Part shown: positions 1 through 64,000 of the stretch, in pieces
Layout of the letters: each line of letters opens with the position of its first letter
How positions within the stretch are numbered: position 1 is the stretch's first letter
Assembly (NCBI GenBank): GCA_010093815.1
Contig: ML996566.1
DNA: 64,000 bases
Source of the DNA: Pseudovirgaria hyperparasitica
Lineage: Eukaryota
Direction: 5' to 3' (one strand)
Position numbers and translations under genes: made by a program
The notes under the pieces: generated by a model
The model's database searches: none
What the model was told of the DNA's origin: nothing
What the model saw: the letters and a program-made list of their open reading frames with translations, nothing else

Positions 1-1828
1 CTGATTTTATATGCAAGAGCAAGCAATCATGAACGACCACCATGACACGAACAGAACCTTCCCAGCTCTTTGTCGAAATGGCATAGACAAATCTGAACTA
101 TACAGCCCACCGTAGCCAGACCTCCAGGTATGTACGACGTTCAAGGAACCCTTTCAGAGCTCTCTCCGTCTGTTCATATCTCTCATTCCGCTTATACACC
201 ACTTCTGTCATGCGGCGTTCCGCCACATTGCATTAGAAGCTGCCATACGTTCAGCATCATTTTTTCGAAATCGATTGGTGATGGGCAAGTAATATAGTGT
301 GCACCGTGGCTGGTATCTGGTATAGGTAGACGAGTAGATCGCTCCTCTTTGGCATAGGTGTCATATAACACGGCGTATTGAAGATGTTTTCGTAACATAC
401 AGCGCTGGAAAGAGAAGAAAAGAAGACAAAAGAGGTAGTTGACAAGGTCACTTAGGTATATACCTATTAAAGCCGGGGGCATGAGCTCAGGTCGAGCATC
501 CATCCATACACCTTGCAGGTTGAACTATGCCTCGGTCAATGTCCTCTGGCTACCTCCCTGGTTGCTTCCATGCACTACATACACTATCCATGTGGACTGA
601 CGGTTAGACATCGAGATACTTCAGATACTCATACTCAAAGATTCGAGGCAAACTGTGGTGCAGACTGGGGGTATATGATGTCATGTATGTATATACATGT
701 ACATACTAGGTATAGTATAGTATATATACACAGCTCAGTTCTCGCCAACATGCGGACTATCACGTCCTAATCAGACTTCCCAATTCGTGTTACTAACTCG
801 TGATCTTCGTTCTCAGACGACTTCTACTTCTCATCGTCGCAACAGACTTCTCCATACGTTTGCTGCTACGCCAATTAGGGTGTACCAGTAAGATTGATGT
901 AAGGATCGCTCTCAGCTCTTGCCCTACCCCTGCTCCACTCAAGTTCCTCTATGTTCAGTTCGTATCCATTTACTTTTCCCTTCTTCCGGTTAGACCCTCT
1001 TGTAATCACTCACAATGTCAAATCAGCGGCGAAGTAGACAGCAGCCCTAACAACGGCGGCCATCAAGAGATCAGCGGAATTTGCGAGTAACCCGCCGATA
1101 CATCTGCTGCTGCCAGCCCTGTGAACGGTAGGTTGGGGAGGAGACTTGGAATATAAGCTGAATGGCTGCGCGAGGGATCCTGGTCTCGGAAGGTAAGGCT
1201 TTCACGGCGTATGCGCCGGCGGCGACGCAGACGGATGTGCCAGGTGAATTTGATCAAAAAGAAAAATAAAGAGAGGCAAACGAGAGAAGAGATTCCTGAA
1301 TGAAGGTAGGAATGGGAAGCATGCATATACAGACTGGTATGATTGGATCATATATATACATATATACATACCTGCTAGGTTGCTGTTGCTACAAAGATAC
1401 GCTAAAAGATCTCAAGGTGTTGAGCATTTTTGTCTGCGTATCTTGCTCGCCCAGACAGACCTTCGGCTCAGAATGTGTGGAGGAGGATTGGATAGGGGGT
1501 AATAGTGCTCTTACATCTTCAGTACCTTGCCAACAGTGTACGACAGGGAGCTGCCCATGGTCGAGCTTGACTTGACCGAGATTTTTACTCTTATATTCCT
1601 TAGTGACTCGGTAGATTATCTAATTGTGAGCTTGTCGTATGTATGCTCACTTTGGGTGGACTGTCTGGTTCGTCAGGCGGTGGGTGTACCAAACCTATCA
1701 GACATTGCCAGGGCCTCCTGATGCACTCCATGCGCCTGGGCACCTTGAGAATTGGACCTATCCGGAAGATTCCACGGATGGCGTTGAATTTGCATGTTTT
1801 TGATTTATAGGCAAATCGGTTCCTCGCT

Positions 1829-2658
1829 TTATCCGCTCACTTTTAATCGCTTCAGTCCCTCTAAGCCATCGGCGCCTTCTTCCTCGTCCTCTTCGTCTGT
1901 CTTACCAGCCAGGCCTCGTTCCCATAGTTCCCTGCCGGTAAGCTTCTTCTCTTCCTTCGCAACTCGCCTCTTCTTGTCTTCAATCTCTTTCTCTTCTTGC
2001 TTACGTTTCTCCTCCTCGACCATCTCTTGTCGAAACCTTTCTCTCCACTCCAGAAACGATTTCTTTGTCACTGCGGTGCCGACAAATTTTCGGTTCTCTT
2101 CCTCTTCTGCCTTTGCTGCCTCAAATTCCTTTTCTGCCTCCTCTGCTTTTTGTCGCTCTGTGACTAGGAGCTCAGCGCTGTCCTTGAGAGTGCTAACGAG
2201 GGTAAAGACCATAGCCATTCCTATATTCTCTTCTATTGTAGTTTGAAGGGACTCCAGTAGCCGAGGCTTATCCTCTTGAATGTCAAGAAGGGGGTGCTTG
2301 GGCGCATTCGAAGGGGCTGATATGTCCAATTCGGGGGCTTCATCTGGATAGTCTGGAGGATATCGGACGTGCAGGAGTATCGTCGCTAAAGATGCATGAG
2401 ACTATGACGTTCGTGTAGTGCGCTCGTATGAATAACGTACGCAGTTCTTCGGCATCATCGCCATCAATTGAGTAATCTGGTGATACGTCGAGCGCTATTG
2501 AAACGCGGTATTCGGTGTCTGTCACATCTGAGAAGTGAGAGGTCAGTATGAGCTATATCTGACTTCTAATCACGAACTAAGGTAAGCATACCTGTAATTT
2601 CATCTGGAAAGATCGAGTCGAGGACTTCTCTCTCCTCCTTTTGCTCTTCTATACCCAT
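1829..2658 (-). CDS. GIR2: RWD-domain protein (Gir2/RWDD1 family, partner of DRG/Rbg GTPases); 3 exons
   Basis: Spliced frame MGIEEQKEEREVLDSIFPDEI..YPPDYPDEAP (RWD YPxxYP motif)..ENIGMAMVFTLVS..GTAVTKKSFLEWRERF..KLTGRELWERGL. GT-AG introns at about 2591-2528 and 2440-2386 restore the frame. Confidence 0.9.
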
Positions 2659-2887
2659 TTTACTGAGAAGTACAGCGGGTGCGCTCGATGTTGACCTGAG
2701 CTTTGTCGCGGGGCTAGATTTAGCGGGGTCGCCAGCGTCACCCGTCGATCGCGTGTGCTCTGCCGCAGCCAAATTTTTTTGGACGCCAAGATTTCGCGAT
2801 TTGAGGTCAAGATTCTCTACAGTGGTAACTTCGTGTTCGGCCTCCTTTTGCTATGAAAGTCCGTGTATACCACTTATTATCACAACC

Positions 2888-4127
2888 ATGGCCCCGACAA
2901 AACCACAAGATCGCAATCGTAGATCGAAGAAGAGCAAGAATCCTGCAAACCAGAATGGAGCTCCAAAGAAGCCCAAGCAAAGGCCGGAAGACTTACTCGC
3001 AGAAGCAATTGCATTGCTGCAGACATCACAACCCGACGAGGCCCTGATACAAGCTCGTCGCGCACTAGCTATCCTACAGCCGCAACCAGAAGAGCCACGT
3101 TTAGAAGCATTGCCTGCACTTAATCTACTTGGGGAGATCTGTGTGGAATTGGGCGATGCTGATACCGCCAGAGAATATTTCACAATTGCAGCAGAACTAG
3201 ATCCAGAAGGCAGCATTCCAGAAGAGTCGGGGGGAGGTTCAGAAAAGTACCTATGGCTGGCGCAACTCTGCGAAGAGGGTGGTGCCGAGAGTGTTCGCTA
3301 TTTCGAGCAAGGCGCAACGATCCTTAGACGGCAGATTGCGCATCTTGAGAGTCTCTTGAAACGGACACCGCTGCAAGAGGCGTTATTAGGTGACAAGAAG
3401 ATCAAGATGGCGAATGCGTTATGTGGAGTGGTAGAGGTGTACATGACAGATCTTTCGTAAGTCTTCCTGCCCACACCCTTATCATAGCAAGTGCCAAGTA
3501 CTGAATGTGGATAGATGGGAAGAAGATGCGGAGGCCAGATGCGAATCCGTTGTCACAGAGGCAATGCTAGTCGCGCCCAACAGTCCGGAGGTCCTCCAAA
3601 CGCTTGCAAATGTACGGATCTCACAGTCAAAGATGGAAGATGCGCAGTCCGCCCTATTACGAAGCCTGGACATATGGAAAGACTTGCCCCCTGAAGACGC
3701 AAAAGTGCCCGACTTCCCGACAAGGATCAGCCTAGCTCGTCTTTTGATGGAGGCAGACATGAAGGAAGAAGGATTTGAGGTGCTTGACAGATTAACGACA
3801 GAGGACGATTGCAGTGTAGAAGCTTGGTATCTAGGAGGGTGGTGTCTCTACTTGCTTGGAGAGGAGGCCAAGTCCACGGCTAGTTCTTCGACAGACAAGA
3901 GTGACGTCTCAGCGCTCCTCACACAAAGTCGGAGATGGTTGAAAAGGGCGCTGAAGCTATACGAAGCGTTGCATTATGAAGACGATCGATTACGGGATCA
4001 CACGGTCGAACTGGTCGAGGAACTGGACAAGACACTAGGTCTAGCAAACGACGAGGATGATGAGGATGATGAATGGGTTGACGAACCCGAGGTCGATAGT
4101 GAAGATGAGACAATGGAAGGAACTTGA
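2888..4127 (+). CDS. ACL4: TPR protein, assembly chaperone of ribosomal protein L4 (Acl4-like); 2 exons
   Basis: Motifs EKYLWLAQL, EVYMTDLS|WEEDAEARCE, PEVLQTLANVRISQ, PDFPTRISLARLLME and EAWYLGGW, plus an acidic tail. Intron 3457-3514 (GTAAGT..TAG). Confidence 0.85.
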
Positions 4128-4727
4128 GACTTTACTGTGTTGTTGGTTCAATGTAACCAGTTCGCTGTAACTTGGCGATCTCGCCTCTTTGTTAAGCTCC
4201 AAATACGTCGTCGGAGTTTCAATCGGGCTCAATCTTGCAAATGAAAGCCAGTAGCAGCCCAAGAGAAAACCCGTACAGTGTCCCAAGCAATGACACTTGC
4301 GAGACACACGACTTGAACATTCTGTACCCTGGTCCTTGTGCACTTCCCAATCAAAACTCTCGGGAGCCCTGATGAGTAACAATAGATCTGCGCCCCACTT
4401 CAAGGAAGCGGGTAGCCCATGTATCCAGATCCTTGCTAGCCCGTGCCCAATTGCGGGCATCTTTGCACAGTAGCAAGCTTCTCGGCTGGCCCTCGCTGCG
4501 AGTATGGGATTCGACAACCACCATCCCGAGTGAAAGTCAAGGGCCTATAAGTCGACTTGCCGATGTCTTCGCTGACTCTACGAACGCAAAATACTCTTAC
4601 GCGACATCATCTACCGGACGCCCTGCTTTGTCCGTTCTTCCAGCTCTCGATAGCTTTCATACCACCCGCTCCGCCGCGCAATTGACGTCTCCATGAGTTC
4701 CTACAAGCAATCTTTTACCCCCGCCAA

Positions 4728-7700
4728 ATGATTTGGTACCTTCTGTACCCATTCCGTGGGTAAGTCGATAGCACTCCATATCTCCAGATAACATATCGTT
4801 CATACGTGTTTCATAGCACCACCGAGCCCCCCAAGCTGCCGACTGATCACCCACTTCGACGAGCATTCGTGAGCCATGGGACTCGCACTTCTCGACATTG
4901 GCTTCTCTCATTGTTGCTATCCACGGCTGTAGGAGTATCTCTGTGCTATCCAGCCTTCTTCCTTTATGGTAGTTCCGCACACACTCCTCACAGTCTCCCC
5001 CGCCATGTCTGGACATCCGCCCGGCAATACGAAGGCAATCCGGAGACACGCGCAGATGTTGAAATGCGACCCATATGGATACATGGGGGTTATATGCAAG
5101 CGCTGGAGCCGGCGATATTTCGCGATGCCACTATTATACAGGATATTATGATAGGTCAAGGATTTGGAGAAAAGCTATGGCATCCTGTAGATGACGCTGC
5201 GAGTGATGCAGCAGTGGATCCACAGACCTTGTCGGTGTCACCATACCCTTGCAACTTATCGTCCGGTACTACAAATCATCAATGGGGATTTCATTCGCCC
5301 TTGATGTTCGCAAATTGCACGATATCGAGAGCTGAAACCACCGAGGAGTTGATCAACAAGCTGAACAACGGCTTATTCTCCCGCTCACATTGGAACATCA
5401 CGCTTCGTCCTTCGACAGTCTTTGCGGGGAAATCTTTCATTCGAAACAGACTTGTAGCGGCCGATGCCTTGGTAATAACACTCTTCGACCGTCTGGGCTT
5501 CGCCATTGGGGATGAATGGCAGTCTAGGGCTGAAGCATTGGTTCGGGCACATGGCCATCATTGGACGTTCTATCCGGAAGGTGCCACAGTGACGCAGAGT
5601 CAACTCTACGAATTCCAGTTCCAACCGATGAGCCTCAATGAGGATATTTCGATTTCTCTGGCGTACTTCCTCACGGCACTGTACGTTATCATAAGTCTGC
5701 GCAAGCTCAGAGCGGTCAAAAGCAAACTTGGACTGTTGTTCACAGTCATCGTAGAGGTAACCTGCTCATAAGCCCAACCAGACGTCTATTACCCTCAAAC
5801 TGACAGCTATATTAGATGGCTGTGTCTATACTTGCTAGTTTGACAATTTGCGGCCTGCTTGGGATCCAGCTTAGTCGCATCCCTCGCGAGTTTCATCCAT
5901 TCGTTGTCTCAGTGATTGGACTCGAAAACAGGTAAGTCTCCTCCTCCTTTGTTATGAATGCACACGTTTTTAATGTCCCTCGGGCGTTGTAGGTTTCGCC
6001 TGATAAATGCTGTTATAGCTTACCCTCCTGAGATGCAAACGGTGTCAAGGATAGCTCATGCCCTTGGCGATGTAGGTCCTCTAGCCCTGGGATCCGCTGG
6101 CCAAATGCTCGTCATTCTATGGTTTATTTCGCGGGTTGTATATCCCGACATTGCTGCCCTGTGTACATTTGCAGCTATTGCACTGATATTCGACTTCTTC
6201 TTTCATTTGACATTCTTTACGGCTGTTTTGAGTGTTGACATACGACGTATGGAACTTCAGGAGTTCCTAGATCGAGCCAATCAATCGAAAAAGCAGGATA
6301 ATCATGCTTCAACACACCGCATATCTTGGTTTGAAGCCATGGCTAGCGGAAACATGCCCTTCAGTACTCGGATAGCCGGCACATCTGCAACAGTCTGTTT
6401 CGTGCTCGCATTGAACCTACACTTCTTCAACAGTGAGACTGGGTTTCAACTGCTTTGGGATAGTCTGCATCTAAAACGAACATATCCCCAGGGTACTCAA
6501 GCAGGAAACACAATGCTACCCCCTCCAATCAATCAAGCTCGGACGCCTAGTGCATGGATGGAAATGCAGGACTACGACACCGCTAAAGAGATTATGCACA
6601 TGGTGAAGCCGAATGCTCATAAGTTCATTGCTCGGGTCTATGAGCCTCTGAATATACTTTTGCAACACGCAGATCGCGAACACTCAAAACAAAAGTATCC
6701 GACTCTCTTGGAGATACTCCGCCAATTGGCTAACAAGCATTTCTTTTCCTTCGGGCTTGTCGTCGTGGTCGTGATCTCCTTGACCACACTTCTCATGAAT
6801 TACCTGTTATGGGAAGAGGTCGCTGAAAACCAGGCGCACGCAGGGACTGGTGGAGACCAACTCTCAGTTCAAACTCTACCCTCACCTCAGTCCTACGACA
6901 TCGCTAGAATTTATGCATCCTCAAAAGCAGATGTCATATCAGTCAGCCTTGATAGATCTATTGCTATATGGTTATCAGAGCCTCAAACAAATTCATACTC
7001 GAAAGCAACAGAGATCGACACGAAGACGCGCCAGATCATCTGGCCCGTAGCTCTGGCCACTTTTGACGAAGATAGTATTGTGGCTGTATTCTGCACTGAC
7101 TTTGGCCAACTTGCTTTCTATAGCATGCGCGATAAACGACTATTTAAGGGCAATATCGCATCGGTCGATCTCCGAGGACATGCGCCTGTATCAATTTTTT
7201 TAATGTCATTAGACCTTGAAAATCCAGGGTCGGCCAGGGTCATACTGGTATCATCAGGTGGTCAGTTGCATGATATCGATTTTCGCGGAGGCCAAGTAGC
7301 TGTTCATTGCATTCACGACAAACATGCAACATCAGCATCAATGGTGGGAAACCGAAAGGATGGCTACGTGATTGTCACTACATTCCATGACGGAAGTGTT
7401 GCAGGCTCCAGGCATTCAGATGGGGTCTGGAAGACTGAAGTGGTTCCGACGATTCGTCCACTAAATGGCATGGCAGTTGCTTCTTCGAAGCTGCGTTCTG
7501 TGATACCCCTCCCCGAGCTCGACATGGTAGCCACTGTGGGTCCATCAAAGGTGGATTTGCTCAGGTTGCCAGGTCTTAAAATCGTATATTCATTCCCACT
7601 AGCCTCTTGTCACCGAGACTCGGTTCGCATATTGCATTCCGCTAGTCGTCAGTGCCAATGCTCAGGTACGAGCGTCCGTTCAATCGCAATCGTTTATACA

Positions 7701-8351
7701 GACTCAGTACATCAGAATTGCGTAGTGGAAAGCTATTCCGCAAAGGAAGTATCAGCTTTCATCTGTCTTGGACCTTCAAATGGACGTCTTGAGAATTGCC
7801 TTGGCCTTGAAAGAGCTCAGAAAGGTAGCATGCAGGTTGAGAACCCAGGTGTGTGGGAGACAACCAGCGTCCAATCCATATTGGGAGTTGGGAAGCGCAC
7901 GAAATTTGGCGAGTCTTCAATGAGTACCTCAAGCAAGAGAGAAGACTCCAGAGCAGCTCCATCGCAGAACGGCTCCTTGACGACAAGGCTACGCTTGCAA
8001 AACAATAGTACTCTACGGAACGCAAATAAAAGATTATCAACAGCTGATCTAAGTAATGACAACCACGAGTGGAGAGCATGGACCCTAACAATGAACGGCG
8101 AGTTCCACACACGAAGCCTGGCTTCAAATGCCTTACCTTCTGCATCTTTGAGTACTCAAGAGGAGGAACTCCTAGTCCCAAGAGCTGGTCCTATCGTAAG
8201 AGCAGGAAAAAGAAGTGTGATTGTGGCAGTGGGAAACAGCCTCAAAGTCATCTCAACGGGTAACGAACGTTTCGACGGATCGCCGAATGGATTCGAACAC
8301 CCTATGTCGTCTGTGAAGGGAAGGAAGAAGGGCATGAAGAAGAATATATAA
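4728..8351 (+). CDS. SCAP: SREBP cleavage-activating protein (sterol-sensing domain plus C-terminal WD40-like region); 4 exons
   Basis: Starts MIWYLLYPFRGTTEPP. The SSD segment has IGLEN..FFTAVLSVDIRRMELQE, which resembles mammalian DIRRMELADL. Introns at 4760-4816, 5757-5815 and 5932-5992. Confidence 0.9.
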
Positions 8352-8875
8352 AACAAGGCCTCAGCGTAGCAAGGGGCGTAATGGTGCCGGGCGTCGAAAC
8401 AAGTATCAGTAATAAGGTGATGAAGTGAAGTAAACAGCAGAGCTCTTACGTTTGCGTGTGTCAGTCTAGGATTTTGTCGTTTGTATATACTGGGATTGGA
8501 CGAATGTAATGACTTTAATGGGTACATATAGAGCTCGAGTCACTATAGATCGAGGCGTCATGGGAAACTGTATTTATGTATTGATACCAGGAGACACATA
8601 AAGACCCCTGCAAATGCGCTACTAATCAATAAGGCAGTCCGTAAAAACGATTATTACTCCTTTCGGTATCAAGCTCAGGACCCCACCACCCATCTATTAG
8701 GTACTCCTCGGCCAGGGCTTCAGGGATCTCCAGCTCTCGTCACCCAACAGCTCCTAACGCAGCTCTTTCAATTCAGCATTTATCGCGCCAAGAGGTGCTC
8801 GTTACCCGCGACAAGCCTCACAGTGGCTCGATCATGGATTACAACTACCATTGCCTTCGATTGTGCTAATGCGCC

Positions 8876-11800
8876 ATGACTTATTGGCCCATTTCCGCTC
8901 CGTCCGTTTACGCCGCGAGCAAGCAGCAGCTATCAAAGCGAAACATTCGCACTTCCTACGATGGCTTGGAAGAGCATTCATCGACGGGACGAACTAATCG
9001 ATTGAGTACCCAACATGAAGATGCTTCAGAAAAAGAATCGTCCGTGGAGGAAACCAATGTTAGCAGCGTGAACATTGACGCAACAAAGGCGTCTGAACCC
9101 TCCGTTCACCCTGGACCAGAACGAAGCCCTGTTAACGGAGAGCCTGATATAGCTGGAGAGATTATTGGGCTGCGCGTGACACGTAACGGACATATCTTTT
9201 CCACCATCACAGACTCGACTCTCACAATATGGCAGACCAAAGTAAGACATACTCATCGCCGATTCGAAGCTTCACTGACACTCTGGACACAGCCTACAGC
9301 AATTTTAGCATCTGTTCTACGATCAAAACAGTCTCTTAAAACGTATGGACCAAATGTCAACCTACTCTTACGTCCTGATTCCGCGATCTTCGTCGTTCAG
9401 ACCTCTCTAGGCTACCTTATAACGTACTCGCTAGCGTCCGACCCTACTGCGAGAGTCTATAAACCTCAATTTCCCCTAAATAGCGTTCACAATAGGCGAC
9501 ACAGTATATCTGGCTACAAAGCTGGTAGTAATACAGAATCCATGGTTGGACCAGGAGAAGGAGGGGGCCTTCGTGAAATCAGTCTGCGATTTCGTATGGT
9601 CATCAAAGTCGACGCAGGCATTGCAAAGGCTTTAGCCTTAGATGAAGAGCTGATTGTTGCTACGGAAAGACCCGCAGCGATACAATGCATTCGCTGGGCT
9701 CCTGATAACGCTGGCAGTCAGACTAGTACCGAGCTGCTCAGTCGAATGCAGTGGCTAGGTAACAAGGTCACTATATCTGATATGGTATACGATCGCCCAA
9801 TGAACCTCTCGACGTGGGTTACGAACGAAGGAAAGGCTTTTGCTGTTCAGCGCCTATCGCCGGAAAACGGACATGACACCAAAAAGCGCTCCCTTTTCAA
9901 CGGCTATGCATTCCATGTTCCTGAGAATGATGGCGACATCGCGGTCAAAGCTGCAATAAACGCGAGGTTTTCGTTGATTGCTGTCGGGTGCAAGTGTGGA
10001 TATATCTATGTCTACACGGCGCGCGATTACACGGGCAATATCCCGCTATCGCACAGACTTATGCCCGGCGCAAGCTCGTCAACTACGGGGGCATTGACCT
10101 TCCTTAGCTGGTCGCCTGATGGATATTGCATCTTCGCTGGCTACGAGAAAGGATGGATGATGTGGAGCGTCTTCGGCAAGCCAGGGGCAAACAGCTTCAC
10201 GAGCGATCGCGCTTTATCAGAGAAGACCGAGGAAGGTTGGCTCCTGGGCATACGCGACGGATTCTGGGTTGGGGGTGGGTCACAACTTATGCTCCTCAGT
10301 CCGAATGACAATCGCCTCTGGATGCTAGAGATGGCTAGAAGCGCTGTTGCAGGGTGCTTTTCGTCCGCCAATGTTGCGCGGTCCTTGCTCCAGACGAATA
10401 CGGGCTTCATGATCTACCGTGGATATGACCTCCCCGACATGACGGCGATATCTGCTGATACTTCATTGTGGCATCACGTCCAAGTTCCCGCTGCTTATCT
10501 AGCCGATCAATGGCCAATTCGGAGCGCTGTCATATCATCCGACGGTCGGTACGTTGCTGTCGCTGGCCGCAGAGGGCTCGCTCACTACAGTGTGAACAGT
10601 GGCCGATGGAAAACATTCGACGACACAAGTAAAGAGAATGAGTTCACTGTGAGAGGTGGAATGTGTTGGCACCAGCATGTCCTGATAGTAGCGACTGAGA
10701 GCTCGGAAGCCCATGAGGTTTGTACAACGTAACAAGCATTCTGGACATAAAGATTAACTCTGGTCTAGATTCGAACATATTCTCGCGAAGCGTCGTTGGA
10801 CGACAGTAACGCTGTGCAGGTCGAAAGGTTGGCAGCACCTATCGTGCTGATTGCACCGTCGGGGGATGACTCCTTACTTGTTTACACCTACGAGAATATT
10901 CTTTACCATTTCATCATTAATATCACAAATTCATCGGTAAAACTAGTCCAGGTCGGTCAAATAGCCCTGCATGGTATTATACGTGCACCTCCCAGGGTTC
11001 GGGCTCTGAGCTGGATCCTGCCCGAAAATCAACTCCGTAAGCAACCAAACAAACCGAGCCATTCGTACCGCTAATAATAGAACAGAAAATGGTGATCCTT
11101 CTCAAGACGTTTCTGTGGCATCAATACTGTTTCTAGTGGATGGTAAACTCGTCTTGCTCCAGCCCGCTGCCACTGACAGCGGAGAATTGAAGTACGAGAT
11201 GCGTATAGTGGCACAAAATGTCGAATACTACACCCTGATGCGGGACCAGCCTTCCTTCACAGTGGTTGAGCAGGAAGGTCTTCCTCCTAGCCCAGGAACA
11301 GAGGTCGCAACGAGCGGTATACATACGTACCAGGGTCACGACCTTCGTGACTCTTTGTGGTTCTTTGATGGCCACGATGTTCGCCTTTGGATTGATATTC
11401 AAGACGTCCTGATCACGGCTCCACTGGACACAAGTAGAGATCTGACAGGAGCAGTGAAAATTACTGTTGACTTCTATCCTCTCTCAACGCTCCTTAACAA
11501 GGGTATTTTATTTGGACTAGAGTCTGACCTTGTGCAGCGGCGAGATGGTACCTTTGCGTTCCTTCGCTTCGCAACTAGAGTAAGTCCAGCCCCAGTCAGC
11601 CTCACTCGCTTATTCATGTGATGAGATCGACGGTGTATTAGTGCTGATCACGGCCAGACGCACCTCTTCATACCGCCTCTCTTGCGGCACCACCTATCAC
11701 ACTTCGACTCTCCAGCGGCTTTGCACCTGTCACATCATTATGCTCATCTTGCCTACTTTCCTCACGCCCTAGAGATCCTGTTGCACGACGTACTTGATGA

Positions 11801-12407
11801 AGAGGTTGATGCTCCATCTCAGTCTGAGCATGCTTTGTTACCGAACGTTTTGTCGTTCCTGTCGTCATTCCCACAGTACCTGGACATCGTGGTGCAGTGT
11901 ACGCGTAAGACGGAAGTCAGATCCTGGCGAACCCTTTTCGATCACCTTCCACCCCCGCAGGAACTCTTCGAAGAGTCATTACAACACGGGTCCTTGAAGA
12001 CTGCAGGAGGATATCTACTCGTACTGCACACCTTTGATGAGATTAGTTCCAGCTCATTTCACTCCGTCAGACTGCTCCGACGAGCTAAAGAGGAGCAGGA
12101 CTGGGAGCTTTGCAAAGAACTGGCTCGCTTCTTGATGGCCCTCGATGAAACAGGAGCCACATTACGCGATGCTCTTGCGTCTGTAGACCTACCGTCACCC
12201 CCTGCAGGCGCTCAATCGTTTACTGGTCGAGAACATCTCAATGCTAGTCTTGTACTCAGACCTCGGCCAAAGAGAAATGGCAGTGGTCGCCTAGATAGAC
12301 AGTTCTCCTTCCCAAACAGTGCGGATGGATCTGCTTCAGACACGAGCACGGGGAGGAGTGGGAGCCCTGGTTCCATGGCCTTGGTAACGAACATAGAGAA
12401 CACTTGA
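8876..12407 (+). CDS. RIC1: Ric1 subunit of the Ypt6/Rab6 guanine-nucleotide exchange factor; about 5 exons
   Basis: N-terminal YWP..P; YVAVAGRRGLAHYS..RWKTF; C-terminal RIC1 domain FPHALEILLH..VVQCTRKTE..W..LF..LKTAGGYLLVL..WELCKELARFL. Introns at about 9242-9292, 10718-10768, 11037-11085 and 11580-11657. Confidence 0.92.
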
Positions 12408-13307
12408 ACTGCGCTGCCATAATCGAACCACGCAGACGACTGATGGAGTGACAGCCACGTAGGAGAAACCCTTGCATATTGCCATGGCGATCCTAGCATT
12501 GTGAGGAATATGATGGTAGGCGCCTACTAGACTCAGAACACTGTTGCTATGTAGATGAAGCCATATGTACGAAGAAACCACGTCTACTGCCTGCGAGCCA
12601 ATAAATCATCGCTAGTGACTGCATTGCGTGCAAGATATAGGTCTTATGTTGGTACAAGAACAAGGCTCCAATATCTATGATATTTATATCACTTTGGCCC
12701 CAACAGTCCATATCCATGGATCAAAGAGTGTTCAGAAATGCCGATCCCAATGCCAACTCGTTCGTCGGTCAGACGCCAAATCAGGGCCTGGCGAACCACC
12801 TCCACGGTCGCGGGATGGGCCACGCCAACGACGCCAACCCATGGACACTAAGTGACTTTTAGCTCTGTGCTGCTTGTGAACATGGGCTCGAAACACCGCT
12901 TTTTGTGCTCTCAAACCAATCACCGAGCGCAGCTCGCTAAGCCAGACCCTATGCAATACGGCCAAGTCCGGTCGATTTGGATGGCAGTGAAAGCATAGAC
13001 CATTATGAGATTTGTGATAGATTATTTGATGAGTACTACGTCGCTTTTCTCACATCAGTCTATTTCTACAGTCACTATCGATTGCGACCCTAAGTAAGCA
13101 GTGCAAAGATCAATCCCGGATAGAAGAATAATCCGGCGTGCGGCCTCTACACCGGACCCCAATCTGCCCGATTGCAGCTGTGCACAACACAAAGGCAGTC
13201 ATTTTCTATCCACCGCCTTTTGCTCTTACGTCCTTATTGAAAGAGATCAGATCAAGCACGAGGAGCTCTACATATTGAGACGGCTCAAGACTTATTTCCA
13301 TCTCACT

Positions 13308-15476
13308 ATGCCGTCCCGGGCACAAAGCTACACCCGAAGTCAGCGCACACGCACGCGCAGAGCATCAAACACATCAGCACCACAAAAAGTCTCACTTCAG
13401 CAGCATATTCCTTTTACTTTACCCTCACCTACTAGTTCCGTCTTGCCCGTAAGGCAGTCACTTAAAACCCCGCTAACCCGCCATCCACATGATACTCAAT
13501 TCGAAAATTTGGTGCCAAAACAAGCGACGCTCGGGGGAAAGCCAAGCAATGGCTCAATAACGAAATCTCGCGTGCAAAATGTCAGCCTGAAGTTTGTTAC
13601 AGCCACAGGTACACTTGAAACGTTCAAGGACAAGCAGTCGCTCAACGAGATCCGACGGCATGTCATGGTCGATTATCTCAACAAGCACCAGCCGGAGCCC
13701 AACACCCTCCAACGACGTAGAGACTCCGTACAGGCACTCGAGCTACAAGGGAATGTGGTGGAGAATCCAGTCCAGCAGTTCGATACTCTTCGAGGTGCAA
13801 TTTCTAATGAATATGCGTTGAAACTCTTCAAACAACCGAGTAAACGGAAATCACTAGCTTCGTCATCAGAAGAGGACCTTTCAGAGGATCAACAAGAACA
13901 TAATAAACGCCCCGACCTTACAGGGTCTCTTGAAGATGTCAACAAGATAGCACAATTCGATACCGCTCTTCTCACCAAATTCGCCAAATGTGACATTGTT
14001 GATATTAAGCAGCCTCTGGTCATTCCTGCGGATATTTCAAGCTGGACGGCGGAGACTTACCAACGCAGAACTCTGGAGGGTTCGTCAACGGGGCCACCCT
14101 TAGATCCATTCGGCACAATGGTCAAGAGTCGCCATCGAGAGGTCAACAATGAGGCACTAAAGTACAACTGTAAATTTCTCTATGGAAGTAAAGCCATGGT
14201 CTCAACTTGGACACGTGACCTAGGCCATACTCCCCACGGATATATTGCGACATTATACCTTAGCTCCACTCATATAGATGTTATGAGAGGCTTACACCAT
14301 GAGAGCATACCTACGAGACTGCTAAGAGACGAGAGTATCCAGTTAATCAGAGGGCGAGTTCACCCTTCAACATTTGCTCACGATACAACAATTCAGGCGG
14401 CACTGACTGTTCTCTGCGGTGAAATCATCCAAGGAAGTAGTAGAGAAGCGATTCAATGGCATGAAGATGCCATACTCCAGATGGTCTCGCACCGTGGTGG
14501 TCTCATGAAACTTGGCTTCAGGGAGCTGACCGCGATCATTGCAATGTGAGCTTCAATCTCCATTCTGTTTCTAATACCACCAGCTTACATGAAAGTGAAC
14601 AGGGTATTCATGCAATCAGCAATATTTCGAGAATCACAAGCTCCAGAAACTATCTCCACCTGCATGGCCCGTCTCCAAGTCACCACCGCGGACCCAACTA
14701 AACCAGTCCCGGAATCCCCCCTTTACTGCCCCCGATCGGACGGCCATTTTACCACCATTGCAGTCCGGTGCCACCCGCACACCCTGGCGATTCTCTACGA
14801 AACACGAATACTCACTGACCTCGTCGTCGACGCCTCGCACCCCTTCCGTAGCATTAGCATCTTCCCCGGCGCCATCCTCTCTGAACCCGAGATGCACATG
14901 CAGCGCCTGCACGCTCGTCTCCAGAACCGACCTTCAGCTCACGATAACAGGCATGCTACGTATAAAGACTGGACTTACGAGGCTTGCCGGCTCGCAGCAC
15001 TCGTCTACTCGACCGCCATTGCCAAACGCACGTCTATCTCCGCCGCCGTCACAATGACGTCCATCAATCGCGCGCAGACCGAAACGTCGCCGTACGCCGT
15101 TCTCGAACAGCTGAAGGCGGCACTAGAGAAGTCGCATGCGGCCGACGAGTGCTGGATGGACACTAAGATGACAGGCGTGCTCTTCTGGATCACGCTCGTC
15201 GCTGGGGCCGCATGTTCACGCTTCCTAACGCGATCGCCATCGCTCAGTACATATTCAGGCTTCGGCGAGGCCGACAGCGTCCGAGGCGAGTACGCGCCGC
15301 AGGACAGCGAGAGGTATTTGCGTAAATGGTTTACTGCGATCAGTGTGCGGTGTACGATTTTGATGGGGTTTGAGCATGGGATTCCGGTCTTGTTGAGTCT
15401 GAGGAAGATGTTGGCTGTGCTGGAGTTATTGACGCCCGGGGGTGGAAAGAACGATTGGGGCGAGGTGCACTTTTGA
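13308..15476 (+). CDS. Fungal-specific transcription-factor-like protein with no recognisable Zn cluster; 2 exons
   Basis: Two long ORFs joined by a GTGAGC..CAG intron (about 14546-14601). Family-like motifs FV..FKD....IRRHVM..YL, LDPF, ESPLYCP, YEACRLAALVY and GVLFWITLV. Confidence 0.65.
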
Positions 15477-15711
15477 GGGCGAGGGTTTTACCGGGATTCT
15501 TGTCAAGGCTGTAAAAGATACTCTGTTGGTGTTGGAGAGGCGTACTGTTCAAGGAATTGCGATTCTTTATTTGAGGACTCTCTGTCATACAGTCGTTATC
15601 ATATTGGCACCTCTTCTGATCTTATCATAAGTTGTATTTAGAAGAAATCGCCGCAAGGCTTTCCATCCCTGTCCATAACTACCCCTCGACAATATACCGT
15701 GTTCCTGTGCC

Positions 15712-16009
15712 TTAACCGTGTGTGACCTTTCTGACCGTGTTGTCTTCACCAACATGAATGTTGAGTCTGTCAGGGTTGTGATCCATGGTCATCATGTCAC
15801 CCTCCTTGACTACTCGGTGCGTCTCCGGGAGGTCTTTCTTTGCAAAAGTCTACACGGACAAGTTAGCCTTATATTCAAGTTTACGGATAAGGAGGAAGAC
15901 CTACAGTCTCATTACTGGTTTCACCAATCTTCTTGCCCATCAGCTTAGTCTGCCAGTCGGAGCTCGAGGACGAGTCCTTGGAGTTGAGGCCGGGGACGAC
16001 GAGAGGCAT
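15712..16009 (-). CDS. Small 80-aa peptidase inhibitor I78-family protein; 2 exons
   Basis: Spliced MPLVVPGLNS..WQTKLMGKKIGETSNET|TFAKKDLPETHRVVKEGDMMTMDHNPDRLNIHVGEDNTVRKVTHG. TMD..PDRLN is the I78 signature. Intron 15904-15850. The ORF track does not show it as one ORF. Confidence 0.85.
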
Positions 16010-16953
16010 GTTGTGTTGTCGTGAAGCGTGTAGTGATCTTGTTGTCTCGTAGATTGCTCTTGCAGAATTCTGGACAGGTTGCTTGTGAGTTGGGAGTAGA
16101 TTGTGAAGGCGGAGACGAGGTTTAAGGGTCATGGACGAGCACTTGAAGCCTGATTGTTCACTCCCTTATGCCGCTGGTACGCGTGCCAGGAGGGGCAAAT
16201 GATGACGTATGAACCGCATAGGTATAGTTGAGCACGATGGTACGAGAGATGCGTTTCACAACATCCATCAATCATCACAGGTATAGATTCAGCCTTGCAA
16301 GTTTGATGAATTGGCCACCTTCATTTGAGGAGACTGAGGACTCGTGATAGTATGCTTGCTTTGATGTCCCTTGCTCAATGTTGAGCAATGTTATACCTAC
16401 CACCAGCAACCATTAGCTCAAAAATAAACTGCTCCGGACATGTGGCATTCTATATCTCCATCATTACAAACCCGGAGATCAGGCAATAAGAGGATACAGT
16501 CGAGTTTCACCGAGACTTACGTAGACAGGGGGTCCCGAGGGTACTCAACGTGGCAGTCACCGGATATACAAGTTATACACAAGTCCGAAGTGGGCTTCTT
16601 TGGATAGCTAGGTCATCGAGCGCCAAGACAGATTTCAGTGAGAATGGATGCGTATCCAGACTAACCCCAGTAACTAACTATGGATTAGAGCTAAATCCGT
16701 GACGTGCACACTTTTACTTATCTCCGAATAAGTTGGAAGTCTTCAGGTTGTTCGTGCAGTGAAATCTAACTTCCAGCGTTAGACTCCCACTAGTACATCC
16801 ATATAAGAAGAACGGCCTGCCCTGTCAAGAACAGCGTCTCTCACTATTGCCCTACCTCGATCATAAACTACAAAGACAGCGTCAGCCCTCACCGTCCAAA
16901 ATCTATTATCAACGATTTTACTCAAGACTTTACATTGAATTATCTTCAAGAAA

Positions 16954-17949
16954 ATGTCGCAACAACTCGTGGGAAAACCAGTCAGCAAAACTGGGTTTGG
17001 TCTTATGGGTTTGACTTGGCGCCCGACCCCGATTCCATTCGAAGAATCCATCGAGATTATGCATCAGGCATTTCATAAGCACGGCGCAAACTTCTTCGTT
17101 GGAGGGGTCTTCTATGGCCCACCAGAGCGTAACAGTCTACATCTACTCAAGGCATATTTCGATAAATATCCTGAAGACGCTGAAAAGGTCATCGTGTCAA
17201 TCAAGGGCGGCAATGATCCGAAAACCCTGGCACCCCAAGCGAATGAGAAGGACTTGACTGCCGATATTGAGTTCTGCCTGAAAACTCTAGACAACAAGAA
17301 AATCGACATCTTCGAGGCGTCTCGTGTCGATCCCAAGGTCCCGATCGAGGATTCCCTAAGCTACATCAAGAGATATGTTGATGCTGGCAAGATCGGAGGC
17401 GTGGCCATCTCCGAAGTAAATGCCACTTCAGTCCGGAAAGCAGCCAAGTTCACAAACATCGTCGCGTGCGAGATTGAGTTTTCGCTTTTTCATACTGCCC
17501 CTCTCACGAATGGGGTCTTCGCTGCCTGCAAGGAGCATAACATTCCCGTTATTGCGTACTCACCACTGGGCAGAGGCTTTTTGACTGGCCAAATCAGGAC
17601 ACCAGAGGACATTCCGGAGGGAGACTTTCGCAGGACTATCCCACGCTTCCAGGGCGAGACATTCTACGAAAACATCAAGCTAGTGAGAGCCATCGAACAG
17701 CTGGCGGAAAAGAAAGGATGCACATCTGGGCAAGTTGCACTTTCTTGGATTGAGCAGCAGAGTGGGAGGAATGGTAATCCTGTTATTATTCCCATTCCAG
17801 GGACTACCTCACAAAAGCGATTGGTTGAGAATATGGTTCGCGTTCACCTCACAGATGAGGACTTTAAGGAAATTGATGGAATTATTGCCAGCATTCCAAT
17901 CTCCGGCACACGATACGGAGGACACGCTTTGTCGGTTATTGATGGCTGA
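16954..17949 (+). CDS. Aldo-keto reductase (pyridoxal reductase-like), intronless
   Basis: GFGLMG, FYG, SIKGG, IDIFE.SRVD, GKIGGVAISE, AYSPLGRGFLTG, IPIPGT. Confidence 0.9.
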   Translation: MSQQLVGKPVSKTGFGLMGLTWRPTPIPFEESIEIMHQAFHKHGANFFVGGVFYGPPERNSLHLLKAYFDKYPEDAEKVIVSIKGGNDPKTLAPQANEKDLTADIEFCLKTLDNKKIDIFEASRVDPKVPIEDSLSYIKRYVDAGKIGGVAISEVNATSVRKAAKFTNIVACEIEFSLFHTAPLTNGVFAACKEHNIPVIAYSPLGRGFLTGQIRTPEDIPEGDFRRTIPRFQGETFYENIKLVRAIEQLAEKKGCTSGQVALSWIEQQSGRNGNPVIIPIPGTTSQKRLVENMVRVHLTDEDFKEIDGIIASIPISGTRYGGHALSVIDG

Positions 17950-18180
17950 AGGAACGTAGAATCAAACGAAAGCCCCAAATAGAGACTTACGAATGAAGCT
18001 GTAATACATACAGAATAGTATGCCGACATTTCAGATCTAATAAAAATCCTCCTAGTTGCCTGAAAAACGCGCGTTCTGACGCTTATCCATAAATTTTAAG
18101 AATTACGTCTGTATGTCAACACATTAGCTTGGGACGAGGAATCATGAACAAGTATGGCGTTGAATAGGAGCAATAATGTG

Positions 18181-18267
18181 TCAGATCAAGTGTAGTGTGT
18201 TTTTCATTCGCTCACTCGGTTATCGCGTAACGAGAACCGTAACGAATTGCAGATTGATGTTCATCAC
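18181..18267 (-). ncRNA. Intronic box C/D snoRNA/scaRNA, predicted guide for 2'-O-methylation of U2 snRNA
   Basis: Box C GTGATGA (18267-18261) and box D CTGA (18184-18181). The 12 nt just before box D (ACTACACTTGAT) are complementary to the invariant U2 sequence AUCAAGUGUAGU. It lies inside a GTAAGT..GCTAAT..CAG intron (18306-18109). Confidence 0.8.
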
Positions 18268-18583
18268 GATGCGTAGGAATCAAACGATAAGAGATACTCC
18301 ACTTACTGTTCGGCTAGTAGAAGATGACAGTTATCTGAATTCGACATCCTGCTGATGGGCCTATAGCTCACATTTTTTGTTATTGAGTGGTGACAACGGT
18401 GACATGAATATCGAGAGAGAAGTGGTGGCGGCACGCCTCTCATGGATTTAATGAGCTACCCACAATGAGACTAGCTTGCCGCGTCGCGATCTAATCTAAA
18501 GTCGGACACTCCTCAGAGTCGTTGGTCGACAACCAACCAACACGACAGCACTTCATACACATAATCCATACCGTACACCCATC

Positions 18584-19850
18584 ATGTCTTCTGCTGGCTC
18601 ACCTCTCTCTCCAACTTCACAACTATCATCCCTTGACGAGCCGCTTTCCTCCTACGACTCTGAAGACTTCGACGACGTAAAGCCCAAGAGGAGTGCTCGA
18701 CGCTCTCCCGATGCAGACAAAGGCAGCGGACGGCCGACTAAACGTCAACGACGTAGGGAAGCTCGCCCTCACTTAGACCCTCCCCCTCCGGCCGAAGTAG
18801 ATCTATACGAGAACGAAGTGGTATCAGATGATACCGATGGCAGCGTCCCTGCTTCGCCGAGCCACCCTGGTGATGAAGACGTACACGAGCGGCAAGTAAC
18901 TTGGTGCAAATGGGACGGCTGCCAGGCCGGCGACATCGGGAATATGGATAAGTTGGTGGAACATCTTCATGAGGACCACATTGGAGTGCGACAGAAAAAG
19001 TACTCGTGCGAATGGGTAGATTGCTCCAGAAAAGGTATACCACATGCCAGTGGGTACGCATTGCGCGCTCATATGCGGAGCCATACCCGAGAGAAACCCT
19101 TCTTCTGCACATTACCTGGTAAGACGATACGTGAACACAGTCATGTGCCCCACTGATATATGTCCAGAGTGCGATCGTTCGTTCACCCGCTCCGATGCGT
19201 TAGCAAAGCATATGCGCACCGTCCATGAGACTGAAGCCCTCCGCCCATCAGATCCCGTCCCCAAACACCACTCGTCCAACGTTGGCAAGACCTACCAGCG
19301 CCTCAAACTCATCTTCAACAAAAACAACGGTGATAAAAATGACTCCCCACCACCTTCATCCCCAGGCATGTCCAATCCAATGCACCCTGATCCGAATCAC
19401 GCCCTCAACAATGTTCAATACTACGCGGATCCAAGCACACCCAGCGGCGTTGGCCGTATCTTCCCCAATGACATCCACTTCACTCCAGAAGAGCTCGCAA
19501 TGCCAGCCGATCAGCTTTTCCATCTTCTTCGTCGTCAACAGCATTGGGCGCTACAAGAGTCCGAGGAGCTGAAGATTGAGTTTGACGACCTCGAGAAGAA
19601 GCGATTTGAGGAGTGGATGCGCAAGGAGCTTGTGTTGGAAAATATGCAGGAAGCTGACTTGATGCGTATGATGCGCAATAGGCAAGACATGGGAGTCGCT
19701 GCAGATGGCCTAGAGGGCTTGTGGAGGGTCCTTGAGGAGGATGTAGCACCCTCAAAGAAACTGGAGATTAAGGGGAAGCAGCCTTGGTGGCGCACTGTGG
19801 TTACCAGCACACCAACCGACGGTGAAGTACCAGATCTCAGAGGAGCATAG
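18584..19850 (+). CDS. C2H2 zinc-finger protein (INO80 complex subunit Iec1-like); 2 exons
   Basis: Three C2H2 fingers: CKWDGC..HLHEDH, CEWVDC..SGYALRAHMRSHTREKPFFC and LPECDRSFTRSDALAKHMRTVHE. Intron 19119-19167. C-terminal coiled coil. Confidence 0.85.
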
Positions 19851-20118
19851 GAGTCGGAAGATTGGTGGCACAGGGGTGTATGGGGCAATGGAACTTTGTA
19901 ATGCATTTACCGGCGCGGAGTTTCATGGATTACGTTTAGGGAAACACACGATCGTGTACTACGGACGCGGCTTGTTATGTTAAAGGTCTGGCTTTCTCCC
20001 AAGTCCTTAAGGCACGTAGCACTAATGATCCAATGTTACCCATCCCATGGTACTTCTATAGCAGAATAATGCTACACATGGCACGTACGCTAAAGGCTGT
20101 TGCTAACAATAGAGGCAA

Positions 20119-21333
20119 TTATTGACCACCTCCAGGGGCTCCTCTGCCTGCTCCACCAGCTCCAGACCCCATGAAGTTGCGCGCCCTACCGGAGTGTTAG
20201 TATAAAGTCTGAATGTCTAGCCGATATATGTACTTACATCTCAGCAATACTCGGATCGTTCATCAGACTCGAAAGATCAGGCATGCCACCTCCCTGTCCG
20301 CCATTATTTACCCCTTGGCCACCACCGCCTCCTGAGAAGTTCTCGGCCATCTCTCTTAGTCTCGGGTTGCTCATCAGGTTGTTCATCGCATCTGGGTTGC
20401 TCATCAGGTTCTGGGCCATCTGCCTCATCATTGGATTGTTCATCAATGCGCCAAGATCGGGCATGCCACCTGCACCTGCACCTCCGCCTCCGCCAAACAT
20501 TCCAGCCAGCGCAGAAAGATCTGGCATACTACCAGCTCCGCCACCCGGCATGCCTCTTGATGCATCTGGAGCCCCGACATCTCCGGCCTCTTCTTCATAC
20601 TTTCTCTTTGCTGTCTCGTAGCCTCTCTTCATGGCATCACTGCCTCCGCTACCCTCGGCGTCGATACCTGCCTTGTAGGCCTCCATACTGCCTTTAGCAT
20701 CACCAAGCGCATACTTCGCAAGTCCAAGTCTGCTCCAAGCCTTTGTGTACTTCGGATCCGCAGCGACCGCCATCTCGGCATCTTGCTTTGCCTCTTCGTG
20801 CATCTGCGATCCACTGTACGCCGCAGCACGATTGGAAAGGTAAATAGGGTTCAGCGGAGTCAAATCCAGCGCCTTAGTGTAGAACTCGATTGCTGACTTG
20901 TAATCCTTCTTCTGCATTGCCGCGTTGCCCTGACCTTTGAGCTTTTCGGCCTCCTCCTTCCCTCCTGCGCCTGTCGCGCTGGTCTGTGGTGTTGCCGGTC
21001 GTGCTTCCGTCGCACTGCTTGGACCCTCAGTGCTGGGTGTGCTGCGCCCCTTGAGTTTCTCATAGACAGAGTATATGGAGAGGAGATTCTGGCCGCCGAG
21101 GGCGTCGGCCATGGCCTTTGTGTCGGAGGCATCGACCTTGAAGGCTTCGGCGATACAGTTGGTGGCAATCTCGATTGACTCTACGTCTTCGCTATCTATG
21201 GTACCGTCGGTCGCAGAGGTGTTGAGGAAGTTGATCATTGCGAGCGCGAGGCGCTTCTTTGAGGTTGCTTGGGAAGCCTGGTGGGGTTTTTGTTAGTTGG
21301 GATATTGCAGAAGTTGTCGACTGGGATTACCAT
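20119..21333 (-). CDS. SGT2: Small glutamine-rich TPR co-chaperone Sgt2; 3 exons, the first coding exon being ATG only
   Basis: Dimerisation domain (ESIEIATNCIAEAF), TPRs (AEKLKGQGN..YLSNRAAAY..KAWSRLG) and DP/NP repeats. Introns at 21330-21278 and 20237-20186. Confidence 0.93.
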
Positions 21334-22167
21334 GATGGCTTATGTTAATATGGAATGGTACTGTTTGAGAACGTTCTTTTGCAAGTCCGTTGCACAATAT
21401 CTGTTACCAAAGATGTTCTTGTTGCAACCCAGGCGACATATGCAAGGTAACATTTCGAAGCAGTTGGAATCACTGAGGTGGAGCTAGTTGGACCGAAGTA
21501 TTACCGTAGGAGTGAGTAACAACCTGTTGCTAGCACACATCAATTTCATCTAAGATCTAGAGTTATAGAAAATACCGAACTATATCCAACAGAGAAATTC
21601 ATACTATGTGGTGGATGGACTTTCTGACTACGAACCAAATCCTCACGATCAGCTATACCTCCAAGCACAAACTAATGGCCTGACGACGAGGTCGCAGCCA
21701 ATGCAGCAACGTAGGCTGTTACGTAGCGTACCGTCGAAATCAAAGAACTATGAATATTTCATACGCGACCACCAGGCCCATTTTGCACACGGGGTCAGTT
21801 GGTTCATATGTCCCTACTATGCTGACGGGACAGCGAGTCTTTTGTCGTATTCGCATTGGTTGCTGCCAAGGCTTGTTGTTTCTTGTTCGTTTTTGACCAT
21901 GGATTGCTGATGCAGGATCCGGAACATTACTTCATTTGTAAAAACTGATGTTCTAGGGCCCAATGCTTCGCAGGATTCCCGTATGTATCGTTAGAAGCCA
22001 TACAGGACTAATCGTAGCTATTCCCCGCGCCGACCTGACCAATGACGTCTAGCTCTTCGGCTTGACGGAGAATGCTCAGTCATATAAAACGTAGGTGAAT
22101 AGTGGGCTATATCTGACCTCTCCTTTACTCAATTGACACCACGAACTTTCAAACGAAATCTCCAAAA

Positions 22168-22854
22168 ATGGCGCCTATCACTCTCTACTTTCTTCAAGCC
22201 TCACGCTCCATCCGGATCGCTTGGCTCCTCGAGGAACTTAAGATTCCTTACGAGACCAAGTTCTATTGGCGAGAAAACAATAAGGCACCACCCACGTTCA
22301 AAACCGAGTCTGGTAGTCCGCTTGGTAAAGCTCCTGTCATCCGTGATGGAGACAATATTGTCTATGAGTCCGGCGCTATCGTCGAATATCTTGCTTCGAA
22401 GTACGATCCGGACCACCGCATCATCCCCGCGAACGATGATCCCAAGTATCCGGATGTATTGCAGTGGATACATGCTGCGGAAGGGCAGATTCTGCTACAT
22501 GCCCTGAGCATCACCTACGCAACGTGGATGAGTCCTCCAGCTGTCAAGGAGTCTGGCGGATTTGACAAGCTGCTGGAGAATCTTTCTATCAACGTAGTAC
22601 GGGACTTCGACTGGCTGGAAGGAGAGCTGGGAAAGAACTCTGGTGACTTCCTAGTCGGTAATACAGTCACTGGCGCAGACATTATGACTGCATTCAGCGC
22701 GAGATTTGTCCTCACTAGAGAGCTGGGAACGAAGGGGAAGACATGGTCAAATGTGAACAAATGGCTAAAGAAGTGTGAAAGTACGAAAACATATCAAGAC
22801 GCGGTCAAGAAGACGGGCCACTCGTTAGATAATGGTGGTAATAAGCCGCAGTAG
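22168..22854 (+). CDS. Glutathione S-transferase (GTT1-like), intronless
   Basis: SRSIRIAWLLEEL, PLGKAPVI, ESGAIVEYL, TGADIM. TATA-like CATATAAAA at about 22081. Confidence 0.92.
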   Translation: MAPITLYFLQASRSIRIAWLLEELKIPYETKFYWRENNKAPPTFKTESGSPLGKAPVIRDGDNIVYESGAIVEYLASKYDPDHRIIPANDDPKYPDVLQWIHAAEGQILLHALSITYATWMSPPAVKESGGFDKLLENLSINVVRDFDWLEGELGKNSGDFLVGNTVTGADIMTAFSARFVLTRELGTKGKTWSNVNKWLKKCESTKTYQDAVKKTGHSLDNGGNKPQ

Positions 22855-23093
22855 ACGTCGCAGGTCCAGACCACTTTGTGGGACTCTGCTAGTAGAAGCG
22901 TTCATAGCTTCCAATCCATATAAGGTGTCAAGCCAATGGTACGACGACCGGGCGGACTTGACATCCTTGGATGCTCATGCTCCATGCGCGCCTCTGCCGT
23001 ATATGTTGGTCTTGAGACTTCTTTGTATCTCTTCTGCACTTCTCCATTTCCACGGCCGTCCCCTTCCTTACACTCGCTGTACACAGCTTTGTT

Positions 23094-23721
23094 TCAATCC
23101 AAACCCAGGTTCCACAATCCATCCCCTAGGTAATGACCTGCTCTACAAGCCTGGCCCTTTTTCTTCGTCTTCATATCGGCCGTTCCCATTGCGAGCTGAC
23201 CCACAAAACAAGCCGTTTCTTTCCCCTCCGCCTCAATCACCACGACGTCTCCCTCGTCCAGCTCCTCCTTGCCGTACCTGAAATCCGAACCACCGTCCGC
23301 GACCGCCTCACCCGGTAATCGTCCACCAGGAGATGTTAGACCCGGAACCATCAGCGAGGCACCTGACAGTACGAAGCGGATAGCGCCACGGTCGATACGG
23401 AGCTTAGAGAAACACTGTGGGTATTTGTGCACGAGAGTAAGGTGTGGGAGGAGCGCATCGTCCATATGTTGGAAGAAGAGAGGGCGCGGGCCAAGTGTGT
23501 ACAGAGAGCAACGGTCAGGGAGCTTCACCAAGTCTAATTGCTCTTTCTTGGGCAGTATATCGTCGATATATGGTTCAAGAGCTGGGTATGTGTCCAAGAC
23601 TTTCTGGCGTATGGCGCGCTGTGCGGAGGACTTTACTTTGGACTTGGAGCCCGCGGAGATGCTATGTGACCGTCAGCCTTGGTCGTGACATGGTTGAGCT
23701 TGCCTACTCTTTCTTGAACAT
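23094..23721 (-). CDS. TMA20: Translation machinery-associated protein 20 (MCT-1, PUA domain); 2 exons
   Basis: MFKKD|ISAGSKSKVKSSAQRAIR..PHLTLVHKYP..DRGAIRFVLSGA.LM.PGLTS.GG..HYLGDGLW. Intron at about 23707-23662. Confidence 0.93.
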
Positions 23722-24016
23722 GTTGGAGTGTATCGTAGTGGTTATGTGTCGATGTTTTGGTGAAGATCAAGTGCCCCTCTATTCCATATTTTGGTAGGGC
23801 GGGGCAGCGCCTGACGTCGGAGTCGGAGCTATCCTCACGGTTCACCGTGTGCGCTGGATCGTGCCCCAAACTACCCAGCCCCTCCCTCTTCTACAGGAGC
23901 TCGACCTCGGAAGCTTCAACGTCACTGTCTCACGGCACTGTGGCAACCTTCGACATGTTCAAGACAACAACCTTTCCTGCAGCTTCCAGCTTCTTTATAT
24001 ACGTAGACCTAGTATT

Positions 24017-24802
24017 ATGAATCCACCCCCTCTACCACCACGTCCTATCTGGCAACCTACACCTGGGACGACCTGGAACTACATCCTAAACACTACTCTA
24101 CGCATCGACCCAAGCATCTCTCATCATTCGGTCTACATCATTGATCTATTTGACAATGACGCCGCAAAAGTCGCTCACCTACACGCGCTCGGGCGCAAAG
24201 TGATTGCCTACTTCTCCGCCGGCACTTACGAAGACTGGCGCCCAGATGCTGCACATTTCCCCAAATGTGACCTGGGCTGCAAAATGGACGATTGGGAGGG
24301 AGAGAAGTGGGTACAAACGAGCTCTGGAAAGATCCGCGACATTATGCGTGCTCGGATCGACTTGGCACGTGCGAAAGGATTCGATGGGGTAGACCCTGAC
24401 AATGTCGACGCGTACGATAACAAGAATGGACTGAAATTGTCAAAGGCGGATGCGATTGACTATGTTCGTTTCTTGGCACAAGAAGCTCATGCGCGAGGTC
24501 TAGCATGTGGTTTGAAGAACGCGGGCGATATTGTGCCCACGGTCGTCCGTGATGTCGAGTACTGTGTTCAAGAGCAATGTGTCGAATTTGACGATGTAGA
24601 TATGTTCGTCCCTTTCATAGAGCACGGGAAGCCAGTCTTCCATGTCGAGTATCCCAAAGGTGATGATCCCGATAGCAAAAAGATGAATAATGACCGAGAC
24701 GTCTCACCGAAGCAAAGAGACAAGGCTTTCAAGGCTAGATCAAAGGGCTTTTCGACCATTATTAAAAATGTGAAGTTGGATCAGTGGATACAAGTGTCTT
24801 AA
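24017..24802 (+). CDS. Glycoside hydrolase family 114 (endo-alpha-1,4-polygalactosaminidase-like)
   Basis: WQP..G.TW, IDLFD, KVIAYFSAGTYEDWRPD, KGFDGVDPDNVD, GLKNA, EQC, KPVFHVEY. First in-frame ATG at 24017. Confidence 0.92.
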   Translation: MNPPPLPPRPIWQPTPGTTWNYILNTTLRIDPSISHHSVYIIDLFDNDAAKVAHLHALGRKVIAYFSAGTYEDWRPDAAHFPKCDLGCKMDDWEGEKWVQTSSGKIRDIMRARIDLARAKGFDGVDPDNVDAYDNKNGLKLSKADAIDYVRFLAQEAHARGLACGLKNAGDIVPTVVRDVEYCVQEQCVEFDDVDMFVPFIEHGKPVFHVEYPKGDDPDSKKMNNDRDVSPKQRDKAFKARSKGFSTIIKNVKLDQWIQVS

Positions 24803-24963
24803 AGAACAATGGATTAGGTGGCCCAAAGCGTCATTAATACCCAAACGCTGACATGACTGCTACTCCTGTTCCAATGACTCTAACGCCCTGCCCGTTTACA
24901 TGCACCGAATCCTGTTTACAGAAATCCCGCCCGAAGTGCTCGCCATTTAGCGACTCTGTCAGC

Positions 24964-25887
24964 TTACCGAAACTGCGCGTCCCTTACATCCCTCAAGACA
25001 CCAAGTACATCTCCCCAGGTCCTTCTCAAGTCCCCTACCGCTCCGCCACCGACTTCCCGCACTACGTTCTGTAGCTCTCCTCTCACTCTCCCTAGGTCTT
25101 GTACCACCGCTTCGACATCCCTTCTCATTGTCGCTTCTGTATCCCTGACGATACCACCAACTTCACTGCTCACCTGCCCTACCTCACGGAACACGCTCTC
25201 CCTCGCAGTCCCTATCTCTCTTCGTGCACCAGCAACCGCGGTAGCCAAATCTGCCATCGCAGCCTGAATATCACCATGCGCACCACGCAGGTCTGACTGG
25301 AAGTTTGTGTATAGACTCGACGATGCAGCTTGCGCGCCCGTATACAGTGTTCGAGCGGTGAAGATGGCGAGAAGCGTAGATAGGCCGACAGCCGCGGTGG
25401 CGGCGGCGATGAAAGGATTCTGATCGGTGTTATGGGGCTCTGTGTATGGAATCTCTTCTTCTGGGGGGTCAGGAATCGGGTCTGTGGGGGCGGTGGGGTA
25501 TGTCCCTGGGACAATGAAAGAAGAAGAGTTCTCCTTCTTGTCGGGGTCGTAGTGTTGAGTTATTGGACTTGTGGAGATGGGACGGGGAGATGCTGCGTAA
25601 AGAGATGCGCCAGGAGAGGCTTCGGACACGGTGTATGGAGGCAGTGGCTCATCGTCGTGTGTCATGATAGCATCTTCAAAGGGTGGGGTCGAAGGTATGG
25701 AAGCTGTTGACTCCTGCGCTTGGTCGGATACCTCGTCTCTGGAATTACCCATGTCGACGTGGATATAATCTGGGAAGGTATCCGGCTCGCTGGGTGGAGG
25801 GGTGTTGATCATGTCTGCGTCGTCGTCGTCGCCCATTGTGCTCGCCACAGAGGGCGAAGAGGGACGAGAGGAAAGCGGCTGCGCCAT
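24964..25887 (-). CDS. Hypothetical protein: acidic Pro/Ser-rich N-terminus, hydrophobic segment, amphipathic helical C-terminus
   Basis: 307-aa ATG-initiated ORF with protein-like composition; no family recognised. Confidence 0.7.
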   Translation of the reverse strand: MAQPLSSRPSSPSVASTMGDDDDADMINTPPPSEPDTFPDYIHVDMGNSRDEVSDQAQESTASIPSTPPFEDAIMTHDDEPLPPYTVSEASPGASLYAASPRPISTSPITQHYDPDKKENSSSFIVPGTYPTAPTDPIPDPPEEEIPYTEPHNTDQNPFIAAATAAVGLSTLLAIFTARTLYTGAQAASSSLYTNFQSDLRGAHGDIQAAMADLATAVAGARREIGTARESVFREVGQVSSEVGGIVRDTEATMRRDVEAVVQDLGRVRGELQNVVREVGGGAVGDLRRTWGDVLGVLRDVRDAQFR

Positions 25888-27323
25888 TATGCTATTGTGC
25901 GTCTTATTTGCTCACAGTCTTGGGTATGCTCACAATCTAGATTGAGGAATGAAAGAGGTCAAGGAGTTTGCTGTTGTTGAGTAGGAAGGAGATTACGAGG
26001 CGGACTTCGGAGACGTACATGTGAATGAAGTACGCGGCGTGGCGGGGAGATCCATCGGCTTGCACAGCCGCGGACGGTCGATCTTGCACTGCGCAACCAG
26101 TCCAGCAACCTTCAACCCATGTTCACATTGCCTTAACATATAAATTTTGTTTTACACATGCTCGGACGAACAGCATCAACATGCTTCCACTCCGCTGCTC
26201 TACAATGATACCTGCTCGTTGAATAGTGGTACAAGCGAGGGACCAACTAATTGAGACACAAGGGTAATTACACGGACCATAGATTCATCCGGATTGTGAT
26301 TCTTGAACTAACCTCTTATGGAGCGGCTAGGCGGGCGCTAAGTCGATGCTTTCTTCACATAATACTACTACTTTATTCTATAATTAAAGACGTAGTCACA
26401 ACGAAACACTAGATGGGCCACCTTATATCGAATCGAGTTCTAACGTAATATTAACATGGTAACCTCCCGATGCTTTGTGTTTGACCAGACTAGAAACACA
26501 GAATCAGGCGACATCGCTAGACTAGGATCATAGAGTTCACAGTATGGGCGGTGCGAGTCTTTAGTAGATAGGGATTTGCGCAACTCAAGAAAGAGAATGC
26601 CTTTCAGTTTGTCGAGGCGCGACGGGATATACAGTATTGCAAACAGAATGGAAGAAAATCTCTACCAGGAACGAATCCTAAAGTAAATCTCATACCCTAC
26701 AAGCCTTAGCTCCCTGGATTGTACGCAATGCATATATATAATAGAGAAACCGTAGCTACGCATTTCATGATCTTCACCCGTGAGTGTGAGCGTAGAATTG
26801 TACGTTGTGACTGCGTCAGCTCGCTCATAGCTTCTTATACGCAAGGGCGAACCACGTAGAGCGTTCACCTGACTGTCGCTATAAATTTTCTCGATGCATA
26901 ATCCTGGATCATTGTTCGGCGAGTCGTGTCTGCAGGCATGGAACAGTACAGGTTAAGACTTTTTCTGTTCCACCATTATTGTATCCACTTTTGTGGTACA
27001 CCCCCTGTGTTTGTCCCTTGTACTGTCGTGTCTATACAAGCAGCACTATAATACAACGTTACTATGTTGATTTCGTCACTGCTAACGCGAAGTGACCTCA
27101 GCCAATATCGACCAGCTCTTGATAACTCCTGAAATGTACTCTGTCATCACTACAGTTCAGAGGGCTGAGTGGTTGAAACATTAAACTACCGGCTCCTTCT
27201 CGAGGATGAATCTTGGTCACTGAAAAATAGGGCGGCAGAACGTTGTGGGTTCAATCGTTCAACCACAGGGCATGTAGAACTGATTCTTCATCAATCTTTT
27301 TGGCTTGGGACTTTTCATTTCAT

Positions 27324-27773
27324 TATGCCTAGCTACGTAGGGGGTGTTGATAGCAACGAGGTGAATAGATTTTATAGCGAATTGATCGCTCGACCGCAGA
27401 GTGCATAGGCGATACGGCGGATGGCCGACGTTAAGCTTAAATATCATGCGGTAGAGACTGAATTCGGCCATGATAAGAATCATATGAAGACGTTGATTAG
27501 GTTGCTGGATCGAGTCACGACGGCTTCGGGTAATCACATCTGCATGGATGGAGACAGCAACCCCAGTCATTTTACAAGAATTGTCCAATTTGAAGTTAGT
27601 TAGGCGGTATACCGATGTATGAGCTATCTACCCACCATGTGCGCTAACGAGGTAACATTAGGTCAGTACGTACGGACGAAGATGAGTATCTGGTCAAGTC
27701 TGCGAGCTGCTGAATATACCGTCAAGCGGAATGGGCCTTTGTTCCGGATATTGACCCTGTTGCTGTTGTACTA
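27324..27773 (+). pseudogene. Possible decayed gene: one reading frame interrupted by TAG stops
   Basis: ORFs 27169-27408 and 27421-27603 share a frame, which continues past both TAGs. Intron-like GTATGA..GCTAAC..TAG at 27617-27661. Confidence 0.3.
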
Positions 27774-29465
27774 GAGACCGCGATGTGAAGTAGATCAATG
27801 GGGTATAAGCTCTGGAATAATCCGGAAACTGCGAGCGAGTACCTATTGTTCTATGATGCTGGGACCATTCGCAGACGCTCGTCGAGTAATAGATGTTGAC
27901 ATAAGCATAACGAGTCTTCAGAGGGATGATTAGGTGTTAGGAGAGAAAACGCGACTTAGAAAACGCGCTAAGCGCGGCACCAACTGCTGAGCAATATTTC
28001 AACCACATAGCTTGTGACTCGGTTCGCAGTCGACCGCTACCCATTGCGGCTCATCTTACGTCATGTTTTGATCATTGAAATGAACATGGACGTAGCTCGC
28101 TGAAAAAGACTGAATGACCCAATGATTTTCATCTCATCTCCGACCTTCACAATTTCATTAGCGTTGCCCGGCGCCGTGATGGTACGGGGGCGGGCAAGTC
28201 GCGGCAGGCTAGGGCTATAGAGTAATTACAGATCATCTCAAGGCTGCCCCAGACCTTCCCCAAAGCATTCGCAAGACTAACCCACTAATAATAAGCCTAG
28301 CTATGGAGGGTACCGGGACTTGTGGTTCAAGTTGTCGAAACCGCATCGAGATTTGGCACACCCAGCGAATGACTTTGACTTCATCTAGAGGATATGTATG
28401 TGTTTAATGGCCTATCTACTGGAACCCTCTAGCATAATTACGATGCATTGTACAGCACCAATAAAGTACGCGTTCCTCAGTACTACGGCTTTCCGAGCAG
28501 AGTCTTTTCCTAGGCCGAAGCCATATTAGCCAGAGGCGAAGTAGAGCATACTATACCGATTTTGACGTCAACATTGCGGAAAAGAAAGCTTTCGTCAAGA
28601 CCGAAGATGCGTCTCCGCACTGTCTCCGCACCCATCGAATCCTATACCTACTCTGGAGCCGCCAAAAGACACTCTTGAATTAGTTCGTTGGACCGCAGCA
28701 CTACACCACTTCCAGGGTCCTTGCATATCACAACTCCTTTCATAACGTGGTATTTGCGTCCTTGGATGTCGCGGCGCCAGGTAGGAATCTCGATGGTTCC
28801 CGCGAAACAGATACCAGGCGTGATGAGATAGATATAGGGGCTTAATGATGACTTTCGCTCTCTCGTTCTAATGGAAGTCAAGGACCGGTTGAACTACTTT
28901 CCAATTATTCTAATTGGTCGCGCGGTGCCGGAAATCGCATTGTGCTCAGGTCACAGGATGGGATTCGTCCCTGGCAAACGGCGAATTTCTGATTTGGCAT
29001 CAAGATGTTGTCATATTCGATTAGGATAACCTACGGATGCGCCCATTGCCGAACGATGATCTTCCATTGGCTTCAATGCTGCTCTGATCAGATGGGTCTT
29101 TACCGCATCTGGAGCTGAACGCTTCATACAGCTTACAGAGCTCGCTGTGGAGCCGCCAAAGAGCTTTAAAGCAGTGGAGCTCTCTCCAGCGCTAGACCCT
29201 TTCTAGCATCATTATCACAGTATTCGACATCGCCGCCAGGACGCACAAGCTGAAAAGAGCAATGCTGATGATACCCGTCGTTCCCTAGCTGTCCTGTCTC
29301 TTTGGCTCGGTCAACGGGATCTACGATGTACAGAGTACAAAGGGTGTGCAGACCCGCCCTTGGGAGCTGCTCCTTTCAAGCAATCTTGCCAGCCGCACGT
29401 CAATATACTCCTCAGCATCAGTCTCTTTGAATCAGTTCCAGTCTCAAAGCAGTGCCCATATCATT

Positions 29466-30512
29466 ATGAAGTCATTCACTGTCGCTGCCCTTGTGGCCTC
29501 TGCTGCCGCGGCGCCATTCAATTTTCCACTGTCCAATGGCTTTCCCAGTCCAAGCAACGACGCCATTGCCACCATTCAAAAGCAAGCAGGAGGTCCTCTT
29601 CCAAATACGCCCCTCCCAACTGAGCTCTCCGATGGTGTAGTCACGTCGCTCCAGCTTATTGCTGCCAATGAGATATTTGAGGTTGCTTACTTTACTGAGC
29701 TATACCACAACATCACTGAAAACGTGCCTGGATACGAGGCTACGGAGGAGGATCGCTACTTCGTCACTCAAGCAATCAGACGCATAAGGGCCCAAGAAGA
29801 GCTTCACGCCCTCGGTGCCAACGCCATCCTCAAGAACGCTGGCAAGCCGACCGTCGGGGCTTGCGAGTATAACTTTCCGGTCAACTCCTTCCAGAGCGCT
29901 ATAAAGCTTGCCAACACATTCACTGATGTTGTTCTCGGTGTCCTTCCTGCCGTTCAGTACCTCGCTGGTACTAACGGAGGTGCTCAAGGGCCAGCTCTGA
30001 TCCCACTCATCGGTTCCATTGAGGAGCAGGAGGCACAGCAAACTGGATGGTTCCGTACCCTCCGCGGCAAGCTCCCATCTGCTGCCCCCTTCCTCTCCCC
30101 AACTACCCCTGAGTTCGCTTTGTCCGCCGTCCTCCAGTTCATCGTCAATGGTACTTGCCCGCCAGAATATGCTGCCGTTACTTCGGCTGTCAAGTCCTTC
30201 CCTCCCTTGAACGTCGTCAAGGCTCCTTCCGAGGACGTCCAGACAGCTTACTACTCTGTTGATGGAACAATCGCCAGCGGCAATGTTCTAGCCTATATCA
30301 CTGGTCAGAGCCTTCCCGTAGTCGTTGCTATTGAGAACGCTAAGACAGAGGATGGCAAAACTACTTTCTCTGCCGCCTTCCCTGCCATCGCCCAATCTTT
30401 CTCAGATGGTCTCACCGTTGCTGCTGTCGTCAGCTCCAACCAGACATTTGCCAATGCTACTCAGGTTGCTCAGAACACAGTCTTTGGCCCGGGTCTTATC
30501 GAGTACCAATAG
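29466..30512 (+). CDS. Secreted ferritin-like-domain protein (late sexual development LsdA/Rds1-like)
   Basis: Signal peptide MKSFTVAALVASAAA; NGFP.P; LQLIAANEIFEVAYF; QEELHA; FTDVVLG; EAQQTGWFR; PSAAPFL. Confidence 0.8.
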   Translation: MKSFTVAALVASAAAAPFNFPLSNGFPSPSNDAIATIQKQAGGPLPNTPLPTELSDGVVTSLQLIAANEIFEVAYFTELYHNITENVPGYEATEEDRYFVTQAIRRIRAQEELHALGANAILKNAGKPTVGACEYNFPVNSFQSAIKLANTFTDVVLGVLPAVQYLAGTNGGAQGPALIPLIGSIEEQEAQQTGWFRTLRGKLPSAAPFLSPTTPEFALSAVLQFIVNGTCPPEYAAVTSAVKSFPPLNVVKAPSEDVQTAYYSVDGTIASGNVLAYITGQSLPVVVAIENAKTEDGKTTFSAAFPAIAQSFSDGLTVAAVVSSNQTFANATQVAQNTVFGPGLIEYQ

Positions 30513-31184
30513 ATGACCGCTTTTGATACGGGATGACTTATTGAAAACGATACACCTCGATGTCATCATGCATACCTGATGGGCGTAATCCCACCACCCT
30601 TAGATCACGAACCTGTACATAATGATAATGTCTACTACGATTAGATCGCACAGAATATATGGCTTATGTGCAACACACGGAGTATTTTTGGAGCTATACT
30701 TGTCCGAAGGCTTACAGGTCTTTTCTTGCTATTTTCTCAAACTCGTGATGAACAACTAACGTTAAGCATAAAGTCCATCATTTCAGTCCTCCCCTTCTTA
30801 TCTTCGCACATCTTCTCTCCCTCATAGTCTCTTTCTCTCTGGACCTTACCAGCCACAAGGCCTCGCGCGCGGCAGTGCCCCTCCGCTGTATCTCTTCAGT
30901 CCTGTACTCACTTGGTCAATGGGAGTCTTATCTGAACGAACAGGACGGAAGTTGACCCTCAGTCGGAGCTCCGATCCCACTAGCACCAATATTATGGCTG
31001 GGTTGAGGGGGTCGTCCAGGTATATTTCATACTGGGTCTGCGCAGAACTCAGACAAACCCAAGCAGTCATGATTTCGACCCCGGACCTCGGCCGACAGTT
31101 CTCATCATTCTCTGCAGAGTAATCATTGTGTATATCGCTTGAAAGTCAAGAACTACTTCTACCCTTCTCTCACGTCGCTGCAAG

Positions 31185-32216
31185 ATGAAAATTGAACCGC
31201 CTCTTCTCAACTCGGCTAATCCATGGGCTACCACATATGAAGATCTCCTTGCCCTATACCGATGTCCTTACACAGGAGCTGTCACAACACGCACGGCGAT
31301 GCTGCAAGGATTTGCGCACGACGATGCGATTCATAGATACGCATTCTTCAATCCGGTGACTCAAGAATCTCACCAAAATCCTGAGGCCGAAAATCTGCCT
31401 TCTGAACAAACGGCCAGTGTGAACAATCTGGGCTACAGTCCACTCCGATTGAGTGAATATCTTTCTTTCATTAAACAGATATCCGAAGTCGCCAAATCTG
31501 ACTCTTCGCTTCGTAGAGACAAACCGTTCATTGTTTCTGTGACAGGGACTGCTTCGGATGTCGAAGTGTGTCTTGAGAGGATTGCAAACACGGCGCAACA
31601 AGTATCGATGCCTCTTTTCATGGAGGTCAATCTCAGCTGCCCAAACATTCCCAATAAACCTCCTCCAGCATACTCCATATCCGCCCTTATACCATATTTA
31701 TCAGCAATATCAAAGTCGAATGCATCCGTATCCATTCCAATCGGCCTAAAACTTCCTCCTTACACCTATGCGGGCCAGTTTGATACCTTGATCACAGCGC
31801 TTGGTTCTATGGATCCCTGCTCTATCTCCTTTCTCACCAGCACTAATACTCTCGGATCGTCCATGCTGCTCTGCCCTAAAAGTGAACCGTCCAAAAAGGA
31901 TGGCTCTTATGTGCCCGTACTGTCACCAACGTCCGATACACAGAGCTGGGATCATTCTCTTCCTTCCGGTCTTGGTGGCCTCGCTGGTTCAGCGCTACAC
32001 CCTCTGGCGCTCGGAAATGTCTTCAGTTTACAACAATTTCTTCGCAACCATCCGACCCTAAATAGTATTCAAATCATTGGTGTCGGAGGTGTAGAGGACG
32101 CGGAAGGTTACAAGCGCATGCGAAGTGTTGGTGCTTCCGCTGTCGGTATTGGCACTGGTCTTGGGCGCTTGGGCATTGGAGTCTTCGAGAAGATTGTGAA
32201 AGCTTTGGAGGATTAG
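31185..32216 (+). CDS. Class 1A dihydroorotate dehydrogenase-like FMN enzyme (probable dihydrouracil oxidase), intronless
   Basis: KPFIVSVTG, EVNLSCPNI (catalytic Cys), GLKLPPY, TNTLG, GGLAG..LHPLALGNV, IIGVGGV, GASAVGIGT. No N-terminal membrane anchor. Confidence 0.88.
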   Translation: MKIEPPLLNSANPWATTYEDLLALYRCPYTGAVTTRTAMLQGFAHDDAIHRYAFFNPVTQESHQNPEAENLPSEQTASVNNLGYSPLRLSEYLSFIKQISEVAKSDSSLRRDKPFIVSVTGTASDVEVCLERIANTAQQVSMPLFMEVNLSCPNIPNKPPPAYSISALIPYLSAISKSNASVSIPIGLKLPPYTYAGQFDTLITALGSMDPCSISFLTSTNTLGSSMLLCPKSEPSKKDGSYVPVLSPTSDTQSWDHSLPSGLGGLAGSALHPLALGNVFSLQQFLRNHPTLNSIQIIGVGGVEDAEGYKRMRSVGASAVGIGTGLGRLGIGVFEKIVKALED

Positions 32217-32459
32217 TCATTTCATACCGTCAGACTGATGCTTGGATCTACGATTCTTTCTGGACTTCATCACGAAGCATGGCTTAAGTTTATCGCTATT
32301 CTGCCAAACTTTCCGGTTTGACGTCGCGTCGTCTAGTAAAACGATAAGAAGGATCGTGGCTGGCAACAGAACGTTCATTATGTGTCTTGACTATCTCGAC
32401 GAGGTTTTGCGCTGCTGACGATGTGTAGGCTGTGATACGGCCATGTACCAAGAGATAAG

Positions 32460-32540
32460 CTGATATGGATTCTTCTAACTATACTTAAAATGAACAAATT
32501 TTTTATAGTATTAATGAAAGATATATTTAGATTTATAGAG

Positions 32541-32586
<46 letters not shown>

Positions 32587-32760
32587 TCATAATTAAACCC
32601 TCTTATTTAGATAGGATATAGGAGTTTAGAGCTTGAAAATATGTTAGACTTATTAATCTAAGATACTCTATCAGTCCGTATGAATATTATAACATGTAGA
32701 CTGTTATATAGAGGTAGAGAGGCATAATTCAACCTCTAGGACTAGGTAAGCACGCGTGTG
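32460..32760. repeat. AT/TpA-rich island (RIP-like relic) containing a (CT)19 microsatellite at about 32545-32582
   Basis: Abrupt drop in GC, many TA dinucleotides and a pure CT tract. Confidence 0.6.
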
Positions 32761-32916
32761 TAGAAATAGAGAAACGCTAGAGAGTCAAATGTTACGAAAT
32801 CTAACGGATCCAAATCCATCTAACCAAATCTAGCATGGATGATATAGAACTAACCGCATATAGAGTACCTCATCCATAGCATTATTCTCCCTCCTGGCTT
32901 GCTCATCTACCGAACC

Positions 32917-32991
32917 AGATAGAAACCTGATTTTACAATCAAAAACCTGATTTGAAAGATAAAAACCTGATTTAGCAGATAGAAACCTGAT
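32917..32991. repeat. Tandem repeat, 20-bp unit, about 4 copies (AGATARAAACCTGATTT...)
   Basis: ARAAACCTGA recurs at 32921, 32941, 32961 and 32981. Confidence 0.9.
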
Positions 32992-33073
32992 GTACTAATG
33001 TGCCAATACACCAAGGCACGTACACCACCTAGTTCACTTGTCGCGTCAGAGCTGCCGTTGCCTACGAAGGAAC

Positions 33074-33177
33074 GGGTTACGACAGTGGCAAGAGAGGAAT
33101 GTAATGTGATAGTGGCAAGAGAGGAATGTAATACGATAGTGGTAAGAGAGGAATGGATTACGACTGTGGCAAAAGAC
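33074..33177. repeat. Tandem repeat, 27-bp unit, about 4 copies (..GAYAGTGGYAAGAGAGGAAT)
   Basis: Units start at about 33074, 33101, 33128 and 33155; the last is degenerate. Confidence 0.9.
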
Positions 33178-33285
33178 CAAGTCGTTGCAAGCTTCTTAAT
33201 ACTACGCTCTGCGCCTGTATGAATCCTTTTAGCGCGATCACTACGTTTTACGACCAGAAAATAACACCTTTGGCATTGAACCAGG

Positions 33286-35254
33286 ATGGTCATCAGTCCT
33301 CTGCAGGTGGTACGTCCGCTGGACTCTGCATTTATGGCCACTGGAATGGACTATCTCCTAGACGACTCTTCGGAAGATGAGCAAAAGATTTATGCCATGG
33401 ACGCCGATATCCCGACTCACGTTGTTGCCGACTTTGTGCAATTCTGCCAGCACGGCCGCCTGCCCACGGGTCAGCAGAGCAGGTCACGACTGTTGTCTGC
33501 AGAAGATGTAAAGCTTTTATGTACTCCGTATTCTTCCTGGGCAAGCGCTACATCACTGAGTCAGAAGCTAACTTCAAGCGCCAACGAGCTGGCTCGAAAG
33601 GAATGTCTCCCGCGGAAACCTTCCTCGGCGGACGATCAGAGCGCTCGCTGCACTTTCGTCGAGAAGCCTATCGCGGCGTTGAAGGCACGACTCTGGGCTG
33701 GAGTTGCCCCTGTTTCTGACTCTCGTTGGGAAACGATGGGTTTAAACAAACAGAGTCAATTCAGGCTCGCTCGCCAGCAGATGTCCATGGTCGTCAACAC
33801 ATTCCTCTATATAAACGGTAATGTAAGCTTATTGAATAGGCGAGAGACATATAATGCAATTTACGCGCACTACTCCGAGTTTGACTCTGCGCTGGAACAA
33901 GTCAGAGAAAACGATACTGACGGACCCCCTCGTGTCGCAAAGCTATGGGCTGAGTACATATCAGACCTCTTCACATACATGCCTGCGAAAGCACACTCAT
34001 GGATCCATGCACGCGCTGTATCTCTATGGGCTGACATCATGCGCCGCATCGCCAACCAGAAGCCCGAAACGACAGCCAAACCCATAGTACACCTATCGAG
34101 ACAGGCCAAAATGCACAACAATGTCGTACACATCTTGATCCAAGCAGACACTGCGTTTACCATGCCCACTCAAGGATTCGACGGCATAAAACAACCATCT
34201 GTGCCTCCTCATTTTGATTCTAAGGGAGCTAAGCCCATCAGCGCACAATTTGACGTTGATGTCTTTCATACAGCATTCTTGAAACGTTTTCGTTATCTCA
34301 ACACACTCACCGAGTTCAATGACGCAGAGTTGCGCCGCACAGCGACCAAAGAGTGGTTCACCAAGAAAGGGAAGTCCGTCGAAAAAAACCGTGCCAGTGT
34401 AAGGCGTGAACTATGCGGTCAGGAAGAGACATATGGGACAAAGTGGATTGCTGACGTCCAGCACGCAGCCCCAGAAAGGCCTCGAAGGATGGGGTTCGTG
34501 TTGTATCGCATGAACGCTAAAGAGACTGAAACCGATGAGCAATGGGGCGACTTCCAGTGCAAATTCTACAAGGCTGCGATGAACTCCGATCTGCAGCAAG
34601 TAAAGCATCACTGTGTGATCCAATGGGAAGATGCACGGCACCTACAGCCAATGAAGAAGACGTTGGAGCAAGAGTGTGACTTCAGCAAGACCAAAGAGTA
34701 CGTCGCATTCCCTAATGCTTCTGATAAACCTTTTTGCCCGTCGAGATTCCATCTAATGGCACCACAGACACTTCCAAGCTCTCACGGCGTCATCAGACTT
34801 CCACCCCTCGCTCCGTACAGACTGCTTCCTCGTCGCCGACTCGTGTAGCGTGCAAAGCTTCATGCAGCCAAACACAAACGAACCGGATTGTGAGTGCGGG
34901 CCTAGTATCCTCGCCATTGACACCACTTGGACGGCCCCGGCCGCACACGACATTCTACGCCTGCACATAGAGGCCGGCTACAACGGTCGACTACGCGTGC
35001 TAGCTGAGGTGCTATGGGACGACTTTGCTGCGCTCCTGGTGTCTGACGCGCAGCGCATGGTGGATCTGTGGCCGCTGGCTAAGCATCATCCGAGTAAGGT
35101 GTACATTGGCACTGTAGTTCAGGCACACAAAATCCTCTGGCAGGATAAGGAGTTGCCGAAGGATGAAACATGGACGCACTTTGTGCGCTTTTTGAGGGAT
35201 AATAGAATGATTCCTGAGAGAGATGATGAGAGGTGGACCGTGAAGAACTCGTGA
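33286..35254 (+). CDS. Hypothetical fungal protein; 2 exons; start codon uncertain (33286, 33334 or 33346)
   Basis: A 520-aa ORF joins the next ORF through intron 34698-34767 (GTACGT..CTAAT..CAG), giving ..TKEHFQAL..CFLVAD..GYNGRLRV..LWPLAKHHP. Confidence 0.75.
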
Positions 35255-35500
35255 GGGAGGAGAAAGTGCAACAAGCATTGTGAGTGATGATGTTTGCATA
35301 GTGTGGAAGGCGGGAGTAGACACCCGCGGTATCTTACTTGATACGATATTTGCGATAGGTCAAGTGCTCATCGAGTACTGTTTTCCGCTATAGCGCGGGA
35401 TCCATGGGTATCATATTGTATCATGCTGTTTAACCACTTTTTCAACTCGATCAATCATGATCAGCTCCTTTTGGTGTAGCCACCTTGTCTATCGCCAATT

Positions 35501-37216
35501 TTACGGCCCCTTTTTTAATTTTACACAGTCCTCATCCATTTCTAAGTCAGAGGTGGTCGCAGTGTCTGTTTTCTTCTTCCTCAGAATCGTCGTTCCGACT
35601 ACGATTGCCCCCATAACTGTCGCTCCGAGGGCGCATGCAAGACCTTGGCTGAACGCATTCCTCAATCCAATTGCGTATGCTTCCAAGATTGCATCGATGT
35701 CCGCCGGAAATGCCTCGCGCAGTCCCACGGCACCGTTTTGTACGATGCGGACCGGATCTACACGTGGCGCGACACGCTTTAGCGTACTTATTAGTCCGTT
35801 CGCGAAGATTGCCTGGCCAGTCGAGAGGAAGAATGCACCGCCGGTCAGCTCGAAAAAGAGCGTCATGCCGATCATATTGGGAATATCTGCCAAATCGACA
35901 CTTTTCTGGTTCGCAATCATGGGGATTTGGAGACCGATGCCGATGCCTACACCAACGACGATCTGGTAGCCGATCCATTCGGCCGGAGTGGAGTGCAGGT
36001 CGAGCAGCTTGATAAGCGCAGAGCCGATGACCATGAGGATCGGACCGAGTATCATGGGAACTTGCCAGAGGTTGGTGCGGCCAATGAATTGAGACGCGAC
36101 GATGGTGAATAAGGATGTGGAGAGGATCATGGGGATATTGCGGTAGCCAGACTGTTCCGCATCCACTCCTTGAATGGATTGGAAAAGAATTGGAAGGAAG
36201 TAAATGAGTGGGAAGTAAGCACCAGAGATGAGGAATGTGGTGATGCAATTCCCAGGAACTGGCCAGATTTTTAGAAGACGAGGCGGTGCCAGGGCTCGCT
36301 CACCCATGAAGTGTTCATTGACAAAGAAGATGACCATCAGAAGCCCAGAAACAACTAGCATTCCGATGACTCGAGAGTCGTTCCAAGCGTAAGATACGCC
36401 CCCCCATTGCATGGCTAGCATGAGACAAGTGCCTGCGGCAGTCATCATCAACGTGCCTGGAAGGTTCATGTCGAGAAGGAAGCGAAACCCTTGAAATGGT
36501 TGGCGGGAATTCTTGTGAGCTTGTGGTGTATCAAATACAAAGAAAAGAGAAAGGACTGTGACGATTCCAATAGGAACATTGAAAAGGAAAGTCCACCGCC
36601 ACGAGGCATGAGTTGTAAGGATTCCGCCTAGGAGAGGACCAACAACACTCGCGACGCTGAAAGTTGCACCCATGATGCCAATGCACATGACCTTCATTCT
36701 TTCAGTTGTGACAAATGCAATGCAGATAAAGGCACCTCCGATCGTTCCTGAGCCTCCAATCCCAGCTATTGCGCGTCCCAGAATGACAGTAGGTGAGTTT
36801 GGAGCCAATCCAGATATCAGGTTGCCCATCTCGAAGACAGCAATGGCAGTTATGAGAGTCCATTTGAGGTCAAACGTACTGTATGCCTTGCCCCAGGTCG
36901 CTTGAAAGGTGGCCTGGGTAAGGAATGACGCAGATCCGTACCAGCCTACGTCGTCCAGTGACATGAAGTGGGCAGTTATTGCGGGGACTGCGGTTGCAAT
37001 CACGGTCATCTCGAGAGCTGAGAGGAAGATGCAGAGCATGATGGTTCCCAGAACGGCAATAAACTTAGCACCTTTCGGTGTATCATCTTTCGTGCCTTCG
37101 TCGGTAGGTATGTCGAATAGCTCAGTATTCGTGGACGAAGCTGTATCATGGATGGTAATCATGTCGGTATCCTTCTGGCTCTCATTTTTACTTGTCAGTG
37201 AGTTTAATCGCTCCAT
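35501..37216 (-). CDS. MFS drug/toxin efflux transporter (14-TMS, DHA2/ARN-type), intronless
   Basis: FLSALEMTVIATAVPAIT, DVGWYGSA, WGKAY, GRAIAGIGGSG, GPLLGG.LT...WRW.F..N.P.G, WGG..Y.W. Confidence 0.92.
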   Translation of the reverse strand: MERLNSLTSKNESQKDTDMITIHDTASSTNTELFDIPTDEGTKDDTPKGAKFIAVLGTIMLCIFLSALEMTVIATAVPAITAHFMSLDDVGWYGSASFLTQATFQATWGKAYSTFDLKWTLITAIAVFEMGNLISGLAPNSPTVILGRAIAGIGGSGTIGGAFICIAFVTTERMKVMCIGIMGATFSVASVVGPLLGGILTTHASWRWTFLFNVPIGIVTVLSLFFVFDTPQAHKNSRQPFQGFRFLLDMNLPGTLMMTAAGTCLMLAMQWGGVSYAWNDSRVIGMLVVSGLLMVIFFVNEHFMGERALAPPRLLKIWPVPGNCITTFLISGAYFPLIYFLPILFQSIQGVDAEQSGYRNIPMILSTSLFTIVASQFIGRTNLWQVPMILGPILMVIGSALIKLLDLHSTPAEWIGYQIVVGVGIGIGLQIPMIANQKSVDLADIPNMIGMTLFFELTGGAFFLSTGQAIFANGLISTLKRVAPRVDPVRIVQNGAVGLREAFPADIDAILEAYAIGLRNAFSQGLACALGATVMGAIVVGTTILRKKKTDTATTSDLEMDEDCVKLKKGP

Positions 37217-40200
37217 CGTAAGTTGAGTTAGGTGGAGAGGTGGAGTCAATGAAAGAAGTCAAAGTAGGAGATAGGCACAGAATGATCGGACGGCCGTTGA
37301 AGGCCAGCAAATACGACCGATGAGACAACGACCGACTGAGCCGTGGATGGTTATACGGCAGAAGGCATTCGAGAAGAAGCTGTAGATGCAGTGTAAGGGC
37401 TAGCAGCCAGTGTTATAACGTGGAAGACAATCTTCAGATATCGACTGACGATCATACCCACAATCCAGATGGGTCGGGGTGGGGATTGGCCTCAATTGCT
37501 AATTGATCCTTTAGCGGGCTTCGGCGAACCAGATGACTCTCTCGTGCCCTAGCGTTGGACACACGAGGCCGTCAGCCAATCAGCGTGGAACATACAGTGA
37601 ATAAACACGTAAGTGAAGCGCCCTGGCCTAAAGCGGGAGCGTGTAATACGGCGCTGCATGGCATTCCTTTCTGCGGCTGTCATTACAGTTAAAGCCTGTG
37701 CGGTATGCTGCAGTGTTGACAGAGGTCTAAAAATGCCGTGCAATCAAGTTGCGCCTGGTGTCTTTACGTGGAACGCACGTTAACATGCATGCCGTCGATC
37801 ATCCTCCAGGCGGTCGGTCGGTAAGTATTACAGTGATAGTGTCCCGTCCAAAATATACGAGTGGCGAGGCCAATCATTAGCTTGTGGTGTCAAGCTGAGC
37901 GATTACGCCTAGAGCATACATAGTATATTGCGGCGCGCAATTGATTCGCAATTACAGTCTGCCGACATTATGCAAGCCATTCAACGCAAAGAGGAGGCCA
38001 AGTAACTGAGTTTCCTGCAGGGTCGACCGGGACAACAGAAGAGTAGCCGTCACGGATACCAATGCGATCTGAAGTCCGTGGAATGACTGCTTGCGGAGCA
38101 TTTTGCGAAATAGTACATCAGTACATAGTACGATGTACCATGGGTGTGACTACCGCCGCCATCCGTAAGGCACAGGCTACTGCAAGCCGTCGCAAATTGG
38201 ATCGAGGTTTATTGTCTGGCCTGATGTGGGCAGATGAGAATCATGCTGGAATGTAATTACACGACAGGCTCGTGTCCAGGGAGTTGGGAAGTCTAGCCAT
38301 ACCGTCGGTTCGGGTTCGTGTTTCCCCCCAAACGCCAACGGGTCGTTTCGATCTACATATGTGAATTTCTGGAATGGAGGCGTGTTGTGCGGAACGTGAA
38401 TTGTGCTGGTTGTGTGACGCAGGTTGAAATAAGAATTGTTTGATTCGACGGCGGCGATGGCTTGCGGGCTGGGATGTTCGGCGCGCAACGGCACCACGCC
38501 CGTGCGGCAAAGTAAGGGGCTTCTTGAGGCTCGAGCTTGGCCAAATGCGGCGTAGTGTGTTTACACCTTGGTCGCCGTCTCAGAACCCTGGATAGGAAGA
38601 ATCATATTACTCTATCAAAAGAACAGAGCGCAGACAGCACTGGATGTTAGTGTCAAACAAGCAACCCTATTCCATCGATGAACAGGCTAGATTCATACGA
38701 TTGACCACAGTACATACAATGCACAGCATATACATGGATGGTAACGTCACTTTCGTAGCCGTAGTTCTCTACCCCAGGGCTTCGCACGAAAGCATCAGGC
38801 AACGTACTGTAGATCACCCAGTCTGACTCGCGGTCAGCACCAAACTTAGCCATCAAAGCTGTCGTATTGTGCTGTTTAGGCACAATCGTCCCAGCGCTTA
38901 ACCTCTGTCTGAAACAATAGCATGTAGCATACTTTCCAGGCAAACTGCATATGTCTCGGTATGGCACTGATGTGAGATGACGCTTTAGTATGAGGGATGG
39001 ACTGGACGTTGCTACAGCTCTGAGCGTAGTGTCTTTGGTGAAGCTGGCTGAGAAGGTGAGCCAGAATGAATTGGGCATAATATATGCAAGGCCAGAGGGC
39101 TTGCGTGGGATGGCACTTTGGTTAAGGAACCGACTAAATGCGAACTCGCCTCAATGACCGAGAGATCTCACTTGTCTCCTTTTTCGTTAATATTTGTTGC
39201 ATCTTCTCCTCCCTCCTGCATGGACCGTGTCTGACTGCAACACCCTGTCTGTAGACGGAGAATCACTGTATACAGTCGCGTAACTGCTCTGGACTACTTG
39301 TATCTCCAAGCGTGGAGGCGTGTGTAGGTTTCCTAGAGTCTGAAATCGAAAGCCCGGGAGATGTCTTTTGCCGCAAAACGCTGAGATTCTAGCACTCCAG
39401 GTGCAAGCAATTACATTCGCAACAAGATCGTACGACGTGTTTGTCTGTGGCATATCCACATATATTCATTGGTGATTGCCTCAAACTTGTAACCAGCACC
39501 CCAGTATGCGAGGACCTTTTGTTAATACGCCTCCGTCAGATGCTGATATGACCTCTAGTTCTGACACGTGGGTAGATAGCTGCTTATCTGCTCATTACTG
39601 CGTTTATTTCAAGTGTAGCTAGTACGAGACAGCATACCAATAGAGGCCTGAGACAAGTTGCAGATGTCTTGGAAACACGATCGGTCGAGATCATTCATGT
39701 GATGCGTCTGCATACTTCGCCTACCGGGCTTTCGCACTCCTCCAAATCTAATGCTCTCATACCTGCATTCTTCCCTCTGTACCAAATATATACGCTAGCC
39801 TATATAGAGCCTGTTGCCGCATCTGATAGATCTTATCGGCTATCTGAGATGAATCTGGCTTCGGACCGTAAGTCCAAGGTATAACTTATGATCGTATGGC
39901 ACAATTATGAGAAAGAGTATGGATGCTAACTGTACGGTGAGAGCAGTTAATGAATACGTATGCGGTTGTATCGACGCACGATGTCGTGCGTCCGACTACA
40001 TAAACAGTCGAAACGATGTCTGATTTGGCTGAACATGACAGACTTTGCGACAACAACGTCAGCGTACATTCATTATTCACACAGAGTTCGTTGAGAAGAA
40101 GACGAGGTTGACAGACTGCTATTTGACCCGTCGTCATATCTGACAAATCTTGTGGAAGCGCTGGTCGCTCGTAATGCAGGAGTTAGAACGACACGTAGAC

Positions 40201-40540
40201 CGAAACAGATAAACACGCGTAAAGGACTTGAGGTAAATAATTACTTTCTGAGATAACATTCTGAGATGTGAACGCATTCGAGATATAGCAAAATATATGC
40301 AGCAACGCTAATGTAAGCAGGAGCAACAAGACATTGTCATAATCTGCTGTGCAGGGTATCGCATGCAGAAACTCAACCGCAACGCTGCATGCCTCAAGAA
40401 GAACAAAGGCACTGGTGCCACCATCTAGTTGCAACGAAGGAACCAGATTTAAACGCCTCGCAAAATGCATGAAGTGATCAGAGGTATACCGCTAAACGTT
40501 CTGGGGGCTTTCTGCTTCGGCATCAACAGAGAGGTATTGA

Positions 40541-42334
40541 TCACACCGCAATACCACGTCGGTACCAGCCGTTCACTCCTTTCCACGCCCACAACCAGAG
40601 TCCACACGCAATCCACACACTGACTGCCATGCCCCAAAACGTTGGGGCGTAGCACCGTGTTCCATAGCACAGTGTGTCCGTTGTATGTCCTTGGCTCTGA
40701 GCCTCTCCAGCCTTTTGATACACAGCTGCATAAAGTGCGCCCCAGACAGTTGCACCCAACGCAGGCATGGTCGCTACAATACCCCAATTCGTGCCAAAAT
40801 TCTCAACACCCCAGACCACGCTGATTATGATGGGAATAAGACTGAAGGTGGCACCGTAGCCGGCACCAATGAGGGTGGAGACAGCTCCAAATGCCATCGC
40901 ATTGTTCTGAGCCGCGCCCGAGGCAAGCAAGATTTGTCCGATCGAGAGCATGATCGCGAAGGCGAGGAGAAATACTATGCGGGAAAGTGTGAACTTCTTC
41001 GGCGAGAGAGATGGAAGAGAGGAGAGAGACAAGATAGATGATGAGAGATCGCGTCTGTGTTGGCCGCTTGGGGCTATAGGCGACAAGATATCAGAGACAA
41101 TGCCAGTGAGTATGCGAGCTGCAGTGGATGTCACGGCGATTATACCGACGTGCGTAGCGCGTGTTACCATAGCGCTCTCGGAGGTACCGGGCGGATATAG
41201 AGTCGGGATGATTGTGCCAACATTGTTGATATATGCTTCACCAGGGCCCGTGAGAAGGAAGAAGCCTGCGGCAAGGTACCACATAGTTTGGTCGGTCAGG
41301 AAGCGGCGAGTCTCCTCATTGAGAAGCCAGGTTTTCTTACGGGCCTCTTCTTCGGCGCGTCGTTGTAGGACTTCCGCTTCATGGTTCAGGAACGAGAATT
41401 GGGATGCTGAAAGATCTGCTGTGTTCAAAGTACCGTAGCCATGTATATCGGCAGCCCGAGAGAAGAACTCAGATTCAGATAGGAAGCCGCTTTGCTCGAG
41501 CTCGTCAATAGCTTCATCGATCATTTCAGCTTCATTGACAATTTGCAGAGCGAAAAGGCCAATAGTGCCGACGCTTAGCAGGAGGATCCCCAAAAACAGG
41601 AAGTATTTGAAGACGTCTACGTTTGTCGAGCCGTCGGCCAAACGCTCATATAGAAGCTTGTCCCCGACTTGACTCTGCCACATTCCGCTCAGCCCAAAGG
41701 CAGCAATAGGTAGAGCAAGGGCGACGCCCTTATTCTTTCCCCGACCGAAATTTTTTGCGCACGTCGATACTGCGGACACATACATGCAGCAGGTACCCAT
41801 CCCAACGCAAACGAATGAAAATATCATGATCCCGATAGGCCAGCCATCGCCACCATTGGATACTGGAGGGCCACTCTTATATGTGAAAGCTGCTAGCAGG
41901 TAGCCCAGTCCGAAGAGAAAGCCAGAGAGGAGTGATGGTAGACGTGGTCCGTATCGGTCACACAGATATCCGAAACCTGGCACAGGCAGGTACATCGCGA
42001 GCTCAGCTGCGATGGACACCCAATTGACCTCATACTGCGAGTAGCCTAGGCGCTTTTGAAACATTCCTCCGTACAATGAATACGCAGTGATGGATCCGGC
42101 ACATGAGCAGTTCACCAACGCCCAGACGAAGCTGAAGTACCGTACGACTTCGCGCTGCATCCTCTTTCGGTCGCGTGCCTGTATGCCTTCTGCAACTTGC
42201 TCGAAGAAGCTGCCCGCATAGCTTGTGTCTTGACTTCGCCTTTCATTGCTACTATCTCGATCTACTTGTAGGAGAGGGCGACGCGATCCGGGGCCGGGAA
42301 AGTCAAGTTTGCTGATGCCATTGTTCGGTGACAT
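40541..42334 (-). CDS. MCH1: MFS transporter, Mch1-like
   Basis: CAGSITAYSLY, GYLCDRYGP, CAKNFGRGK..G.ALA.PIAAFGLSGMWQSQ, TGPGEAYINN, WGVENFGTNWG. Confidence 0.85.
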   Translation of the reverse strand: MSPNNGISKLDFPGPGSRRPLLQVDRDSSNERRSQDTSYAGSFFEQVAEGIQARDRKRMQREVVRYFSFVWALVNCSCAGSITAYSLYGGMFQKRLGYSQYEVNWVSIAAELAMYLPVPGFGYLCDRYGPRLPSLLSGFLFGLGYLLAAFTYKSGPPVSNGGDGWPIGIMIFSFVCVGMGTCCMYVSAVSTCAKNFGRGKNKGVALALPIAAFGLSGMWQSQVGDKLLYERLADGSTNVDVFKYFLFLGILLLSVGTIGLFALQIVNEAEMIDEAIDELEQSGFLSESEFFSRAADIHGYGTLNTADLSASQFSFLNHEAEVLQRRAEEEARKKTWLLNEETRRFLTDQTMWYLAAGFFLLTGPGEAYINNVGTIIPTLYPPGTSESAMVTRATHVGIIAVTSTAARILTGIVSDILSPIAPSGQHRRDLSSSILSLSSLPSLSPKKFTLSRIVFLLAFAIMLSIGQILLASGAAQNNAMAFGAVSTLIGAGYGATFSLIPIIISVVWGVENFGTNWGIVATMPALGATVWGALYAAVYQKAGEAQSQGHTTDTLCYGTRCYAPTFWGMAVSVWIACGLWLWAWKGVNGWYRRGIAV

Positions 42335-42632
42335 GACGCAGGGTTCAGAAAGCGGTCAACAGGAAATGAGCATGGTAACGAAGGGAAGGAGAGATCCAGA
42401 TTGATGAAGGAGCAGAGGAAGGAAAGGATTCGTAGGAGGAGTAATAGATGTCCTTAGACAATACGAGGTAGAGAGAATGTAGCTGCCGGCGGTTACAGAA
42501 ATGAGGCTGTTCAAGCAGCTTGACGTTATGACTAAATCCGGATCGTCAGCATGACTCGTGCGTCGCAACGCACGAGCCCCCATGACTTCGAAGCTCCTGT
42601 GACTTCAACTTTTTTGTCCTCCTGCAGCAGCA

Positions 42633-43794
42633 ATGGCACCAACCGCGCAATCAGCGCAAGTCCTGTTGTCACCTGCGGAATTATCCTATCTTCATTCCTC
42701 GCTCGCTCTGACCCCTCCTGTTCGACCTGATGGACGCACATCTACTGAACTCCGTTCGCTAGTCGCCGAGGCGGACATTTTACCTACAGCGAATGGCAGC
42801 GCAAGAATCTGCTTTCAAGATGGCACAGAAGCAATCGCGGGTGTAAAAGCTGAAGTTGAAAATTCGCAATGGCATCCGGTGACGGGAGGGTACGAGACAA
42901 ACTTGGAAACGGGCGGCACTGATGTAGAGATGAGCCAAGATGCAGACGAAGATGAGGAAGCAAAGCGCACGCGAAGGAGCAAGGGCAGAGGCGAAAATAC
43001 ATGGGTCGAAATGAGTATCGAGATACCTGGTTTTCGTGATGACGATGCGCTCCCTGTGTATCTAGCTGCCATGCTTACTGAGGCGCTGCTGTCGGATGGA
43101 GTATTGAAAGACAGATTGTACATCAATAACCGTTACCACTGGAAGCTCTATATCGACGTAAATGCTCCTATTTTTGCACACCAGCCCAGTGCTGACCATG
43201 CTATAGATTCTGCTACTCTCCCCGCCACTTTCCTATCCTCTTCCGCTCCTTTCACTTACGACACATCTCGCTTTACTCTCCTCTCGCTTGCCTTCACTCA
43301 AATCAGAAGGTGATGAGGACCCTTTCTTCGACGATGACTGGGAAGCTGCCACACCTTTATATGCACCATCGTCGAGGCCCCCAGTGACACTGCTCGTGAT
43401 GACAGTCGGCTCTAACATAATATTTGACCCTGCAAAAGAAGAATTAGCAGTCGCAGAAGCAGCTCTCGCAGTCTCGTGCGCGAGTGACTATAACAAGACT
43501 CCGGACTCGAACGGCCGAGGAATAAATATCCTTTCCATCCGCACGATTGACCCACCATCTCGTCTTACACCGCTGGGCATTCCAAACTCCCTCAACTCAG
43601 CGACGGGAGGAGCTGCTCCAGTATCTCAACAAGATCTTGTCACCATCAGAGAAGGTATGGATTCGCAAGGTGTTTGGCGTCCTCCGCGAGGAGGTATCAA
43701 GAGATCTATGATCGCTCGAGTTGTCAAGGCCGCAATCCAACCGGGAGGTGTTGCAGATGAGATCCTGCAAGCTCTCAAGAATGTGGAAAGATGA
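42633..43794 (+). CDS. RRP42: Exosome complex RNase PH-like subunit Rrp42; 2 exons
   Basis: LSPAELSYL..RPDGR...R..LPTANGSAR..GVKAEV..WKLYID|ILLLS..SYP..DDDW. Intron 43158-43206. Confidence 0.9.
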
Positions 43795-44385
43795 AAAACA
43801 GTAATGGCTTTCGAGAGCTTTGGCTTTGGTATATCCAACGAGTCATGACTAAGGTCGTATATGTACGACATGATGTCTCACCTGTGCCGATAGCGCATCA
43901 TAGTCAGCAAAGGAAGTATCATCTATTTATTACAGAGGACATCATACGTCGTGGAGAATCAGGAACATGAACTGATATGAGAGAGGGCATGGATGCTAAT
44001 TCTCGAGTCAATAGATATTCATGAAGATCAATGGTCACTTAGGTTTGGCCTCAAGCGTTCGCAAGTATCCGAGTAGGTACGTAGAATATGACGCGGCAAA
44101 CGCAAATATTAAGACGTATCTGAAACTTCCCTTTCCTCTCAAGACGCATGATTCCTATAACTTTTGTAATCCTGCAAATGACACCCGGCTGTAATCAAGT
44201 CTTCGACTGTGGTCGGGAGTCGTGAGCATTGAATGGTCAGATCACACATTTTCTCAGTACCTGATTCACTTCGATTCCGGGTGGCGGCGGCAACATTCCG
44301 TCCTTCCGCAACTCAGAAACTTTGCTACCTTTCCTTCGTTTACAGACAAAATACCACTAGAAAACGTATTCCATACTCTACGGGC

Positions 44386-45646
44386 ATGTCCTCACCAATG
44401 GACAGTGTGGTCTCCTCAGGCACTGCTCACGCAGCTTCGTCAGCCGAAGCCACGATCGTGCAGACTTGTCAACTCAGAGATCTTCCGAGAAAAGCGTTCG
44501 ACACTTTCCAAGACCTTATTCAATTTATATGTGAGGATCTAGATCACGTTCATGAACAGTTGTCAATTCGCTCACGCCCTTACAGCTAAAGTACAGCGGT
44601 ATGCTTTGCTCAGAGACGTTAAGCAGGAGCTTCATTTTGTGGTATCAGATAGTATGGACAAGTCCGTCACAGTTGCGATAGGTATCGAAAATATGTCACG
44701 ACAGAACTATGAGATCCTCTTACGATCAGTGCCTTCAACCAACACGAGAGATGACATTCCAGCTGCCATTCGTAGCTTGGAACGCATTTGCGACCGAGCT
44801 ATACTAAGGCTAGAACGAGAAGCTCTGGAAGTGATTTCTTTCCTCGAAGGACAAGGAATTGACAAGAGTTCCGCGGATCATGGATTTCAGCCTGGGTCTG
44901 CATTCTCCGTGCGGCAGATAGAACGGCTAGGTATCACCCAGGTACTTGTTATTACTGCGATTCTGAGAGCCATAGCTAACATGCAACAGGTCCAAGATGC
45001 AACGCAGGTGCACAAGAAGATCCTTCTGATGGGGTCCCCAGTAACACCCGAAAAGCTCATAACGCCTGTTTCAGCGACGGTTGGATCCGGATCAATCTTG
45101 AAGCGGAATAGAAACGATATCTACTCCGTGTCACAGTCTCGCTCTGAACCGAGGCCTTCGACTGCTTCAAAGAAAGTGTGCTTCGAGGCTCCTGCTACTA
45201 TGCCTCCAGAACCTTGGGTGGTCAAAGGATCAGATCTTACATCATTGGAGCAGGCAAACTACATAATCCTTTTCCACGACCCGTCCGTAATCGCTTACCC
45301 ACCAGTAGTGCACAGTCGCAAAGACTGCTCACGACCTTCTTATCGCTTCGGATCGCTGTACGTGTTGAGAGCGCGGTATCAAGGCGAGGTACGCACTATT
45401 ATGCGGACGGCAGGTAACGAAGATATCCTTGATTGCGCTATTCCTGCCCAGGGAGAGAGCTCGTTGGTTGACTCCGACAAGAATACCGTACGTCTGGTAT
45501 TCGAACACAATGGTGAGCAAACACCTTGGACCTTTTCAGTTGGTAGTCTCCAATCTGCCATGGACCTGGTCTGGGTGTATGAGCGACGTGGATCAGCACT
45601 GTCGCGACTTTCGCAGGAACGACGATTCATTGCGGCGCCACTATAA
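44386..45646 (+). CDS. Hypothetical protein; 2 exons
   Basis: An ATG exon joins the long ORF through intron 44531-44585 (GTGAGG..CTCAC..CAG); no family recognised. Confidence 0.6.
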
Positions 45647-46131
45647 ACCTCAAGCCCGTCTGTGTGCCACAGTCACAGCATACCTTGGGGCTTCTACTTT
45701 TGATAGCCTGCGCGTGTGTGTTTTCTAATCACAGGAGGTCTGGACACGGTGTGAAGCATCATAGCATGTCTCAAATGAGTCAAATCCGGTTGGGGAATAA
45801 TATTGCATCACGGCAGACGTGTAAGTGGCTAATCGAATATCATACTCTCACCACACACACTTGGTCTTGTAGCATGTACCGAGTCACTTTGACCGTAACG
45901 AGCACCTGCGCGACCTAGAATAGAGCACCAGACGGAATCCTAGAGCGCGTAAGTGAAAAGTGCTTCGTCATCTTCTATGCCAAGAACCAGACCTCATTGA
46001 TGGCTGAAGGCTAACAGAAACCACTGATGTCCGAAAGTGGCCTAGCATAGCGGCTCTACACGTTTAGGCCTTCCATATATCCTATCGTCGTACCTCGATC
46101 CGTCTGACTTTCAACCCCCAACACCACAATA

Positions 46132-47892
46132 ATGTCTAATTCCTCGACCTTGGATGCCATCAAGCGCCCGGTCGAGGTCAAGAGACATGCTGCCTGCGAT
46201 GAATGCCGTATGTATACAGTTCTTGATTTCGAAATCTGCTACTGCAGTGCGTCGTCATTGGCGCTCTTTCATATGTCTCCGAGGTGGGCGGTTCGTTGGC
46301 GGCTGCGATTCGCATTGACCAACGCCATCCAGGGATCTAGAGGCAAGAGCGGCAACGAGAGCCCATGTACTAAGCCATTTCGGTATCTTTTGATGGCATC
46401 TATCTATCCTTAATCATTACTGCTTTGTCCGGAATGTCGACTCACCGAAGTACAGGTACACGTAAGCTGAAATGCTCCGGCACAACACCCAAGTGCGCAC
46501 GATGTGAGCGTGAGGGCGTACGATGCGAGTACTCGCCGCAGAAACAAATGGGCCGACCCAAGAAACGGCGACGAGCAGATGAGTCGGAGCAGCAAGACAC
46601 GCCGCCAGATGAGGTAAGCCCGGAAACCCCGGCCGCGCCGGCCATCACCATGGACGACCTCGGATTTGGCCACGGAGCCGGATTCGACGATTTCGACTTC
46701 GACATGTTCAGCGGCATGCTGCAGTGCGATCAAGGCCATCAGCATCAGATCAATATTGATCCTGCCCTGAGCAACAACCAGAACGGGACATATCCGACGC
46801 CATATCTGGAAGCATGGAACGGATTTACAGCGTGCGAGTATGCCTCCTGACCCAGCAGAATCCTAAACAAAAGCCCGATTGACACGCTCGCCCAGATCCA
46901 TCCAACAATGGCAACAACATACAAACCAGCAAAACCTCCTATACCCAATCATCCCCTCGCCCAACCCAACACCCGCAACCACCACAAGTACAACTACAAC
47001 GATAACTCCACACCCACCAGCCCCGGATCAATCCCCACAGCCCCCCGCCGCCAGCACAACCCCAATCTGCTCTTGTCTCTCCTCAATGTATCTGACTCTC
47101 TCCACCCTCTCCACGCTTCCCACCCACTCCTTCCCTCAAATCCTCTCCCCAATCCGCTCCTCCCTCGCCGTCGCTTCCACCGTGCTCACATGCCCGACCT
47201 GCCCCCTCGCATCCGCAACCCTAATCCAAAACATCGGCGTCCTCCAAACCCTCCTCACAACCCTCGCAAACACCTTCTTCAGAGCCCTCGCCGCCATCGA
47301 CACCGAAGCAACCCGTCTCACATCCGCCGGCGACACCCGCGCCTACCGCTTCAGTGAACACTCCTCCCCTGATACTCCTGCCCCTGCTCCTGCTCCCGGA
47401 ATTCATACCGCCCACGCCCCAAACACCGTCCAGAGCCAAGTCAAAGAGAACAACAGCACCAACGAAGAAGATAGCCCAACACCATCCTTCAGCCTCGAAT
47501 TCACCGGCGACGAATGGCGCGCCCTAGCCCGCAAAGCCCTCCAAGCCGAAGCCGGCACGTGCAAAGGCCGGCCCCCAGAGCGCACGTTTGTCGGTGTTGT
47601 CGAGTCGATGGTCGTGCGGCAGCGCCGGTGGCACGCGGATCTGAATGTGGGTCAGATGTGTGAGCATTTGTATTTCAGGAAGAGGAAGAAGAAAGATGGT
47701 GGAGAGGGAGTTGGGCAGGACAAGGAGGATGAGGGGCAGGAGCGTGGGGGAGGGAACGGCGAGGGGAAGGTGGGGGAGGATGGGTGTAGGAAGGGCATGC
47801 CTGGCACGCGGGGCAGGATTGAGGAGCATGATTGCGTGAGGCAGTTGCAGCGGATTCGCAAGATGGTTGAGTTGATGGGGTTTGACGAGTGA
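46132..47892 (+). CDS. Zn(II)2Cys6 transcription factor; 3 exons
   Basis: Spliced KRHAACDECR|TRKLKCSGTTPKCARCEREGVRCEYSPQKQMGRP, with a C-terminal CSCLSSMYLTL..L.C..C motif. Introns at 46208-46456 and 46838-46895. Confidence 0.9.
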
Positions 47893-47980
47893 GTGAGTGA
47901 GTGAGATGTCTCTGGCTGAGGAAGCTGGATCCATATATACCGTGGATATATGTATTCTGCATCTGCATCTGCATCTGCAT
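47886..47980. repeat. Short microsatellites (GAGT)n and (TCTGCA)n in the 3' region of the transcription factor gene
   Basis: gagtgagtgagtgagtgag and tctgca x4. Confidence 0.85.
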
Positions 47981-48516
47981 CTTCATTCTCGAGAGAATGG
48001 AAAGAGCCGCGAGCGTGCGGGCTATACACAGAAGCACTTGTCCAGCTAAAACACTGCCCAGGTATCCATATTATCCTCATCTCTATATCCATCTCAATGT
48101 CCAATCGAATTCCTAGACTGCCCCATCATCTACCTAAGACAGTCGAAACCACTAAGACACGCACGACTCTGTCCCGCATGTGCTTAAAGGAAGCAATGAA
48201 CAGACTTCGGTGATGTGTTATAGTGTATCATATATATAAATCGAAATGTATAAAATTCTTCGAATTTAGACTTTCTGGATTCCGATTCTTGGGCTCTACT
48301 AAGAATCTAGAGCAGATAAGGTGGTTGTTTGGTTCTGCCCCAGGAATTATGGCTGAACTGGCTTGAGTTGATCTGCATGTATGTGCTGCTATCTACATAT
48401 ACTTCATTTCTCACTTCCGATTCTCGCTTTCTCTCACAATCTCATGAGCCAGCCCACCCCAAATCCCGCTACTACTCAAGCCATGCATGATGGAGCATGG
48501 CACGGATGAGACGCGT

Positions 48517-49938
48517 CTAGTCATCTGTCATACGCAACACACTCCGATCCACACTCAGCTTGCGATGACTCTGAATCCAGCTGACGGCATCAATCAGGTA
48601 CGGAATGAACCTGACGGGGTTCTCCGTGGCAGGGAAATGGCCGAGACCTTCCATGCTCTTGAATTGGGCACCCGGAATCTTCCTTGCCGTGGCCTCGCTC
48701 ATTTCCGGCGTGCAGCTCCAGTCGAACTCTCCGGTGAGCATGTAGACGGGGCATTTTGTCGTATTGATCTTGTCCACGCGGTCGCGCCCGTCCCAGCCGC
48801 CAAAGTAGAAGTCCAGGTCGCCGTGGAAGATGCCGTAGGCCTGCGCGCTGTACAGATGCCAGATCAGGGCTTTGTTGGTGAGCGGTGCAGTGGGCGCCAT
48901 CATGCCGTAGACGCGTTCCGGGTTGACAAGGGATTGGTTAAAGTACGGTGAGCGGTCAAAGTCCTCGCGCGGCATATCGAGGTGGTCACAGCTGGTTATG
49001 TCAGCATTATGGTACATGATAAGTTCAGGAGCTGATGAGTGGGAGTGGTGAGCTTACCCCTGAAGAGGAATCACACCGCCAGCGCCGACTTCGTCGTTAC
49101 GAATGGCAACTGCCAGACAGATCTGCCCGGCCATGGAGGCACCACACACAATTGGTCTCCGCAGACCAAGTCGTTTGACGACGGCCGCGATACAGCCAAC
49201 ATAGCTGTCCTCGGTGTTTGTGTGTGAGCCCGGGAAGTAGGCAGTACTAGGGAAGCTACGACCATGGCCAGGAAGATCGAAAGCGAACATAGTGCATCGG
49301 TCACGCATGCGCTTGTCGTTCATGACGGCGTGGTATTGCCGAGAATCGCTGCCGGCGGTATGTAGGAAAAGAAGTTGCTGCTTGCCCTGGCCGGCAGACT
49401 CGACAAAGATCTTCGTCTTGCCCCATACTGGAGCTTCGATCCAGAGGTATCGGCCGATGATGTAGTCTTCCTTGGGCTCGACGGGCTCCGGATCAAGCTG
49501 TGCTGGGCCGGCGTGAGCGTCATGGATGAGCTCCAGCACGCGACGCCAGACGTGTGTGTGGTGTACAAAGCTGTCCTTGTCGCCCAAAACCTCAATGCCC
49601 TTTTGCTTAATGTTCATGCCGAACATGCCCCAGTAGCTCTGGTATGGCGCCACAACGGTGGGCTTCATGAATTGCTCCCATTGTTCGGGCGTGGCTACAA
49701 GCGTAAAGGCAGCATCTTCAGCTGAGCCAACAGTGGCTTTGCCTTTGCCCTTCTCGACGTGGATGAGGAGGGTGGACGGATCGGCGGAGGACTTAATGCC
49801 AAAGGTAATTGGCTTGACGATGGCGTCAGTGGTGGTGAAAGCGAGGTACTGGCCGTCGCGGGCGAAAGAATCGGCGAGAGCAGTGGTGATCTTGTCGCCG
49901 CCGAGGGCAGAAGGGAAGTTGGAGAAGGTGGAAGCCAT
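48517..49938 (-). CDS. Alpha/beta hydrolase with an extra N-terminal (SCP2-like) domain; 2 exons
   Basis: FLHTAGSD, FDLPGHGRS, nucleophile elbow GASMAG, LTGEFD, LGHFPATENP. Intron 49057-48992. Confidence 0.88.
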
Positions 49939-51012
49939 GTTTGGAGAGGTGTTGCAACGCAGGATAGAGGAAGAAGTGGGAACAGAGTGACCTTTATTGG
50001 GTTGGGGAGGATAGATGGAGTAATCAATACCCCGCGGTCCAAGGGACGGGATGCACTTGACAGCTACTGGCACAGACTCCCGTACTAACGTTACCCATAG
50101 CTCACCATCAACGAGGTAGTTCACTCGTAGCTCGCAGTAGGCGTTGAGCAGCGTACTACGTAGAATCCAGAGGACGGCGCCATTAATTGGGCATTGCAAC
50201 GGTCGAAGGTGCACCAGCTGGCTATGATTGAATGCAACGTATATGCACAGTATTTCTACAGCAGATGTAGGAGGGGGTTGTAGTAGTGTTGTTATTGTTG
50301 TTGTCTCATCTCTTTACTCACTCTAGAATGACGCAGGGGCGGGGCAGCCAAGGCGGGGGCGGGGCTACAGTATAATACAGCACAGCACGGTATGTTACAG
50401 CACATAGAGGCCACGTGGGGAATGGGGAGGAATCCATTCACTCTCATATGTATCTCCTCCTATCCTTCACCATTCACTCGCTTCCTCTCCGCAACTATTA
50501 CTCTCTTCCAGCCATTTATCAGCACATTACTACCGTCATCGTCCACAATCCTCCCCGGCCATCACCGTCCAAGATCGACAGCAAGGAATATTCGGACTTG
50601 GCGGCCTTGGCTGTCTCTCTCTAATGGCGCAGGTAGAATATCACCCGCGGGCTATTGCACTCTCAAGCACCTCGGATCTCACCTCGGGAAGGTCAATCGC
50701 TGGACGACCATGTGACCACCAGTCATACACGTGACTGTAATATTCCACGTGACCCTATAGCACAATTATGTGCATCAACTAATCAATCGATCAATCCTAA
50801 AGCGGTAATATGAGACGGCTTCATGGTGTTGACTGTCACCCGATTGATATCTGTCCATTCCACTCTGGGATATGCTTATGATGGCGTCCACTTATATTCC
50901 TACATGACTTGCACATCTACCACCCACCACAAACGACTTAATACCCTATCATTGCACCGCCGCCCGCCTAACCTGTGAATGTAGATAGAATTATACTGTT
51001 ACACCTCCCCAA

Positions 51013-54000
51013 TCACTCCAATTCCGGACCTTGACCAACGCCTGCACTTCCGTTCTGCTCCGACGACGACACAGCCTCACCCATCCTCATCGTGGCCGCT
51101 GCACCGGCATCAGCATCAGTACCTCTTTGTCTCTTTCCGGTTCCCAGCCCTAGCCCCAGTCCACGAATTGCACGCCGCATGCTTTCCAGACGTGCCTTCT
51201 CTTGCACCACCATGCGTCGAGCCAGCTTCCTACACGCCTCTCGTCCCGTCCTGGCATGACTCTCCTGCCACGCCGCCAGTTCACCCGCTACCGTCTGCTG
51301 CGTGTACCGCAACTCTTTGCCCAAGCTCTCCAGTTCGCCGAGGCTCTTGTCCATCTTGTCTGCTGCATCGCGCTGGATACGGCTGCGCGTGTCGTCCAGC
51401 AACCCCAATGGCCAACGATCCGACCGTCGGATCGAGAGTGAGTGCCGCTCGATCGCTTTCTGTGACTGGCCCATCGACCCGATGAGGCTACTCGGACGGC
51501 CGAGCGCTGCGAGGATTGCCGTGATTGTGCTTGAGATGCCAACCATCGAGTAATAGAACCCTTGCATTGGCTCAGACTCCGACGGCCCGATTGCTTTTGT
51601 ATATCGTTCGTACGCTGCCACGTGTGTTGGAGGTAGGAATGCAAGTGATGCCAGCGCTGATGCGGACAGTGCTGCCGCCTCTGAAAGGTCTGTGCCTGCA
51701 GTGCGGACCTTGTTGCTGCGACGGACCACGCTCTTGGCCGAGTGATGTACGCTGCGGACTGACTCGAGCGCGTGCTGTACGAATGTCTCGACTTCACGCA
51801 CGTCACGCACGGGTGAGTATTCTTCTCGCACCCGCTCTGACCGTGTTTCAGCCTTGCGCCGGCTGCGTTCGGCAAGAAGCGACGGATCCATTTCAGGAAC
51901 AAGGAAGAATTCCCACACCATCTCGTGTGTCGAAAATGTAGAATGTCCGAGAAGTATCTTAAGGAAGGTGTCTAGTTGGACCTGGATATCTCGTAGTACT
52001 GCCCTTGATGGTTTCGACGGAATCAAAAATGGTGAAGGAAATTGCCCTATCGCCGGCAGCCATGACGCTGGCAGCTCTGTTGCCAGCCATCGAGACAGAT
52101 TCTCAAAGTCTGTCAGTGATCGGCGACATGTTGTGACCGTAATTGTCGAATTCTCGTTCGGCGCTCCCGACTTCAGCACCAGTCTGATACTGCCGTCCTC
52201 AACGAAGAAAGACCGTACAACCGTCGTTATGCGCCCGTCTTTCCCAGCATCGTTGCTCATGAGAATGAGATCGTCAATTCGATTGCGCACTTCGTCGTCT
52301 TTAGCAAGTTCAACTGCCGTGAGACCCCGCAAGTCTTTTGCTGCAACGTCAACCCGGGCATCTCCAAACAGTGCACGCACCAACTCTGTCCTGCCATACT
52401 TGCTGGCCACCATGAGTGGCGTAAAATGTCTCTCATTCGACGCATTCACGTCCGAGTCGGCATGATACAGCAGTCGTAGTGCTACTTGAGCATCGTTTGC
52501 GATATGAAGAAGTGTGTTGCCTTTACTGTCCATGTGCTCGTCCAGATGAAGAGCCTGCTCGTCTCCCTGCGCGCTTGTTGCTGCAGAAAGACCTTGTTCA
52601 ACCATCCACCGATACTTGTCATGATCGTAACATCTGCACAAGGCAAACAATGGAGTCTGTCCGTTCTTGTCCTTCAACGTCCAATCTATCAGATGTCCTA
52701 TCCGTGAGATGAGCTCCGGCTGGTTGAACATGTAATGACCTGCACATCGTCCTCTGTCATCTTGCTGCTTGATGTATGTCCTGGCCACATCCTCGTTCGG
52801 TGCGAGGTCGAGGATATAGTCCATAAGGACCTCCGATGTCGGCTCATGTCCAGACTGCACCGCAGCGCTCAGTAATGTCGTTCCCTCGTTGTTGCAGTCC
52901 TCGAGCACCTCATCCAGACCGAAGTAATCATGCAGGCTAAGCAAATATCCTAACGACTCCGCCTGTTTTGCTACAACTGCCATCATCAACACTGAGTCTC
53001 CGTCAGGCCCCTGCGTGTGACACAGTGTCTTGATTCCAGTGTCTCCCTCAACTCCACTGTATCCACTGGCCCTCGAGTCAACTGTGTCGCTCCGAGAGCG
53101 GTACGAATATAGCGACGAACTGGACATACTTCTAGTGTCCAATGTCACCCGCTTCTTCCGTTTCAGACCCATCTCACTCAAAGGTGGAGATGGGGCGTGT
53201 GCTCGTGCAAATGGGAAGACGTGAGCCAGCCCTGCTTCGCCCGGTACATCCGCTATCGATGATCTTTGACTGGACAATTGCGACATTGTAGGTGCTAGTG
53301 TCGTGCCTCCAATGGATAGGTTGTCTGTCGTATCATGGCTATTGGGTCTCCTGAGTCTATTCGTATACATCTCATTAGTGTGTCCATCTCCGTTGACGTT
53401 ACCCTGCTCCAATACTTCACGCATGACTGATATGTTGCCAGCCTTCGTTGCTTCCCACAGCTTTCTATTGCGTCGACTCGATTTCCTTAGACTCGCAGCG
53501 TCACTCGCTAGGTAAGACACAACGGCTTCGAAGGTGCTAAGTGCATAGCCAATCTCGCCGCTCTCCACGTCGTCGATGAAGATGAAGTGTCGCATGTAAG
53601 AGAGTCGCGCATGCAGATGTCGGATCGAAGACCGTATTACCACAATTAACAAAAGCGAAACAAGAGTATCAGCATTAACCGTCAGAGTCACCGATGGTTT
53701 TTCGACCTGCCCGCCGCCACCTTGAGCTGCCACAGTGTTACTTGCCAGAGTCTCGGGTGCCTCAGTTGTCAGTGCTTTTTGAGTGGACAAAAGGACGTCC
53801 ATCATCTCTTGTGGACTTTCCGCGACGCCCATCTTCTTGAATTCGGCGACAGCTTTTGTTAGACGTATCGTGAGCTCCCGTCGCCCCTCGCGCCCACCTT
53901 CGATTGGGACTCCAACTTGAGATATGTCCACATCGGTCATCTGACGTATGCGCTTCTCTAGTTCGACATCGTCTAGTTTACGAATCTGGCAGACCCGGGG

Positions 54001-55318
54001 AAATAACACAGATCCATGCACTTGCTCCGTGACATATCGCTCTATCATTCTTTCCACCATCGGACCGGTCAAATCTGTACTTGCACCCAGCAACGACAAC
54101 TGCGCCTTGTCTACCATCTGGAACAAGTCGATCGCAGCTGTGACGGCGGTTTCCAACGCAGTCCTCATGATATCCTCTTCGTCGCTTATCTCGATTTGTC
54201 GCGCCACACCACTGAATCGAGTGGAAACGGTACTGTGGATCGATATAGGCACGCTATTTGAAGAAGACACCGAACTACTGCGGCGATGGCGCTTCCGAGT
54301 GCTATCCTCAGCTGGTATGGCAGGCAACGGCTTGTCAAACTCTTTTCCGAATTCTTTGAACAATCGCTCCAATCCAGATTGCATCTGTCTCGCTATCATA
54401 GGGAAGTTGTTTAGGAGATCGTTAAATGATTTCACATCTTTCTTCTTCGGTGTAGCCGAAACGACATTGGTGTCTTTAGGCGACCTCGCTTCGGCCGGAC
54501 TCAGGGTGTTCCCCTTTGCTTCTTCGATTGGATATATTGCCGGAAGGATTGGAGTCTTCTCATATGTGCCCACGAGAGGCTTGGATATGTAGTAAATGAC
54601 CCACGCTGGTGCCTCAGTCGTGTCGGGATAATATATCACATCTTGAAGCAATTGGGCTTGGTTCAGCGTCTTGAATCCTGTATATCGGTCAGCAGAACTC
54701 TGTGGTATTGAGCGATCCAGATAGACTGAGCGCGCTCGTACAACTGAGCATGCACCCGAGGCCATGGGCTTCTGTAGTATCCTATATCCCTCAAATCGCG
54801 CTGAAGCCAACTATTGACTTTTGATACCAGATCCACTGAGTTTGTTGCGCGAGTTCAGTGTTTCGCGTCCATTCTCGGTAGCAGATCTAGGACCGGAGGG
54901 TGTCTCACCTTTATTACTGTAAACAAAGCTGTCCTTGATTATCACCGTTCGGCCATTGCACGTGGAGTACTGTTTCGCCTTCCCTCTACTTTCGCGGAAA
55001 TTATTGACATCTTTGCTATTGTTGGGCGGTATGAAACCTCCACCGGGTACACGTATGACATGGCTGGCTAGAAAGTCCTCCGAACTCGCAAGGTCGGTAT
55101 ACAGGGCATTCGTATCGTGATCCCGCGCATTCGAGAGGACTTCAGTGGTGGGGACAAGTAGGACCTGTTGGATGCGTAAGCAGGTGGAAGATTGGAGCTA
55201 CAACTGTTCACTGGTAACGATGGATGTTGAAAGCGCATACGTGATGTTGGACCGGCGAGCACTGCGCGGGTAATGTGCTGCGGAAGAAGGCCCGAAGAAA
55301 GGGATTTAGCGGGTGCAT
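51013..55318 (-). CDS. VPS9 + ankyrin + PX domain protein (Vrl1/UPF0507-like endosomal Rab GEF); 3 exons
   Basis: MHPLNPFLRAFF..|VLLVPTTE..; VPS9 motif NADTLVSLLL..GYALSTFEAV; ankyrin repeats GQTPLF, GNTLLH, FTPLMVASKYG; PX RRS..DF..HE.VWEF. Introns at about 55240-55165 and 54908-54678. Confidence 0.88.
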
Positions 55319-55809
55319 CCAATCGACGGCGACATCGACGATATAGATTCCTGAAAAGATGCCTCAAGCTCGAGGCGGTCCTCCAGGCGCGCCGTGTAGG
55401 TGTTTTCGATGCGAGACGGAGAGAGCAGGCTGACAGTGGTCGCAAGGTGGCGATAAAAGCAGGTTTGGCAATAAGACTGTTGTACTGCCAATTGCGATGT
55501 AGCTAGTGGCTGAGGTGCATGTATCATGAGAAGAAAGAAGGTCAATAGAACGAGGTTTAGGCGCGTGTATAATTAGGTGAACTTTAATCGATGAGGCCGC
55601 GCTGGACGTGACCAGTGAATCGTCATTCGACCGCCACGTGAAAGTGCCCGATCCCCCGACTTAAAATTGCTGCCTCATTAAGGCCCCAATAAAGCTCTAT
55701 CATTAAGGTCGCACACAGCATGTGCAATATTTGATAAAGGATCTTCCTCGATACCAATAAAGAATAACAGAACTCCAGTGTTTTATTATTGTGGTGTCTA
55801 GATGCCCCC

Positions 55810-57860
55810 TTATGCCTGTGGCCCGCGTGAAGGACCCTTTACATGCATCTCAATAACATGACCATCTTCCTTCCACGAGTTGACTCGCGCGAGATCTTCT
55901 TGCGATGAAGAGCTGCTAGATGCAGAACGACGCGAATCTTGCTTACCCGTGGCCTGGTTCTTCGCCTTCTTAGCCAGCCTGAAAATGAAAGGCAAATTAC
56001 CCTTTGGTTTCCAGGTCCAATATTCCTTTTGGTCCTCGTCACGTGGCACTATGCGATCGCCAGTGATAAGCGCAGTGAACCAAATCAGACTGTTTAGAGT
56101 GGCGTAGGTCATGATACCACTGATGTACATTAGTCTAGATTCTTTCAAAAGTGGTGACCTCACTTACGCGATAACACCATAGGCCACGGAGTAGCTGAAA
56201 GGAATGAACATCAGCGTAACGAATGCTGGAATGACATCCCCAATGTAGTTCCAGTTGATAGATGTAACTTGACGCATCATGGTGGCACCAACGATGATCA
56301 ATGTACATCCCGTAGCCTTTTGTTTGTCAGTCCATCATAACGTATATTGATTGACCGACTCACCCATGGAGGAATAGAAGCAAAGATAGGAGCGAAGAAA
56401 ACAGAAACTAAGAAACATAGCCCCGTCGTCATGGCTGTAAGACCAGTTCTGCCGCCCTCTGCGATTCCGGCGCCAGACTCGATATAAGCCGTCACAGGTG
56501 ACGTGCCAAGGAGAGCTCCTATAGATATAGAAATTGCGTCGACGGAGTAGGCGATAGTCGATCGCGGGAAATCACCCGTCTCCTTATCGAGACTACCCGA
56601 GATACGTGCCATACTATACATAGTAGCAGTACAATCGATGATATCAACATAAAGAAACGTGAAAAGAGCGAGAGCAAATTGTGTTGGTTTACTTCCAATG
56701 TTCCAGTCGATAGCGTTTAAAGTCTGATGTATCGGCCGGAAACTAGCAACCTGCTTGAAAAAGTTGAACATTTCATCTCCGGCCTCGGTATAGGGGAAAA
56801 AAGTGAATGACGTGCCCCGTGGCCACGAGATAATCGAGGTGACCATGATCCCAATGACAATGGCACTTTTGACTCGGTAAGCCATCAAGTACGCAGTTAG
56901 TATGCCGCCACAGAAGATTCCAATCCAGAGCGTAGGGTTTCGTAGCTTCTGTCCAGTGCAAAATCCGGTGACTGGATCCCGTGCACTCACTGGGCATCCC
57001 GCAAGATCCAAGGGAGTGGAGATGGAGCCTGTGATAGCTCCAATGCCAGCCGAGTAGCTCAAGCCAATCTCTGCGAGGAATAGACCGATACCACACGCAC
57101 TGGCAATCTTGAGGGAATGAGGTAGAAGCCTCACAAGCCATTGTCTCATGCCAAGAAGTGAAAGGGCTACAAAGATCAAACCTTCGATGAAGACAGCAGC
57201 CAAAGCAAGACGGTATGGGACTGGGCCGGTACCATGGAAGCCAACGACTTGATATGCAAAGTAGGCGTTCAGCCCCATGCCAGGACTACGCATGTTAACC
57301 GTTGTCTTCTCAATTGGCTGGCATCGAGACTTACGCGAGCGCTACAGGAAGATTAGTGAGGGCGCCCAGCATGAAAGAAGATAAAGCTGAGATGGCGGCT
57401 GTAGCAGTAATAAGATCGCGCTGGATGTCTACAGTATTCGTTAGCACACTTGATAGGGCAGGCAGTCACGAGTTGTAGCGCACCAAGTTTACACAGATTG
57501 TATTCTGTGTTTTGATCTAGACACATGCCAGAGGGGTCATTACATTCACAGGTCGCCCCAGAGTCTGCTAGTATGACTGCCTGTATGTAGTCAGTATCAA
57601 TCCCAACATGACATGCCATGACACATACGTTGACAGAGATGATATAAGCCATAGTGAAAAAAGTCGTGATACCAGCACGGACTTCGGTCAAGAATTTTGC
57701 ATTTTCAATTTCCTTATCCTGCCCAACTGTTAGACTTGGTTTATTGTGAAGCTCCTTTTCAACTTACGTGACCCGACCCGTCAAGACGATATATGCGGCC
57801 AATAGGAGAGACTGCGACAGCATTGTTGATGCTCTGGCCGGCAGCTCTGAGGTAGTCCAT
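55810..57860 (-). CDS. azgA: AzgA-family purine (adenine/guanine/hypoxanthine) permease; about 7 exons
   Basis: EVRAGITTFFTMAYI, PGMGLNAYFAY, GIGLFL, GTSPVTAYIESGAGIAEGGRTGLTA, FAPIFASIPPW; several short GT-AG introns. Confidence 0.92.
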
Positions 57861-60458
57861 AACGAAGGAAGGTGGAGAATGCGAGGGTATAACAAACAAA
57901 AAGATCTCAAGATGTTGAGCTGTGTATGAAGGAGTGGAGTTTCAGGGTAGGGGTCTACGAACAGATCGAAACACCCTCTGGTTAGGGTGTCTAACGTTGA
58001 CTATATAGCTCAGGATGGGATGGTAGAGCTGTGAGCAGACTAGTCGAGAGTACTCGCTAAGGTGAGAATGAATAGTCAACGGGGGTGTGTATGTTAACGG
58101 CCCCGGTAAGCCCTACTGCGGAGTGACTATTGTTAAGCCGACTGGATCCAGAGAATGTAGAGAAAAATGAAAGTGACGAACGGTTCGAGGGAAAGGCATG
58201 CCGAAGACAAAGGAGGGAGTATTAGATTATGACCTGGTTGCCGACGTTATCGAGTGGAGTTCGACGTGGCCCTGCGGCGCTGCACGAGTGATTAGGGTGA
58301 GGTGATGGTCTAGGATTCGGACAAAAGAGGATGTGAGAGGGACCGGGGTGGCGTCCTGCAATTGACAAGTCCGTCGGCGGGCCAGGCTCGATCCCCTTCA
58401 GGACCAAAGTCTGACGAGCCTATAAGATCGACATGAAACACTGAATCCAGAAACGATGGTGAGCTTTGTTGCAAACGTTAAACGGTGGCGGCATACTGGT
58501 TATGCGGCCACGGAACTTGCCTGGGGCACACCATCTCGCGAACATCTTGCCGGATCTACTATGACCTCGCAACCATTAGCCACGACTGTCCCGACGTTTT
58601 ACTGCAGGCGTGTCGTGTTGTTGTCGGCTTGTTTAGCAGAAGGATCCCGCCATCGTCCGTATCTCATGGTGGGCGGCACAAGGATCGTTCTGCTGGGTTG
58701 ATTAACATCCGAGGGGGTGAAAAAAAAGGCCCCGTGTGACGCTAAGAAAGGCTTGTTCTCTCAGGCTTAGGGCGCCTAATGCCTTTGTGGTATCGCATGC
58801 GGACTTCCTGCGTATACTAAGTAGTCTGTACGTAGAGTAGCAGAACGATATCGTATAACGGTGGAGTGGCTGCTGCTGTGGGAGCAGGGACAGTTGAATC
58901 ATGCGACATCATTTATGTCCTATTTCATAGTAGATTACCGTCGTCCGATGCCAGACAGATAGAGTTCACGGGCATGGAAACCCATGTTATCCAGACAAAG
59001 GATTACGCAAACAGGCTTGGAAGCGAAGTGGTTACTGGATCACGACAGTTGGCGGCCGAACCAAATATCCAGCCGTGTTATTGTCAAGGGTTGGGATGAA
59101 CAGAAGAACCAGGTGATGCTGGAGATGATAGCCGCAGTAGGATTGGTAGTGGTAGTGGTATTGGTGGTTTGTCTATAATTCCACCTGGCATAAAATCGTT
59201 CGGGGGGACTCACGCGGGCCGTTTGAAGTTTCCACGCCACCTAAAGACCTCGGGAAGGTACGGTACATGGAGGTGTTGTGGGTGTTGTGGTCGTGCCTTC
59301 TTCCTTCTTCCCAAGCTTTGAGGTTGTTTTGTCTCACCTGGCCCCCGCACTCCCACCCGGATCCGTGCTCGACTATAGCATTAAGTAAGCCGCTATCCGA
59401 AAGCGAAAGGCTCCACTATTTTGGCATTTCTGAACTCTAAAGCCTGCCGGACTCTTTGCTTATCTACACCTTCCACTTGCGCGTGTCCCGAAGTCTATCC
59501 AATGCTGTTGTGCCTACATCACTCTCGCTTCCATAGCGCGCGCGGTCAGTCGTTTGTGTAACCCTTGCAATATGCATCAGAAAAGCCGACTAAAGGGTTG
59601 AGAAATGCTGGAGAACCCTGGCCTTGACAATGGCGTTACGCTGCTCCCTTAGAACCAGAAAAAAAAGACGCAAAGTCTAGACAATGATAGCTTCATGCTT
59701 ATACGCGCTTGAACCTCCAAGCGACACTGCAGCCGAGACCTCGACGACGTCTACTTCCTACTATGATCACTCCGCGTCCGGCAATCTCCCAGCATGTCCG
59801 ATGAAAGGAGACATGGCCTCATACATTCATTACAAACGCATGCGAGAGATCGATCCATTGTCGTGTTCCGTACAGAGGGTACACTCAGGCCGGCTTCTAG
59901 GCCAAGTGGCCATCCATGGTTTCGATAGCTGCAAAGAGTAGATTAGTACTATTTACATGTCCTCGCTTTAGCGCGTGCTGTAGTGTGTAATGTGTACTAT
60001 GTATGTATGTACTATATAGCTAGTAGTAGTACTGTTGCATCCCAGTCCGGTGCCTCGGCCGCCAGCCGTCATAGGCTCATGGCGCCACCAGCTGGTCGGC
60101 AGGGCAGTGGACAAGTGGACACCCCCGGGCGCCCACCACCATCCCCCCTCCCCCCCTCCCCCATCCCAAAATGTCAGCTTTTCTGTCTATCTGGTATTTG
60201 CCCATCGTCGCCCAACTGAGGCGCGCCAGATGTCGCACGTACGTCGCGACCAAAATCTCGGTGCGGCTGCGATTACACTTTTGACATAATCCTCCTTGCC
60301 CCTGCTCCCGAGACTGGCGTTCTGTGCATATTACTTACTGCATTGCATGTCTACATCTCTCCGGTCATGTATTGACCTTCATCTCCATGGCTCACATTGT
60401 GTTATATCCTCGCTGCGTCACCTCCCACGTCTTTCTGGACTAACTTACCGCTTTCACC

Positions 60459-62480
60459 ATGTTTTCCGCAGATGTGTCTTGGGTTCAGGAGGACAGAGAG
60501 ACTGTGGGACAGAGGAAGGACAGGAAGCGAGCACAGTCAACCAAGAGTGCAGCCTCCAAGACCAGAGATTGTTCCAGCAGGGCATCCGACTCTGGCCATC
60601 GCGACACTCCAACAAATACTCGTCGCCCTGTGATAAGGAAGGCCAGTCAGGCCCAAAGCCTTAACAGTCACCCTGTTCATGTCGAGGATGCACGACCTCC
60701 TGTGCCGCAGTGGAATGACATTTGTGTCGAGGCACAGAAGTTCCTAACACCCACTCCCGAATTCGTGCTTGAGCAGATTTGCAAGCACGCTGACAGACTG
60801 TCAGACGACAATGATCTCTTGGCCCGCCGACGTAACCTTCATAAACACTCGCTACCAAGTATGTCTCATGCGGATAGACTCACTACATGTCTAACAGCCG
60901 CAGGCCTAACTAACAGCTATACCCCACGCTCCTCACAGGACACGGCGCTCTCTCGAGACCCTCGTGAAGAGGTCATGGATCATCTCTACGACGTTCACCA
61001 TCTTAATGGCGGTGACTTCGTCTCCCACACAAACACGCGAAGCACTAAAGTACGTTCGGACTCTAAGTTGCGTCACAGCATTATTTACGTGTCTCCTAGA
61101 TACTCACGCCGGAAGAATACTCACCGCGTATGCTGCCTGTCGATGGTTCGAGGGACGCATTAGAGGAAGCATATGAGAAGTGAGTCAGTGCCATTTCCAC
61201 GGGACCGATCATGCTGACTATCTACAGCGCCTCTCGATATAAGGTTCAGTCCCGCAGCCGCTATTCTCCCGAGGATCGCACTCAGGACTTGTCTTGGGGG
61301 TATGATCCAGCAATGGATATGACTTCCATGCAGCTGTCTATGTCGACCATGGATGCTTGGAAAGATCCAAACTACTGGGACGTTGTGCCACCAACCCCTA
61401 CCTCTATTTCAGAGGCGTCCATCGCTCCCTCATCGGATTCAGTTCATCGTGGGAACTACACCAGTGTTGAGGCAAATACTGGAGATTTAATCAACTTCCA
61501 GCGCTTCATCCGCAAGATGCAACAAGGTTCGCCGAAGATAATATTGGATCGACTGAACAAAGACTGGAGCCCACCCGCTACAGAAGAGGAACGCGATAAC
61601 CAGGCACTAGAAAAACACTTATGGGTACTTACCGCCTTCCAGCTCAAAAAGGAGGAGTCCGTCGGGCAACTGCCAGATAGTGAGCTTCAAAGTAGCGACC
61701 ATAGCGGAGATACCAAGCCCAAACATGTTCTAGAGATGTATGGCAACTTAGGTACGTCCTTCTCGAGCTTTCTTCATGCTACTTGCATCACTATCGATCG
61801 ACCTGGTAACTAATCGTCTCATAGCTGAGGTATACCAACTGTCCGCGATGAATCCGCACGACAAGATAAAATACTTGTCAACCCGCCAACAAAGCACGGT
61901 CCCTCTCCCATGCAACGTATCGTACTTGACCGTTCCGCATGCCGGCATGACGCCAATGCCATATGCCACGACATCATTCGACCGAATCCGAACATCATGT
62001 CTTCCATCTCTCATCCCGCTCACGAAGCTTCCTCCAATTCTGCAAGAATGCAATCGAATCCTCTGCCCCGGAGGCGTGATGGAGGTTCGAATCGTTCCTC
62101 CATCCCCGAAAAAAGAGACAATGGGGCCTAAAATGACTGAATGGATGAATGAACGACTGCTCATTAGCCTTGAACGTTCGTTTCGATCCTTACGACCTGC
62201 ACTGTCCATGCCAGGATGGCTCAAAGGCGCCGGTCTCATAGTGCAGCAACCTACGCAGGTCGTAAAGCTTCCGGCAGCGACCGATCCAGCGACAGAAGAC
62301 GTTGACAATGTCCTAGCAGCGCATATCGCACGGACCATGTGGGCTGACACTTGGGGTCAGCATATGGAGGATCGCCAAGACCAAGATCGTTGGTGGTGGC
62401 AGAGTGAAGAGATCGTGCAAGAGTGTGTTCAGTACGGTACAGTCTTCGAATTCGAAACCCTACTGGCGATCAAACAATGA
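60459..62480 (+). CDS. Hypothetical protein with a C-terminal degenerate class I SAM-methyltransferase-like domain; about 5 exons
   Basis: MPYATTSFDRI..LQECNRILCPGGVMEV resembles methyltransferase motifs II/III. Introns at about 60859-60903, 61050-61099, 61180-61227 and 61752-61825. Confidence 0.7.
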
Positions 62481-64000
62481 TGAACGTCCATCACGGTCGA
62501 CTTAAGAGCCACATTCGGTTGTTCAATAATTACTTTTGCGGCGTACACATGGGAATCACTCAGGGTTATGTCTGCATTCTTTGAGATATCCGCCACCGGC
62601 GCACATTATTTGACAGTTGAAGGTTGCATAGTTAGCAACTTCACTAATAGCGAGTCTTGCGCCTGTCCCTTATAAGTTGCATCTCTAACCTATGTCATCA
62701 ACTAATGGCCAAATATGGACTTCTGTCAGCACTAGCGGTATACTTTTATCACGTACAGACGCTCGTTATCGTTCTTTGCCTAATCCTCGCGAGAGGCACG
62801 CACTCCTGTACTACGCGCCAGCACCAGCAAATGGTAGTAAAATCCCGGGTGGTCCATGGTGAGCGGCTGAGGCCAGACCGTAGACAGTCGAGCATTGCCA
62901 AACGTCTGTCGATTGTCGCTGGTGGCACTCCAACAAGAAGTTCTGTAGGATGCATATCCATCATTGTCGCATGTACACATCGTAGACTCCATCTTTCGCG
63001 TATAACTGCCTTTGTAAATCTGGATTGCTTCATGCAGTGGGGCTATGATGGCTATGTCATATTTGCACACATAGGGTTAGAAATAGATGGGAGAAGAGAC
63101 CAGCTGGGCAGTCTGTCCAGTTGTTGCGGTGTGTAACGCTATCCATGTATCTGCTTGGTATAGAGTAGTGGCGAATTAATTGATAGCCTTAACCACTTCG
63201 TTCCCATTCTCGTCTTTCTACTAACGATCACAACTCCAATCACTTGTGATAGTCACCACCATTTTACGATCGCCTTCTCTAGACGGATCTTCGACAACGA
63301 CCTGTTCAGTCTCACCGAGAGCAAGGGGCAGGACCCCAATCCAGCCTCGCCAGCCCAGCAGCCGCAAGACAGGTTGACAGGGCATGCCTGGGGTCGGGGA
63401 CGGCTCGTGGACGGCCACTAAACGCTTCTAGGGAGAAAGTCCCGTGAAGATCTTCAAGATCTGCCGTAGTTAACAGTCTAACTGAAACCCTACGAGGCTC
63501 GTTCTTCTAACTAAGTGGTAGCACTTTGAACACGACGACAAGTAGAAGACTGCAAGATTGAACTGAAATGCTGGAGTACGAGAAAGAGATTAGCTATACT
63601 ATGAGCTAATTCCCTCCACCTGTCTCCCTTCATCTATCCCAAGCATTGTTATCCATACATGTTTGTTGTGTGCGAGAAATTCAAGGCTGGTGTTTTAGCA
63701 GGCCCAGGGGCTGTTGGCACGTTGACCCTACCCGGGGCGGGGGGCCCAGGGTGCCTGTTGATCGGCACAGCCGCGGCAGTTGCGCCGCCGTTGTACGACC
63801 ACCGTCGGCTTTCCTGGCGCAGGTCTACAGTATACTAAAAGCGGGCACAGGTCCGAGGCTGTTTTAAGAAAATGAACGTTGGAGTCAAGAGCGGTGAGTC
63901 TTGTTTTTCCTCACCTCCCTTTCGACGAGAGCCGTTGTTGTTATTACAAGCGGGGGGATAGTGGATGGGTGAGTTGTGTTGAATGCGACTGCAACTGCAC

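Follow-up and report, generated by a model that had tools for sequence, protein, structure and literature searches.

An intron-encoded box C/D RNA of Pseudovirgaria hyperparasitica, very probably an orthologue of Aspergillus fumigatus Afu-191, with an intact U2 guide and a shortened 5.8S guide

In human U2 snRNA, methylation of Am30 is guided by scaRNA9 (mgU2-19/30), and METTL4 subsequently turns Am30 into m6Am30, as outlined in the relevant part of a review (PMC7960923). Two fungal RNAs have been described that act, or are predicted to act, on the equivalent adenosine. The entry for Afu-191 of Aspergillus fumigatus in Jöchl 2008 (PMC2377427) reports 11 cDNA clones, a 92-nt cDNA and a 90-nt northern band, places the RNA between Afu1g10270 and Afu1g10280 (accession AM921920), and gives Gm75 in 5.8S and Am32 in U2 snRNA as its putative targets. 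The Neurospora crassa RNA CD29, as presented in Liu 2009 (PMC2780460), is 101 nt long and intronic; its D guide is directed to U2-Am31 with 16/0 pairing and its D' guide to 5.8S-Am42, SCARNA9 is named as its human homologue, and its cognates in other filamentous fungi are described as retaining the U2 guide only. Low-dNTP primer extension gave stops at U2 G32 and 5.8S A43; the account of CD29 in that paper includes a mapped U2 methylation in N. crassa and no report of a guide deletion. Finally, the part of the survey by Canzler 2018 (PMC5824354) that deals with these RNAs lists AM921920 (CD_35), found in Pezizomycotina, as one of a small number of box C/D families in which two target regions are conserved, and places Nc_CD_29 in Glomerellales and Neurospora.

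We investigated a candidate for such an RNA in a 64,000-nt stretch of the P. hyperparasitica genome, referred to here as the window. A sequence-only reading of this DNA had proposed a box C/D guide RNA on the minus strand. Assignment to the box C/D class was judged by a RUGAUGA motif near the 5' end and a CUGA motif near the 3' end, lying 60-130 nt apart, an antisense element of at least 10 nt that ends at box D or D', a short terminal stem, and internal D' and C' boxes. Box C (GTGATGA, 18261..18267, minus strand) and box D (CTGA, 18181..18184, minus strand) were found exactly as they had been read, and the element measures 87 nt from one to the other (18181..18267, minus strand). Followed along the minus strand from 18267 to 18181, the order is GTGATGA, 65 nt, ACTACACTTGAT and CTGA. 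The 12-nt D guide ACTACACTTGAT (18185..18196, minus strand) abuts box D and is the exact complement of AUCAAGUGUAGU, which forms positions 26-37 of the Rfam U2 consensus and is also present in a real U2 gene on a metagenome contig (L012, 136.6 bits); the perfect complementarity to U2 26-37 that had been claimed was therefore recovered against both. Position 30 of the U2 consensus, an A, is the pairing partner of the fifth guide nucleotide before box D, in agreement with the A30 equivalent that had been derived as the target by the fifth-nucleotide rule. We take this adenosine to sit just 5' of the branch-point recognition sequence.

Box C, box D and the abutting antisense element of the class are thus all present in the window copy. 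A terminal stem beside boxes C and D is absent: the window copy has a single in-register pair at this place. All 28 of the metagenome relatives described below likewise have 0-2 such pairs, which argues that the missing stem is a trait of the family and no defect of the window copy. When compared with shuffled sequences, the window copy was no more stably folded (z -0.21), as is usual for box C/D RNAs. Short motifs, an absent terminal stem and a fold no better than that of shuffles are also what would be seen if box-like motifs and a U2-complementary 12-mer had come to lie side by side by chance in intergenic DNA. The frequencies of the motifs speak against such a coincidence. The window contains six RTGATGA sites, all of them on the minus strand, and seven pairs of box C and CTGA spaced by 51-125 nt. 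The U2-antisense 12-mer, counted by script, occurs once on both strands together, as against 0.0076 occurrences expected from the base composition, and the expected number of 12-mers placed at one of the seven C..D pairs is 4e-7. Combined with the E value of 7.8e-8 obtained with a family model on which controls reached at most 30.1 bits, and with a neighbouring gene that is kept in 24 of 28 relatives, these statistics refute chance juxtaposition, to which we assign next to no credence.

No part of the 64-kb window matched Rfam at the gathering score. A permissive Rfam scan of 16500-20000 aligned 18179-18272 on the minus strand to positions 1-93 of the 93 positions of RF01499 (Afu_191); the score of 20.2 bits (E 4.4 in this 3.5-kb scan) does not reach the gathering score of 60. 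Three blocks are conserved in the alignment, namely box C, UCUGCAAU and CUACACUUGAUCUGA. This full-length, subthreshold alignment is the outcome of the Infernal/Rfam comparison that the sequence-only reading had proposed. A question left open there, whether the RNA belongs to a described fungal snoRNA family, is answered by the evidence taken together: it belongs to Afu-191 / CD_35. The guide had also been called hidden. The term is accurate only in the narrow sense that a gathering-score scan finds nothing in the window, and the novelty it implies does not hold, since the family has been published.

Afu-191 and the window copy were identical in box C and in the guide-plus-box-D block CUACACUUGAUCUGA. 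The D' antisense core UCUGCAAU lies at the same place in both, and the order of D' box, hairpin and C' box is common to the two RNAs. They align end to end at about 90 nt and share the same predicted U2 target, as given for Afu-191 in the entry of Jöchl 2008 (PMC2377427). The D guide CUACACUUGAU followed by CUGA, by which Afu_191 / CD_35 is aimed at the U2 A30 equivalent, is present in the window. The sequence-only reading had interpreted the locus as a guide for methylation of this adenosine and as a counterpart of SCARNA9; the same interpretation is in print for Afu-191 (PMC2377427) and, in the treatment of its human homologue, for CD29 (PMC2780460).

To collect relatives, metagenomes were scanned with a pattern made up of box C (with TGATGA as the part included in the pattern), 50-80 nt, and a 15-mer spanning the guide and box D. 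The pattern occurred at 71 loci; the 55 distinct ones divided into 28 of the window type, nine resembling N. crassa CD29 and 18 others. Box C and the guide were prerequisites of the scan, and their constancy among the relatives is therefore no independent evidence. All 28 window-type relatives, however, also share features that lie outside the pattern: box C is followed by GART-TCTGCAAT, and beyond it come a D' box of four bases, a hairpin and an ATGNNGA that is C'-like. Rfam was run on 20 of these 28, and 19 matched Afu_191 at E<=0.01 with 37.7-89.4 bits, among them three above the RF01499 gathering score (L023 with 89.4, L050 with 80.7 and L016 with 64.6 bits); the remaining one of the 20, L066, gave no Afu_191 match at E<=0.01. 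Given 19 matches in 20, three of which exceed the gathering score, the 28 relatives form, as judged from their sequences, a graded series that runs out from Afu-191 proper. The RF01499 cut-off is narrow, since only three of 20 evident relatives pass it. Routine annotation will consequently miss this snoRNA in many Pezizomycotina, as it does the window copy with its 20 bits, and a broader RF01499 seed alignment would cure the missed annotation outside Aspergillus-like sequences.

A covariance model (R1) was then built from the 28 metagenomic relatives, with the window copy left out. R1 matched the window at 18178-18269 on the minus strand over its full length with 41.8 bits (E 7.8e-8). As controls we used 25 pattern-holders of the other types, which agree with the window copy in box C, guide and box D, the two U2 genes among the pattern matches being excluded; these scored 12.7-30.1 bits. 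The window copy thus exceeds the best control by at least 11.7 bits, a gain that comes from its interior. The next-best R1 match in the window, at 39601-39680 on the minus strand, reached 12.2 bits (E 0.7). It contains ATCTGCAA and CTACACTTGA in the right order, has neither box C nor box D, and was rejected as a second copy of the family and attributed to chance.

The genomic position of the element was examined as a further character. The snoRNA sits in a 634-bp gap between two plus-strand genes, an aldo-keto reductase gene (16954..17949, plus strand; Pfam PF00248, E 9.4e-61), which is its convergent neighbour and the synteny anchor of the family, and a C2H2 zinc-finger protein gene that begins at 18584 (plus strand) on the other flank. 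In a tblastn search with the window reductase, 27 of the 71 loci gave matches, all of them of the window type and representing 24 of the 28 distinct relatives. In every match the reductase is encoded on the opposite strand, with its C-terminus downstream of box D, the convergent arrangement seen in the window. Syntenic conservation of boxes and guide had been suggested as a check on the locus by the sequence-only reading; the neighbour is kept in 24 of 28 relatives, and the constancy of box C and guide is given by construction. The reductase was not found by tblastn in L021, L034, L064 and L066, the last of which has a flank of only 54 nt. With the N-terminus of the zinc-finger protein there was no tblastn match in any locus, the 400-nt flanks holding too little of that gene. 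The Afu-191-like loci above the Rfam cut-off (L023, L050 and L016) have the same reductase neighbour as the window; support for synteny with Afu-191 comes from metagenome loci that score with Afu_191, not from the A. fumigatus locus itself, where Afu1g10270 and Afu1g10280 are characterised, in what two papers say of them, by membership of a cluster and not by product.

Splicing around the element was visible in assembled contigs from two public runs (X1 and X2), which come from one sample of one study and whose records do not state that they are RNA; they cover part of the window, and only the covered parts serve as evidence here. In one contig of X1 and one of X2, 18108 is followed immediately by 18307, so that exactly the 198 nt bearing the snoRNA (18109..18306, minus strand) are left out. 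The ends of the skipped segment read CT..AC on the plus strand and hence GT..AG on the minus strand, with GTAAGT at 18306-18301, a branch-like GCTAAT at 18128-18123 and the terminal AG at 18110-18109. Because the joint has exact GT..AG splice borders, we infer that the contigs are of RNA origin and represent a minus-strand transcript. The first exon of this host transcript, as far as the contigs reach, occupies 18307..18428 (minus strand), 18428 being the end of the X1 contig. The start of the second exon lies at 17950..18108 (minus strand), and from 18108 the contigs extend without interruption past 17600, into the convergent gene. By eye, the exons hold only a very short open reading frame, and the host transcript is therefore probably non-coding. 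The location of the snoRNA in a spliced intron goes beyond what had been read from the sequence, as does the remnant of a second guide described below. It also marks a difference from Afu-191, which is listed as intergenic in Jöchl 2008 (PMC2377427), whereas the window RNA occupies an intron spliced out of an unannotated host transcript.

From the end of box D it is 56 nt to the branch adenosine and 72 nt to the 3' splice site in the window. In 25 of the 28 relatives a branch-like motif follows box D at 53-73 nt and a YAG at 61-89 nt (the exceptions are L010, L027 and L066), ranges that the window geometry matches; by a rough estimate, a branch-like motif of this kind falls in a random span of 20 nt about 8% of the time. 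The place of Afu_191 / CD_35, intronic, some 55-60 nt ahead of the branch point and convergent with the reductase, is thus also the place of the window copy. A second GTAAGT is present downstream of the snoRNA intron, near 17990 (17985-17995, minus strand). A second intron starting there was considered and rejected, as the contigs pass through it unspliced. A single contig per run spans both the plus-strand reductase gene and the spliced minus-strand joint (17600-18428). This suggests a tail-to-tail overlap between the host transcript and the reductase mRNA, unless the assembler merged the two.

With these data in hand we consider it very probable that the locus encodes a genuine intronic box C/D snoRNA, orthologous to A. 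fumigatus Afu-191 (RF01499; AM921920 / CD_35), that guides 2'-O-methylation of the U2 A30 equivalent and whose 5.8S guide is shortened. Under this explanation a short, probably non-coding host transcript would be produced from the minus strand and spliced, and the 87-nt RNA would be trimmed from the excised intron as a snoRNP together with the box C/D proteins. The 12-nt element upstream of box D would then pair with positions 26-37 of U2 snRNA, and fibrillarin/Nop1 would be expected to 2'-O-methylate the A that is paired to the fifth guide nucleotide, an adenosine that would correspond to A30 in human, A31 in N. crassa and 'A32' in A. fumigatus. By analogy with the described systems, we presume that the snoRNA is expressed and that U2 is methylated at this site in P. 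hyperparasitica.

The low RF01499 score of the window copy, 20.2 bits as compared with 37.7-89.4 bits for the 19 matching relatives, could alternatively mark a family member in decay, one without function that no longer forms a stable snoRNP; the D' and C' motifs of the window copy are indeed degenerate and its second guide is shortened. Decay of the whole element, however, is difficult to reconcile with boxes C and D that match the consensus exactly, with an intact 12-nt U2 guide, and with a copy that has kept the syntenic position of the family, in a spliced intron whose branch motif follows 56 nt later. Nor does the window offer a replacement copy, as R1 has just one further match there, of 12.2 bits (E 0.7), which lacks the boxes. 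We therefore hold decay to be quite improbable and retain a functional U2 guide as the preferred explanation.

The interior of the element departs from that of Afu-191. After box C, the family alignment identifies a 9-nt remnant of the D' guide, TCTGCAATT, at 18245..18253 (minus strand). In all 28 relatives the tetranucleotide GART precedes TCTGCAAT; it is missing from the window copy. The uninterrupted D' antisense is consequently only 9 nt long, as against at least 12 nt in the relatives, and the 5.8S antisense also differs from that of Afu-191 in having no GART extension. The target of this guide, Gm75 of 5.8S, is taken from Table 1 of Jöchl 2008 (PMC2377427), where it is a prediction. Directly after the second antisense element follows the D' slot, which by family alignment is a degenerate CGTTA at 18240..18244 (minus strand). 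It lacks the GA of the box consensus, in contrast to the CUGA of the Afu_191 consensus, and among the 28 relatives only L070, with CGTA, is similar. The D' boxes of the relatives comprise seven variants: CGGA in 11, CTGA in six, CCAA in six, CCGA in two, and CAGA, CTGC and CGTA in one each. The sequence-only reading had placed a D'-like box elsewhere, at CCGA (18219-18216); this motif falls in the 3' arm of a conserved hairpin, and the D' position of the family is CGTTA at 18244-18240.

The internal hairpin between D' and C' occupies 18217..18239 (minus strand) in the window copy and was recognised from covariation among the relatives and from the minimum free energy fold. The relatives have the consensus CGGTTTC ... 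GAAGCCG with six consensus pairs, five of which show compensatory double changes. The window copy retains the four outer pairs with a different sequence (CGGTT ... AACCG), distinct also from that of Afu-191, and the hairpin is present in its minimum free energy fold, where it is longer. It is followed by a C'-like region at 18204..18216 (minus strand). The family model aligns C' to 18216-18208, and the CGAATGA at 18210-18204 that had been read as C'-like overlaps this stretch; the earlier placement is therefore not upheld as it stood, and the exact register of C' in the window copy is ambiguous.

With a 5.8S antisense of only 9 nt and a degenerate D' box, the window RNA is probably, on the strength of these sequence changes, mainly or only a U2 guide in this lineage, and its 5.8S function has probably been weakened or lost. 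Whether the double-guide family has actually shed its 5.8S function here, and has thereby given rise to a dedicated guide for the U2 Am30 equivalent, is a proposal that we put forward tentatively, as a reading of the D' half that may well turn out either way. The same RNA could instead still operate as a full double guide, its 9-nt D' element, perhaps extended by mismatched or bulged pairing, together with CGTTA continuing to direct methylation of the 5.8S Gm75 equivalent; this alternative differs from the preferred explanation in the D' half only. It would fit the retention of TCTGCAATT at the family position directly before the D' slot, the combination of a similar CGTA box with a full-length antisense element in L070, the variability of D' boxes throughout the family, with its seven variants among 28 relatives, and the place that the Canzler 2018 survey (PMC5824354) gives CD_35 among the families with two conserved target regions. 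However, GART before TCTGCAAT is universal among the 28 relatives and absent from the window copy, where at least 12 nt of antisense have become 9, the GA of the box consensus is missing from the D' slot, and a comparable restriction to the U2 guide is described by Liu 2009 (PMC2780460) for the related CD29 cognates of other filamentous fungi. On balance we think it rather unlikely that the window RNA is still a full double guide, and return to an Afu-191 orthologue with a shortened 5.8S guide as the preferred explanation.

The window RNA is not new but an ordinary copy of an already described fungal family. Papers of 2008-2009 had already reported the family, its U2 and 5.8S targets, its relation to SCARNA9 and a methylated U2 site in a filamentous fungus, and a fungal survey followed in 2018, which leaves little biological weight for the present locus; as an orthologue of a published family, the RNA is accordingly of low interest in itself. 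The window copy may be a natural U2-only variant, and copies whose 5.8S guide has eroded in this way could be used to examine the U2 methyl on its own. If the 5.8S function has indeed been lost, that loss would be a natural separation of the two functions of the family, and removing the RNA would then test the role of this methylation of U2, adjacent to the branch-point recognition sequence, and leave the ribosome untouched.

The human and Neurospora RNAs provided two further comparisons. Like the fungal family, SCARNA9 is concerned with U2 A30, where it guides a fibrillarin-dependent 2'-O-methylation whose product is then the substrate of METTL4; this pathway, which the sequence-only reading had also cited, agrees with the corresponding part of the review (PMC7960923). 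Unlike the fungal RNA, which has no such element and whose other guide is a 5.8S antisense, SCARNA9 also guides U2 Gm19 (PMC7960923). In the Rfam scan of 16500-20000, SCARNA9 gave no match at E<=10. The resemblance to N. crassa CD29 consists in intronic location and in a D guide aimed at the same U2 adenosine (U2-Am31), and the differences in the length of 101 nt, the 16 nt of U2 complementarity and a D' guide directed to 5.8S-Am42 and not Gm75, as these are given for CD29 in Liu 2009 (PMC2780460). Membership of the window copy in CD29 / CD_29 was rejected, as its D' element is of the TCTGCAAT type and not of the TTTCGCTG type found in CD29-like loci.

The nine distinct CD29-like metagenome loci (L001, L018, L019, L020, L022, L030, L033, L054 and L067) carry the same U2 guide with another D' antisense, TTTCGCTGT in several of them, and a hairpin of the GACAGACC type. 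None had a match to any Rfam family at E<=0.01 or a reductase neighbour, and on R1 they scored 14.2-29.1 bits, as against 41.8 for the window. The CD29-like type seems to be absent from Rfam.

The 18 other loci were heterogeneous. L004, L005, L008, L009, L011, L017, L042 and others look like box C/D RNAs and have the same U2 guide with unrelated interiors; they presumably come from other eukaryotes. Among them, L008 weakly matches the plant snoRNA snoZ119, with 36.1 bits against a cut-off of 70. L058, L047 and L049 resemble chance hits in other sequence. Two loci, L012 and L014, proved to be U2 genes on the opposite strand, the pattern having matched their antisense. L012 (1-703) holds part of U4 followed by U5, U2 and 5S rRNA, head to tail, and L014 (112-759) a U3-like RNA, U2 and U5, likewise head to tail. 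Small-RNA genes are thus packed within about 700 bases on each of these eukaryotic metagenome contigs, in a dense snRNA/5S cluster.
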